The notes below the pieces were generated by a model. It had not been told where the DNA came from, made no database searches, and worked only from the letters and a program-made list of their open reading frames with translations. The position numbers and the translations under genes are program-made. Positions 1 to 64,000 of a stretch of 64,000 nucleotides of DNA are shown here, one piece after another. The DNA comes from Azolla caroliniana (taxonomy: Eukaryota > Plantae > Polypodiophyta), in NCBI GenBank assembly GCA_043228905.1, contig JBHGNT010000001.1, positions 35,092,001 through 35,156,000 on the forward strand, written 5' to 3'. Positions within the stretch are counted from its first letter, which is position 1; each line of letters starts with the position of its first letter.

Positions 1-2445
1 TTAAGATGCAAACCATTTTTCTACAAATTATTATGAGGATAGAAACAACAAATCCCCTTGTAAAAACTGATTGAGGGTCGTGTCATTTCATATCCCTTGC
101 AGTTTATTTGGTAATGAGTGTATTATTAAAAGTTGGTCAGCTATGGGCAATACAGTGATGCTTTCTTGGAATTCAATTAAAAACTAGCGTCACAAGCATT
201 TTGTGTTCAGACCTTGTGTTCACCCAAATTTGCCAGTTCGAAAGTTTTGTCATTTAATTCCAAGAATTTTTTTTTGTGTATATTGTAACTTGCAAGTGAA
301 CATAAGTTAGGGACTTAAATATTTTCTTTAATATTACAAACCAAGGGCTTTCTTTTCTGTTTTTAAAATGCATTATGTCTCCATTTTTTCTTGGTTACAT
401 ATGTTATTCGAGCAATTACACATTCTACACATGGGCATTTCGAGATGTAACAAAAGATTAGAGGGAAATTGGATGTTTCAAATACCGGAACCATATTTCA
501 GAATATTACAATAAACTTTACTTATCCAAAATTGATCAATCATCAAAAGGTGCACTAGTTGTTTAATCATGCGTGAGTTATTGTTGGGGTGATGGAGACT
601 CGAGAGTAAAAACACAAACTTTTTAAAGCTCTCCAACCATACGAAAGATACTTGCCGTTTGCAATACCAAGCTCGTTGCAAAAAATCATCCCCTTCATAC
701 TTGTTGAAGAGACAATGGTTGTTTGTAAAAAAAGGGGTGCATGGTTTGATTTTATTAAACCATATTTATTCATACTAAACCTATGTTGGATGTTCATCAT
801 TCGTGTGGAGTTTGCGCAAGCACATACGCGTGTGCATAGTTTTAATGCTTATATACATAAGTTGCTAGTTAATTTACTATACAAATGGATAAAGCACAAC
901 AAATGTCAAAGCTAGTACTTTTAATTTAATTTGTAGATGTTGAAAGCAAATGTACATGTCTCTATTCATTACGAATATAGTTCCTTTCCCAGTTCCAAAT
1001 TTGACGGTTGACTACAACGAAATCAGTGTGGGGTTATGGTCGCAAAACACCTACGCATTGTACACTTCGTGCATTCACATTGTTTATGTAACTATAAATT
1101 TGTCACAATGAGGCTTTAACTTCTTGTCCTACTCTTGGAGAGTTTTAACTTCTTGTCATAAGCTGTAATGCTTCCTTTCAATTTAATCTTTACAAATAAA
1201 AGTTGTACTATTACTCCTTACTTACAAACATCTTGTTTTGTGGTAACAACCTCTTGATTCGATCATTAAACTGGAATAACACAATGTTGATGGTAACAAA
1301 AGGCCTCCTTTCACCTAGCTTTCAACAATTAATATCCTTGAAAACGGCACACATTACTAGTTTTTCTGTTGTATATTTGCATGCGCATCGTGGAGCGATC
1401 TCTAAACCTAGGTTTGTAACTTAGGAAGGACATGCACAATATAAATCCGATGTTACGGAGGAGGAGTTTGAAGCAATGTTGGAAAAAGCTTTTGCCGATT
1501 ATTACTGTAGTTGGGCATAAAAAGGCATCCACAATTTCAACACGAGGCACACAAATGAATGCAAATGAAATGACTGAACGGAGGCACGATCACTACGCTA
1601 CGGAAAGAGTGTTACGAAAACATCATAGACTTGTATGAACCAGTCTTGTTTTGATTGATTTGTCAAATGAATGAAAATACACATCCATCAATCCATACAA
1701 ATGTGAAGGCAAAATAATACACACATGCATACAAAATGAAGGATCGGAAGTAGTACAATGGAAGAACGAGCACTCTCAATGTGTGTGTGTGTGTGCAGAA
1801 AATTCTTATCCCAACACAACACCCCCCCCCCCCCCCCCCCCCTCCTCCCTCCAAAATAAATAAATACAAATAAAAATAGATTATATTTATAGCATAATTA
1901 TGCCTTCTAGCAACAAATGTAATGCCTCATAAACCAAATAACAAAATACAAATATTTGCTCCATTTTCTTTTATTTATTTACTTATTCGCTGCATATTTT
2001 ATTTAACCAGAAAACGCTCAAAAAAAGGAATATATACATATTATATATATATATATATATAAAACAAACCAAACCAAAGTAGTGAAGAAAAGAAAAGCAA
2101 AGGAAAGGAAAGGAAAGAGGTCAACAAAATCAAATATATAAATAAATAAAACAAAAACAGAACAAAGTCGAAATAAATAAATTAAAACAAACGGACAACA
2201 AAATCAAATCCCCACTCAATATACATATTTAACAATAAATTAAATTAAATTAAATGAAGCATAAAAACAAAACAAAATTTTAAAAATGGGAGGCAAAAGC
2301 CTGGTTTTGTGTGGTGGTGGTTTTGAGGGGCGGTTTTAGGAGAGAGAGAGAGAGAGAGAGAGATTTTGAAAATCAGCGGTTTTGGATGTTTTATGTGTCT
2401 CAGGAAGGAATCCTGCCGGAGATTCATTCCGCCTCTGCAGATTCC

Positions 2446-2485
<40 letters not shown>

Positions 2486-2710
2486 AGAGAGCAGAAACCC
2501 AGACATATGTACATAAATACATACAGACAAAAGACGAAGAAGCTCCATAGCCAGGAGGACAAGACTTCTCTCTCTCTTTTCTCTCACATTTCTGAGCGAG
2601 CTCGCCATTACCAGTCTTAGTCTCCACCTTCCCTTTCATTCTCTTTCCCGCTCCACCATAAATATTTAAACCCTATCGACGCCGTGCAAGAACAACCCCC
2701 CCCCCCCCCC

Positions 2711-2906
2711 AAACCCTAAAACCCTGTCTAAACCCTCACGGATCAAGGTTCAATTGTGTAATCCTGAAACCCTAAAACCTTGCAAATGTTGTCTAAACCC
2801 TCAACCTTTAAGCCGTATCAAACCCCCAAACGCTTCAAACCTTAAACTCTATTCATCTACCTCTAGCCTTAAACCTCCCATTTCTCTTTCTCTTTTCAAA
2901 CCCTAA
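2711..2906 (+). promoter_or_regulatory. Cluster of telo-box-like AAACCCT(A)A motifs immediately upstream of the first gene
   Basis: AAACCCTAA at ~2711, ~2767 and ~2898, with several AAACCCT variants between, directly 5' of the ATG at 2921. Confidence 0.55.
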
Positions 2907-2920
2907 TATTTCATAAAGGC

Positions 2921-5900
2921 ATGAATTCCGTTACAGAGATGGATGTTCGGTTTCCATTGACCGTGAAAAGGGATGAATTCGAAGCAGAAGAAGACGCTGC
3001 TTCTAGAAGAAACGGTGAACGTGGCCATGAAGTTTCTTTTCTTTGGTCTCAACTTCATCATCTAGGGTGAGTGACGATTCAAAAAAACTCGATAAATGCA
3101 TCGATACCTCAATGAGCTAATTTTGTTTCGGTGTTTTTTTTTTCTGTGTCTTAACTTGTTAGTTGTCGTTTGTTTAGCTAAATGATTCTTGTTTTCTTCA
3201 TCGAATGGTGTAGGAATCTGGGGTTTGATCCTGGACACTTCCGTATCGATCCTTATGGAAATGTTTTGTACTGGTTCGCAGACCCATCTTCTCCCCTTGC
3301 TTGGGAAGTGGACCATTGGTTCCCATCATCAAGTAAATATATTCTTAAGATTAATCAAAGGACTTAAACTCTTTTTCAAAGATAGATCTTAATTCAATAC
3401 AAAAATGTCTTTAAATTTGGTGTAAGAATGTTTTATTTATCCTTAAATTATGATAAAGAAACACCTTGAGTTTGATAAAAGAAATACCCTTCAATCGGAT
3501 TACTAATGACTTAACATTTGATTACACATGTCTTATCTTCGATTTCATTACAAAGCACCTTACATTTTATCATCAGATACATTACGTGTCTATCAAAAGC
3601 TACGGCATTTTTAAGAAATTCTTGAATTGATAAAAAAACTCCGGCCTTAGAGTAATCTAGTCGTTTTGTTTGTTTTCGTAGATACACGTTCTCATATTTT
3701 TTGTTGTTATTTTTCTCACGGTTCCTAGGAAGGGGAGACAAGAGAGTGATGGGAAACGTAAGGTTGATTCAATGGCAAGTAGCCCAGCTTAAACAGGAAA
3801 AGCTTGAATTTCTGATGCCTTCTTGGGATCTTCAAGTGGGCATATCAGTCAATCAGTTCCTTGTCATATACGCATCCAAGAATGCTGATTTCAGGTCATC
3901 TCGCGCTTTCTCTCAATCAAATTTTCTCATTTCTTTTTAAGCTTTCCATGGGTTTTGGTTCATATGTGAGCTGACAGTCAATGGTTTTCAGGAAGAGGGC
4001 CTTCTCATTGCTCTTCCTCACCAATGATGCGGATGATGCTCATCAACAATATATCTGGCCTCTCCACTTTAAACAGAGATATGGAAAGGAAACAGTAAAA
4101 GGAAGGGAAAACGACGATCAAGGTAATAACTATGTATATAAATTGAGTGAGAGAGACAATATACTTACCTATGAGTCACTATGAAAAATCGTAAGAGGGA
4201 ATCTAGCTTAAAGCATACGTGGTCCTCTATCTAGGTGCCTCCTTGAAATGGCCGAACATTGAAAAAAAAGCATTGGTTGATCATGTCGAAAATGTGGTCG
4301 AGATTATGGGGAAGAAGCCAATCCGTAATCCTTATACATGTGAAATGAAGGTATTTCTTTAATCTCATTGTACTTACTTACAAAAAGGGACCTTATGTTA
4401 TGGAGAAGACTTGTGTTGCATTGTATCATCAGTGAAATCCTTTTGTTGATGATCACCTCCACAATAGGATCGGATTCTGCACGAACTGGCAGAAGAGCTA
4501 GTACAAAGTTACACATTGCTAAGTTCATCCATAGAGCAACAAAGTGAAACTGGAAGGGAGCTGAGCCTAGAAGTGGAGCGAAAGAAAGAACAAGTTCTTT
4601 TGATGGAGAAAGAGTTAAAGAGAACGCGGCATCATAATGAGAGAGAAATGTTAGCTCTCCGAGAGCTCGAGAGCACTCTTGAAAAGCACAAGCAGCAGTT
4701 GGAGAAGCAACAGCATTGGTCAGAAATGCAGTCACAATATCGTGAATGCCTTGAACGCATTATCCGAGATACGTTACATCAGTAAGCATGTTTGCCCACA
4801 TTTCTCAACAAGATTTTAGACTAGCAATATCATCAGTAAGAATATATTCTATTCGAATATCCTATCAACATCAGATGTACTTAATTTAACATATCATACA
4901 TATGCTACTCAAGAAGTCTACCAGCATCATATATACTGTATTTGAAATGTGGAGTAGAAATATCATACATTTGCTACTCAAGAAGTCTACCAGCATCATA
5001 TATACTTTATTCATATATTGCCAGGCATTTTTGAATGTCGAGTAATATCATATACTTTTTAAAAATGCTACTCAAAACGCCAGCAAAAACACGTGCACCA
5101 TTCAAAATGCCTTGGCAATGTCAGCTACAGTGTTCAAAATGTGGTGATATCATATTCTCTAATTTGTAGATGTAATGCTAATCCATTTTTTTAACCTATG
5201 TTGTAGGAGTTTGATCTTTAGAGAGCAAGCGAGACTTAATGAGGCAGCTTGTGATTCCTTATTAGTCAAAATTCAGTCTCATAAAATGAGTTGTAAAAAA
5301 GCTGAACTAGATCTTATTGAACGCTTGAAACAAAGGCAGGACCTAGAGTTGGAGAGGGTTATACAAGAAGGATTCAGAAGTCTCAAACACAATCTGGATA
5401 AAAAGGAAAGTGTTATGAATGGACAGGAATTAGTTATGGATCAAGAGGAAGGTCTTATCGATGAAAATCAAAATATGGTTAGTGATAAAGTATTATGTAT
5501 AGATGATGTAGGTTCAAATTCAACTTCAATGAAGGATGAAGAAAAACATGTACATGGGGATACAACACAAATGAGAACTAGTAGGAGTTACACAGATACT
5601 TTAGGGACTCAATTAAGGTCGTCATTGATGTGGATGGATACCATAATAGAAGAGGACGAGGATAGAGAAGCCAAAGAATCAGAATCAGAATCAGAATCAG
5701 AATCACAAAGATCTCCTACAAAGAGGCAATGTGCAGAAAAGATCATTTTACCAAATGGTAATAAATCTTTCATCTAAAATTTGTTTGAAATGATTTGTTA
5801 ACAAGTGAATCTCATCGTTTGAATGGTTTGTTGTCATGAAATATTGAAAGGTGACTGTCACGATCGTCCTGGATACCAAGAACCAAAACCATTCACAGAT

Positions 5901-6875
5901 GAAACAGATGAGGCAAATACGAAGACAAGTGAAGAAGAGAAACAACTCAATAAGCTTCTGCAGGAGGTTTTAACTCTTGAGGGACAGCCATATGATGCAC
6001 CTCCTCACACATTCAATCCTCTGGAGAGCGAGGAAGACCGAAAGACTCGGTTGGGGAAGCTGAATGTAGATAAGTGGTTACAAAGATTGCTTCTAAACAG
6101 TGGATCTGATGCCGAAAAAAATGTTGGAAAGTTGGGGAATCATCATGATAAACAAAGTTCAAACAAGGCTCGATGTACCAATGAAAAGCAAGAAGTATCC
6201 AACAGTACGAATTTCACACGGAATGAGGATAAGTCGAGAAAGGTGCTAGATGGGCTCTTCAGGATGATGAGTTTTCGCCATGAAGAGAAGATGCTGAAAA
6301 GTGATGCTACACCGGCTTGTGAAGGCTTTGTAAAGAGAAGGAGAGAAGACATGAGAGATGGTGAGAAGAAGAGGAAACACAGAATCAAGCATTTGGTGTA
6401 TTCACAGTCACAATTTCAATCTCAACCTCAATTGCCATCCCCATTGCAATCACAATCACAATGTCAATCGCAATCATATGACCATCATCACCAAGAGAAG
6501 GCTGATGCAAAGTTGAAAGTGGATGGAGAAGAGGAGACCTCCAATTGCTCCAATTCAATCGATAGCATCAGCGTTTCTTCAGGCATTATACCATCTTATT
6601 CTAATGAAGTAGTAAAAAGAAGCTACAGCATGAGTTCTACTAGTGATCCATGGATTCAAACCATGCAGAATGGTTCCGAATCTACCACTAGTATCTTTGT
6701 CTTTGAGGAAGGTGAATGTGTAAATGAAGGATTGGAGGCTATATTCCATGATGGATATAATACCAAAAACATGGCTGGTGGCACAGGTCTGAAAGCCTCT
6801 CTGAGAACCTCATGCAAAAAAGCATGGAACCGAGCTCGATCTCGAAGAGAAATCCGATCAACTACCAAACAGTAA
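2921..6875 (+). CDS. Plant coiled-coil protein with N-terminal HNH-like domain ('titin homolog'/At5g12900-like family), 8 exons
   Basis: Exons ~2921-3066, 3214-3332, 3729-3894, 3992-4122, 4235-4350, 4468-4781, 5207-5757, 5851-6875 join in frame through GT-AG introns. The motif FRIDPYGNVLYWFADPSSPLAWEVDHWFP..RG..NVRLIQWQV..KLEFLMPSWDLQVGISVNQFL is characteristic of this family. It is followed by a coiled coil and a GKLNVDKWLQRLL motif. Confidence 0.85.
4893..5007. repeat. Intronic direct duplication (~45 bp)
   Basis: ATCATACATWTGCTACTCAAGAAGTCTACCAGCATCATATATACT occurs at ~4893 and again at ~4962. Confidence 0.8.
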
Positions 6876-6981
6876 AGGTGCAACGATTGTAACCTCTCTT
6901 GATAGGTGATAGAAGAGAAATCCGATCAGCTACCAAATAGTGAAGGTGCAACGATTGTAACCTTTCTTGATTGGTGATAGA
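6844..6981. repeat. ~68 bp tandem duplication spanning the stop codon of gene 1
   Basis: AGAGAAATCCGATCARCTACCAAAYAGTRAAGGTGCAACGATTGTAACCTYTCTTGATWGGTGATAGA occurs twice. Confidence 0.9.
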
Positions 6982-8363
6982 TACCAATCTTTGTAAAGTT
7001 GAGGTTATTCTTTAAAGGTTTTATTCAGCTACAATTGGGTAGTTTCCTTGTGGTTCTTGTTCTATTGATTAATGGAGTGATCAATTATTTGTGAAGGTGA
7101 GGTGAGATCACAGCACATAGAGGATCCAGAGTCACTTTGCCCAATTCTACAATCGGTTCTATTTAGCAATTATCTATGGCTACTCCCATTCCTGAATGCC
7201 AAGTTAATTCTTGTTGTAAGTGTTTGTAAGCTTTCGAAATACACGAGCTTTATACAAATGCCGGGTGTTTTGACACTTGGACCTTTGCTCCAGAAAGTTT
7301 TGCTCTTTGGTAGTAATATGAGAAATGCCACCACTCCTAAATGATGTGTTAGAAATATGGGTTGTAAAGGGCATTAATTTAAAATTACACGCGTTGCTTA
7401 GGAAAAACAATTCGATTAGGTCATCAAACAATTCTTATATCCAGACTATCACAAGAGTAATATAAATATGTCACTAACATTGATGATAACAAAAGATCAT
7501 TAGATTAGTGAATTGGCTGTAGACTCTTCATATATATATATATATAGTACATTCTTATTATCTCCTATGACAAGGCAAATGAAGGCTCCTTTCAAAGAAC
7601 AATCCAAATGTCCCAATTAATGCTCTATTCAGTTTTTTATTTCATCAAAAGAGTTGAAGCTTATGCAGTCCTCTATCCTTAGTTAGAACCATATATTAAT
7701 GTAATAGAGTTTAAAGTTGATACAACCCTAGATCAACAAACGCTTCTATTGGTTACAACCCAAAATCAACTTCTTTATTGCATCATCTATTGTTACTATC
7801 CTCCTTGTTCTTTAGTATTGTTTATCTTGATCCAACCTTGAATTCTTTTCTTACATCTCCATAGTTTTCCAAGTTAAGTTTGCATTATTTAAATTCCCCC
7901 CTCCTCCACATATACCCCAACCGCTACTAATAAAGATCACAAACAATACGCTTTGAGGGAATCATAAAGTTCATTAATTGTATTTCATGTTGTGGATTGG
8001 GAGGCCTTGGAGCTTAGATGGTATAAAGTGCGTAGTGCATGCGCCTATACATCTACTTTGAGGTACATATATCCCCCCCCAAGGAGTCTATGTAGGAGAC
8101 AAGCCACATTGGTACAATATGCAAGGCCGTACGGAAATGTATGTTGAATCTATACATATTTGTTTGTTTGTTTGTATCTTTGATTGGGTGTAGTTTTGGG
8201 AGTTTTCTTCATGTATACAGAAATATGTTCAAAGATGGAAAGCAGGATTTGAGCCCACGACCTTGGAGGTGTTGGTTGTACCCTGCTCAAGAGAGAGCAG
8301 GACCTTCACTTACCATCGGAATTACAATCGACAAAAGAAAAACAGAGACGCCGCCGGAGGGTC

Positions 8364-8680
8364 GATCTGTTTGTTGATACCTCAGCTTCTGAGACAGAGA
8401 GTCCATCGATCTGTTTGTCGATACCTCAGCTTCTGAGACAGAGAGTCCATCGATCTGTTTGTTGATTCCCCAGCTTCTGAGACAGAGAATCGATCGATCT
8501 GTTTGTTGATTCCTCAGCCTCTGAGACAGAGAATCGATCGATCTGTTTGTTGAGTCCTCAGCTTCTGAGACAGAGAATCGATCGATCTGTTTGTTGATTC
8601 CTCAGCCTCTGAGACTGAGAATCGATCGATCTGTTTGTTGATTCCTCAGCTTCTGAGACAGAGAATCGATCGATCTGTTT
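8364..8680. repeat. Minisatellite, 44 bp unit, 7 full copies plus a partial copy
   Basis: Unit GATCTGTTTGTTGATTCCTCAGCTTCTGAGACAGAGAATCGATC starts at 8364, 8408, 8452, 8496, 8540, 8584, 8628 and 8672. Confidence 0.95.
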
Positions 8681-9153
8681 TGTCTCTGTGTGCGTGCGTG
8701 TCATGTGTTAGAGAGAGATGGAGAGATGAGAGACCATACGTTTTGCAGGTAATGCTCACTAAAATAACAACTCTGCTTTTTTAACCTCTCTCTCTATGTT
8801 TCCTTTTTAGTGTTCCTACTCGAAGCATCATTTTGATGGGAAATAATTAAAAAACGTTCCTTTCTTTCAGGTCCTGTGTTTTTGCAATCTAGGAAGAGTA
8901 TAGCGTGACTACTCCTCATAGAAGTGAGTCTTTCTTTCCTTCATACAAGTTTGCTTCCTCTGTCTTTCATATTTGTTTTTGGTTCGAATTCTCTCAAAAC
9001 CCATTGTTTTTACGTCTGTCTTTTTCCTGTGGAGCTCTTTTTGTTTTCCCTTTCTTCCGCTTATTTATTTTCAATATTTTCTCCTATATTTTTTCATCTT
9101 TTGTTTGCTGGAAGAGATGGTCCTTTAAATAGCCCAGATTTATTCTGATAAAA

Positions 9154-9950
9154 CTAGAGCATAGCACAAGCACAAACATCTGCGTGAACATGAGGAGTAG
9201 AAGCACAAATGTGTGCATGACGATGACACGAAGCTGAGGATGGGGGATAAGGAGGAGTATCAAAAGCCCAACCATGAAGATGCGCATGAGAATGGGCATG
9301 ATGATAAGGAGGAAGAGGATTCGTGCTCAATCTGGGGCAATCATATAATGTAACCTCCAATGCATTCTAAGTGATCATGTGCATATACTTCAATGCATAA
9401 ATAAGTTGCCTCCTCAAGCAATATCCCTCTAAGAGGTGTTGGTTGTACTTCATCTGGAGGTGCCCTATATCTGCATATCTCTATATCCAACTGATGTGAT
9501 GAGGTGCAGATATTTCTGCTTGTGTATCTCTATCTATGAGACAAATGGATATTTGTTTATCCAGGGCATAGGCTAAATTGATCCTCAGTGATGTGGATAA
9601 GATCATCTTCGTAAAATTTCTCCATAAGTTCAGTCCATGCCCTCTGATGACCTTGTTAATCTGTAAAGGAGTTTTTGCACAAAGTAGTATGGGAAGATGC
9701 TTTATCTATGCAGAAATGAAAGCAATGAAAACCATGATTTCACTTGGTCAATAGCAAAATAAAGCACGGTCCTTGCTTACTAATTGTCTCTGGGACTACA
9801 GAGCCAACCTCTATCAGAGCCTCAAGGAGGAGCATGAAGGCTTCATCCTGAATCATTCTGGAGATCATGAGTTCAAAGATATCAGCGTCAATCTTCACGC
9901 ATGGGAAATGCCTCTAGATTTGCAATGATGGTTCAGACTAGGCTCTCAAA
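9154..9950 (-). pseudogene. Possible decayed spliced coding relic of unknown family
   Basis: The minus strand reads VKIDADIFELMISRMIQDEAFMLLLEALIEVGSVVPETI, then a GTAAGC donor (~9780) and a TTCTGCATAG acceptor (~9706). It continues in frame as NKASSHTTLCKNSFTD*QGHQRAWTELMEKFYEDDLIHITEDQF... with scattered single stops. Confidence 0.35.
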
Positions 9951-10076
9951 TCTGGTCCCGAAACCCTCAGTGGAAGTCCACAAAGAGAGAGTAAAAGAAT
10001 GCATGTCTCTGTGTATATGTGTGCCCCAAACCCTATTGTCTTTTCATTGTACCAGGAGGACATCTAGATTTAAACA

Positions 10077-11181
10077 ATGAGCTATCTTCTCCCTAGCTTG
10101 TCGAGAAAGGAAGATGTGGACAAGGCTATCTGTGATACACTTGACAAAGTGCTTGTCTTGCGTTTTGGGAGATCATCCGATGTTGTTTGCATGCAAATGG
10201 ATGAGATTGTAAAACTCTACAACCTCAGTTTTCCATTTTTTGTTATGTGGTTTCAGATCTCATGCATTATATTATGCAAACAAATATTATGTATACATAA
10301 GAGAATGACTATTATGAGATAAGAATATGTACAGCTCGCCAAATCAGCGAGGGATGTCTCCAAATTTGCCTCTGTTAAACTCGTGGATGTTGATGCGGAA
10401 GAAATACAAGCTTATGTGCAATACTTCGACATCACATGGATTCCAGCAACTGTATTCTTCTTTAACGCACAGCATATGAAGATGGATTCTGGGTAATAAT
10501 TATAGACAGGTTGATTGTTGCAAATTTACTTTCATGGCACATTTTCTGTGATAGATCACTTGATCAAATGGCGAAGAGTTCATTTTAACTGCATATTATA
10601 TGCTGTTTTACTGCTTCTACAGTTCACCTGATCATACAAAGTGGATAGGGGCATTTCATACCAAACAAGATTTTGTTGATGTTGTGGAGGTTCGATCTTC
10701 TACTCTCACAAGTGTAATATACGAATTTGAATGATGAATAGTCGGTTCATTGATGCAGAAGACTAATTACACACTACTTGTTAATTGTGATTAATTAGTT
10801 AATGAGATGCACTGGTCTGTACTATTTTATATATATATATTTAATGTATGTATATATATCTATAATATCGAAAATTTTGGAATTAATGATATTGTCTTCT
10901 TGATTTCCAAGGTTATAACAAAGGATATTAAATTGGGTAGAGAAAAGATTTATTAATATAAAAATATCCAGTTACCATATTAGTTACATAAAATGAATGA
11001 CTTTATTTGTTGGTTGTAGCTGATTACCTTTTAGAATAACTTAAATAATATAGCATCTAATTACATTTCAACTTATTGATAGACTATCTTCAGAGGAGCT
11101 ATGAAGGGGAAGATGATTGTTACTTGTCCACTGCCACCCGAAAGAGTGCCAAAGTATGAACTTCTCTATAAGGGAATATAA
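10077..11181 (+). CDS. TXNL4B: Thioredoxin-like protein 4B (Dim1/Dim2 family spliceosomal protein), 4 exons
   Basis: Exons 10077-10208, 10335-10492, 10623-10689, 11083-11181 give [102 protein letters not shown], a typical DIM1B. Confidence 0.95.
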
Positions 11182-12473
11182 AATACACTTCTAGGTCATA
11201 TGTTTTCATGACAGGCGAAGGTGTATGACGTGAGAATGATCTTGTAAAAAAAACCTTTTAGATCATACTTTTCCATCATATCAAAGTGTTGTAATGTTAT
11301 ACTTATGAAAGATGGTTAAATGTTGATTTTTAGACCACCATGCATGCTCTGTTGAGAGTTGAGCTAGTTTTTAAGGCAGAGGGTCCAAATCACTAGGCCA
11401 ATGATGATTGCATGTTAAGCAATTTTGATGTGAATCAATTATATTCTTCCCTAATACATAAGATGATAATCAAGATGGAAGGCTCCAAACAAAGTTCTGT
11501 AAGGAGTAGCACTGTCTGCTTGGCTGACAAGGGCACTTTGTTTTGCCAGGAGTGTATTGATGATGGTGTTGCTATTATTTGTCATTGTAGAGGTGCTTGA
11601 TTGGTGTTGTAGATGTGCTTGCAAATTATTTTTGGTATAACAATATCCAATGAAAAATGGTAATAGATGTTACATTTTATAGAGGATCATTCTGAAGTAA
11701 ACTCCACGTATGGGTAGAATGCTGAGCAATAGGGATTAAGACTGAAAAGCAATGCACATTGTAGTGATGGGACCCAAAGCAATGAATCCTTGGAACACGC
11801 TATTGCCATTGATTCCTAATCATTTGGCATTCTATATTTTATTCCCGTATCATCTTTTAAAGAGTAGCTTTGCTTATAAGCTATAACAAACACATGAATA
11901 TCTAGTTGTTTGTTATACGTGTAACTCTAGTTCTCTATGACAAGCTATATCTTATATAACAGCTAGGCCTCAATAATATATACAAGAATTCCTCAAGAAA
12001 ATGTTAGAAATGAAATAATGAGATTTATATGAAATGCAAGAATGTCAAAGAAAGTATTTGTGGTGCTTGATGACAAAGGAACAAAAGGGAAGGTTACTTA
12101 AAATAGATATATAGCTTTGAGATCCTTGACAAATCATTTGTTGCAATGCTAAAAACAGGGTAACATATTGTTTGAGCGCTATAGGTGGACTTGAACTAAC
12201 ATGAAATATTAACTCCAAAAGTTATAATGACTTAGGTGCTCAAGAAGATTCAATTAGACTTGTTGGTTGCAAATCCAATAACTTGTTCAGAGGAACTATT
12301 TTTTTATGGAAGCTAGTTCTATATCATGTTGTGTAGATGGATAGCCAAGTTTTTCTTGGATGAAGTGATGCATGTTGGGCTCAAATGTGCATGTAATGGT
12401 CTCTAAGGTTGGATTCAATACAAGTGGAAGGAAAGACATCGTGAACTAAAAATCTGCGCACTCAATTCGTGTC

Positions 12474-12692
12474 ACATGGAGGTTTTAATTGCTCATTACA
12501 AGCGGGATATTCTCCCCTTGTGTTTGTCTCCTCAACAACTTATTCAATATACCTACTCAAAATGTATCATGTCCTAATTTTCAGATTATCAGAGGATCCA
12601 ACCCTTCATGCCCATGCTTAATCAATTGAGCCCACTCTTTAACATTTTCACTAGATTCTCCTTGTTGTAATGAGCAATTAAAACCTCCATGT
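12474..12692. mobile_element. MITE-like element with ~28 bp perfect terminal inverted repeats
   Basis: ACATGGAGGTTTTAATTGCTCATTACAA at 12474 is mirrored by TTGTAATGAGCAATTAAAACCTCCATGT ending at 12692. No clear target-site duplication. Confidence 0.65.
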
Positions 12693-13699
12693 TAAATGGT
12701 TTATAAATGTCCCTTCACCTCTAATAGATTCTTGTCTTGCTAAACCATTTTCATCTATTTGAAAACCTTTTAACTTTGCAACTCCTTCTGTCTTTCAAAA
12801 GTTCTTTCCATCTCTCTGACCTTTTTTTCGTTTCTCAAAATGCCCTCTTTGAAATCAATAGAATTTCATTATATTGTCCAATATTAGTATTTACTATGTA
12901 ATAGTAAAACTGACAATAGAGGGAAACCTCAATCTCTCGTGAAAACCTCAAGAACCAAGTAAAGAATGTCCTTAAGTTGTAGACAATCGAATTGAAATTA
13001 TATAAATGATGGGTTGAAAGAGTTTACTTCCTATAGTTGGTTTTGACAAAAAAAAACTTGTGATTTTGGGCCATCTTCCCAAAATCTTGACTATTGGAGG
13101 AGATAAACATTGGTTAATTTGCCATGCGGAATCTATCCAAATAACCAATTTATTTTCCCAAACCTTTCACCGGCAAATCTTGGTAAAGGTAATATATGTA
13201 TTCTTTGTATAAATGGTTTGGTGAGTGAGTCCATACACAAATATGTGTGGCCAAATACAAAATTGTGCTTGAGATAATTTAGATCAGGCCCTTTGCATTA
13301 AAGTAAAATCACTATAAAAAAAATGAATGAATTATGATGTCATTTTTTAAGAGATGACACTTTTGAAGTGTACCTAAAAATCAGTCAATATTTGGTACCA
13401 ACATAGTGCCAAACTCCTTTGCTCAAAATAAATTACGCTTGACAAACCTTCAATCCAAGGCCTTGAGGATAGTTCTAGAAGGTTTATACAAAGCTGAAAT
13501 TTAGTTCAAATGGAAGTTGGACGAACCAGTCTCGTGTGAAAATGAATACTCTATGAACAAGGTTACTGTGGGACTTTTATTGGGTTTGAGATCTTTATTT
13601 GAACAAACAAACATGGAAATCTTGTGCGATTGATCATTAACAAACGATTGGTTTGCCCGCATGACCTAAGATCACCCGAGATTGATTTTAGGCACACAC

Positions 13700-14640
13700 A
13701 CACTATGCTTTTGGTGTGAGACATTAGATTCCCAACTTTATCTAATCTTAGTGTTCATGGTAGATTTTTGAGGACACTCCATATACTCTTGGGCATGAGG
13801 TGTACCAAAGATCACATAAGACCATTTTCGAACGGGATACCTAAATGCCATGAAGAAACACGAGCCATAAGATACTCGGGAGGTTAGAGCGATATGCGGA
13901 ATTGAGATCCTGAGCCTTTTGTTCGAGAAATTACTGGCTAGGAGATGGGCACGAGTCGGTGACATAAGGTTTATGTCCACCCCGAGGAGGTGTGTGGGCA
14001 CATGGAATGCCCCTTCCTTCACAAAATGTACGGTGGGGCCAAAAGAGAATTCAAGACCACGTTATGTTCGTCTCCAAAAGAATCCATGCCAAAAGTGTGT
14101 GCTGGTGATGATGATGATGATAAAAGTGCCACGTCCGCAATCCGAGATGCCTAGAATCAGGGGCCCGAATATTCGAGATTCCGGATCTGGAGCAGCTGCG
14201 CATATCCGCAGAGAATCCCAAGCAAAAATAAATAAAGTAAAAAAAAAATGGGGGCCTTATTCTTTTTAATTTTTGTTTTTTGTTTTCAAAAAGCGTGCGA
14301 ATCTGCGTCGACGGGATCCGCATCTTTGACATGTGTGTACTGAATCCTCGAAGATTCCGCCCCACCCTCAATATTAAAGAACTATGTATGTATATCAATT
14401 TTGAAATTAAAAGGAAATTAGAAGACTCGTATCTGAATTTTTGGGCTTCCTACGTGTCACCAGGAGGGCCTTAGATCTTTGCACGTGTCAACATCTGCGC
14501 GCGTCGATTTTTTTCTTTCTACTAGTGGGTCCGTTTCACACTTGGGGCCCCGGCCGGCCGCCCCCCCCCCCCCCCCCACTTTGATTTCGTCAACAATACT
14601 TCACGTGGACATCCTTCTCTTTCTTGGGCCGCATCTCTTT
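13700..14640. mobile_element. CpG-rich segment resembling a DNA-transposon terminal/subterminal region
   Basis: Abrupt rise in GC/CpG, repeated ACGTGTCA, short palindromes and a poly-C tract. No credible ORF. The family assignment is inference only. Confidence 0.3.
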
Positions 14641-15224
14641 TTTAACAAGAAAGTGCAAAAGCTTGGCTTTTCAACCACTCCACCTACATGTGTCTTTCAA
14701 GGAAACATACCCATCCCATACCTCATGCATTATGATCTATAGTGCATGCTCCCTCTCTCCTCCTCTTAATTATGTTCACCTAAATTATATACCATAAAAT
14801 TTGGCTCACTCCATGCATTCAAAGTTGTGCTACATCTCACATTGATGTTCGTACAATTAGCAATGGCTCCTTGGATGCATCGCGCGAAGGGAGCAAACAA
14901 TCTACTTTCCCATGCTTGAGGCCTTCGTTTTCCGAAGACAAAAGCACCTAGAATAAGCTCAACACAGTATGAAAAGTCAATGTGGAAGTAGCTACATTAG
15001 ATGTATCCATATAGTCAAAAGCATTAGGCCCCACGAAGATCTTATTGAACCGGCACAAAGAAGTCTAAAGAAAAACATTGAACTTGGCTTAGAATTTATC
15101 CTTATTTTCATATTCAATGCCATGTGGGCTTGTTGCCAACGACTCTAACTAACACCTAGAGAAAAAAAAACATTCATAATTTGTAGTTGTCTAAAGTTAA
15201 GATGACATTGACTACATTGTACCA

Positions 15225-15586
15225 TAATTACAAGGTAGATAGAAGACACCCCATCCCTTTCATGATTTTGGGCACATGTCGAGAAGGAAAAGAAGTTTTC
15301 CAATTGTTGTACAAAACTTAGCTAATGTATGGTCGAAGACAACATTACATTGTAGCATCTAGGCTCTTTGACAACATAGATTTGGAGTTTGATGTATGTC
15401 TCTAATTACAGGGTAGATAGAAGACATCCCCCATCCCTTTCATGAATTTGGGCACATGTCGAGAAGGAATAGAAGTTTTCGAATTGTTGTACAAAACTTA
15501 GCTAATGTATGGTCGAAGACAACATTACATTGTAGCATCTAGGCTCTTTGACAACATAGATTTGGAGTTTGGTGTATGTCTCTAAT
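15225..15586. repeat. ~178 bp tandem duplication, 2 copies
   Basis: TAATTACARGGTAGATAGAAGACA...GGAGTTTGRTGTATGTCTC at 15225 and 15403, near identical. Confidence 0.95.
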
Positions 15587-15911
15587 GTAGGGATTCAATA
15601 CCAAGTAGTAGATGACAAGGAATTGAAACCAACCTCGTGCTACGTTACCATCTATAATGTCACCACACTTACGCGTGTTCAAAATAACGCCCATGAGTCA
15701 CATACATTTCAACATTTTGATGCATGTGGGTCGTTGGGTCCATATATGTATGGGCAAAATACTTTCTTCTTCTTCTTTTTTCCAAAAAAAGATACTACAT
15801 TAGTATTAGAAAACGCCATAAGGCTATACATACAATATATACCACATATCCCCAGTATTTTTCTAAATTCTAACCATTGGCTTAAATAAATACTTTGATC
15901 TTGAGTAAATA

Positions 15912-16260
15912 CTAAAACCACTCCACCTTATCAACAATCCGTCTATAAAATATGCATATGTCCCACATGGCATGAAACTCCAAATGTTTAAGCTCCGCTT
16001 GGTGAGTATTACCTTTTATACTATCCAACAAGCCTCTGAGATTATGCACAATCTCTATCCAAATTCCCGAAATTATTTGGGAAGGTCTCTTAGTCACTTT
16101 TTCAAATACCTTCAAACATTGAGCCTTCCAAATATACCAAATTGTAACACTACTTACCAATTCCCATATTTGCGGTTTATGAGTTTGTATTTGTGGATTC
16201 AAAGGAATCAATTTATTTTCCATCAAACCATATCTCATCACATGGGCAACATACTTTCTT
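15912..16260 (-). mobile_element. Non-LTR (LINE) ORF2 C-terminal fragment
   Basis: The ORF contains WELVSSVTIWYIWKAQCLKVFE, matching the W..IW..RC..VF motif found downstream of zf-RVT in plant L1 elements. Confidence 0.7.
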
Positions 16261-19200
16261 GTCTTGTTTTATAGTTTTAAAAGATAAATTTTGGAAGACC
16301 TCTCTTTGGAAGGTTCAATGACTATCCAGTCGGTGGATCGTAATCAACCAAGCAAAGCATGCTTGAACTAAGAGCTTTGGTTTCTCAAGAACCACCAAAA
16401 TTATAGCACAGATACACATTGCTTTTCCAATTTCTATCATCAAGTTAATGAAAAGGCAATTGAACATACATTAATTTAACCGACAATCAAATTCCACCTT
16501 TTATGCATACCTAATACATTATTTTCACAAGCACACCTATATAATAAAATGCAAATACACGATCAAAACACGTCATCATTCATATCTGCTTATAAAAGCA
16601 TCCATCATATTTATTCATTCAATTTAAACTCTAGAAATTATCAAAGCTTTTGTTGCAAGTACCACTAAGGGGACATATAAAAATCATTGTTATCAACAGG
16701 GGTACATAATACATCATATTCATTGATTTTTTTATCAATTCGAATAAATAATCAAATATAACATTGGAATTAATAATATTGGTGACCGGGCCCATGTAAT
16801 ATTGGTTTGAAACATTTCGGTGGTCTACCTTTCTAAAGCATAATGGATTCCACGATGCAAGGAAAATTTGTGGCTACTAATAGGCAAAACGTGTCATGAA
16901 GTATAGGCAACGTATTGGTATTGGTATTATTTCTAGTTCCTTATCTTAATTGCTACTGAGTGGTCTTCCATGGCAAACATTGCTTTGGTATGTGATCCAA
17001 TGCACCAACACAAGTGATCTCTTGCACATTTTACTTTTCACCTTAGGTACTTGCTCCCTTTATTGTAAGTAATCAATACATGTGTCAAAACATTTGTATA
17101 ACACGGAGCCTTCTCGTACTAGTAGTGGTCTCTCCAATGTTTGCACGCGTGTCAAAACATGAGTGCTTATGAGCTTGATAATGTTTTGCACATATGCTAG
17201 AGCTTGTGCGCTTTGGAGCTCGACAATGTTTGCACACATGTCAAAATTGTGTGCCTTGAATCTTGACAAAGATTGAGAGTGCCTCCGAATGGTATGTTTT
17301 TAACTATAGATGATGTTTAATTTAAGTGCTCATAAAATAATGATGCACATAACCATTCCACTTCTCTACTTAGGAACATTCAACATACTCAAACATATAA
17401 GCATTACTAGCAATGAGATTCTCTTCTCTTGTCTTGTGCACTAAATGATAGAACGTTCAGGGAGAGTTCATTGATGTAGAAGGAAAACTAGATTTTATTT
17501 AAGAAAGTCTAGAACACGAGGTTTTTGTAAGTATGACTTGATTGCAATGGATGTAGAGAGATTACATAGGGAGATTTTTATTATGAAAATTCAAAACATG
17601 CGGGGTTTTCTAAGTAGGAGTTGATTGCAATGGATTTAGTCGTTCACACATGAATGTGATCAGTGGAAATTATCAAAATGTAGTCCTATTGGAATGAGGG
17701 AGTAATATAAAAAACTAAAGTTGAATGACTCTAACAATGTTAACTGAGGATATATTAATCATAAAAGAAGAAGTTATCCCAATCCAATTCATTCCAACAA
17801 ACTTCATTTGTTGTTAATGAATGAGATGTACATTTTGCATCAAATGTTTAATAATGATTAAGTTTTTCATGAAAAGTGCGATACATCAATGTATGTATTA
17901 TATATATGTCCAAAAACAAAACTTCTTGCATTAGTCATAAAATTTTATAGATCAATATATTGCGCAAATCAACGTGATAAGTATGACAAGAGCATGTCGT
18001 GCAATGTTGATTAACAATATAAATTCTAATCACATCAAGAAATAAGTTATATACCTTTAAAGCAATATTATAAGTTGTATACTTTACGTTATTATACTTG
18101 GTTTGTAGTTGTATTTCTAAAATTATGACGTGTATACTTCAATTTTTCTTCTAAAATTAAGAAACCATGGAGAGCAAGACTTTTGTGTCAATAACCACGT
18201 TGCAACGGAGCACATGTCGTAGTTATAGACCATTGCATGTCACTTTTGCAAGACGAGGAGAATAAAGAGTAAGGATAAATATGTCGGTTGTATATGTATT
18301 GATTATTTATTAAGCATGCACATCATTGCTAAAAAATGGGCACACTATAATATTACTCATGGGCAGACCTATGAATCATCAAATTCGATTTAGTATTGAG
18401 CTACATATATCATATATACAATTTTACAAAAGTTGGAGCTCCAATAAACTCAAACTCAAGGCAAATGACCACCTTGAACCCCTCCCCTCGCTAAGAACGA
18501 TGAATTTGGTCGAAATACATGTTTTGTGCTCAACATTATAGATCCATTCAAAGCATTGTAATAAAGGTACATACCATCGCCCTTCATTCAATCACATATG
18601 ATAACATATACCTTAATTATTATAGACTATTTCATAAAAGACATACAAAATCTTTATTGATTTTAATGATCTATAAAGGTCTCCAAAAAAGCAAACACTC
18701 CATACAAGGTATAGAAAATGTACCTTCCAGTTAGTTAGTAAAGAAATATAAAATAAATAAGGGGTAATTGGGGGTTTTAATGCCATATACTTCCATAAAG
18801 AATACAAATGACTAAATCAGAGCTTGAATGCACTAAAATTGTGGGTTAAAGAAAGAAATGTTAAGAGGAACACCACTTTAGTTGAGGACCATTCAAGAAT
18901 GAAAATAGAAGGTGTCCTTCTTGAATTTTATTGCAAGGTGTCATTCGTTGTGGATGCCACACATTTTTCAAATGTTTCTTTGAATCACGTCGTTTGTATG
19001 AGTAATGTGAATACTGGAAATGTGAACTAGCTTTATCCAAAGGATAGTGCGATTTATATGGTAGGAGAGTACTTGCGAGCATTTTCAAATTTGTGTATTG
19101 TTTAGCTTAGACTATAGATAATCAATACAATTGTCAATGACAATGGGAGGTGAAAACTCCTCCAAGTATGCACTTATCAATGATTAAAGAATCCTACTTC

Positions 19201-22200
19201 AAGTTGATTACATGAACTCAAGGATGTTAGAAATACATATGTTGATCCCATAATGATGCAATTGAATCATAAGGAACTTTTAATGATGAAGATGGTGAAT
19301 AGTGGAATGGGATCATGAATGTATTATTCGATGGAGCATGTGTGACATTAAGAAACAGAGTTTTATTCGTAAAACAAGTGACTAAAAAATTATACAGATG
19401 CTATGGATTAACATAATTAAAATAGGGGCATTTTCAATTGAGTTTGATCAATGAGAATGAAGATGTTATGAAAGTGATGAATATTGAGATGCGAACGATG
19501 ATAAATAATACAATATAATAGTGAATTTCATATTGCTCCATAAAACAATATAATTCAACCTCAAAATTTCAAGCACTATTAGACTCAATCATGCGATGCT
19601 TTTGCGTTCTTGATCCGTATATAATTCACTTTTACAAAATAAGCGAGGATTATCAATAGAGTAGTATGCGTAGACATTGAGTTTCTCTTTAGGGGTTTTT
19701 GGAAACCCACTTTTTACACATTGCTTGCACACGAAAGCATGCAATAATAACGTAGCTTTGGACCATGTAAGAAAAGGATGCCTCTACTTGTAAAATAAAC
19801 AGGTTTTATCTAGGCCTTGAGTTCACATGATACGATGGGTTTGTGCGAGGTGCCATTATCTCCCCTTCAATTTGAGCATTTGAATAGATATATAATATAC
19901 AATTAGTCATGTTCATGCAATGTACCTTGCAATTTACAATGTGTTTGTTCCTCCATATGTCCTCCTTTTTTGTAAAGATATACATACATGAGATAGAAAA
20001 AAGTGTGATTTGACTTCTACTAGACATACATATGCTGAAATATCTTAGCTATTCACATTCACATGTTCAAGATATGTATGCCAACAACCTTTGTTGACCT
20101 TTCGATAGTCTTGATGGGAATAAAGCAACACTTATCACTAGTAAATTCAATCCCACCCAAAATATATCCTTGCTTAATGTGAATGGAAGGTTCATTTTTT
20201 TTGTTCGTGTCACTACTGGTAAAGGTTTCATGATGGACACGAATCCTTCGTTGAAAAGAGATATCCGATTATTTGTAGGAAATATACCTCAAGGAAGTTG
20301 CGTGGAAGATAAAAACAACATTGCCAGCGACATGTTACTAAGAAGCAAGGGGACCTATGTGAAAGTAATGTCACGTTCATTTTGCAAGTGATTAACTAAT
20401 ATAATCTGGTAACATGTGTTGGATATTAGAGTATGTTGACCTACGAAGCACCATCTAAGTGATAGAAATATGCATGGTGCATTATGATCACATAAAGGCT
20501 TAACATTCCACATCATTGTAACCTATTGACAATGCTAATATTGTCGGCACTCGTGCTCTTGGGTTTTTGCACCTTTACCACTGGTTGTTCAATGTCTAAG
20601 AGTTGTACGAACAAGATCTAATTATGATGTGGAGTTTTCCATGCATAATTATATTTGTGTCACGTTCATTTATGCATCATGGTTACAACGATATTTTGTG
20701 CACAAATTTGGTTTAACACATTAAACTTAATATGAGTGACTTGGTGAGTGTTGAATTATGGTTTGGAATAGGTATAAAGTAGAGCAATGTCGGTATGTAT
20801 GCATTGAGCAACATTATTCTTTTGGATTGTAAGAAACCGGAGGATGTGGAAATAAAAGAAAAAGGCAACTTCTCTAGCAGTGTAGCCCGATTGCCGAGTC
20901 TTGACTAATCGACATATCGTAGAAGGAACCGATATTTGACTTGTTGGCATATTGTAGAAGGACTAATGTTTGGGGCAGAGGAGATAGTTGCGGGTGTCCA
21001 CGAAAGAAAACTCTTTGTTCGAAGTTTTTTTCGGAGGTTGCATAATGGCTAGAAAGCGTAAAGCATATATATAGATGAAGAAGGGAACGGAAATGTGCAG
21101 AATCGGCGTTAGATGCTGGTGTACGTAATTGTTCTCGCAATTTCGTTAGTAATTGTCATGGGCAGGAAGATGGACGGACACAAGGGGACCGGGCGGAAGA
21201 GGGATGAGAGAAGCAAGAAAAAGGTAATGGATTGGGTGGTAAACAAGAAGAGGGGGCAGGGTGTGATTATGTATGTATGGATTGGAGAGGTATTTTAACA
21301 TAAAAACAAAGGAAACACAGAAAGAAAGGGGGTGGTGGAAGAAGCGTGTGAAAGGCCTCTTAGGAGGGAGGCGCCACGTCAGCACTTGTGCAGTTCATAT
21401 CTCAACAGGATATATATGATTTTTATGCGGAGGACCGACGAGACCCCCCCCCCCCTTTTAAAATAATAATAATTTGTCATTATTATTAATATAATCAAAC
21501 TGCTCAGGAATAAAATAAAAAACCAATCAATAAATATGAAAAGAAATAAAAAAAAAACCTCACTTTTTAAATTTTTTTATCCATCCGAAAAAATTCAGAG
21601 TATCTCAACAATATAAAAGAAAATCGAATTTATTGTTTTGCTTTTTTATTTTTATTGGGGTTCATTTTTCCGTGGTTAAAAGAAAAAGCAAAAAGCAAAA
21701 AAAAATAAAAAATGAAGGAGCGTCTGATTTCCAATTCCGTAAAATTTGAACGATTAAAAAGAGTGTGAAAAGACGAAAGAAATAAAATAACAAAGAAAAA
21801 AAAAACAAACAAACAAACAAAAAGAAACCAAAATTTGAAAGAGAAAATTAGATATTTTGTTTTATAATCTTTAGGTGCGAATTACGTGAAAATTACAGGA
21901 TATCCGCAGATTTACATTTCTTTTAATTCCTTTTCAGCGTCGATTTTATTTATTTAATTTCTAGTTTCTTCTTCTTCTTCTTCTTTCTTATGTAATTTGA
22001 AATCCTTTCGTTTTGCTCCATTTTTCTTGAGAGGTGTAATAAATTGTAATCTTCTTCTCTGCGAAGAGACTGAATCAGGAAGAAGAAAAAACATTTTTTT
22101 CTGCAGACACATGATGGATCCAGCACCTCAGTCAGACGCAGAGTTTAATAATGAAGTGACTGTGAAGACAGAGAGAGAAGAAGAAGAAGAACCGAAATCC

Positions 22201-22298
22201 AAACATGTGCACAAAAAAACCCTACTGTTGTAGCCTCATTCATCTCTCCTTTTGGTTTAATAACCCCCCTCATAGCAACAACCATCAGCACACCAACA

Positions 22299-23620
22299 TC
22301 AGAATTTGAAGATCTCCATGGAACCTCGCTGCCTTTGAACTGTAGCAGATGTAGCTCCCAAAACACCACATTTACTTGGCCTTTTTCTAAAGAAGCATGA
22401 AGAGCTTCTTTTTTTGAAGGTTTGATTTTTGGTTCCCACTGTAGCAGATGCACCAGAAAGGTTCAGAACTTGAAGATCTCAGTAGCTTTTTTCATAACTG
22501 TGCAGGAAAAGCCGGAAGAAATCTCAGAAGACATTAAAAGAAAAAGGATGTGATGAGACTATTTGTCAGAATTGGAAGATCTCCGTAGCGTTTGAACTTT
22601 CGCAACCAGAAGAAGAAGAAGAAGAAACAAGAGAAGTAACATTAAAGCAGACGAACGTATATGTATAATTTTCAGAAGAATTTGAAGATCCCAATAGTTT
22701 TGTTTTGTAACTTTAGTTGATGTAGCAGAAACATCATTAAAGGAGGAGGTTTTCAATGTATTTGTTGAGAATTTGAAGGTCTTCATAGCACCAACATTAA
22801 AATTGACGTGAACTAAAGAAGATATCCATTGCAGCTGATTTCAACTGTAGCAGAGGTGATTGTCGTAGCAGCAAACTACATTAGAAGAATAGAAAGTATC
22901 AATATATATGGTCAGGGGAATCGGATCAAGTTGTCTATAGCTAGATTTAACTGTAGCAGCAAATACAGCATTAAAACCGAGTTTGAGATTCGCTCAGTAG
23001 AATTTGAGGAATTCCATGGCATCTAACTGTAGTTGATGTATTTGGCAAAACTACATTAAAATAGAAGGAGAGGATCTGCATAGCTTTTTATCTGTAGAAG
23101 ACGTACCAGCACAAACAACGACTACAACAGAGATGGTAGAGATCGTTATCAAAGTAAAGAGGTTTCTATAGCGTGTTTTTTATGACTGTGGCAGAAATTG
23201 TAGCGGATGGCGTAAGCAACCGCCACTAAAGGAAAACACGATCTAAATCTCCATTGATGCTTATACTTACTGTAAAGGAATGGAACTGGGATTGAGTTGC
23301 AGTAGGAGTGGTTAAAAAGCAAACAGCAAGAGAAGGAGAAAGAGAAATACAGGAGATCTTATAATAATTCAAAGAAAAATGACTTTCCATGGCTTCTTCT
23401 TTCAGACGAAACCAGAAGGAACGGGGGCAATCTGTTCGATCAGAAGAAAATCTCCATCGCTGATTTAGCTTCAATCTCTTTCTTACATAGCAGAAGCGGC
23501 CAAGAAACCAGGAGTTGCAGTAAGAAGGGGGGGCTTATCTTGCTAATTGAATCATTTAAACTGTAACAGTGTACTAATAGGCGACAAGGAATTGCTGTCA
23601 GAAGGGAAAATTTTCCATTG
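22299..23620. repeat. Degenerate motif array: about 12-14 units of TCAGAATTTGAAGATCTCCATAGC..AACTGTAGCAG..ACATTAAA with divergent spacers
   Basis: Motif A at ~22299, 22463, 22566, 22672, 22768, 22817, 22912, 22994, 23062, 23149, 23243, 23440 and 23598. Motifs B and C follow in the same order in most units. Confidence 0.8.
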
Positions 23621-23999
23621 CTAAGAGTATCAGAAGGAAAACTGGTTTACATATGTAAAGAAGGAAGGTGGCCTCTGTCGCAACGAATACATTCAAAGTA
23701 ATTATAAGCCAAGCTTCGTCAGGTGTCCCCATAGCCAAACTCATTATCGGAATGAGCAAGGCAGAGAAAACAAGATAGCAAGAACTAGGCACAGAAAACA
23801 AAGCGCCGAAGGCAAGACAGAGAAGATAAGACAGACGAATGCGGAGAGGAGAAAAAATTTGTTAATGCATATCTACCTCCATCCATATATTCTCTGATCC
23901 GGTATTACGGACATGGCCAATTCAATTCTGAGATGAGGCAGGCAGACTAAATTCGAGCTTTGAAAAACAGAAAAGAAAGCTTGGTTCTCTGTGAGTTTT

Positions 24000-24078
24000 C
24001 ATCTCTCTCTCTCTCTCTCTCTCCCCCTCTCTCTCTCTGCTTTTAACACTTGTTCCTCTCTCTGTGGATCTATATTCT

Positions 24079-24117
<39 letters not shown>

Positions 24118-24212
24118 CCCCTAGCCCCTCCTTTATCTCCTTCATACGCTTCTTGTGAAAATTCTTGCTCTCCTTTTTCACTCCATCTCTTTCTCTTTCT
24201 CTCTCTCTCTCA
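24000..24212. repeat. (CT)n microsatellites in the probable 5' leader/promoter of the HHO gene
   Basis: Several CT dinucleotide tracts. Confidence 0.85.
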
Positions 24213-24872
24213 GCACTGTGACAAAATATTCCAAACTTTATTCCTTCCTTCGTCTTGTTAACTTCTTTTTCTGCTGCTGCTTCTTGACTTGGACTGATCT
24301 TCAGGACATATATAGTTAGCTTCTCTCATTGTTTATTCTAATTTCGTGAGAAGCAGGCATTAATTCAGCAGAAATTAACATCAGACAGTGTGGAAATGAT
24401 GGTGGGCAGATGAAAATTCTCATTAGTGCCATCGTTATTCTTAGTTTTCTCCTTCTTCTTCACTTTCATTAGTAATCTTAGACTTCTTTTTTCTCCTCAT
24501 TACTTCCACCAGAAATCGTAGTGTTCTTATTCTTCTTCATTACTTACACCATTCATTAATCTAAGTGTTCGTATTCTTCCATTTTACTTCTACCATTCTC
24601 TTCTTCTTCTTCCTTATTCCTATTAATATTAATTTCTTCTAGGTAATCCTTTCACATTCATCATCACTATCTTTTTCTTCACATCCACCGTTATCCTTTG
24701 TCACTTTCACCTTCATCTGTTGGTGCTCTTCTTACCCCGATGTACAGCCAACCTTTTCTGATCCAAGCTGAAAGTTTGTGTATCTGGGAGGAGAAGAGCG
24801 AGCGCTGACCCTATTATAACAAGTTAATATATCTTCTTCCTCCTCCTGAAGGAACTGACGATTACGAGGGCA

Positions 24873-27800
24873 ATGGGATCTCCCACAACCTTAGTTCTGG
24901 AATGCAGGAGGCCATCTGCTGCTTATACTGCTACTACTTCCACAACTAATTCTGGCTGCAGATCATCAAACTTTACTTATGATCACCATAACATTGACGA
25001 TGATGATCAAGGCAAACAAATTCACAGAATTGAAGAGTATTTAAATGCTCTGGAAGAAGAGCGAAGAAAGATCGAAGTTTTTAAGCGAGAGCTTCCCTTA
25101 TGTATGCAGCTATTGCAAGATGGTAATGAGCTAGTATGCTTAAATTTGAAAAATCAAAGTGATTTAAATGCTTATTTTCTTGTTGGTTATCTAGTAGTGT
25201 ATATGCGTATTTTACTTGCTTAAGTAAATAAAGGTAAACACACAGACACACATATTTTATTAGAAATGAGAATGGTGCTTAAAATCGAGCTATCGGAGTT
25301 CCAGATTTTTCCAGTTTGGCAGTTAAATGATGGTTATCTAGTAATGTGTGTAAACACACACATATGTGTGTGTGTGTATATGTATATATATATACACACG
25401 CCTATATTCCTCACGGTGAATATGTTTTAATTTGGTTAGAAATAGGAAGGCGTGTTTTTAAAATGGGTATAATTATAGCGATCTATGTGTGTTCAATGAT
25501 TTGATTGGAAATGGGAGTGTCTGATTCACTGCACGTCTTTGATTTCTATTTACTTCTGCAGCTATTCAATCTTACAAAGAAAGGCTTTGTTTCTATAAGC
25601 CTGCTGGGCCTATCACAAAGGCCAAGGAACCTAACCACCATGATCAGAGTGTGATTAAGGATGCTATCGTGCTTGAAGAGTGCACACAGATGAAGATTAT
25701 TAAGCCTGCTGATGGTTCTTACACAGATCAAACTGCAGAAGAGAAGAACATTTGCAAGCCAACCATTAGCTGGATGAAAGTAGATTGTATTGATATGCAA
25801 AGAGAAGTCAATAGCAAAGAAGTAAGTATATCAGTGTTTATTTGCAAATATATGGTTCTTCTTGTGCAACTCTATGATGCCCAAAATACGAAAAAATTAC
25901 AAATTTGAGATTGTTTTATGCTCTATTTATATTGTTGATCGATTATGGTTACTCTTTTGCTCAATTGTTGTAATTTTAACCTTGTGCTAATCTTCCTCAG
26001 TAACTAGTTTTAATTAGGATTTAATAATCATATGTCAGTTGAAGAGGCTTCATTGGAATTAGTGGCATTTTCAGAATCAGGTTAAACTAGAGGGGAAGGA
26101 GTTTTCCTTTTTGATGATGTGCCCTATAAAACAATGTTCATTCTTCTCGTTTATCATGCAGATGTGTAAATCAGATTTAACAATAAGAAAGAATTATGGG
26201 CTACAATGTGTGCAAGAACAAGCCTTTAGCACTTCCTCAAAGCCATTTTTCCACTCCAAGAACAAGTCAGGGGGAGCATTTATGCCTTTTAATAGAGACA
26301 AGTTGCAAGCTGTTGTGCAACCGAGGGCAAGACCTGGAGCACTCAATCCATCAGATCTCGCATTCACACCATCAGACGCCAAAGTTTATTGTAATAGCTC
26401 CACTAATAGCAATTGCAATAATTTGTCGCTCTCTGAGAGCCCTCCTCCTCCCTCATCATCATTGCTCAAACTGATGAAAATCAAGCCAAAAGTAGAGAAT
26501 AACGTTAAGGAGTTGATTGAGTTTAAGCAGACAAGTATGAAAGGAACTGATGGCTCAAATGGTACCTCAATCCCTCGAAAAGCTCGGCGATGTTGGTCGC
26601 CAGAGCTGCATCATCGCTTTGTGAATGCATTGCATCAACTTGGAGGCCCTCAAGGTATGCCAATTGATGATGATGAATTTGTAATGTCTTTACGAAGGTC
26701 TTTGCCTATGAATTTTCTGCATTGATTGTAGGGATAAACATTGAAATATTCAAGTTTTCAAAACTTACCTGTCTATCCCCTGTAGTGAAAAATTTAATTG
26801 TACAGGGGTATCCCCACTGCCATGTTGTCAATGCATTGCATCAGATTGGTGGCCCTCGGGTACGATTATGAAACATTCGGTCTACAGGATGTATGTATAG
26901 ATATGTCTCTGGCAAACAGCAAAATACGCCACCCCTAACTTGCATATTTACCAGAATACCTGTTAGGGTGTGATGATATGATGCCTTCTATTTGGTACAT
27001 ACGTTCTTTCACATTTTTGCATTGATTATTGCATCCATTTAGATGTCCTGAGTATATGATGATGATATGATCCCTGCAATCCGATTCATGATGTGCACAT
27101 TTTCTTCACCTTTCCGTTTGCATAGATTGTATAATGGTTTTTCATGTAATTGGGTCTTTGTTCTTCACAGTGGCAACTCCGAAGCAGATCAGGGAATTGA
27201 TGAAGGTGGAGGGGCTTACAAATGATGAAGTGAAGAGTCATCTTCAGGTAAAAAAAACACTATACTGAATAGTTTTTGAAAACTTTTTAAAACAAAAAAA
27301 AATGTCTCTTTGGAAACAATATTCTGATATACTGGACATGTAAATCAATATGTTTCATGGGCGGATAGAAATCTAATGGGTTCGAACGCCTCCGGAGTAT
27401 CAGGAATGCTAAATTATGCCTTGTTCTCCCATTTGTGAAAATTACAGAAATACAGATTGCATACAAGGAGGCCTAGTCCATCCCCGGCTGTATCTGCCCA
27501 CACACCGCAAGTGGTCTTGGTAGGAGGAATATGGGTGCCTCCAGAGTATGCTTTACACAATTCTACACATAATTCAATACAGAATGCAATAGATCAATCC
27601 CCTGCTTTGTATAGTGTTTCACGACCAAATGCATATCAAACTCCAGCTACTTCAACATCTCAAGAGATGTGTTCGCAGCTTGAGTCACCGGAACAAATCA
27701 ATCTACAATACTGTTCCTCAGCTCCAGCTCATTCGCAAAACTCTCTGAGAGGCCCTACTATGAGAAACAATGGTCAATCTTCTTTAGTAGTATATGCACA

Positions 27801-28053
27801 TTCGGACGATGTTGTTGGTAGAGAAGAAAGTGTTGGTGATGATGATGATGAAAATTCTAGCTATAAGGGTTTATATATTAATGAAGCTACTAGAGTTCGG
27901 CAGAATGGGGCACATGTGGATATGGAGAATGAGGATAGAAGCCACACCGAGAGCATCAATGCGAATCGATCACATTGCACGAGTGACGATGACTCAGATA
28001 CAGAAATTGAAGATAGACGGGATTGTGACGGAACAAGTTTGGAGTTATCTTAA
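24873..28053 (+). CDS. GARP/G2-like MYB transcription factor of the HRS1/HHO (NIGT1/EFM) family, 5 exons
   Basis: Exons 24873-25122, 25562-25821, 26162-26654, 27171-27247, 27448-28053. Motifs [87 protein letters not shown] and VGGIWVP. Confidence 0.95.
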
Positions 28054-29343
28054 CATTTTGGAAAAGTTATGTGTTCACCACTCTATCCATATGCAATTCA
28101 CTGCAAGAACAACTCGATCTTTGGGAATCAAGGAAAAATGTAGCCACATAGTTTTGGGAAAGATGACAAAGTTGCAAAACATGAGATGAGATAATCTGAA
28201 GTTTGGACTTAGCTTTGAAGCCAACCTTTGGCTAAGGATGATTGGTTCTACATTTTGTTTCTAAAAATTCTTATATAAGAGATAGGTACCTGACACTGTT
28301 ATATCAAATTGTATATTTGTTTTCTTGGGGTGGTGGGGGTTGCTGGGGGCAGGATTGTAAAATGACCATCGTCTCTAAAAGATGAAAAGGGAAATGAGTA
28401 TCCAATAATGTATTTTACATCGAATAGAGGTTTAAATTTTTGTTAAAACATCATAGTTAAAGAAGTGTGTTATGTCCTAATGTTGTCTGTAAATGGTCCA
28501 TAACTAGAAGCCAACTAGGCTGGAACAGCTAAGGCTTGTCACAATGAACAGAAAGGAAGCCTTTCTTCAATGAGTTGCTCAAGACGTGGAGTGTGAAGCC
28601 TATTATTATTTTGTTTTTTGATGGAGGAACTACAAATTATGAACAACTTAGGGAACATATGAAGTTTAAAATTGAAACATGAAGAGACATGACATTTACA
28701 AATTTAGTATCTACCTCATTTCAAGCTGCAACACTCTTGTTATCACTTTTAGGTTTTTGTTAACAAAATTGTTTCTATGTATTGCTAGTTTGAGATCATG
28801 CACGCTAATATTTCAATAACACTATTCTAGTTAAAATGAGGCTTTACAAAAGACTGAGAATAATCAAGAATGATATTTTACAAATTCAATTTCCACAACC
28901 CAAGAATTGAAATCACCTAGTTTGTTCATCGATCCAACATTTGATATATGTCCATGGCATTGATTGTGGACCTATCATCAATTCCACATTATATGAGTGA
29001 AAAGTGAAGACGAGAACACCATGTTTTGTACCATATCTCGTCTAACATACTTTGTGGATGACTACAAGTCAATTGTTTGCCTTGCACATTACATGTGTGA
29101 GAACAAATACAAAATCATCATTTCAATCAAACTTTACACTTGGAAAGATGACTTTAAAAATTTAGTGTTTCATTTTATAAAACATCCATCCTTCTTGTAA
29201 GAGATCATGTGCACATATATTTCAATATTATACTTACCTTAAATAGTGCATGTTCAATTGATTGAAAATGACAAGTTGAGCTTGTGCTAAGGTATGGGTA
29301 TAAACAATGATTAATGATAATGTATGGTTTTATATCTCTACTT

Positions 29344-29457
29344 GAGCATATTATATATATATGTTCATCAATATTATAGTCGAGCATATTATATATATAT
29401 GTTCATCAATATTATAGTCGAGCATATTATATATATATGTTCATCAATAGTATAGTC
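29344..29457. repeat. 38 bp tandem repeat, 3 copies
   Basis: GAGCATATTATATATATATGTTCATCAATATTATAGTC at 29344, 29382 and 29420. Confidence 0.95.
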
Positions 29458-29991
29458 ACTAGTGGATTATGATAATAATGAAGACATTATGTGGCAAACC
29501 ACAATATGAAAATGTTGCATTTAAATTTTTATCTTACTTGCATTCTAAGCTTTCATAAAAATGCAACCTTTTGATGCAATCATCCAATGATGCTTCTTCG
29601 AGGGCAACAATGGATGATACCCCAACTACTATGACCCTTTGTTTATCGTAGAAACTAGCTTCTGCTTTTGTTTGGCTTATGGTAGACACCCTCCACAGAA
29701 TCACAATGGACAAACTTATGCATGATAGGAGAGAGTTTAGGTGGCTTGATCCACATGATTTAGTTTTGTTCTATGGGCAAATTTGCATTTCGTAACCTTA
29801 AGCTCATGGTGTTGAATGTTGAATAAATGGACTAATTGTTATAAACCCTTTTGTAATTTAGCTTAAAATCATGCACACTTCTTGTTTGCTCCTTAAAAAA
29901 TAAATGGTGTTCCGTTCCAAGGTTGTAGCCCAAGGTTTCAAGTCCTTACATCATGACATCACAACAAATGCTTTGTGTATCCATAGCAGTA

Positions 29992-30290
29992 GAGGAAAAA
30001 ATGAAAAAATGAAAAAAGAAGAAAAAATGAAAAAATGAGAAAAATGAGAAAAAAGAAGAAAAAAGAGAAAAAATGAGAAAAAGAGAAAAAATGAGAAAAA
30101 AGAGAAAAAATGAGAAAAAAGAGAAAAAAAGGAAAAAACAAGAGAAAAAAAGGAAAAAAGAAGAAGCAGAACTTAAGAATGCACACAAATATATATGTAT
30201 GTATGTAATGTAGTCTCTCTGTCTGTCTCTGTCTCTGTCTCTGTCTCTGCGATTCTCAACAATAGCAGTAGCAGTAGCAGTAGCAGGCAG
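29992..30290. repeat. Purine-rich low-complexity tract (GAGAAAAAAT-like units) followed by (TCTCTG)n and (AGCAGT)n
   Basis: Directly visible simple repeats upstream of the kinase gene. Confidence 0.85.
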
Positions 30291-31013
30291 TAAGTACGTA
30301 CACGCAGAAAAGAGGAGAACCCATTTCCTCTTTGCCCGTCTCTGATGATCGGTGGTGGGTCTGGTCTCCCTTCTCCTGCTTTTCTTCTCTCCATGGCTTT
30401 GCCGCCGATCCATCCAACCTTCAAATTTCAACCCATTTCTTCATCCCTGCCCCATCCCAGTCTATTTCCTCCTTTCCCGCTCTTTCTCTTCCTCACTCGA
30501 TAGTATTGCTCCCCATCCTCTTTGTGATTGATTACACTCCATCTTCATCGCCATCTTTTTGAATTTTGAATTTAGAGTCGGGTTACTGATTCTCTCGTAT
30601 GGCAATTTTCGAAGCATAAAAATATAGAAAAATGCTGATGCGATTGATCGGAATTGGGATTCATTGAAAAGAAGTGGAAGCTTGATTATGATATGTTACG
30701 TAGGATTTCAAGCAAAAGCGCTCCTTCCGTTTCCAGTTTCTTACGGATGTTAATACTTTTTTGGCGAAGTTAAATTAATTTCTTCTTCTTCTTGTGTTTG
30801 TACATAAAGCTCTTGAAAGACACAAAATGTCAAGGCATGGAAGAGATTGAAGAGAGAAATTGCATAGATTTACATCCATTTTGAAGATGTATCAACCCAG
30901 AAATTATTCTTTGAAACTTTCAATTGTGATGTATCAACCTTGAAGTTATTCATTGAAAACCAGTTTCATGATGAATTGAGTGGAGCGAATTATTCATAGA
31001 AACAAATTCATTC

Positions 31014-34000
31014 ATGGAGAGGAAACCCTCCGCTGTGGCTGATCCGAGGATCAGCAAAAAGAGCTATTCGCTGTCAGCTTCAGATTATAAACTTCTCGAA
31101 GAAATTGGCAAAGGAGTTAGTGCATTTGTTTATAGAGCTAGATGTATACCCCTCAACGAGTTCATTGCAATCAAAGCCCTTAGTTTAGATGGATGCGATA
31201 GCAACAACTTGGTAAGTCTTGTAATGGTCTATTAAAAGCTCAATTAACTTTGTGATTTTAATATTTAGATAGAAAACGTGTTTCGTGTTAAGTTTTTGAA
31301 ACTCAAGATGAAACTTGAAAACAGGGTTGTGAGTCACATTAAGTAAAAGTAGATAATTTTTTCTAAAATTTTGAAATTGAATGCGAATAAAGAAGGTCAA
31401 CATGATGATGAAACCTGGTTGCAAGTCATATTAGCTAAAACTAGACAAAAAATCTGTCTAGATATGGGAAATGAAACTTTCGAAGGGGTAGAGTGGTCAC
31501 CTTAGGTATACAAAGTTGATTGCATCTGATGAGTTTTCTAACAATAGTTTAATTATGAGGTTGGTTGTATCACGTCTAGCAGTGTGATAAGGAAGATCAT
31601 TTATACATCAATTTCAGTTTCCAATTGTCTGCTAGCTCTATCTTGCAAAGCTAACATGTGCCCAATGCCGAAGTTGTAATCTTTTGATGATGCCTACGTA
31701 AGGCTTATTTCAGTTTCCTATGTATCTGGGCATGTGTCTTTGCTCAGTATTCTTCTGAACATAATTCCTTTCTTTCAAGGAATTTCTCTTAGGAATTTCT
31801 TCTGAACATCATTTATACATCAATTTCAGTTTCCAATTGTCTGCTAGCTCTATCTTGCAAAGCTAACATGTACCCAATGCCGAAGTTGTAATCTTAAGGC
31901 TTATTTCAGTTTCCTATGTATCTGGGCATGTGTCTTTGCTCAGTATTCTTCTAAACATAATTCCTTGCTTTCAAGGAATTTCTCTTAGAAGTGTTGGAAG
32001 ATGCAAAGTCAAAGGAGGTTTGAAGATATAAAGAAAGAGATAAAACAGAGTGAGATGGAAGTAGGGGCCGAGTTTTGGCATATACTTATTTTGCTGCAAA
32101 TAACATTGGAAATTACTTAGCCCTATTAAGACTACCTTAGAAATTTATCCATTACCAGGAAATTACAGTATTGGGTATAACCATGAGGGATACTATAATA
32201 AGAAAGAGGAAAACGAAAATATGAAGTAGATTCAGATGAAGAGAAAGAAAGAAAGCTATAATAATGTCTTTTGAAAGCCCAAAATGGCCTATAAGACTGA
32301 ACAAGAGATTGTTATATTTTTAAATGTTTTCTCGTCTTTGAGAATGACAAACAAAAATAATTATAACTAAAAATAGTTTGCTAAAGAATCTAGATATCCA
32401 AGTGCGTAAGGTTCTGAACTTAGATAAACATGGGCCACTCCAAGATGGAGAGATCACTGAAGTGAGTGAAGCGCCCTTATTGCTGGGTGATAATGGCCTT
32501 TATTTGTTGATGGCAAGGATGATGAGGCTGTGGTCAAGACCTCACTTGTGTAGTTCTTGATTGACTTGTAGCATGAGGAGTAATGTAGCTCAAGAAAGTC
32601 ATGTTTGTTTTCTGTCACTGAGGTGTTATGGTTGTATTATTGTTCTTCTGAGCATTGTTGGTCTCCATATTGATTCATCCCATGATGGCACAATTGGCAG
32701 ACATATTCATTCATAGATTTTAAACATACCTGCCTATGTCAATTTCTTGCATATGTCAAGATGTCGTGAGCTGCCCTATCAAACTGTGCGGGGCACATGA
32801 GATAATGTGTATCCATGTAAGAGGGCCCAAACATAAATCCATCTGTCAATGTTTATAAAAGAATGCTCTATAGTGACTCATCTTCCTACCAAGAGATGTT
32901 GTGGGGCTGATCCACATGCTTTCATCATTCAATTTAGTGATATGAATTAATCACTCTATATTCATCCACTTTAGTCATGTTCAAGTGTGGTCAAGCCAAG
33001 CCATATCGGAATAGGGGTGGTGTGTTGATACTTATGCCTTATGACTCGAACCATTCTTTCATTTCAGCATACCAACAATGATTATCTCCAAGTTCAGCAA
33101 GAAACTTTGATAGCATAGGTGCCAATCTTGAGTACCTTCGCTTAGGGAGCTCTCAAATCAATTGAATTTCAGTCATTGGTTGGAATATGGCCTTGGTCAC
33201 TACTGGCCTGCCGCCATCGTTGCCATGAACACCCATCCTTTGCTTCTTATTCTGCTGGCCTCTTCAGATCTGTCCCATTATGGGGCCTACGAAGGCTTGG
33301 ACCCCATTTTCATCTGTAGAGAAGAGTTGGTGTTACAAGTATAACCACCACAAATTAGTTTGGTTCATGGAACTATATACATGCACATTGTCTTTCAAGG
33401 GCACCAAAGGCTTCATATCCATGAGTAAGTCGAGCAGAAATAGCCTCCCATAGGTAGAACCGTCCTATGAATGTTGCTCTTAGATATGTATAGGATTGTG
33501 TGTATGCTACCTCTTCCTCTCCCAAGAGCAATTCTACTTTTGATCCCGTTACTGATGGTTGAGTGGTGTTAAACAACATCACTTTAGTTTTGTCAAGGTT
33601 GACGAAAAAATCACTATCAATGCAAATGATTTTAAAGCATTTAGATGTCCGTTTTGCCCTTTTGGAGATTAATACAATGTCCGAAACATATTGTAATGTC
33701 AGTATAGCACCGTTGTGGAGCATGCTCCTGAACCACCCAATCTCTTTATGTAATTAGATACCTCAACTTAATTAAGACCGAAGAGTGCGGATGATAGTGG
33801 GCATCCTTGTTTTGCTTTAATCATGCTAGCCAACCTCCAACAACCCAATGGCAGTTGCACTTTTTTTCTTGATACTGATTCATATAGTGCATGGGTTTCC
33901 CATTGCATATCTACTGGGATTCCAAGGGTTTCTGGTTGGTGGACGAGTTGAGTAGGTTACACAATGTTGAAAGGTTTCTAGTGATCCACAAAGTAACAGT

Positions 34001-34328
34001 AGATTCTCCTTTTATGGGCCTTTCCCTCCTCAATAAGGACTTGGAGCATCAATATGTTATTGAATGTTCGTTTCAGAAACCTACCTTTCTGTCTGAACAG
34101 AAATCATTTCTCTCTTGTCAATAACTATGCCTCCTTCATCCTTATCATTGACAAATAAAGGCTGTTATCATCCAGTACTGAAGGTGCTTGCTCACTTTGG
34201 AGATCACTTCATCTTGGAGCAGCTCATGTTGGAAGTTTTTCAAATGCAGAAGTTTCAGTATATCTAAATTCATGGTTTGTTCTTAAAGATGAGACAATAT
34301 TTTATGATGTAATCTCTTGTTCGCTCTT

Positions 34329-34374
<46 letters not shown>

Positions 34375-37300
34375 TAGACATGGAGTAAAGCATATCTACA
34401 AAAGTTGAAGGGAGTACTAATGTGGCAATTTTCTTTATTGGAGCAAGTGGAAATTCTTTCCTCGGTCGAGTGTTCGTCTTGCCTAGTGGCAATTCAACAT
34501 GTTCCACTACCCATGTAGTGTAGTGTAGTTAGTGGGTGACCATAATCCATTGTCACACCTATTGTAAGTAGTGTTTTTTACACACATTTATTAATATAAT
34601 TGTTTGTTTTTGCCAAAAAAGAGGAAAGAATTTCCACTTGCTCCAATAAAGAAAATTGCCACATTAGTACTCCCTTCAACTTTTGTAGATATGCTTTCAC
34701 TCCATGTCTACTGTCGCTCTCTCTCTCTCTCAAGGCTGCTCTTGCTTGCTCATGTGCACAAATCCCCCCAATCACTTATTGTTGCAAGCGTAAAATGACG
34801 TTCTTCATCATATCAACTATTTTATGGGGCCTTACCTCGTGGACAATATGGCAATATATTTCTGAAAATATTACTTGTTTCCCTCTGCTCTTTGGAATGT
34901 CATGTTTATGTCCTCAGACTGCTTTGAAGTAGTCACTAATGTCTGGGAGATTGTTTAGGATAATATCCGAAGGGAAGTGCAAACTATGAGCTTGATCAGC
35001 CATCCTAATGTTGTCAAAGCTTACTGCTCTTTTATGGTGGAGAAATCTCTGTGGGTTGTCATGCCATTCATGGCAGGTGGTTCATGTTTACACATCATGA
35101 AAGCAGCATATCCTGATGGCTTTGAAGAACCTATTATTGCCTCTTTCTTAAAAGAGACATTGAAGGCTTTGGAGTATCTACATCACCAGGGTTATATCCA
35201 TAGAGATGTGAAGGTTAGTTCTTTGCTTTTGCTATTTGTTGAACGAATTTGTATAAGCTAAGGTGTCATAGAGATTATCTTTTAGCTGCATTGCAGGCAG
35301 GAAATATATTGGTTGATGGAAATGGTGCTATCAAACTTGGAGACTTTGGTGTGTCAGCATGTATGTTCAACACATGGGATAGGCAAAGGTCGAGGAATAC
35401 TTTTGCAGGAACTCCATGCTGGTGGTTTTCTAGCCAACTCTATGCATTAAATCTTTGGTTGTTGCACGTTTCTACAAAAGAAATTAACCCTTTTCTATTG
35501 ATATACATTGTTTTTCAAAATAAGAAATAGGTTTTCATTGACTTCTTCTGCATTATGTCTAGTTTATTGTTCACAAGCTGTTAGAATATTAACTTGAGTT
35601 TTCCTATACCAAACTCAATTATGTCTAGTTAGGCCCCTGCTCCATGGACCACGATGTCACCACCATTGTTGTCGACAGGTAAAAGCCATTATCTCCTACC
35701 ATCGCAAAAGCTTCCATTGCTTCGGAGACCACGCCATTCTGGATCAACCTATGCTAGAGACATTTCGAAAACAAAAATTATAATATATCTGAGTTGTAAA
35801 TCTTACATGTGCCGATAATAAGATTCTTTAGTCTCTTTTTATCTTATTTACTTTTTTTACTTAGTAACATTTATTTACTTTGATTTGTTGTTCTCAAAGA
35901 TGAGACAACACTTAAGATGTAATCTCTTGTTTAGTCTTATAGGCCACTTTGGCCTCTTAAAAAATGTTAATATATCTTCATTTCTTTCTTTCTTTCTCAA
36001 AGATATATAGATTTTAATATCAAATATGACCCATGAACCAAAGTTTTTTTTTGAAACATTGTCATATAATGGAAAATGACTCTTGATGCTGAAAAATGTG
36101 TCAGGGGAGATATGCTCCTCCAAGTAGGGGGAGATGCAGCCTATTATGATGGAAAAGAATAATAGCATTCAAGCACACATGTAAACTATCAATGGGAGGA
36201 GAAAAGTCATGTGAGGCTGTCACGAGGAACAAAAGGCTAATGAAACCAAAGAATAGGATAGCGATAGCAAACAAGTATAGTGACATCAGCTTCTACCATC
36301 TACAATTCGACCTTAGAAGATGAACAAAGGAGAAGGATGGGATCACTTCATATTTGAGTCATGGGCATTAAAGAACATAACAATGTGGAAGAGAATGTGA
36401 AAGAAATGCATGCTTTTATGGAATGGAGCCCAAACATTTAAAATCATGGAGAGCAGGCAAGAAGGGGAATGATCCAGAGGCTTAAAGAACAGGACCCTTA
36501 TCCTCTGCGTTCCCACTTTGGAAGCTAAGAACTTCTTGGTGAAACATGTTTCTCTCAAGAACATGGGTATCTTCCTTGGGGATGACATCACATTATCTCA
36601 GATTTGCATGGGAGTGCACACCAGACATAAGAGTAGATATAAAGAAAGAAAAATATATTACACAAATCTTGTAGAATGTCTGATAAAATAAAGCAAATTA
36701 AATTGTGCATAAACTAGGTAGCAGCTGTTATGTAACTAGGTTGCTTTCAAATTACAATGATATAGAGACCATAGAGAGATACCACCATGAGAGCTGGACC
36801 AGACCACATATCCCTATTCAAGAACATATCATTTACTTTAGAGACAGCACTCTGGAAGACTTGAGGTCAGCACAACAGCCTGTTCCATCTCTGCAACGTT
36901 CTGCTTGATGGAACCTTCTTGATAATGTTTTTCAGTTCAGTCACTCTCAACACTCTCGGATGTGCGTCTCTTCACATTATCGGTGGTAATTGCATCAATG
37001 GATCCAGATAAACAAAGTATGTCACCAAACCACTCTGGACTAGGTACCTAACGCAGATGATATTTGATGTTATGCACGGAAACCCATGTGCAATCTTCTG
37101 GGATAATTTTGATTGGGTGTAACTTATTTGATCTCATAGGTCTCGTTGGCAGATCTCAGTGGATATAACTTATTACAGAAAATTTTGTTTTTATTTCTTC
37201 TTATCACATCTTACCAGATTTAACTTATTTGGTCTCATAGGTATATTGTCTTTTTGAAGACTTTAATGCAACATATCATTTCCTTTCTGGTCCAGGCTAC

Positions 37301-40300
37301 AAGTGATATTCTGGATAAGTTGTAAGACTAATTTTTTTATTAGCAGCTAGCCTAAAAAATTTCTGTATTAATTACAATGCTCTCTGTATATATCCATCAC
37401 TGACTAAAGGTTCTAAAATTCACAACTAAGAGATAAAATTCTGTGCCATGATACTTACTGTCTAGAACCAAGCATGATATCGTGGTACTACACTTCTTAT
37501 TTAGACTGTAGTGTTAACACTTTGACTTAGTGAATGTTACTGATTCTTGTGTTTGTCTCCATTTTGGCATTCTAGGATGGCACCTGAAGTTATGGAGCAA
37601 GTTCATGGTTATGACTTTAAGTGAGTAAAGCTTATTTGAAATTATTATCACGTCGATTGGTATCAGGAGTTCAGTTGATCATAAAACCTTTACTGGTTGC
37701 ATGATGTTACAGGGCAGATATATGGTCTTTTGGGATCACGGCATTGGAGCTTGCTCATGGACATGCACCCTTCTCCAAGTATCCTCCTGTGAAGGTCGTT
37801 TCTGTACGATGGCATTTTTCTGTTTTTAACGATCTGTTTGGTTGTGTATTAATACTTTGTTATTCATTGTTATAGGTACTTCTAATGACTCTTCAAAATG
37901 CACCACCTAGCTTTGATTATGAAAGGGACAAAAGATTCTCAAAGGTAAAAAACATTCTGTCTTAACACGTTTTACCTATGACCTATGTAAGGTAACCATA
38001 GAAAAGATTTTGGTATGCAGTCATTTAAAGAGATGGTAGCAATGTGTCTGGTAAAAGACCCATCCAAGCGTCCAAGTGCTGAAAAGCTGCTAAAGCATTC
38101 GTTTTTTAAGCATGCAAAGACTGCTGATTACATTGCCCGGACAATTCTGGATCCTCTTCCACCGCTATGGGAGCGTGTTCAGGATGTGAAGGTAATTTAT
38201 ATATCAAATTCACATTTTTGTAAGCATTAATATCTGTGCACATTTCTTGTGTTGCAATGATCAATAGTTTTGTATCGTACTCAATGGAACAGATAAAAAA
38301 AATTGGCTCTTGAGTACCTGCTTCTCTCTTGTATGCTGAACTTGCATCTTGATGTATTATTTGGCCAAATGCATTTCAAATTTCTTCTCTTCATAGTGTA
38401 TCTATCTTCTCCCTCTCCATGGTTTCTTCAAATGAATGGGCTTGATGTAATTTAAGTTCTCACAAACAAAAAGAGGGACATGATTTCATAAGTGACAGGC
38501 TTCAATCTTATAGCATCAGATACAACAAAGAAATGTAAGAGTGTCAGTGTAAACCTAGATGCTTCCAGGCAGCCTGTTGCAAAACATCATGAGTATGTAG
38601 AAATTTTGGATCCATGTACATACAACAAATTATGTAAGCCCTTGTAAGCTGTCAACTGGTCAAATAAACTGAGCCTCCATTTTTCAATATATTTGTTGTC
38701 AGTACAACCTCTATATGCATTGATGTTTCTACATCTAAGCAGATATGTGTTTTCTTGTTTCTTTGTTGTAGTTTGTAACGTTAAACCTCTTATTTAATTC
38801 TTATATATAATATCCTTTATTTCATATCCATGCACAAACATCCACACACATTTGTGTTCATGTACACACATGCATGCACACCATGCTTTATCTTTTATCC
38901 TTGATTTTGTATATACTTTTCTCATGAAATACTGAAACATGAAGTAATGTGAACTCTTGGACAGATGAGAGATGAAGCAAGGCTTGCCGAGAAAAAGATG
39001 CCTTATGGTGAGCAGGAAGCAAGATCGCAGGTATGTATCTCGTTAAACAAACATCTTTCTATATTCTATGTAAGTGTTATAATTTCGATAAACATTGGTT
39101 TTTTCATGGATATGAAGAGGTATTAAAAGATTCCCTTTTGCCATTGAAATTTTTATAGAAGCAATATTCATAGACAGGGTTTGCAATTCCTTTTCCTTGT
39201 TAATTGTGCTTATTATGAGCCACATTTATAGTCATTGACTCTGATAACACAAGTAATGATGCGTAACACATTGTTTGCGAAAGAGATATGCTTGCAATTA
39301 TTCAGACTTTCTTTCAACAGACAATGGCACCTCTACTTTATTGCCTTGTTGTAATCGCATTCAACATCTTAAACAAACGTGTGCCTGAAAATTTTCATCT
39401 TTCTATCTTGTTTTCTTTAGCTTTTCTTGACAGTGTGGTGAAAACTAGACCTTGATACCTCTTGCCTCAAGGTTCTGAGTCGCTTCTTCTGTAATAGGTC
39501 TTTTTGGTAAAATCTGTACTTCTTACTATTTGATTTTGGGTGGTTTGATTCTCAAACCAGTGCAAGGGCTGTCTTGCCTTTTGAAATCATCATGATTTAC
39601 GTTGCTAGACAAGAATAGGAATTTTTAGCAATATTTATATGGGATGTTGGTGTGCAGACCTAGAACTAGTTACTAATGTTAGATATAAGTCTACCTTTAG
39701 TCCTGTTCCTGAAGTATTTGAGAGTAAAATTTGGAGATGTCTGTTTCTTGAGGTAAATTTCTTAAAATTATATGGTTGCAATCCCACTATTTTTATCCTC
39801 ATAACTGTTTCAGTGTAGGATGTGATCTCTCTCTCAGTCACATATTGTCCTCTTAAAAGATGTCTTTCTTTCTTTCTTGGATTGATCTCTGTTTCTTTTA
39901 TTTTAATATTTAGTGTTATTTGTATTCATTATGTATGTGGCGAATTGTATTGTGAGTGCTTCTCTGTTTGCGTTTGTCTATATTGATAATCTCAGAATAT
40001 CATCGTTATATAATAAAAGAAGCCACTCTGATTATATTATCTTCTGCAATTAGAATGAATACAAGCGGGGAGTGAGCTCTTGGAATTTTGATTTGGAAGA
40101 CTTGAAAACCCAGGCAGCTTTGGTAAGATAGCCACATCGAGAATTCTAAGATGCAATTTTAGTGTGAGAAACTAATGTTTGTTATATGTCAGAATGAAGT
40201 TGAACCCGCAATCAAGGATTATATTAACAAAGACAGGGATATTTCTGATATATATTCTGCTTCATCACCACCATTTGTGCCATCACTAAGAACAGTGGTA

Positions 40301-43300
40301 GAGAGCAATAGTTGCCAATCAACAGGAGGGGTTTACCTCACAGAGGCAGAAATTGCAAATTCTGTAAGTTAATTTAGCTCTCCATTGTGTCAGCTTTCTT
40401 TTTACTTCTGTCAGATGGGGAATACCAGAAAATTTATCTGCCTACCTCCTGAACTTTTTTTGTTATTTCATTTTGATGGGATTTTATTGCTTTGCTTATC
40501 AGGCATGTGAGCATGCTAATTGTGTATGGTCAGGACCTATGCCTCCTTCTAAACCTTGCAATGATTCCAAGTAAACCTTCCACATCTTTAATTAGCTAAA
40601 TCCAATCAGTAGGAACATTGTTTTCTTTAAACATGTGGAATAAATTGGAGTTGTATTTATTGTAATAGACCCTGGCATCCTCTAACAGGAAAGAAGGAAC
40701 CCAAACACTTGTGAGTATTATGATCCTTTACTTGTTTATCTGTACCTTTAATTAATGACCAAGTGAGATAGAATTACAACAATGGCCTATGATTGGGTGT
40801 TTTTTATTGTTTGTATGGATGTAAGCAGTGGTCGTTTTGATGTATTCGATGATGATCCTGAACAAGATATTCTAGAGTCATGTAATGGTAATGCCGATTT
40901 GCATAATGATGTGGAAAAAGAGAATGTGAGCATTGTTTCAGTTACAGATCAAAGCATAGAGTTCAATCATGCTGAAGAGAGGGTTGATGAACAAGATAAT
41001 GCTAATCAAAAGTATAATCACAGGTCAACAAGAAAGGTCTGAATGATACGCAGAAAGGCAGGTATGATTCTGAAATACAATGTAGTATGTACTTACTTTT
41101 GATATAAAGTAGAGAATTGTTAACTGGGAGTCAGAGAATGAAATACATGTTGGATAATGAAGGATTGTTTAATTTTCCATTGAAAAGGTCACACTTCATA
41201 TAAGACTATATGATTAATTTGCAATACTGCTCAAGTTCTTTATGATGGAAATGGAATGACATGATTGAAACGTGCTTTGCTTATGTTTAAAAGGCAATTT
41301 CAAACATTTAAACATGCATTTGCTATAGAAAAGCAGATACCAGCGATGATCTAAACTGCTAAAACTGATTGTTTGTGAGCAGAGGACTTCAACCTATTGG
41401 AAAATCTATAGATGATGATGTTGGCCTTCCACAACCATCAAACCCAGCAAAGGTCTCTACTGGGCCTTCAATATTCTCTGTGACATGCTTTGAAAGTCAC
41501 TGCCCAAATGGAATAGTAGTAACTACAAAACTTGGAGGTACATGATAAAAATGGACTGGAACTTAAACTGAATCTGTAGTAAATTCAGAACGCTTGTTTT
41601 ATCCCCTAAATATATAATAATGATTTCAGATCATAAATCTCAGAAGGAGCCCTCAGAGGAGAAGCTAAAAGGCCAGGCCGTTTTCCAAAAGGGTCGGTTT
41701 TCTGTCACTTCTCAAGATGAAGATATACAAGAGGCAAGAAAATTGGATTTCATATGGGTTACCCTCATAGTCTCGCTTCTTTAATGGGAAATTCATTTCC
41801 ATCATCAATTTTGAAAATTCTGCAGCATGGACCTAATTCTCGGAAAAATGCAAGTACACAAGTAAGACGAAAGGGTCAATGAAACTAATTAAGTGTCTCT
41901 GGCAATTCTGAATCTTTCTGTACCACGTCTTATGTAGACTTCTGTTCAGACATCTATAGTTCACAAGACAGCTAGTCTGAATGATGGGCTTTTAGAACAG
42001 AAACATGCTGTATGTCACCTACCTTCTCTATTTCTTGAAAACAGAAATATTCAAATTTTGGTTTCAAACTGTTAGCTTTGGATACCTATAGTTTTTATCA
42101 ATTTCAATGCTAGTAATTATCTTCAATTGCCAGCTAAAGAGAATCAAGTTGCCTATTTTAGCATTCGGCCATATTTTGTTCCTGTCATGAATTGATTATT
42201 TGCTTGATATGAGGAAAAATCCAACACCTATTCATCTCCCCATTCTATTTACTCTTCTCATTATCTTCATTCTGGACCCAAACCTTACCTATCCATTCTG
42301 CCATTAAACTAGTAAGAACTACATTTATGTCCAAATACCTCAGTCATTCACTTAATATTCACTCTGCATTGTTTCATATCACAGTCTTTCACCATTCAGG
42401 CACTAGAATGAATTGAGAATCTTAAGTGTTTCACTAATGAGAGTCTTTGGTACCTTATATTTAGTTCTACTTATTTATTTTGGCTTGTTATTCTCAATGA
42501 CAAGACAACATTTTGAGATATAATCTCATATCCGGACTTAAGAGGCCATTTTTGCCTCTTAAAAGATGTTAATATTTCTTCTTTAATTGAGAGGAGAAAT
42601 GAATGTAAGGTATGATAGGCCATTTTGGCTTCTTCGACATGCTAATTCATCTTTTTCAGTGGAAAGTCTAAAACATGAATCGATATTTTCCATTGTCTTT
42701 ATCAAAATTTTAACATCAATGAAATATTATGTATATTTCATCAAAACCTTTTTCTCATAGGTGATCCTTTTTATAGGGACCACCCACAGCTGCAACAAGT
42801 GTGCTGAATGCAACAACATTGATCCAAACACTACAAACCCTTTTGAGTCAAACAGGTCTGCAACAGGTTGGTAGCATTATTTTAAAAAAGCTAATTGTCA
42901 AATGGATATTCACTGCATATATATTTTCTTTATATGCTTGCAGTTTTTGGAACTATTTTTTCCATCCTATTGTTCAATTCTTGTGCTTTATCATTTCAGG
43001 AGTTGATTGTAAATTTGTTGAACAGCGTCAACCCTTCAGAACAGCCTTTATGTGAGTTTATCTGTACTTCTAGTTGACCTAACCTGATGGAATTTAGCTT
43101 ATGAAACTGAGTCCCTAAGTTGTGACTCCATCAGTTAGAAGAATTCAATTTCTTAAATATATTAGTCTGCATTCAGAGTGGGCTCTGGTAGAAAGAAGAT
43201 GTGGGGATTGATCTTACTTGTAGTTTCTTCTATAAAGAAAAGGAAAAAGTTATGGGCTCATGAAAAGAATGTACATTGGCACTTATATCATCAAAATTGT

Positions 43301-46300
43301 TAGCAGGACATGAGATGATCATTGCTGGTATGCTGGAATGTAGGAATAGTCCCAATCACATGCTATAAGTATAAATGCAGAACTCTCATTCCAATATAGG
43401 TTGGATTGTCTACAATTGGCCCAAAAAGGAAGAGAGTAGAGTGATCCAAATTGATATCATTAAATTGTAATGGAAGATTGGGATACGCCCCATGTTGTTG
43501 CATTGTGGGCTCTCATTTGAGAGTTTTTTTTGGTTTTATCATCAAACCTTCTTATATAGATACACATCTCTCTCATGTTCTCCATAGCGTGATAGGCTAA
43601 CACAGAACCTTCACATCAGTTTGAGATTGAAATATAGGTTATGTCATGTTATCCATATTGAAAAAACTATAAGTTCTTGGTTTCCTAAAGATCTATGAGA
43701 ATGATCTTCATGGATGTAGTGGAATGATTTGGGGATGGTTTACGTATGAGTATTGGTGAGGGGACATCGTAACTGAGGTTGGTTGGTGCCTGGTTATGGC
43801 AATAATGGTAATCAAATACTAATGATACGCAATGAAGGTTTAGATTAAGAAAAGAAATATTTGAGGGTTCTTACCCACTCCAACCACCCCAAGCCAAGGA
43901 CAAGAGATGAACACAAAACGCCATTAGTGTCCCATACCACCAAATATAACCTTATGCTATACCTTGGAAGAGAGCTTTACCTCACCAATAGAGTCTTGGC
44001 ATTGTCTCTGCATGCCACAATGACGGGGGTAGTTAGTCCCCCTTATAAAGCTCAACTCCTTAGGCTCCCAGACCACCACATGTTCACATGTGTTGTTGAT
44101 CCTTATGGGTTTGTCCCAAGTCGTAGGATAACTGATTTCCCAATCATCCTATTCTTAAACCATTGAAATTAGCTTTAGAATTGATCCCTCAGCTTATGCC
44201 GATAAGGTTAAGTCCATGTGAGCAATGATCCCCATGATCCAACAATTGTATGACCCATATGCCTTGTATTATGATACCCAGAGTCTCCATTAATGTCTCA
44301 TTCTTTTACCTGCTCTCTGTTGATGCCTCAGCATGTTGTTTGTGGAGATATCGGCCTCTTCGAGAAATCAGTATGTGCAATTGCAGTGCATCCCGTGTGG
44401 TAAAAGAAAGGTTGATTCCCGATGCATTTGAAACTCATGGAAGCTTTGGCCAAGGTGCTATGGGTTAGCCCTCTCGATCATTTGTCAAATGGTGGCAATT
44501 TGTTGACAGAGGGGGACATACTTCTCTCTGATGTGCTTTGTAAGCTGGGCACTTGCACACAAAATGCTCTTCACACTCAACCTCTCTTTCACATCATTTG
44601 CAAAAATATTTGGCTCTAGATATGGAAGTGCTAGTCCTACTTTGCTAGTGGGAGGAAAACAAGCACTATGGAGGCATGTAGACATCCATATATATATATA
44701 CCTCAGTCATTGAATGAATCCATCATGTGAGAAGCTCATGAAATGATCATTGTAGTAGGCAATCTTTTGCATATAGAATTGACATAGTTCTTACTGCAAT
44801 ATCTTGTTCTATTCATCATTTTGGAGAGGTATATGGTATCAGAAGAGTGGCAAGTTCTCGACGATGAGGACATTGATATTGAACCACTGCATCACCTATG
44901 AGTATCATGATCCTTCTCGCTATTCTGTTGTCACCATTTCCTTTGATGCTTCAAACACAAACATCCTACATGTAATTCTTTAAAATGGCATTGTTCAGAT
45001 CCAGTTGATGAGGTTAGACTAGCTAGGGTTTTGAGATGATGTTGTAGACCTGCATGAAGATTCATAGATGAGGATTGCGTCATCAATGAAAAGAAGAATG
45101 TGGACCAAATCTGAGATTTCCTTGGTTAGGTAGGTCTCATGACCTATAGAGAGCTCAAATGGTCCTTGTGCTAGAAAGGCCACCTATGAAAGTCATGTTG
45201 AACATGTGTGCATGGCCAGGGGAAAGTGTGCTTACAACATATATGAAATGTCTCTTTGCAACCCTGTGTGGTCAGATGACCTTCCATGTTGAGGGTTGTA
45301 TGAAGTGAAGAAAGTGGAGATGGTAGGGAGAGACGCTGATGATTGTGGTATTGTAAAATCTGAAGTAAAATTTACATGTGAAATGCCCATCCTCTTAATA
45401 TTAGTATCTGTTTTTAGTAACCTTTAACTAAATTTTGCGTTTTTGAATACCTTTGCTACTCAATGCAGCTCAAAAATCGAGCAGCCACACTGCAAAAAAC
45501 ATTTCAAGAAATGTGCGATTGATCTCTTTGGAATCCAAAGTAAGTTTTGTGATTGCTAGTGTACAGTCAAGAGGGAATGAACAAGTTGCTAATCATAGAG
45601 CTGCAAAAGCAGATGGAGATGATATCTGAGAGAGAGAGGAACCTTTTATCACTAGTTGGGGAGTTGCAATGCAGGTAACAATGATGTGTCAGACATTTGT
45701 ATTATATGAAATCTTTAATCTTGGCAAATTTGATATCATATGATCAGAATGAAAGAACAAAACATATAATCATTGTATCCTTTTTTATTAACATATTTTA
45801 AGAGGCTGAAATGGCCTATGAAACTGAACAGGAATTCACTTTTTTAAATGTTGTCTCATCTTTGAGAACACCAACCGGATAATCTTGTTATCGAAGCTCT
45901 TATTAGCATTCTGAACTTGGATGGACTGAAAGTTTTGCCTTCAAAAGATCGACAGTGTGAGCTGGAAGATGGATAGATCTCCAAAGTGAGGGAAGCGCAG
46001 TAAGTCTTGGGTGAAAATGGCCTTAATTTGTCAATAACTGGGGCTATGGTTCATATGGACATGGCCTACATGCACAGAAAATAACTATCTTCAGATCTAT
46101 TATAACCCTATTTGTTTAGCCCTTGATTGAACAATAGCGTGGGACGCACAGGTGATGGTGTTAAAGAAGGTTGTATTTGTACAACTTTTGTGTCTCTTGA
46201 TTTTTAATGACAACATTCTCACATCCGATTCCTTCTTCAAGAAGAAAATATTGTCTTCCTCTGAACTCTTATAGACTGGGCAATGACATACACAATATTC

Positions 46301-47234
46301 CTTGGATTCAACTTCTTGATTGCAATGCTGGCAGATATCCTCTAAAGCTATATGTGGATATCCTCCGATCTCTATCCTTAGTTGATGGGAGGATGTCCAG
46401 ACCTCCAATATTTCTGTGCAAAGGGCATGTGAGATTTGTATCTTGAATGATGAAACTATTGAGGGATATATGTAAGAAAGGAAATTATAGGCAGTGATCT
46501 CTCTACCTAGGTTACACTTTTCGTGTGCACATGATCACTGGAATGGAGGACTATTTTGCCAACAGTTGTGCTTAGGGTACTCTTTGTTTTTATATGATCA
46601 TCACAACGAAAGACTATAATTTCCAACATTAGCTTCCCAATAGTTTCATAATCACAACTAGACAAAAAATGTATTGTTTCATGTTAGCATGTTCGCGTTA
46701 GCACAGTCATGATGCCAGTTCTGTTTGGCTACTTAATTGCACTGCCAGAGACCATTATTAAAAGGAGGGAAGAAGAAGAAATAAAAAAGAGTAGAAGAAT
46801 AGAGCAGAGGAAAAAGAGGTGGCAAGAAGAGAGTGTGAGCCCTGACATTTTTTAATCACTTTTTGGTGTGGAGAATAGTTTAGGCTTTGCATGATCCTAT
46901 GGAGTCTTAGTACTGTGTTCAGTTCTAGAATAATGGTGTTTCTTTTACAACAAAGTTATGCTATAAGTAACTCTATGTATTGTGACCATTTCTTTCTTTT
47001 GCCTCATACAGTGTCACTGTACTGGTGGAAGAACTTCAAGTTGTGAAGTTGCGAAATGTACAGGTATTTATGATGACAAAAGCTCAACAAATCCCATTTG
47101 TGATGCTATATTCTATCATGAATATATGTGTATGTTTATGATTAGCACAGCTTGAGCGTCAATTAAATGCAATCTTCAATAAAGAGGAGGAAGAGAGAAT
47201 AAGGAAAGAAGAGGCAGCAAATGATGATGACTGA
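31014..47234 (+). CDS. STE20-family MAP4K Ser/Thr kinase of the BLUS1/OSR1-fray type, about 20 exons
   Basis: Exons include 31014-31211 ([17 protein letters not shown]), 34959-35213 ([17 protein letters not shown]), 35297-35421 (AGNIL..DFG..GTPCW), 37576-37620 (MAPE), 37713-37794 ([25 protein letters not shown]), 37876-37944, 38021-38191, 38964-39030, 40054-40122 ([17 protein letters not shown]), 41630-41733 (KGRFSVTS) and a terminal coiled coil 47151-47234 ([21 protein letters not shown]). Some central exons are approximate. Confidence 0.93.
31597..31988. repeat. ~190 bp tandem duplication in kinase intron 1
   Basis: TCATTTATACATCAATTTCAG...TTCAAGGAATTTCTCTTAG occurs twice; the second copy has a small internal deletion. 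Confidence 0.9.
32270..32520 (+). mobile_element. Copy of a dispersed intronic repeat family (SINE or LINE-tail-like)
   Basis: AAATGGCCTATAAGACTGAACAAGAGATT..AAATGTTTTCTCGTCTTTGAGAA..TTCTGAACTT..AAGATGGAGAGATC..AAGTGAGTGAAGCGC matches 45800-46030. Reverse-complement copies occur at ~34276, ~35885 and ~42485. Confidence 0.7.
33373..34130 (-). mobile_element. Degenerate LINE reverse-transcriptase fragment
   Basis: Minus-strand residues [20 protein letters not shown] (YADD-like), [12 protein letters not shown] and YTYL. Confidence 0.8.
34331..34731. mobile_element. Fold-back/MITE element with ~90 bp near-perfect inverted arms extended by (GA)n/(TC)n
   Basis: 34374-34463 (GTAGACATGGAGTAAAGCATATCTACAAAAGTTGAAGGGAG...TTCTTTCCTC) is the reverse complement of 34621-34711. 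Confidence 0.85.
35885..35975 (-). mobile_element. Copy of the dispersed intronic repeat family
   Basis: TTCTCAAAGATGAGACAACA..AATCTCTTGTTTAGTCTTATAGGCCA..GCCTCTTAAAAAATGTTAAT is the reverse complement of the 32280/45800 copies. Confidence 0.7.
42485..42580 (-). mobile_element. Copy of the dispersed intronic repeat family
   Basis: TTCTCAATGACAAGACAACAT..AATCTC..AGGCCATTTTTGCCTCTTAAAAGATGTTAATAT. Confidence 0.65.
43860..44700 (-). mobile_element. Probable decayed retroelement fragment in a kinase intron
   Basis: Composition shift and broken coding-like frames within a large intron. No intact diagnostic motif. Confidence 0.35.
45795..46430. mobile_element. Repeat-family copy plus LINE C-terminal cysteine-rich fragment (minus strand)
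   Basis: 45800-46030 matches 32270-32520. The 46100-46408 minus ORF has [34 protein letters not shown], the zinc-knuckle-like end of LINE ORF2. Confidence 0.75.
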
Positions 47235-49535
47235 AAAATAGCAGTGCAACTGATGATGATGACTGCATCCTTCGTTAATATACAAGTATACATCCTTGTT
47301 ATATAATGGATATTTGCCTCTTCAAGCTTTTATAGTTTTATAAAGAAGTCATAGATATGGAGAACTGAATTAAGGTTTGTTTTCTGTCTTTAGAGAGTTT
47401 TATTTTTCTTCTTATATTCGTCAAAGCAATTGAGTTATTCATTGAGCCATATTCAAAAACAAATGTGCTCTTGACAATAAAAAGAAAAAGCTGGGTTCGA
47501 TGAATTTGTAACCATGCTTAAAAGCTCATTTACAAGTATTCTTTGGTCTCTTTATAAAACGGCTATCAATCTAAATCATAAATCCGTTTTTTGCCTTCTG
47601 ATGTATAGTACTCAATATATTACTACATGTTTTGTTTATCTGCAATAAGTGATTCCAGAATATCTACGAATTATTGTTTCATATTTGTAATTTAGAGAGA
47701 TAAGGAAAAAAAAAATTTAACCTCAATGATTGAATTCCTTGCATTCTTTTGATATAGTGCCAACCTTTGGGATGGTTGTATATGATGAATGCTAATTGAT
47801 TTGAGATTGTGATGGATTATGTGATAAATTAGCTTACCTTAGAAGGTTAAATTAAGTTCTTTTAGATAACAAGTACAACGTATGATGGTGTTTAACAGTG
47901 AACTGAGATATATCTTGAAAGAATGGTTCAGTTTTGTAAGTTTAATGATTATGAGAGTTCGATTTGTCTTTTCTGTATCCGCTTACTTTCCACTGAGCTG
48001 GACCATTTTGTTTGTATATACAGAATTAGGATGTGCTAATAACTTGGCTTGCCAGTCAAGTTTGTTGTTCGGGTCGTATAACATGTTCAGAATTTCTATA
48101 AAATTAAAACCTAAAATAAAACTAGATTTAATACAGCTGCGACAACGCCATATTTGGATTTCACTATATGCATCTCATTTTCTTAAAAAGATTCTCCCCC
48201 ATCATAATGCCATAAAATGCCCATTAACACATAGCCAACCTTTTTCGGACATTATTATTTATGCATGGTTTTAACAAACTTTGACAAATGATGTCGCTAG
48301 ACTCCTGTGATGGAATGCTTAAAGTTTCTTTGGAAAGATGTCATGAGTTTATGATCATTGTTTGGCGGAGCCCTTAAGCCAATGTAATTATGCCTTTCCA
48401 CGGGTTGGATTTTGTCTCATTGGGTATTTTCTGACTGGACTTTAAAAGTTCTATATTTTTACTCTAAAAAATCGAAATCCTGTCACTTCTTCCTCATCTC
48501 TTGCAAGATTGCAGGTCGTGAGCTCTGGCCCTACTACAACCTATGAAGCACAACTCTAGGTGCCCCATTCTTCTCCTCACCTAGACTCTCTCAGGGTAGA
48601 CCTAGCGTCTCCCTCAACTTTCTTTTTCATATAGAGGGAAGCTCTTGTCATCAAGGTCTAGATGGTTGGCAAATATCCATGTTTGATGGGCAATTAAATA
48701 GTGACTAAACCAATGATACCGCTTCTAATTTTTCATTTAGAAATACATTTGAACAATATCTGTTTTGCAATGTGTTACATGGTACAGCATCTATTAAATT
48801 TTACTTTGAAAAGAGTTCAAAACAATTGATTCCTTGTTATGGATGACACGAACAGTGGTAAATGTTCAACACGAATTCTAGAAATATGACTAAGTTGAGG
48901 AGCAAGACGATTTCCTATAAAGGTCAAAAAGCTTACCCAACATTACAAATTAGAATGGCATATACAATCTCAGCATTGGTATGGTATACAAATTGTGTAC
49001 CTAGCATGAAAAAACTGGCTCCATCTGTTTAGGATTTACAGTCTCTTTAGCTACATCATAAGATGGCGAAAGAACGTGTATAGCATTTGTGACATAAAAA
49101 TGTGCACCAAGCTACTATCATAAAATGAACTATGACCACGAGGGTTTGAGTACACAGGCGCTCACCTGCAAGAAATGATGTTGATTGAATATTTAGGTTA
49201 TTTGTACAAAAAGAATTAAACCAGTTGTTTGAGATCACCTTGGAATACATGATCAATAAATCTGGTTAGTTGCATTTACCAATAAATATTGGTCAAACAA
49301 TTGCTCCATGAATGAGCAGCCTACTAACAAGGCATCCAAATTGTAGTCATCTTAGAATCTTCACGTTTGTGTGACCTTTATGGTTTACAGTTTATAGTCT
49401 CCAGAACAATTGTACATTGCAAGGATTAGGAATTGGGGTACAATCATTTATGCAAGGATTTGAGGTTATTGAACAATCATACACTAGAAACATTAGCAAT
49501 TTAGGAAGCAATTCAGGGTTTGATCATCCATTGCA

Positions 49536-50380
49536 TTAGAAAACCTCTCCTTCAATCCCATCTCTTACCACATCATAAGCATCCCAAGGCCTAGATTTCC
49601 TCATACCTGCCATGAAACACACTTTTTTTGCATTTGAATCCTCTATCGTTATGGAAGTCACCTTCACCCACACTAAGATCTTTGTTTTCATTCCTTCAAT
49701 ATTCATAAATTTTCCCTGTGAAAGGGTTCCTGACACTTTCATTGCATATCTCACGATAGATGAGTCTTTGAATCCCATTTCCAAAATTGAAGGCAAAAAG
49801 ACAGTTAATTTTGATGAATTTTCCTCCCACTCATAGTGCGTAGCATTCTTTGGGAAAATTCCTTTGGGAAGCCCATATGATGACAATAATTCCGACAATG
49901 GCTTTTGCATCTTGCCTATGTCAACACGATACATTTTAGCCTTTAAGTTCACAAATCAATGGAATTATGAAAGGGAACAAGAAACAAAAATAAAAAAGCA
50001 TTTGGTTTCGGAGCAAAAGATTAGATCAATTATCAAAACACGTAGTAAATGCACCTTGACAAATATTTGCGAAAGGAAAAGGTTTGATTATATTTACCTC
50101 TCAATCGATTAAATAAGCGTTTCGCACCTTCTTCAACACTATTCAACACTGTCTGCAAGGGCAATTCGAAAATGCAAAATCAAATTTGAGTCCATATAGC
50201 TATTATCTCTGAAAGTTGTGTCCATTGAATCTCTCTCTCTCTCTCTCTCTCTCCAAAATTTGGAGAGGATACAGAGGCACATATTCATAGCGGATACAGA
50301 AAAGGCCGGAGAAGATAATGCTTCATGATTATATAGCAATACAAACTTACATCATCGTCACCTGTTGCTGCTGCTGCTGC

Positions 50381-50416
<36 letters not shown>

Positions 50417-50482
50417 GAACAGCTCTAGTTTTGTTCGTCGAGAGACAAGGAGGCTGCCTGCTCTGACGAGGATACTGTCCAT
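49536..50482 (-). CDS. DUF538 family protein (At5g01610-like), 3 exons
   Basis: Exons 50482-50351, 50152-50098, 49915-49536 give MDSILVRAGSLLVSRRTKLEL..GDDDTVLNSVEEGAKRLFNRLRGKMQKPLSELLSSYGLPKGIFPKNATHYE..IEGMKTKILVWVKVT..KSRPWDAYDVVRDGIEGEVF*. Confidence 0.93.
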
Positions 50483-50745
50483 TTCTTCTGGTCTGTGTGG
50501 GAGAGCGAGTTCATATGGTTGAAGGAAGGCAGAGATGGCAATTGAGCTCGCGTTCCCTCATTGCCAACTAGTGATGACGATGACACTGATGAGGACATCT
50601 CAACTGACACTGCTTCAAAAAGAGAAAGGAAAGGAGATGGAGATGATATGGAGATGATGGAGATGAAGATTCGCCCACAAAATGCCCCTCGGACCATTTT
50701 TTCTGCCGGTGCCAAATTTCGCATGTTTCCCACAAAATGTCTTTC

Positions 50746-50815
50746 GATTTTCATGATTTCACCGCGAAATGGTCTTCAGTTTTCATGATTTCACCGCGAA
50801 ATGCCCTTCGATTTT
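50746..50815. promoter_or_regulatory. 32 bp tandem duplication carrying two E2F-consensus sites upstream of the DUF538 gene
   Basis: TTTTCATGATTTCACCGCGAAATG occurs twice. CCGCGAAA reads TTTCGCGG on the minus strand and fits TTTSSCGS. Confidence 0.45.
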
Positions 50816-52480
50816 TGTACTTCCCTACGGCTGCAAGGATTTGACCAATGGGCATTTCGGGAAAATAACAAAAACCATGGGTGGATGGGTGTCCATTTCG
50901 AACCACCGGAAAAGATAACATAACAATTGACAAGTAATAGTTGGCTTAGTAGATCTTGTAGGTCTACCCATTCTGGGTCCCACCCATGTGTGCTTGGGAA
51001 ACATGTTCTTGGGTGCTCGATTTTCCTAGCAAGTTGTCATGCATGAAATGTTAAAAAATTGTGGGAGACACAACAAATCTTTAGGTAATATAGAGCATGC
51101 TTGTTATCCTTTCGAGACTTGGTTCTCTTGTATAAATATTTCCGAGAACATCACCTCACTGAATGAGGGCATCTTTTTCTCGAAAGAGAGTTCCCAATTG
51201 TATTGATGTAAACCAATATTGGTCTTCTATTCTCATTTTGCACCGAAGTTCTTTGTAGTTCCTCAACCAATACTCTTTTTTCAAAGATTGAGTCTTCGTT
51301 CAAACTAAAAGAGAAAGTCTACCTTTGAACCCATACCACATCAAATATGATCAAGGGAATTATTTTATCTACTCCTTATCCTCATTGTGTAGATGATTTT
51401 CATATCAATTCTAATTGAGGGCACTCTCTCAAGGTTTGTTTCTTGTTGGAGAGTGATCTATTATGAGTGAACTTGTAACTACGTTACTATGACTTTATTC
51501 AAGCTATAGTAGGCCCATATATATCGGCAAAGGAACATGTGCCGTTACACTCAATTTAATTGACAAACAAGGCATAGCTAAGGAAGAAGTTCTAACATCA
51601 GAATAGGTAGAACATTTATTTGAGTATCAATTGATTCAAGAAGGTTGTTTGACCACATTTTATGGCTAGATAAAAGTGTGTAACCTACATAAGAAATGGA
51701 GCAATAGAGAAAGTTGTGGCCATTCACGTGGGTGAGGTGTTCCAGAATAAGCTTGAAGCATAAAAAATGTTAATCAATCAACCGTGTAATCTAGGAGTAT
51801 ACTTTAGGTTGAATGTTTGTTAATGTTCAATATCAAGTTAAATCTATTGTTTTCCTCATTGTGGATTATGCTACCATGTTGTCAACCTTTACCCAATCAT
51901 GTAGGTTGAGTTAAAACATTAGCCATTTGGGCAACCTTTTGATGGTCTCAAAGCTTTGTGACCACAAACCATCATGTATAGGAATAACATTCCTTCATCT
52001 CTTGTACAATCTTATTTACTCTATAATGTGTATAACTTGAGGTTTAGATTATTCATCTCACAACTATCTCTACTATGACTAGAATTGAGAGGTCACCAAC
52101 ACACCTATATTACCCATGCGGTTTTCACTCTCTGAGTTGCCACTTTATTACAATGCAAGTGTTGAGATATCAAGCTCAACTAGGTTTAGTCATTTGGTCA
52201 ACCATGTAACTTAGTAATTACATAACTAGAATCTAGTTAGAAGTTTTCACTATAAAGCCTTAAAAAGGATTCTGAACTTGAATGGGATACATTCTAGATC
52301 CTCCACTACCAAATTCATTTAATATAGGACTTATATTCTTGTACCTATATTCTCCACCCTTGCACATGAGATCTATATATACCTCGTTGTGGGTATTTTT
52401 GTAACTTTATGCTTATAAATATAAAAAAGTCTTTAAGCTAGACTTGTGTCAATCATCCCCCATTGTGGCGTTCATAAGTG

Positions 52481-52483
<3 letters not shown>

Positions 52484-52552
<69 letters not shown>

Positions 52553-52560
52553 TCACTCAC
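52484..52560. repeat. Compound (CT)n(CA)n microsatellite
   Basis: Directly visible. Confidence 0.95.
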
Positions 52561-53268
52561 ATATCACATAGTCTTCTATTGCTTAATCACATACGTGATT
52601 AACTACTCACATAATTAGATAATAATTAACCCTTAGTTAATTACCTAATTATTAACAATAAGTGAAAGAACATTGTTCGTTAAAACCTTATTCTGTTAAT
52701 TCATGATGCTTGTGTAGTGTTGTGACACCATTTCAAGTTGAAAAGAAAATACACCCATGCCTCTTAAGTTCGTGGTAGCTTAGTCAAGATGATTGTTTTT
52801 GTCATTATTCTTTTTATTACATTGCTAAAATTTCATTGGAGTATAGTTTGAAATTAAAGGCATTATATTTTCATAATTCATACCATAGTCAAACTTTTAT
52901 TCATGAGAAAATTATGTAAGTTGACATTAAAGAACATATTTTCATAATTTGTGTGATGTTTACTTATGAGAGAATGATGTAAGATTTCGTCTTCATGGTA
53001 TGGTGAAAGAGGTAAGAGGAATGAATGTATTGCGAAAAAAGTTTGCATTTAAATACATGAGTCAAAAAAGCCTCTCAAATCTTGTAAAAATTAACAGAAG
53101 CTATTGCTGCCATCAATCATTTAGTCCATGAATAACTTGTGATGCTGATATAAAATCTTTGGGTTTCAACTTCCACGTTATACTCATTATACTGATGGTC
53201 AACACAGAAACTTCAGATTTTGATTCCCATGTTATTAGACTCCAACAGTGGCACAATGCATAATATTG

Positions 53269-56200
53269 CTAAACTCGTTCATATTTTCCTCCCCATCTAG
53301 ATAACACAAGGGGAAAATAAGTTGTAAGCAGCATTTCTTTCATTCTGTTATGAGTTTCAATCGTAAAGAGGCAACAGAGTAAAGGTAAGGAAATGTGAGG
53401 CCATGTAGTTGGTTTACCTTGGTATATTTTCTCCATCAGGAAGTTGAAGCTCTTCTAAAGGATTCTCAAAACTTTTAAAAACAGGGTCAAGCTTCTCTTC
53501 CGTGACATCTATGAAGGATACAGGATCCCACTAACGATATAGAAAACCCAAAAATATTAAAATATTATTTATTAACAAGTAGTTGCCCATGTGAATGTAA
53601 AAAATATTGATTAGAGAATCAAACCTTTGGAGCATTGTCTTTCTCAATTACAACAGCACGTATGCCCTGCATCCAAATTCAAGGTTCCTCCCTCAAAAAA
53701 CAAAGCTAATTGAATATGGTTATGTGCTATATACCTCTTATAAAAATTAATAGTTGTTTAGAGACCAAGGGTTCGAGGGATAGAAATATATCTGTAAATA
53801 TATGTATATTAGAGAGTTGAAGCATACCTCATACAGATCATTTGAAGCTAAACAGCCTAGTGCATTCATCGTAAGTCTGTATTCTTTGCGCACAGCATCA
53901 GCAAAAGATTGAGTTCTTCCCTCTCGAGCCTGAAGGCATGCAGAAAAATATGAGGTACTTAGTAACAATCGCAGGAAATAGGAAGAAAGAAAACAAAGCA
54001 TTCTCAGCATTTTATTGAGTTCGAGAAGAGAGTGAGATCATTACAGATCGAAAGGTCATCTTAACACCAATTGGTGAAGACCTTTTCAGAACTTTGATCG
54101 ACTCTTTTATCCATTCCGCGTCAGACTTCAAGCTCTCTGCAATCTGTTTGGCATCCAACGACACTCCATGACTATCAACCAACCCTAGGCATTTTATAAA
54201 CAATCCTTGGCACTTCAAAATATTTTTTCCATGCATCAAAAACAGGAAAAAAAATTCAATAAACAACAATGGAAACTATTTTTCACGTTGCTTTAACTCT
54301 CCCACAAGACTGTTAATTATAACATAGTACTAGCCCCTCCCTTTTCCACTCTCAAAACTTTCAATTCGTTACAGTATAATCAGGAAATTAAAAGTTAATG
54401 TCAACACTTTCATGGACACGCATCACATGAATTTGTAAGAGAATATGAGAAGATGGAAAGTGGTGTTCATGTAGCAAAGAATGTAGAGAGAAAATGCATG
54501 ATAGACAAATAAAGATATGGTGTCCACCAGCGTGATCACAAAGTAGATTTTAGATGGAGATCTGGACGACTAAAAGCTTTTCCAAAAAAGTGCTACTAGT
54601 ATGTTTATACTCGACTCAAGATTCCTCCCTCGATCATCGTGTAATAGGTGGTTTGGTGGGTAGGTAAGTGTTTCCTAATATTTGGCAGATAGGTACATAA
54701 GTGCCACTACCTATGAACTCAGTTCATCCCACTGCCATAGTAGTAACGAGGAAATAGTATAAAACAGCTTCTCAGAGGCAGAGCCCCTGAGGGGAGCGCA
54801 ATGCCCCAGACCCACAAATATGGTAGGGATTAGCTCACAACTATCTACAGCTGCACCAATCTCATTGGCATTCAAGCCACGATGCACCGATAGCTTCTCC
54901 TCATATGGAGGCCATTCAAAGTGCAATACATCATGTTATGTTAGCTAGTTACTAGAGGTTATCAATGAGTATATTCTAACAGCATTCACATCAGTCAAAA
55001 TGTGTAAAAGCAAATACTCACAAGGGCCTCAAGAATGTCTTCTACACTGCCCTTTGAGAAGATGCCATTCAAAGTATCCAGGCTGTAACACCAACAAAGT
55101 ATACCCAAGTGAGAATATGTCTTTCGCTTGGTATCAAAATCATTTGCCTCAGTAGTATTCATATTGATTAACATGAATATATAGTTTACCAATGAGTAGA
55201 ACAAAGATCATCAAATGCCTAGATAACACAATAGTTTGAAGGACCATACTTGTGAAGCGCACTCTTTTCTCCGATCTTGGCAGTTGACGCAAACTTGGCA
55301 ATCACTTCTGAAATACTAGACTCATCTGAGGTGTTGATATTTACAAGTGATTCTTCAAGTTCTTGTAGTTTCTAGATCAATGACCATGGTGTCATAGTTA
55401 TTGAAAGGAAAAACGCATGGAATCAACGGTTCACTTCATATAATGAGCATTATGATACCTCGGAATGGACAAAGTGAGTTGCAAGGCCACAAGAGATCAT
55501 ATCTGCTCCATCAATGCGTGCACCCGTTATTGCCAAATAATCACCTAAAATGGAATACAAACTAAAATTAACCAATACTACACCAAGGCTGGCAAAAAAG
55601 AGGATTTCTCGTTGTGTATACATACACACAAACATAAATACATAAATACAGTTATAAGACCAGAATTCTTAAGCTTACAGGTTAAATAAAGTAAAAGTGT
55701 CAGAGAGAATGAAAGATGCATGATAATAAATAAATAAATAGAGAACCAAAGTCAACAACTACAAAAATATGTTGAGTGCATATCTATACAACATGATAAG
55801 TTCATCTCAAGGAGCACAAATATTATGCATAGCATGAAGTAGAGTCTCTTTCATCAACTTACCAACATAACCCGGCAAATGCGAAAGAAAGAATGAGGCA
55901 CCGACATCTGTATGAAATCCTATGGCAGCCTCTGGCATTGAAAAGACCTGATGGAAAATTTATGATATAGTTTGATGGTCACTAATTTATGGCAATAATC
56001 TGCTTTTTCATCATCCAAATGGCCCAAAAATGCCAGTTGATTCCATTTAATAGAAATGTTTGATCACAAAGTTTGCATAGGCTAAACTAGGAAACATTGA
56101 AGAAACATCAATGACAGGGTCTCATGTAGCATTAACAGTTTGAAGAACTTTGAAATTAGAAATAAAATCAGTTAAAAGACAGAGAGCATGACATAAACCA

Positions 56201-58030
56201 AATAGGTTGTAGTAGTTTCATACACAACTGGAATCCTGGTGTCACGTTAAACTTGTGAAAGTTTTTAAGTTTCAGGATTTCTTGATCCTGAGGTTACAAG
56301 CCAGTTTGGATCATTTCTACCCTAGTTAACTCCATTAAGGTATGTGATTCCCAAACTAATTATCAGTCTTTAATCGATTCCATTAATGCACAACACCAGC
56401 TCTGGTCACAAATATACAGAGGAAATCAGAGAAGTAAACCATCAACTTTCAAGCATTTTGATGATTACTCTAACCAACATGAACCTTTACGATGCCATCA
56501 TCAATCAATAATCAAATAAAAAAGTAAAAGAAAATAACCAACAAACATTCCCTTTTACCATTATAGTCTATCTACCTAAACCTTACACATGTGTCTATAG
56601 AGCGTATATAAACAAATTACTCACAGTTTTCTCTGTAACAACTCTAAATCGACAAGGTATACTCAATCCCGCACCTCCACCCATGACAAGCCCATTTAGC
56701 AACGCCACCTATGGAAATGTTAAGAAAAGAAAAATGGGCAGAGAAAGAAAAACCAATATAAATAGCCTAAAAAGAATCGCTGACCATGAATATTAATGAC
56801 CCAAGTTAAAGAAAGATCATTACCACTGGCTTCTTATATGAGTGAAGATGAAAATCCAGCCAATATTTTTTGTAAACCACTTCTCGGCACATTCCATCAT
56901 CTAGAAAGTTTACAGTAAATAAATAAGTATATATATTTATATATCAAGCATATTGTTTTTTATTGAAATTTCTACTAAAGATAGCACCAAACATCACACC
57001 TTCTCTTCCATGTTTATAGAACATACGGAGGTCACCTCCAGCACAAAATGCTCGTCCAGTACCCTGTTGATTGCTTCATTAAGACCCATCATTATACTAC
57101 CTGATTGATTGCTATACACAAATACTTAAAGAATTCAACAATTAAACCATCCCACATTGAGAGACCTATTATGGCTTTCGTTCCAATGATGCACCAAAAT
57201 GTGCATGTTTACGCTAATAATGGATTGATATATGAGAATTCTTAAAGAATTAAACAATTAGATATAAACTTCATATCGCTTTCCTTTCAATGGTGCATCA
57301 AACCTCACGTTTATCATTTAAAGCCAGATGATATACTATACTTATTTGCCCCACTATCCTAATCCTGGAGTATTTTTGAAAGTTCAACATTAACAATGAG
57401 CATGTTGATATAACTTAAATACCTTCAAGATTATCAGCTTCACATCATCATCCGCCTCCCACTTCTCATAAACCTCAATCAACCTTCTCACCTAAAAACA
57501 CATGAAACTGACTATTTGAAGTTTGAACTAATCCACATCATTTTTTAGTGTACAATTACATGAGTGGAATATATGCCTTCAACAAAAAGAAGGTATATTT
57601 AACATATATTCTTTATACATACCATAGGAAGGGTGATGCAATTGAGCTTGTGAGGCCTGTTTAAAGTTAAGATTCTGGTTCCATTCCTCTCTTCTTCGAT
57701 GAGACCCTGGTGTGGCCGATCCAGCTCATCAGTCAATAAGAAACATTATAGATAGCAAAACCTATATAGAAATCCAAATTGCTGCTGCCGAACTACCTAA
57801 ACCAAACCCATACAGATATACACTTTCTTTGGTGAAACATAGGTATTTTTACATATACATACACGTTCATAAGGCATACATACACACGCACACGTTCGAG
57901 ACAGACGTACATCAGTGTCTATAAATGTATATGTCGATATGAATGTACATAATATCCCGATTAATTCCTAAATGGAGTGAACGGAAGAAGGGGGGGAGCG
58001 TACCACTTCCACCAGGTAATCAGACGACAT
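53269..58030 (-). CDS. 3-hydroxyisobutyryl-CoA hydrolase-like protein (crotonase family; At1g06550/CHY1-like), about 15 exons
   Basis: Exons give MSSDYLVEV / GLIEEERNGTRILTLNRPHKLN / GTGRAFCAGGDL / VALLNGLVMGGGAG / VFSMPEAAIGFHTDVGASFFLSHLPG / GDYLAITGARIDGADMISCGLATHFV / SSPIGVKMT / EYRLT..SNDLYE / GIRAVVIEKDNAPK / ..RWGGKYERV*. Confidence 0.93.
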
Positions 58031-58315
58031 TGCAGCAACCGTCCGAATGTCTGTGTGTGTGTGTTAGAGAGAGATGTAGTGTTGTGTGAGAATGGCAATA
58101 ATTGTTCTGTTCGGGGCCTTTTTATCCAATGGAGGGGACGAGAGAGAGAGAGAGAGAAAGAGAGGGAGAGGGAGAGGGTAGAGCGCGTGTATTGTAATAA
58201 TTACCCGCCCGTGGGAGGAAGAAAGAAGATCACGAGATTTCTTCTTCTGCTTCTTCTTCTTCTTTTGCTGCTTCTCCGCGAGTCATTCATTTAACACACA
58301 ACACACATACATACA

Positions 58316-58397
58316 TACTCTGTTTTGGAGAGTGTCTACGTTTTCTTACTCTGTTTTGGATAAATCCATACTCTGTTTCTTACTCTGTTTTGGATAA
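58316..58397. repeat. Short repeated motif TACTCTGTTTTGGA (3-4 copies) in the divergent promoter region
   Basis: Copies at ~58316, 58347, 58369 (partial) and 58381. Confidence 0.7.
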
Positions 58398-59983
58398 ATA
58401 CTGAAATCTTGTCCTCCTTCCTCCTTTTTCTTCATGGAAAATGTAGGTTCTTCATGACCATAGACTGCCATCCAAGTTCCTTGTTTAGTTGATATTGCAC
58501 TTTAGGAATACGTATATGCAATGTTTCAGCAAGCAGCTTATTCTTTCGTGTGACACCTCCTATGTCCATAGCTCTAACTTCGACATCCCGAGTTCATTTG
58601 CTAACCATGAAAAGTGTTTTGATGCTTGGAAGGATGTGACGAGATAAAGAATTGGACCATTTTACAACAACAATACATTGATCAATGTAATCGATGGAAA
58701 TGATATGATATGCGCATAGAAATATAAACGAAGTGTTAGTCGTCTTCTAGCTCTTCTAGTTGAGGAAGCGAAATGTAGGCCTTTGCATGGGTACCACGGG
58801 AAGCATGTTTTTAGTCTGATTTCCTTTGAGATGTGTGAAGTAAAAATATAATTTTGGACAAAGAGTTCTATTTCTTTTCGATATGATTCAGGGTGACCAA
58901 CCTTCGACAACTTTGGTAGCTTATTGTATTGAGAAGGTTGGGGTAAATTTTGGAAAAATAAACGTATGATCAGCATGTGACATATTATAGATCAATGGTA
59001 GCCAATATATATGTTGACTTCTTGCAAAGGTATACTAATGTAGTGTGACATCCTTTGTCATGTAAAGAGGTTTAATTTTTTATGCAAAGGGGGGTATCTT
59101 GGACATCAAGTGAGCGAATACTCCTTCGAAAAATTGTTCCATTGTATAGCAAGTGATGGATTGATTTCAATGCAAAACAATGTTTATTAACAAATTATTG
59201 GCAATGGCATGAGGTAGTGAATACATGGAGCATACAAGAGTATTGTTGTTCTCGAATTTCATTACCTTGTTCATCTTTTATGACAAAAGGCTAAATATTA
59301 TGAGACAAATATCTCTTGTGATAAACTAATTAGCTCATTCCTTGTAGGGTTCAACAGGTCAGGGATGAGCACATAATAGCCAATGATAGATAAAGAAAAC
59401 GATATACAAAGCATAACGAGTGCATTTTGTCTCGAGGTGAATGTACATCTACTTTTCAAGAGAATGAATCAGTATGCACCAAAAATAACGGCAATAAGTT
59501 GATCTTATGTACTAGTGTCCTCGATGGATGTCATCCATATATACATACATATATGAGATGCTTTTGACGGGAAGCTACTATGGCATCTCTCTTAGAGAGG
59601 CCAAACTATAACCACAAAGGGTATACCAACAATACACATAAAAAAAGTCCACGATTTGGTTAGAAAGAGACATTCACTCCACTGATATACTTATTATATA
59701 TACACACAAGGGCCAAAACAGTATCCACAGAGGGGCTACGAAGAGGGGGTCGGCAACACGAGCAAGAACAAAGCCGATAAACGTGTTCATGAGAGTGTCT
59801 CGCATCAAGGGTTTCAAACCTTATCGGTGTCGGTCGGATCAGATCGGATGGGTGTGGCTAGAAGTGGCCAGAGAAATAGGAAGAGATGTTGTTATATTGT
59901 CCCCCAACATTGTGCATTGTGTGTGTGTGTGTGTGTTTGGGGGAGGAGACCGAGCCATTATCACTCTTTAAGGCCATTTCTAA

Positions 59984-62900
59984 ATGAATCCAACATTAAC
60001 CTGGCCTTGCTTAAGGTCCCTCCATCACCATTACCACCAAACCTCCTCCACTTTCAACTTGAGCAAACACAGGTTCAGGTCTGTGCTTGGCAGAACAGGG
60101 GAAGCAAGTTCAAGAACAGGTGGAGGGAGAACAAGAACAGGGGAAGGAATAAGAGGAAACTTCTCGGTAGTAATGGGAGGTCCTTCTTCTTCTTCTGTCT
60201 CCAATGAAGGAGATCTCACCCTCGACAATAGCAACATCAATATAAGTGACAGTGATAATAGAAGCATTGGCGCGCATGCATTTCTTTCTGGAGTCATGCC
60301 AAAGAAAGAGATAGGAGTGGAGCGATTCCTAGCTGCCCATCCCGAGTATGATGGAAGAGGCATACTCATTGCTATTTTTGGTATGATCTATCTCTTTCTC
60401 TCTGTTTGTACGTGTCCATATGCATAGACGTGAATGTGTGGTATGGAAGTAATGTGATTTGATAGATCAATGCAAGCCTGTGCCGTCAAATGTGCTTCTT
60501 TATATATCAACAGAAAGCTATCTATTTGCAAATATGTACATGCATGAATGTATGGTATGGAAATAATGTGATTTGATAGATCAATGCAAATTGTGTGGAA
60601 TCAAATGTGCTTCTATAGATATATCAACAGAGAGTTGTCTATTTGCATATATGTATATGCATGAATGTGACCATATGGGGCTTCAATAGATCACTATATT
60701 TGGATTGTGTACATCCCTGAATGTATAAGGCCCAGTGCTTCAAACGGATACCATATTTAAGATGATGGAAATTGCAAGGACCATGGACATATGGCGTACA
60801 AATAGAGGACAATGTTCCTATCCAAGAAGTGGGGGTATGCATATATTCCTGAATTGTGGAGGCACAGTTATTTGAAAGTTTACCATGTCTATGATAGAAA
60901 TTGTACTGATCATGGTCATAACACGTACAAGTATGGGTTTGATGATGGGACAATGTTCCTATCCAAGCAATGGAGATGCTTGACTAAGTACAAGAGGTCC
61001 TGGGGTCAAGTCTCAGTAAAATTCCATGTGCCCTATAGTAAAATTCTCGTTATAATGAAACTGGTATTTATGGCAGATTACTACGATGGGTTTAGGTTTC
61101 AGGGATGAGCATAGCTTCCATGAAAAATATCAACTTTTTGTCATTGGTAAAATTGATTAATCATTTCCGGCCATTTCTAGTGTTGCGGGGTCATATTGCA
61201 CATTTCCAGTCAGCAAAAAAATAAAATAATTTGATATTTTTTTGAATTCCCTTAGGTGGATGCTAGTGACAATTGTTAGGCAAAGTGCTGAATAAGAAGG
61301 ATGTAAGACTCCAACCCTGTGTGTAAGATAGATTGTATCACTCAATACAGAGGCTATGATGTAGGATATTCCTATATTTCCTCCTTTTCTATTCCAAAAA
61401 CCCAGGTGGCCAATATGTGGGTGATCTAGGTGGTGAGAATGGCAAGGTGTCAACTAGGTGGCCAACCTATGCGGTGCAAATGACACTAGCTAATAGGCTC
61501 ATTATAGCTGGAGTACCTAGGTACATCTAGAACTGTGTTTCTTGCTCTGGACATGCTTAGTAGGTCTATGGTAAGGTGGCAAATCAACATCTACTTTTCC
61601 TGGTTTTCTTACAAGAAACTGCGTATCAGAGTGTGGGATTCAGGAATCATAGCTCAGCTTCATCATTATGGTATCTAAACTGTTAACCAACACAATGATA
61701 GGGCACTTGTTGGCAGAAACTGCAACTCACTTTGAAGCAAATGCCACTTCGGCCCAATATTTCTCTCCAAGAGCTGAGGCATATGTCGCTAGTTGCGTTG
61801 ATTCCACTAAGGTGCCACTAGCAATGTAGTGTTGACATGAAGCTGAAATTTGTTTTGGAAAGTGCTTTCTTATTGCATTCCCCTTTTTCTTTGTTTATGA
61901 AATTCTTCTTATTCTTTTATTTATTTATTTCTATATCAGACTCTGGAGTAGATCCAGCTGCAGCTGGGCTACAAATAACATCGGATGGTAAACCAAAATT
62001 CGTAGATATTTTGGACTGGTATGTTCCTAGATTGCTATTAGTTCAAATCTGATCTATATATCATTTAAAATAGGGTTAATTATATGTATGTATATCTTCT
62101 GTTAATTTACAGCACAGGTAGTGGGGATGTTGATACTTCTACTGTAGTGAAAGCAGATGATGATGGATACATCAAAGGTGCCTCAGGTATTGAAAAAGTT
62201 ATTGCACATGCTAGTCTCCTTCTTATTATTTTAATATGCTTCAAATTATTCTGTTTGTAGTTTGCTAAAACATAATACTCTTATTGTGAGCTTCAGCTAT
62301 GATATTAGTAATCATAACTGCTTGTAGGTACATTATATAGGCATCATGGTATTTTTTGTTGGTGTTGATGCTCATTGTGAGAGATTTCATTGTATTGTAG
62401 GTGCTCGTTTACAATTAAATCCCACATGGAAAAATCCTACAGGGGAATGGCATATTGGATATAAGCTAGCTTATGAACTGTTCACTGAGACACTCGTGTC
62501 TCGTTTAAAGGTGACAATCTCATCTCTGCTATATTAATTCGTGTGGTTGTGCATGAGTAATGCAATCAAATTTGAGATGTATTTCAGTATTGATTGTTCT
62601 CGTTAGCTGCAAAATTTACAGTTACCTCTTTGGAGACTTAACACCTGCAAAATAATAGTTTTGCATCGTCAGTCGAATGTGCTATCGGAATAACTCAAAG
62701 GGCTCCTCCCTCCTATACTATAGGAAAATGCATCTCTATGTCTATGGATGGCACTTTGATAATGTTTTCTTTTTGCCCCAGCATGAAGGCTTCTTCTTAT
62801 CAACTCAAAATGGAATCTTTTACCTAGTTGTATTTCCACAACCATAATTTCAAGACAGATTTAACAAAAAATGGAAAATCATGAACTGTGATGAAGACTT

Positions 62901-63931
62901 GTGAGACATTCTATGCAAGGTGTTTGGTACCCACAGCCCCAGATCTACACTATTGTCACCATTCAGTCAACATCCTCTGAATAGGAGATGATTGTAGAAG
63001 TTTGGGAATCCTAAATTACCTTTAGCATTTACCTTTAGCAACCGTTACAAATGAAAATGGAAAACTTCCTAACGTCCTTATGTTTGAAATGTAAAGGTAT
63101 ATATGTTTCTGAATCAAAGAGAAAAACTATTGTGACTTGTGTTTTCTAGATTTTGGTCTCAATGGACAATCTAAAGAAAGTTTTTAATGATGTAAAGCTT
63201 CATAAATCAAATTAAGCATGCATCTGAATGTGGTGAGAAACATTTTGGTTCATAGCTTGTTGAGCTTGATCTGCTAGGCCTGTAACTGGCTGTTTTTAAT
63301 GGCATTGGTTTGTTCCAGATCTAATAAAATGTGTACAATCAGATTGTTAAGAAGGAAATTGGAAGAAAACTAAAATTTGTTAAATTTTTTATTTATATTT
63401 TCATTCCACAGCAAGAGCGAAAGAAGAAATGGGATGAGAAACATATGGACGCTGTTACAGAAGCACTGAGACGATTGTCAACATTTGACCAGGTAAACAG
63501 GCATAAAAGATTTGAAGTGTATAGTTTCTTACATTATTAATTTTGTAAACCAGATCAACCAATAAAAAGAACTTGTAGAGGACTGAAATGTCTAATTTTT
63601 AAATTGATTAAAAGATTCTTGATGCTGTAACCTCGTGGGTTGTTCTTTATGCTCGTGGCTTTTCTGGCATCCTTATATCATTATCTTATTTTGTGTTTAG
63701 CTGTTTGCTTAAGTCTTCTATTGCGCTTCATTGTTCTTCTGTATTGTGTCTTCCTGGAGGCATGATTCAAATTTCTTAAATACCTACATGCACATAATAT
63801 GTTATATAACTTATAAATAGCTGTGTGCATAATTTGATTTGCAGCACAATCCAAAACCTACAGATAGCACTTTGAAGAAGGAACGCGAGGATTTGCAGAA
63901 TCAGCTTGATCTCCTCCAGAAGTTATCAGAG
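59984..63931 (+). CDS. TPP2: Tripeptidyl-peptidase II (subtilase S8), 5' part; continues beyond the window
   Basis: Exons 59984-60380, 61940-62018, 62113-62186, 62401-62510, 63412-63492, 63845-63931 give [90 protein letters not shown]. Confidence 0.95.
60420..60670. repeat. ~115 bp tandem duplication (about 2.2 copies) in TPP2 intron 1
   Basis: TGAATGTRTGGTATGGAARTAATGTGATTTGATAGATCAATGCAA..TCAAATGTGCTTCT..ATATCAACAGA..TCTATTTGCA is repeated. Confidence 0.85.
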
Positions 63932-64000
63932 GTATAAACCAAACTGTCATCTGCTATCTATAATTAAACACTAACTGTGATAATGTAGTGAGCCAGTTCT

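Follow-up and report, generated by a model that had tools for sequence, protein, structure and literature searches.

Upstream of an HHO-type gene of the fern Azolla caroliniana, three short motifs recur in a fixed order over more than a kilobase, and the locus raises the question of what such an array is: whether it acts as DNA or as RNA, from which strand, and whether it bears on the gene beside it. The window analysed here is a stretch of 64,000 nucleotides from contig C1, the genome measuring 523 Mb in about 22 large contigs, and all positions given below, except where another contig is named, are positions within it. The array is real, transcribed, lineage-conserved and oddly built; its parts, its transcripts and its conservation are considered in turn.

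The array and its neighbouring gene

The array spans 22299–23650 on the minus strand and comprises motif A 14 times, motif B 15 times and motif C about 10 times, all on one strand and in the order A-B-C when read along the plus strand. A sequence-only reading of the same DNA had described 12–14 such units, and its motif positions hold, with two corrections: position 23025, in the B motif of unit 8, was taken for a consensus B and instead reads AACTGTAGTTG, and unit 5 (22766–22801, minus strand) has an A and a C and no B, and is absent or rearranged in several relatives. Relative to the remainder of the window, four words are far in excess—CTGTAGCAG (4 observed, 0.00 expected), ACTGTAG (5 and 0.06), CATTAAA (6 and 0.22) and TCAGAA (8 and 0.53)—and the array is not among the repeats reported by TRF. 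The spacers, which that reading had as diverged beyond alignment, retain faint homology; the B-C spacer has a GTAGC..AAAC sub-repeat with an excess alignment score of 0.098 per base.

By BLAST, the array is single copy in the 523-Mb genome; its left flank is also unique, and its right flank matches other genome sites through CT repeats only. The array is therefore neither a satellite nor the end of a transposon, and the single copy of both array and left flank speaks against a transposon subterminal repeat as well. A long protein repeat is likewise rejected, because the unit spacings are not multiples of three and the frames close; comparison of the longer array frames with Pfam gave nothing above cut-off, and the sole Pfam match of a 105-codon minus-strand frame, DUF5698, is below it. 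The statement that neither a long ORF nor a transposon accounts for the region stands, and the array is an old amplified module confined to a single locus.

The gene downstream runs from 24873 to about 28050 on the plus strand and has RNA-confirmed introns. Its earlier assignment to the HHO/NIGT1 type is upheld, with a Myb fragment that falls below cut-off and HHO5_N look-alikes at 0.84–0.87, which we treat as a lead. The array lies 1.2–2.6 kb upstream of the HHO ATG, or 1.0–2.6 kb if the intron described below is included.

A sequence-only model of the unit was searched across the whole genome, with 150 of 222377 candidates scored, and yielded 10 matches in the array and 7 weak single matches elsewhere, one of which is on contig C5 near another HHO paralogue. 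This C5 match is full length and unit-like, lies antisense about 0.95 kb upstream of the paralogue and scores 17.3 bits; its sequence (AAAG/T..ATGGAAATT, the slash marking the acceptor boundary here and below) resembles unit 11. Its genome-wide E-value is 2.3, and given its position p is approximately 0.01–0.02, using a Markov background and 3 matches in 6 Mb. Apart from this single match no arrays are present at paralogues, in 10 loci of 79 kb surrounding 7 other GARP genes.

Acceptor-like and start-like signals on the minus strand

Read on the minus strand, the unit consists of TTTAATG, a pyrimidine-leaning spacer, CTACAG/TT, 8–23 A-rich bases and then GCNATGGAGATCTTCAAATTCTGA, a layout that looks like the end of an intron followed by a start codon with a tiny frame. 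Motif C (TTTAATG) would be a branch-point-like element that also contains an ATG, motif B (CTACAG/TT) a putative 3' splice acceptor signal, and motif A (GCNATGGA...TGA) a strong start with a predicted, MEIFKF-like frame of 3–10 codons. Neither the acceptor reading of B nor the branch-point reading of C on this strand was part of the sequence-only reading.

The individual units, all on the minus strand, vary around this plan. Unit 1 (22299–22375) has an acceptor at 22340 and an ATG that opens MEIFKF before a stop. It is followed by an extra B motif, u1b (22437–22447), which is acceptor-like on the minus strand (22439) and appears as a plus-strand acceptor in RNA run X3. In unit 2 (22463–22538), the acceptor at 22498 is the one seen in use; its A start has decayed to ACT, and its frame is open from the ATG of C to the stop of A (MSSEISSGFSCTVMKKATEIFKF) and in frame in the orthologue described below. 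Unit 3 (22566–22646) has an AAG acceptor at 22597 and the frame EIFQF, with a start that is ACG here and in the orthologue and ATG in runs X2 and X3. Unit 4 (22672–22741) has an AAG acceptor at 22711 (CAG in the orthologue), ATT at A and an in-frame ATG inside C (MMFLLHQLKLQNKTIGIFKFF); the C motif of the orthologous unit is without the branch-like T.

Unit 6 (22814–22885) contains a CTAAT branch-like site, an acceptor at 22845 and the frame MDIFFSSRQF; unit 7 (22912–22975) an acceptor at 22951, ATA at A and an in-frame ATG in C (MLYLLLQLNLAIDNLIRFP); and unit 8 (22994–23060) an acceptor at 23027 and the frame MEFLKFY. Unit 9 (23066–23131; acceptor 23092) begins with ATG and has lost its stop, giving 36 codons, and unit 10 (23149–23230; acceptor 23186) has ATA at A and an in-frame GTG in C. 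The acceptor of unit 11 (23241–23278) at 23270 overlaps a GTAAGT donor-like word, and its frame is MEI. Towards the far end are unit 12 (23369–23407), with an acceptor-like AAG at 23399 and an ATG whose frame has shifted to 54 codons; unit 13 (23440–23477), with a weak acceptor-like AAG at 23469 and the frame MEIFF; a lone B motif, u14 (23559–23569; acceptor-like at 23561); and unit 15 (23598–23650), with an acceptor-like site at 23642 and the frame MENFPF.

The AG of motif B is present in all 13 scored copies (12 of 12 by MAFFT), the three distal copies having been placed by means of their AG, and the base that precedes it is only ever C or A. Conservation of B is asymmetric towards the minus-strand AG (A11 C9 A13 G13 T10 T10, versus C9 T8 G5). 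YTRAY is found 21–46 nt upstream of 9 of the 15 B acceptors versus 15 of 51 other minus-strand AGs; exclusion of AG upstream of B is not significant (7 versus 8.7, P=0.31).

Motif A had been read as an AGATCT site, but its best-conserved stretch is GCNATGGA (columns, of 13: G10 C13 N6 A13 T11 G9 G12 A12). Its ATG is intact in nine of the 14 units, the remainder having ACG, ATA, ATT or ACT, and frames of 3–10 codons are found in 11 of the 14 (MEIFKF, MEFLKFY, MEIFF, MENFPF and others). Strong-context ATGs number 5 on the minus strand versus 1.1 in shuffles (P=0.004, a value that is not independent of the repetition) and 2 versus 2.4 on the plus strand; the start of the HHO gene itself has the context GCAATGG, as do array units. 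In each of the four units without an A start in any sequence seen, motif C supplies a start triplet that is in frame and open; none of the other six units has one, a post hoc contrast with p=0.005 that becomes 0.024 when unit 3 is added to the losses and 0.033–0.083 if only ATG is admitted. Two of these C-start frames (units 2 and 4) are covered by the orthologue and both are open there, that of unit 2 by way of compensating indels.

The peptides themselves look incidental, since of the changes in codons 2–4 of the mini-ORFs 11 are synonymous and 19 are replacements (p 0.02–0.19, depending on the transition bias assumed) and relatives have 1-nt indels inside the frames of units 7 and 8. The earlier suggestion of a micro-peptide locus survives in part: the region is transcribed and A does form a mini-ORF, on the minus strand, which had not been named, but the peptide looks unconserved.

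These same motifs could be repeated transcription-factor sites, with the array acting as a DNA enhancer for HHO and its transcripts being enhancer RNA. Several B motifs hold CAGTT(A/G), which we take to be a MYB-type core, C holds TAATG, presumably a transcription-factor motif, and A and B are near-palindromes; the position upstream of HHO and the retention of short motifs relative to spacers in the anchored simulation described below would also suit an enhancer. In detail, however, a perfect AGATCT is found in three A motifs only, conservation is skewed to one side and lacks dyad symmetry, and B accepts an A at the position where a MYB core needs C. Binding sites of NIGT1, given as GAATC and GAATATTC in the accessible part of PMC8395448, are not enriched, and unlike a homotypic NIGT1/PHR1 enhancer the array has three GAATC/GATTC in 1.35 kb (2.17 per kb in the window), no GAATATTC and no P1BS. 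The homotypic enhancer proposed in the sequence-only reading is thus a weak candidate, and we consider the enhancer explanation decidedly unlikely.

RNA from the two strands

Of 14 listed runs, eight were compared with the array, and contigs covering it are present in seven of them, under five organism labels; run X7 has none. No run is catalogued as RNA; X1, X2, X3 and X13 behave as RNA, because the HHO introns are skipped in them and 19500–21500 is without cover; X5, X8 and X11 were compared over 21300–24300 only, and that these are RNA is a guess. The contigs carry no strand information and drop rare junctions. Both strands are probably transcribed.

One X13 contig, of depth 3.85 and with a short side of 30 letters, joins 22497 to 23877. 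The ends of the skipped segment are CT..AC, corresponding on the minus strand to a 1379-nt GT-AG intron (22498–23876) that leads from a donor at 23877/23876 to the acceptor of unit 2; this acceptor had been noted before the joint was found at exactly 22497/22498. The putative first exon of the minus-strand RNA, 23877–23990, is placed by this joint and by contig ends in X13, contigs breaking at CT repeats; it ends in ATGGAG ahead of the donor GTAGAT and contains three ATGs in phases 2, 1 and 0. The unspliced X13 contig reaches 30 letters into the exon and stops there, at 23906, which is what a true graph branch would give. The joint was seen in one of the eight runs, in one contig and at one of the 15 acceptors, and most contigs cross the array unspliced (for example, 22841–23991 in X8); in X11, 60 letters containing the donor are replaced by 66 others. 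The joint shows that B can act as an acceptor and is not proof of selection for that role, and landing on a B is not rare by chance, given that B motifs make up 11 of the 18 minus-strand CAGs of the array. It is the one direct observation behind a splice-cassette reading of the array, which is new relative to the sequence-only reading.

We tentatively favour this reading, at somewhat less than an even chance: the array would be a regulatory non-coding RNA, transcribed away from HHO, and a bank of alternative cassettes that each consist of an acceptor and a mini-ORF. A single shared first exon would have a choice of up to 15 acceptors; each isoform would accordingly place a different mini-ORF first and have fewer behind it, and the unspliced RNA would be a chain of short frames. 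The cassette copies would be redundant and turning over, the A starts flipping between ATG, ACG and ATA among relatives. The predicted effect on HHO would likely come from co-transcriptional splicing beside its promoter together with ribosome-coupled RNA decay, and not from peptides. Use of many acceptors, translation of the mini-ORFs, ribosome-coupled decay and a cis effect on HHO are what we infer, and the effect on HHO is the least certain step. Judged from the arrangement of the units, this reading would account for all three motifs, their order and their spacing.

Several features, no less plain than these, point to the plus strand, from which an RNA may run through the array from about 21950 as a long HHO leader or as a separate transcript. 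The proposed origin lies next to a conserved block (21861–21945, plus strand) that contains an ACGT core together with a P1BS (GGATATCC at 21898), and in which 5 of 83 positions differ from the orthologue compared with 15–17% of the flanks; the P1BS is kept in the orthologue, and the block is a predicted plus-strand promoter or distal HHO element. In Arabidopsis, PHR1 drives NIGT1 genes via P1BS, according to the accessible part of PMC5893545. Conservation steps up at the acceptor-like site TTTCTGCAG/22107, behind which is a 40-codon plus-strand ORF (22111–22233) whose frame is preserved in the orthologue, where the stop comes earlier; searches for a homologue of this ORF, one of them limited to 22–70 aa, found none. 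One X3 contig skips a possible 97-nt plus-strand GT-AG intron (22351–22447), a segment that is read through in X1, X5 and X11, is T-rich, and is present in the orthologous DNA, where it is more diverged (12.8% versus 6.3%, p=0.034). One X11 contig extends from 23634 via CT repeats into the HHO leader and so bridges it and the array.

In such a plus-strand RNA the 14 A motifs would pair with the HHO start codon and repress translation, and transcription of the leader would dampen the proximal promoter. The HHO start-codon region (24870–24884, plus strand) is partly complementary to plus-strand motif A and, of 1100 windows in 23700–28100, pairs best on average with the 14 A motifs under a gap rule that was picked after the match was seen, unit 15 being its best duplex partner. 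In a retest with GCAATGG held fixed, the pairing has P=0.009 by duplex energy and 0.012–0.068 by a gapped profile. The pairing was spotted by eye, post hoc, and without the gap it ranks only 128–259 of about 319,000; the duplexes, at −10 to −19 kcal/mol, have a conserved bulge and mismatches, and in a coarser scan of the 64 kb at least ten other windows outscore the HHO start window. A plus-strand RNA would also leave B and C unexplained, and whole-unit homology with the HHO start region is absent (P=0.65). We regard the plus-strand explanation as fairly unlikely. That the array arose from the HHO start region through an inverted duplication was considered separately and is unsupported beyond motif A (P=0.65; B and C together rank 1025 of 8196).

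The transcripts could also be a polycistronic small-RNA precursor or a target mimic, or the array could be a series of poly(A) signals on the plus strand (UGUA ... AUUAAA ... CA). Motif A is about 24 nt long and, by our own assumption, loosely resembles miR172 and miR399 sites, and in several units ATTAAA is located 17–27 nt ahead of the TCA of the next A. Against this, a poly(A) bank leaves GCNATGGA unexplained, and contigs continue through the array. Rfam has no match in the window at gathering score and seven weak ones in 21500–24500 (E 0.13–8.7, all far below gathering), one of which, a chance match at E 4.4, falls in the array. There is no consensus fold and there are no unit hairpins (fold z of units −2.4 to +2.2). 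Genome-wide, matches with two mismatches outside the array number 24 versus 13 for a control, near the control level, and at 16 genome-wide two-mismatch loci the 19-mer pairs 7–18 bases. The available text of the Azolla small-RNA paper PMC8386757 and four of its supplementary files, its picture tables being outside this coverage, contain nothing on the array locus, and no matching words occur in the four files. A miRNA or snoRNA cluster was rejected on the lack of hairpin precursors, of C/D or H/ACA boxes and of a match to a known family. The small-RNA locus put forward in the sequence-only reading is accordingly not supported, and we hold this whole group of explanations to be very improbable.

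Conservation and comparison with known systems

Whether the array is maintained at all is a separate matter from what it encodes. It may be a relic that is relaxed or neutral, left by an ancient tandem amplification of a 100-bp piece in which an intron end and a start codon lay by chance; it would then be transcribed from both sides as a by-product or leader, with B motifs serving as cryptic acceptors on either strand. We consider this unlikely, with an appreciable chance all the same, and the conservation data bear on it in both directions.

In an anchored neutral simulation, none of 1247 runs had spacers as diverged as those observed, which argues that motifs outlast spacers and speaks against a relic; the simulation includes indels, uses three best windows that were picked post hoc, and is without gene conversion or microsatellite replacement. 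With earlier, less exact unit coordinates the count was 19 of 633. A cruder MAFFT-based simulation, by contrast, gave no significant motif retention (73 and 38 of 143), as a relic would predict. A metagenome scan with an 18-mer gave 47 loci, of which one (contig L064) is an orthologue from a related plant and 46 are chance matches. In units 1–4 of this orthologue, motifs and spacers differ at equal rates (14 of 186 positions, 7.5%, versus 18 of 254, 7.1%; p=0.64), also as in a relic. The claim of the sequence-only reading that motifs are preferentially retained is therefore borne out by the anchored simulation, and neither by the MAFFT simulation nor by the orthologue, in which divergence over units 1–4 is uniform, one of the outcomes named in that reading as counting against it.

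Comparisons across runs are similarly divided. Among the differences listed for X5, 8 are in 308 motif positions versus 23 in 372 spacer positions (p=0.019); among those listed that are common to X2 and X3, motif and spacer do not differ (p=0.39), and the pooled differences listed, at 17 of 527 motif versus 35 of 794 spacer positions, give p=0.17, in line with a relic. In these counts the difference at 23121 is scored as motif and belongs to the spacer.

A relic would also fit the decay of starts and frames, the unit-sized gains and losses seen among relatives and the single observation of splicing. On the other side, the segment 22107–22741 differs from the orthologue at 6.3% of positions compared with 15–17% in the flanks, and is 2–3 times better kept (p about 1e-4); about 80 nt across unit 1 (22284–22365) are identical in the orthologue. 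The compensatory in-frame starts at C and the possible unit at the HHO paralogue likewise argue against a relic.

Returning to the splice-cassette reading, tandem banks of alternative 3' exons are already described for animal protein genes. PGRP-LC of Drosophila is reportedly a 3' variable-exon locus in which tandem homologous exons encode protein domains. In mod(mdg4), also of Drosophila, trans-splicing from separate promoters connects a shared 5' part with one out of many homologous 3' exons that are arranged in tandem and encode protein domains (PMC13490949, accessible part). Like such loci, the array has a shared 5' exon spliced to a cassette (23877 to 22498, in one X13 contig) and tandem homologous cassettes, each with a putative acceptor of its own; unlike them, its cassettes are about 100 nt long and have a frame of 3–10 codons and no protein domain, and one acceptor has been seen in use.

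Two comparisons concern the plus strand and the P1BS. Long undecoded transcript isoforms, which are said to arise from a distal promoter and to place a long ATG-rich leader upstream of a gene, resemble the plus-strand alternative and need no repeats. Target mimics of the IPS1/At4 type have a promoter with a P1BS and no ORFs other than short ones, and the P1BS at 21898 and the short ORFs of the array resemble theirs. Such mimics also contain a centrally bulged complement of a known miRNA; for the array, the four supplementary files and the unit folds mentioned above gave no matching miRNA text or precursor.

The polycistronic micropeptide RNA of pri/tarsal-less encodes peptides of 11–32 aa with a motif conserved across insects (PMC11475943, accessible part). 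The array resembles it in an RNA length of about 1.5 kb and in having several small ORFs that are repeated, with no long one among them, and differs in that its frames are mostly of 3–10 aa and variable at nearly every position, starts have been lost, and each mini-ORF is preceded by a putative splice acceptor. COOLAIR at Arabidopsis FLC is an opposite-strand non-coding RNA that starts from the 3' end of the gene and overlaps it (PMC3988885, accessible part). By analogy, a spliced opposite-strand RNA at a transcription-factor gene (seen here in one contig) could set output through the use of acceptors; unlike COOLAIR, the array RNA would start near the 5' end of HHO, run away from it and contain a repeated acceptor bank. 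The literature covered, with most subscription journals and bioRxiv supplements outside it, contains no comparable array and no plant non-coding example with start codons.

A more far-reaching proposal, and a long shot, is that the locus is a plant non-coding gene in which a selectable bank of micro-ORF cassettes and opposite-strand anti-start copies form a two-strand switch on HHO. About 14 cassettes would have been amplified from one ancestral unit that is still kept at another HHO paralogue; the choice of splice site would set both the first tiny frame met by the ribosome and the lifetime of the RNA, and the opposite strand would present 14 copies complementary to the start codon of HHO. 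Such a switch, if true, would act on a regulator of nitrogen and phosphate in a fern that fixes nitrogen. If the favoured splice-cassette reading is real, acceptors and start codons would themselves be amplifiable as a regulatory module, and the array would offer a compact test of whether the splicing and translation of a promoter-proximal RNA control its neighbour, here a regulator of nitrogen and phosphate uptake of the NIGT1/HHO type.

The backward joint at the distal end of the array

A backward joint of 102 letters, spanning positions 23540-23641 of the window, is present in three sequencing runs from relatives (X2, X3 and X5); the X5 record is 132 letters long, which is 102 + 30. One end of the joint is exactly the first base past the acceptor-like site of unit 15, the array's minus-strand cassette at 23598-23650. 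The joint is most likely a tandem duplication carried by the relatives. It may alternatively have arisen by back-splicing, although the would-be donor in the window reads GATAAG rather than GTAAG. Four near-identical tandem repeats elsewhere in the window are ordinary: 8362-8680 (44-nt unit), 15225-15586 (180 nt), 29344-29457 (38 nt) and 60431-60668 (117 nt).

Flanking sequence and matches at other loci

Downstream of the conserved P1BS block, and immediately after an acceptor-like site, the plus strand carries an acidic ORF of 40 codons (22111-22233), whose frame is kept in the orthologue from a related plant; no homologue of this ORF was found. The array's left flank has a single other match, of low complexity: window 22050-22089 matches locus L029 at 1430-1540 (G000:C11:10798630-10798669; 40 nt at 90%) in the 5' leader of a gene that inspection by eye marks as DnaJ/zuotin-like. 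Upstream of that gene, L029 270-600 holds a tandem array of approximately 52-nt units with GCCCCCCAAATTTCTGG. A single unit-like match, acceptor plus ATG, lies at L026 6484-6529 (G000:C5:593983-594028, minus strand), antisense to another HHO paralogue and about 0.95 kb upstream of it.

Leader and introns of the HHO gene

Between 24820 and 24873 the HHO leader carries a TTAAT word and a pyrimidine tract as well as CTGAAG, whose last base is 24851, and one contig of run X1 starts at exactly 24852; there may therefore be an unannotated acceptor 21 nt upstream of the HHO ATG. The listed joints include none at this candidate acceptor. In related runs the first intron (25122-25564) is spliced at either 25561 or 25564, acceptors that lie only three bases from each other, a NAGNAG-type choice. 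Within intron 3, a stretch in 26720-26870 repeats the final part of the Myb exon, with caatgcattgcatcagattggtggccctc near 26830, and resembles a partial exon duplication.
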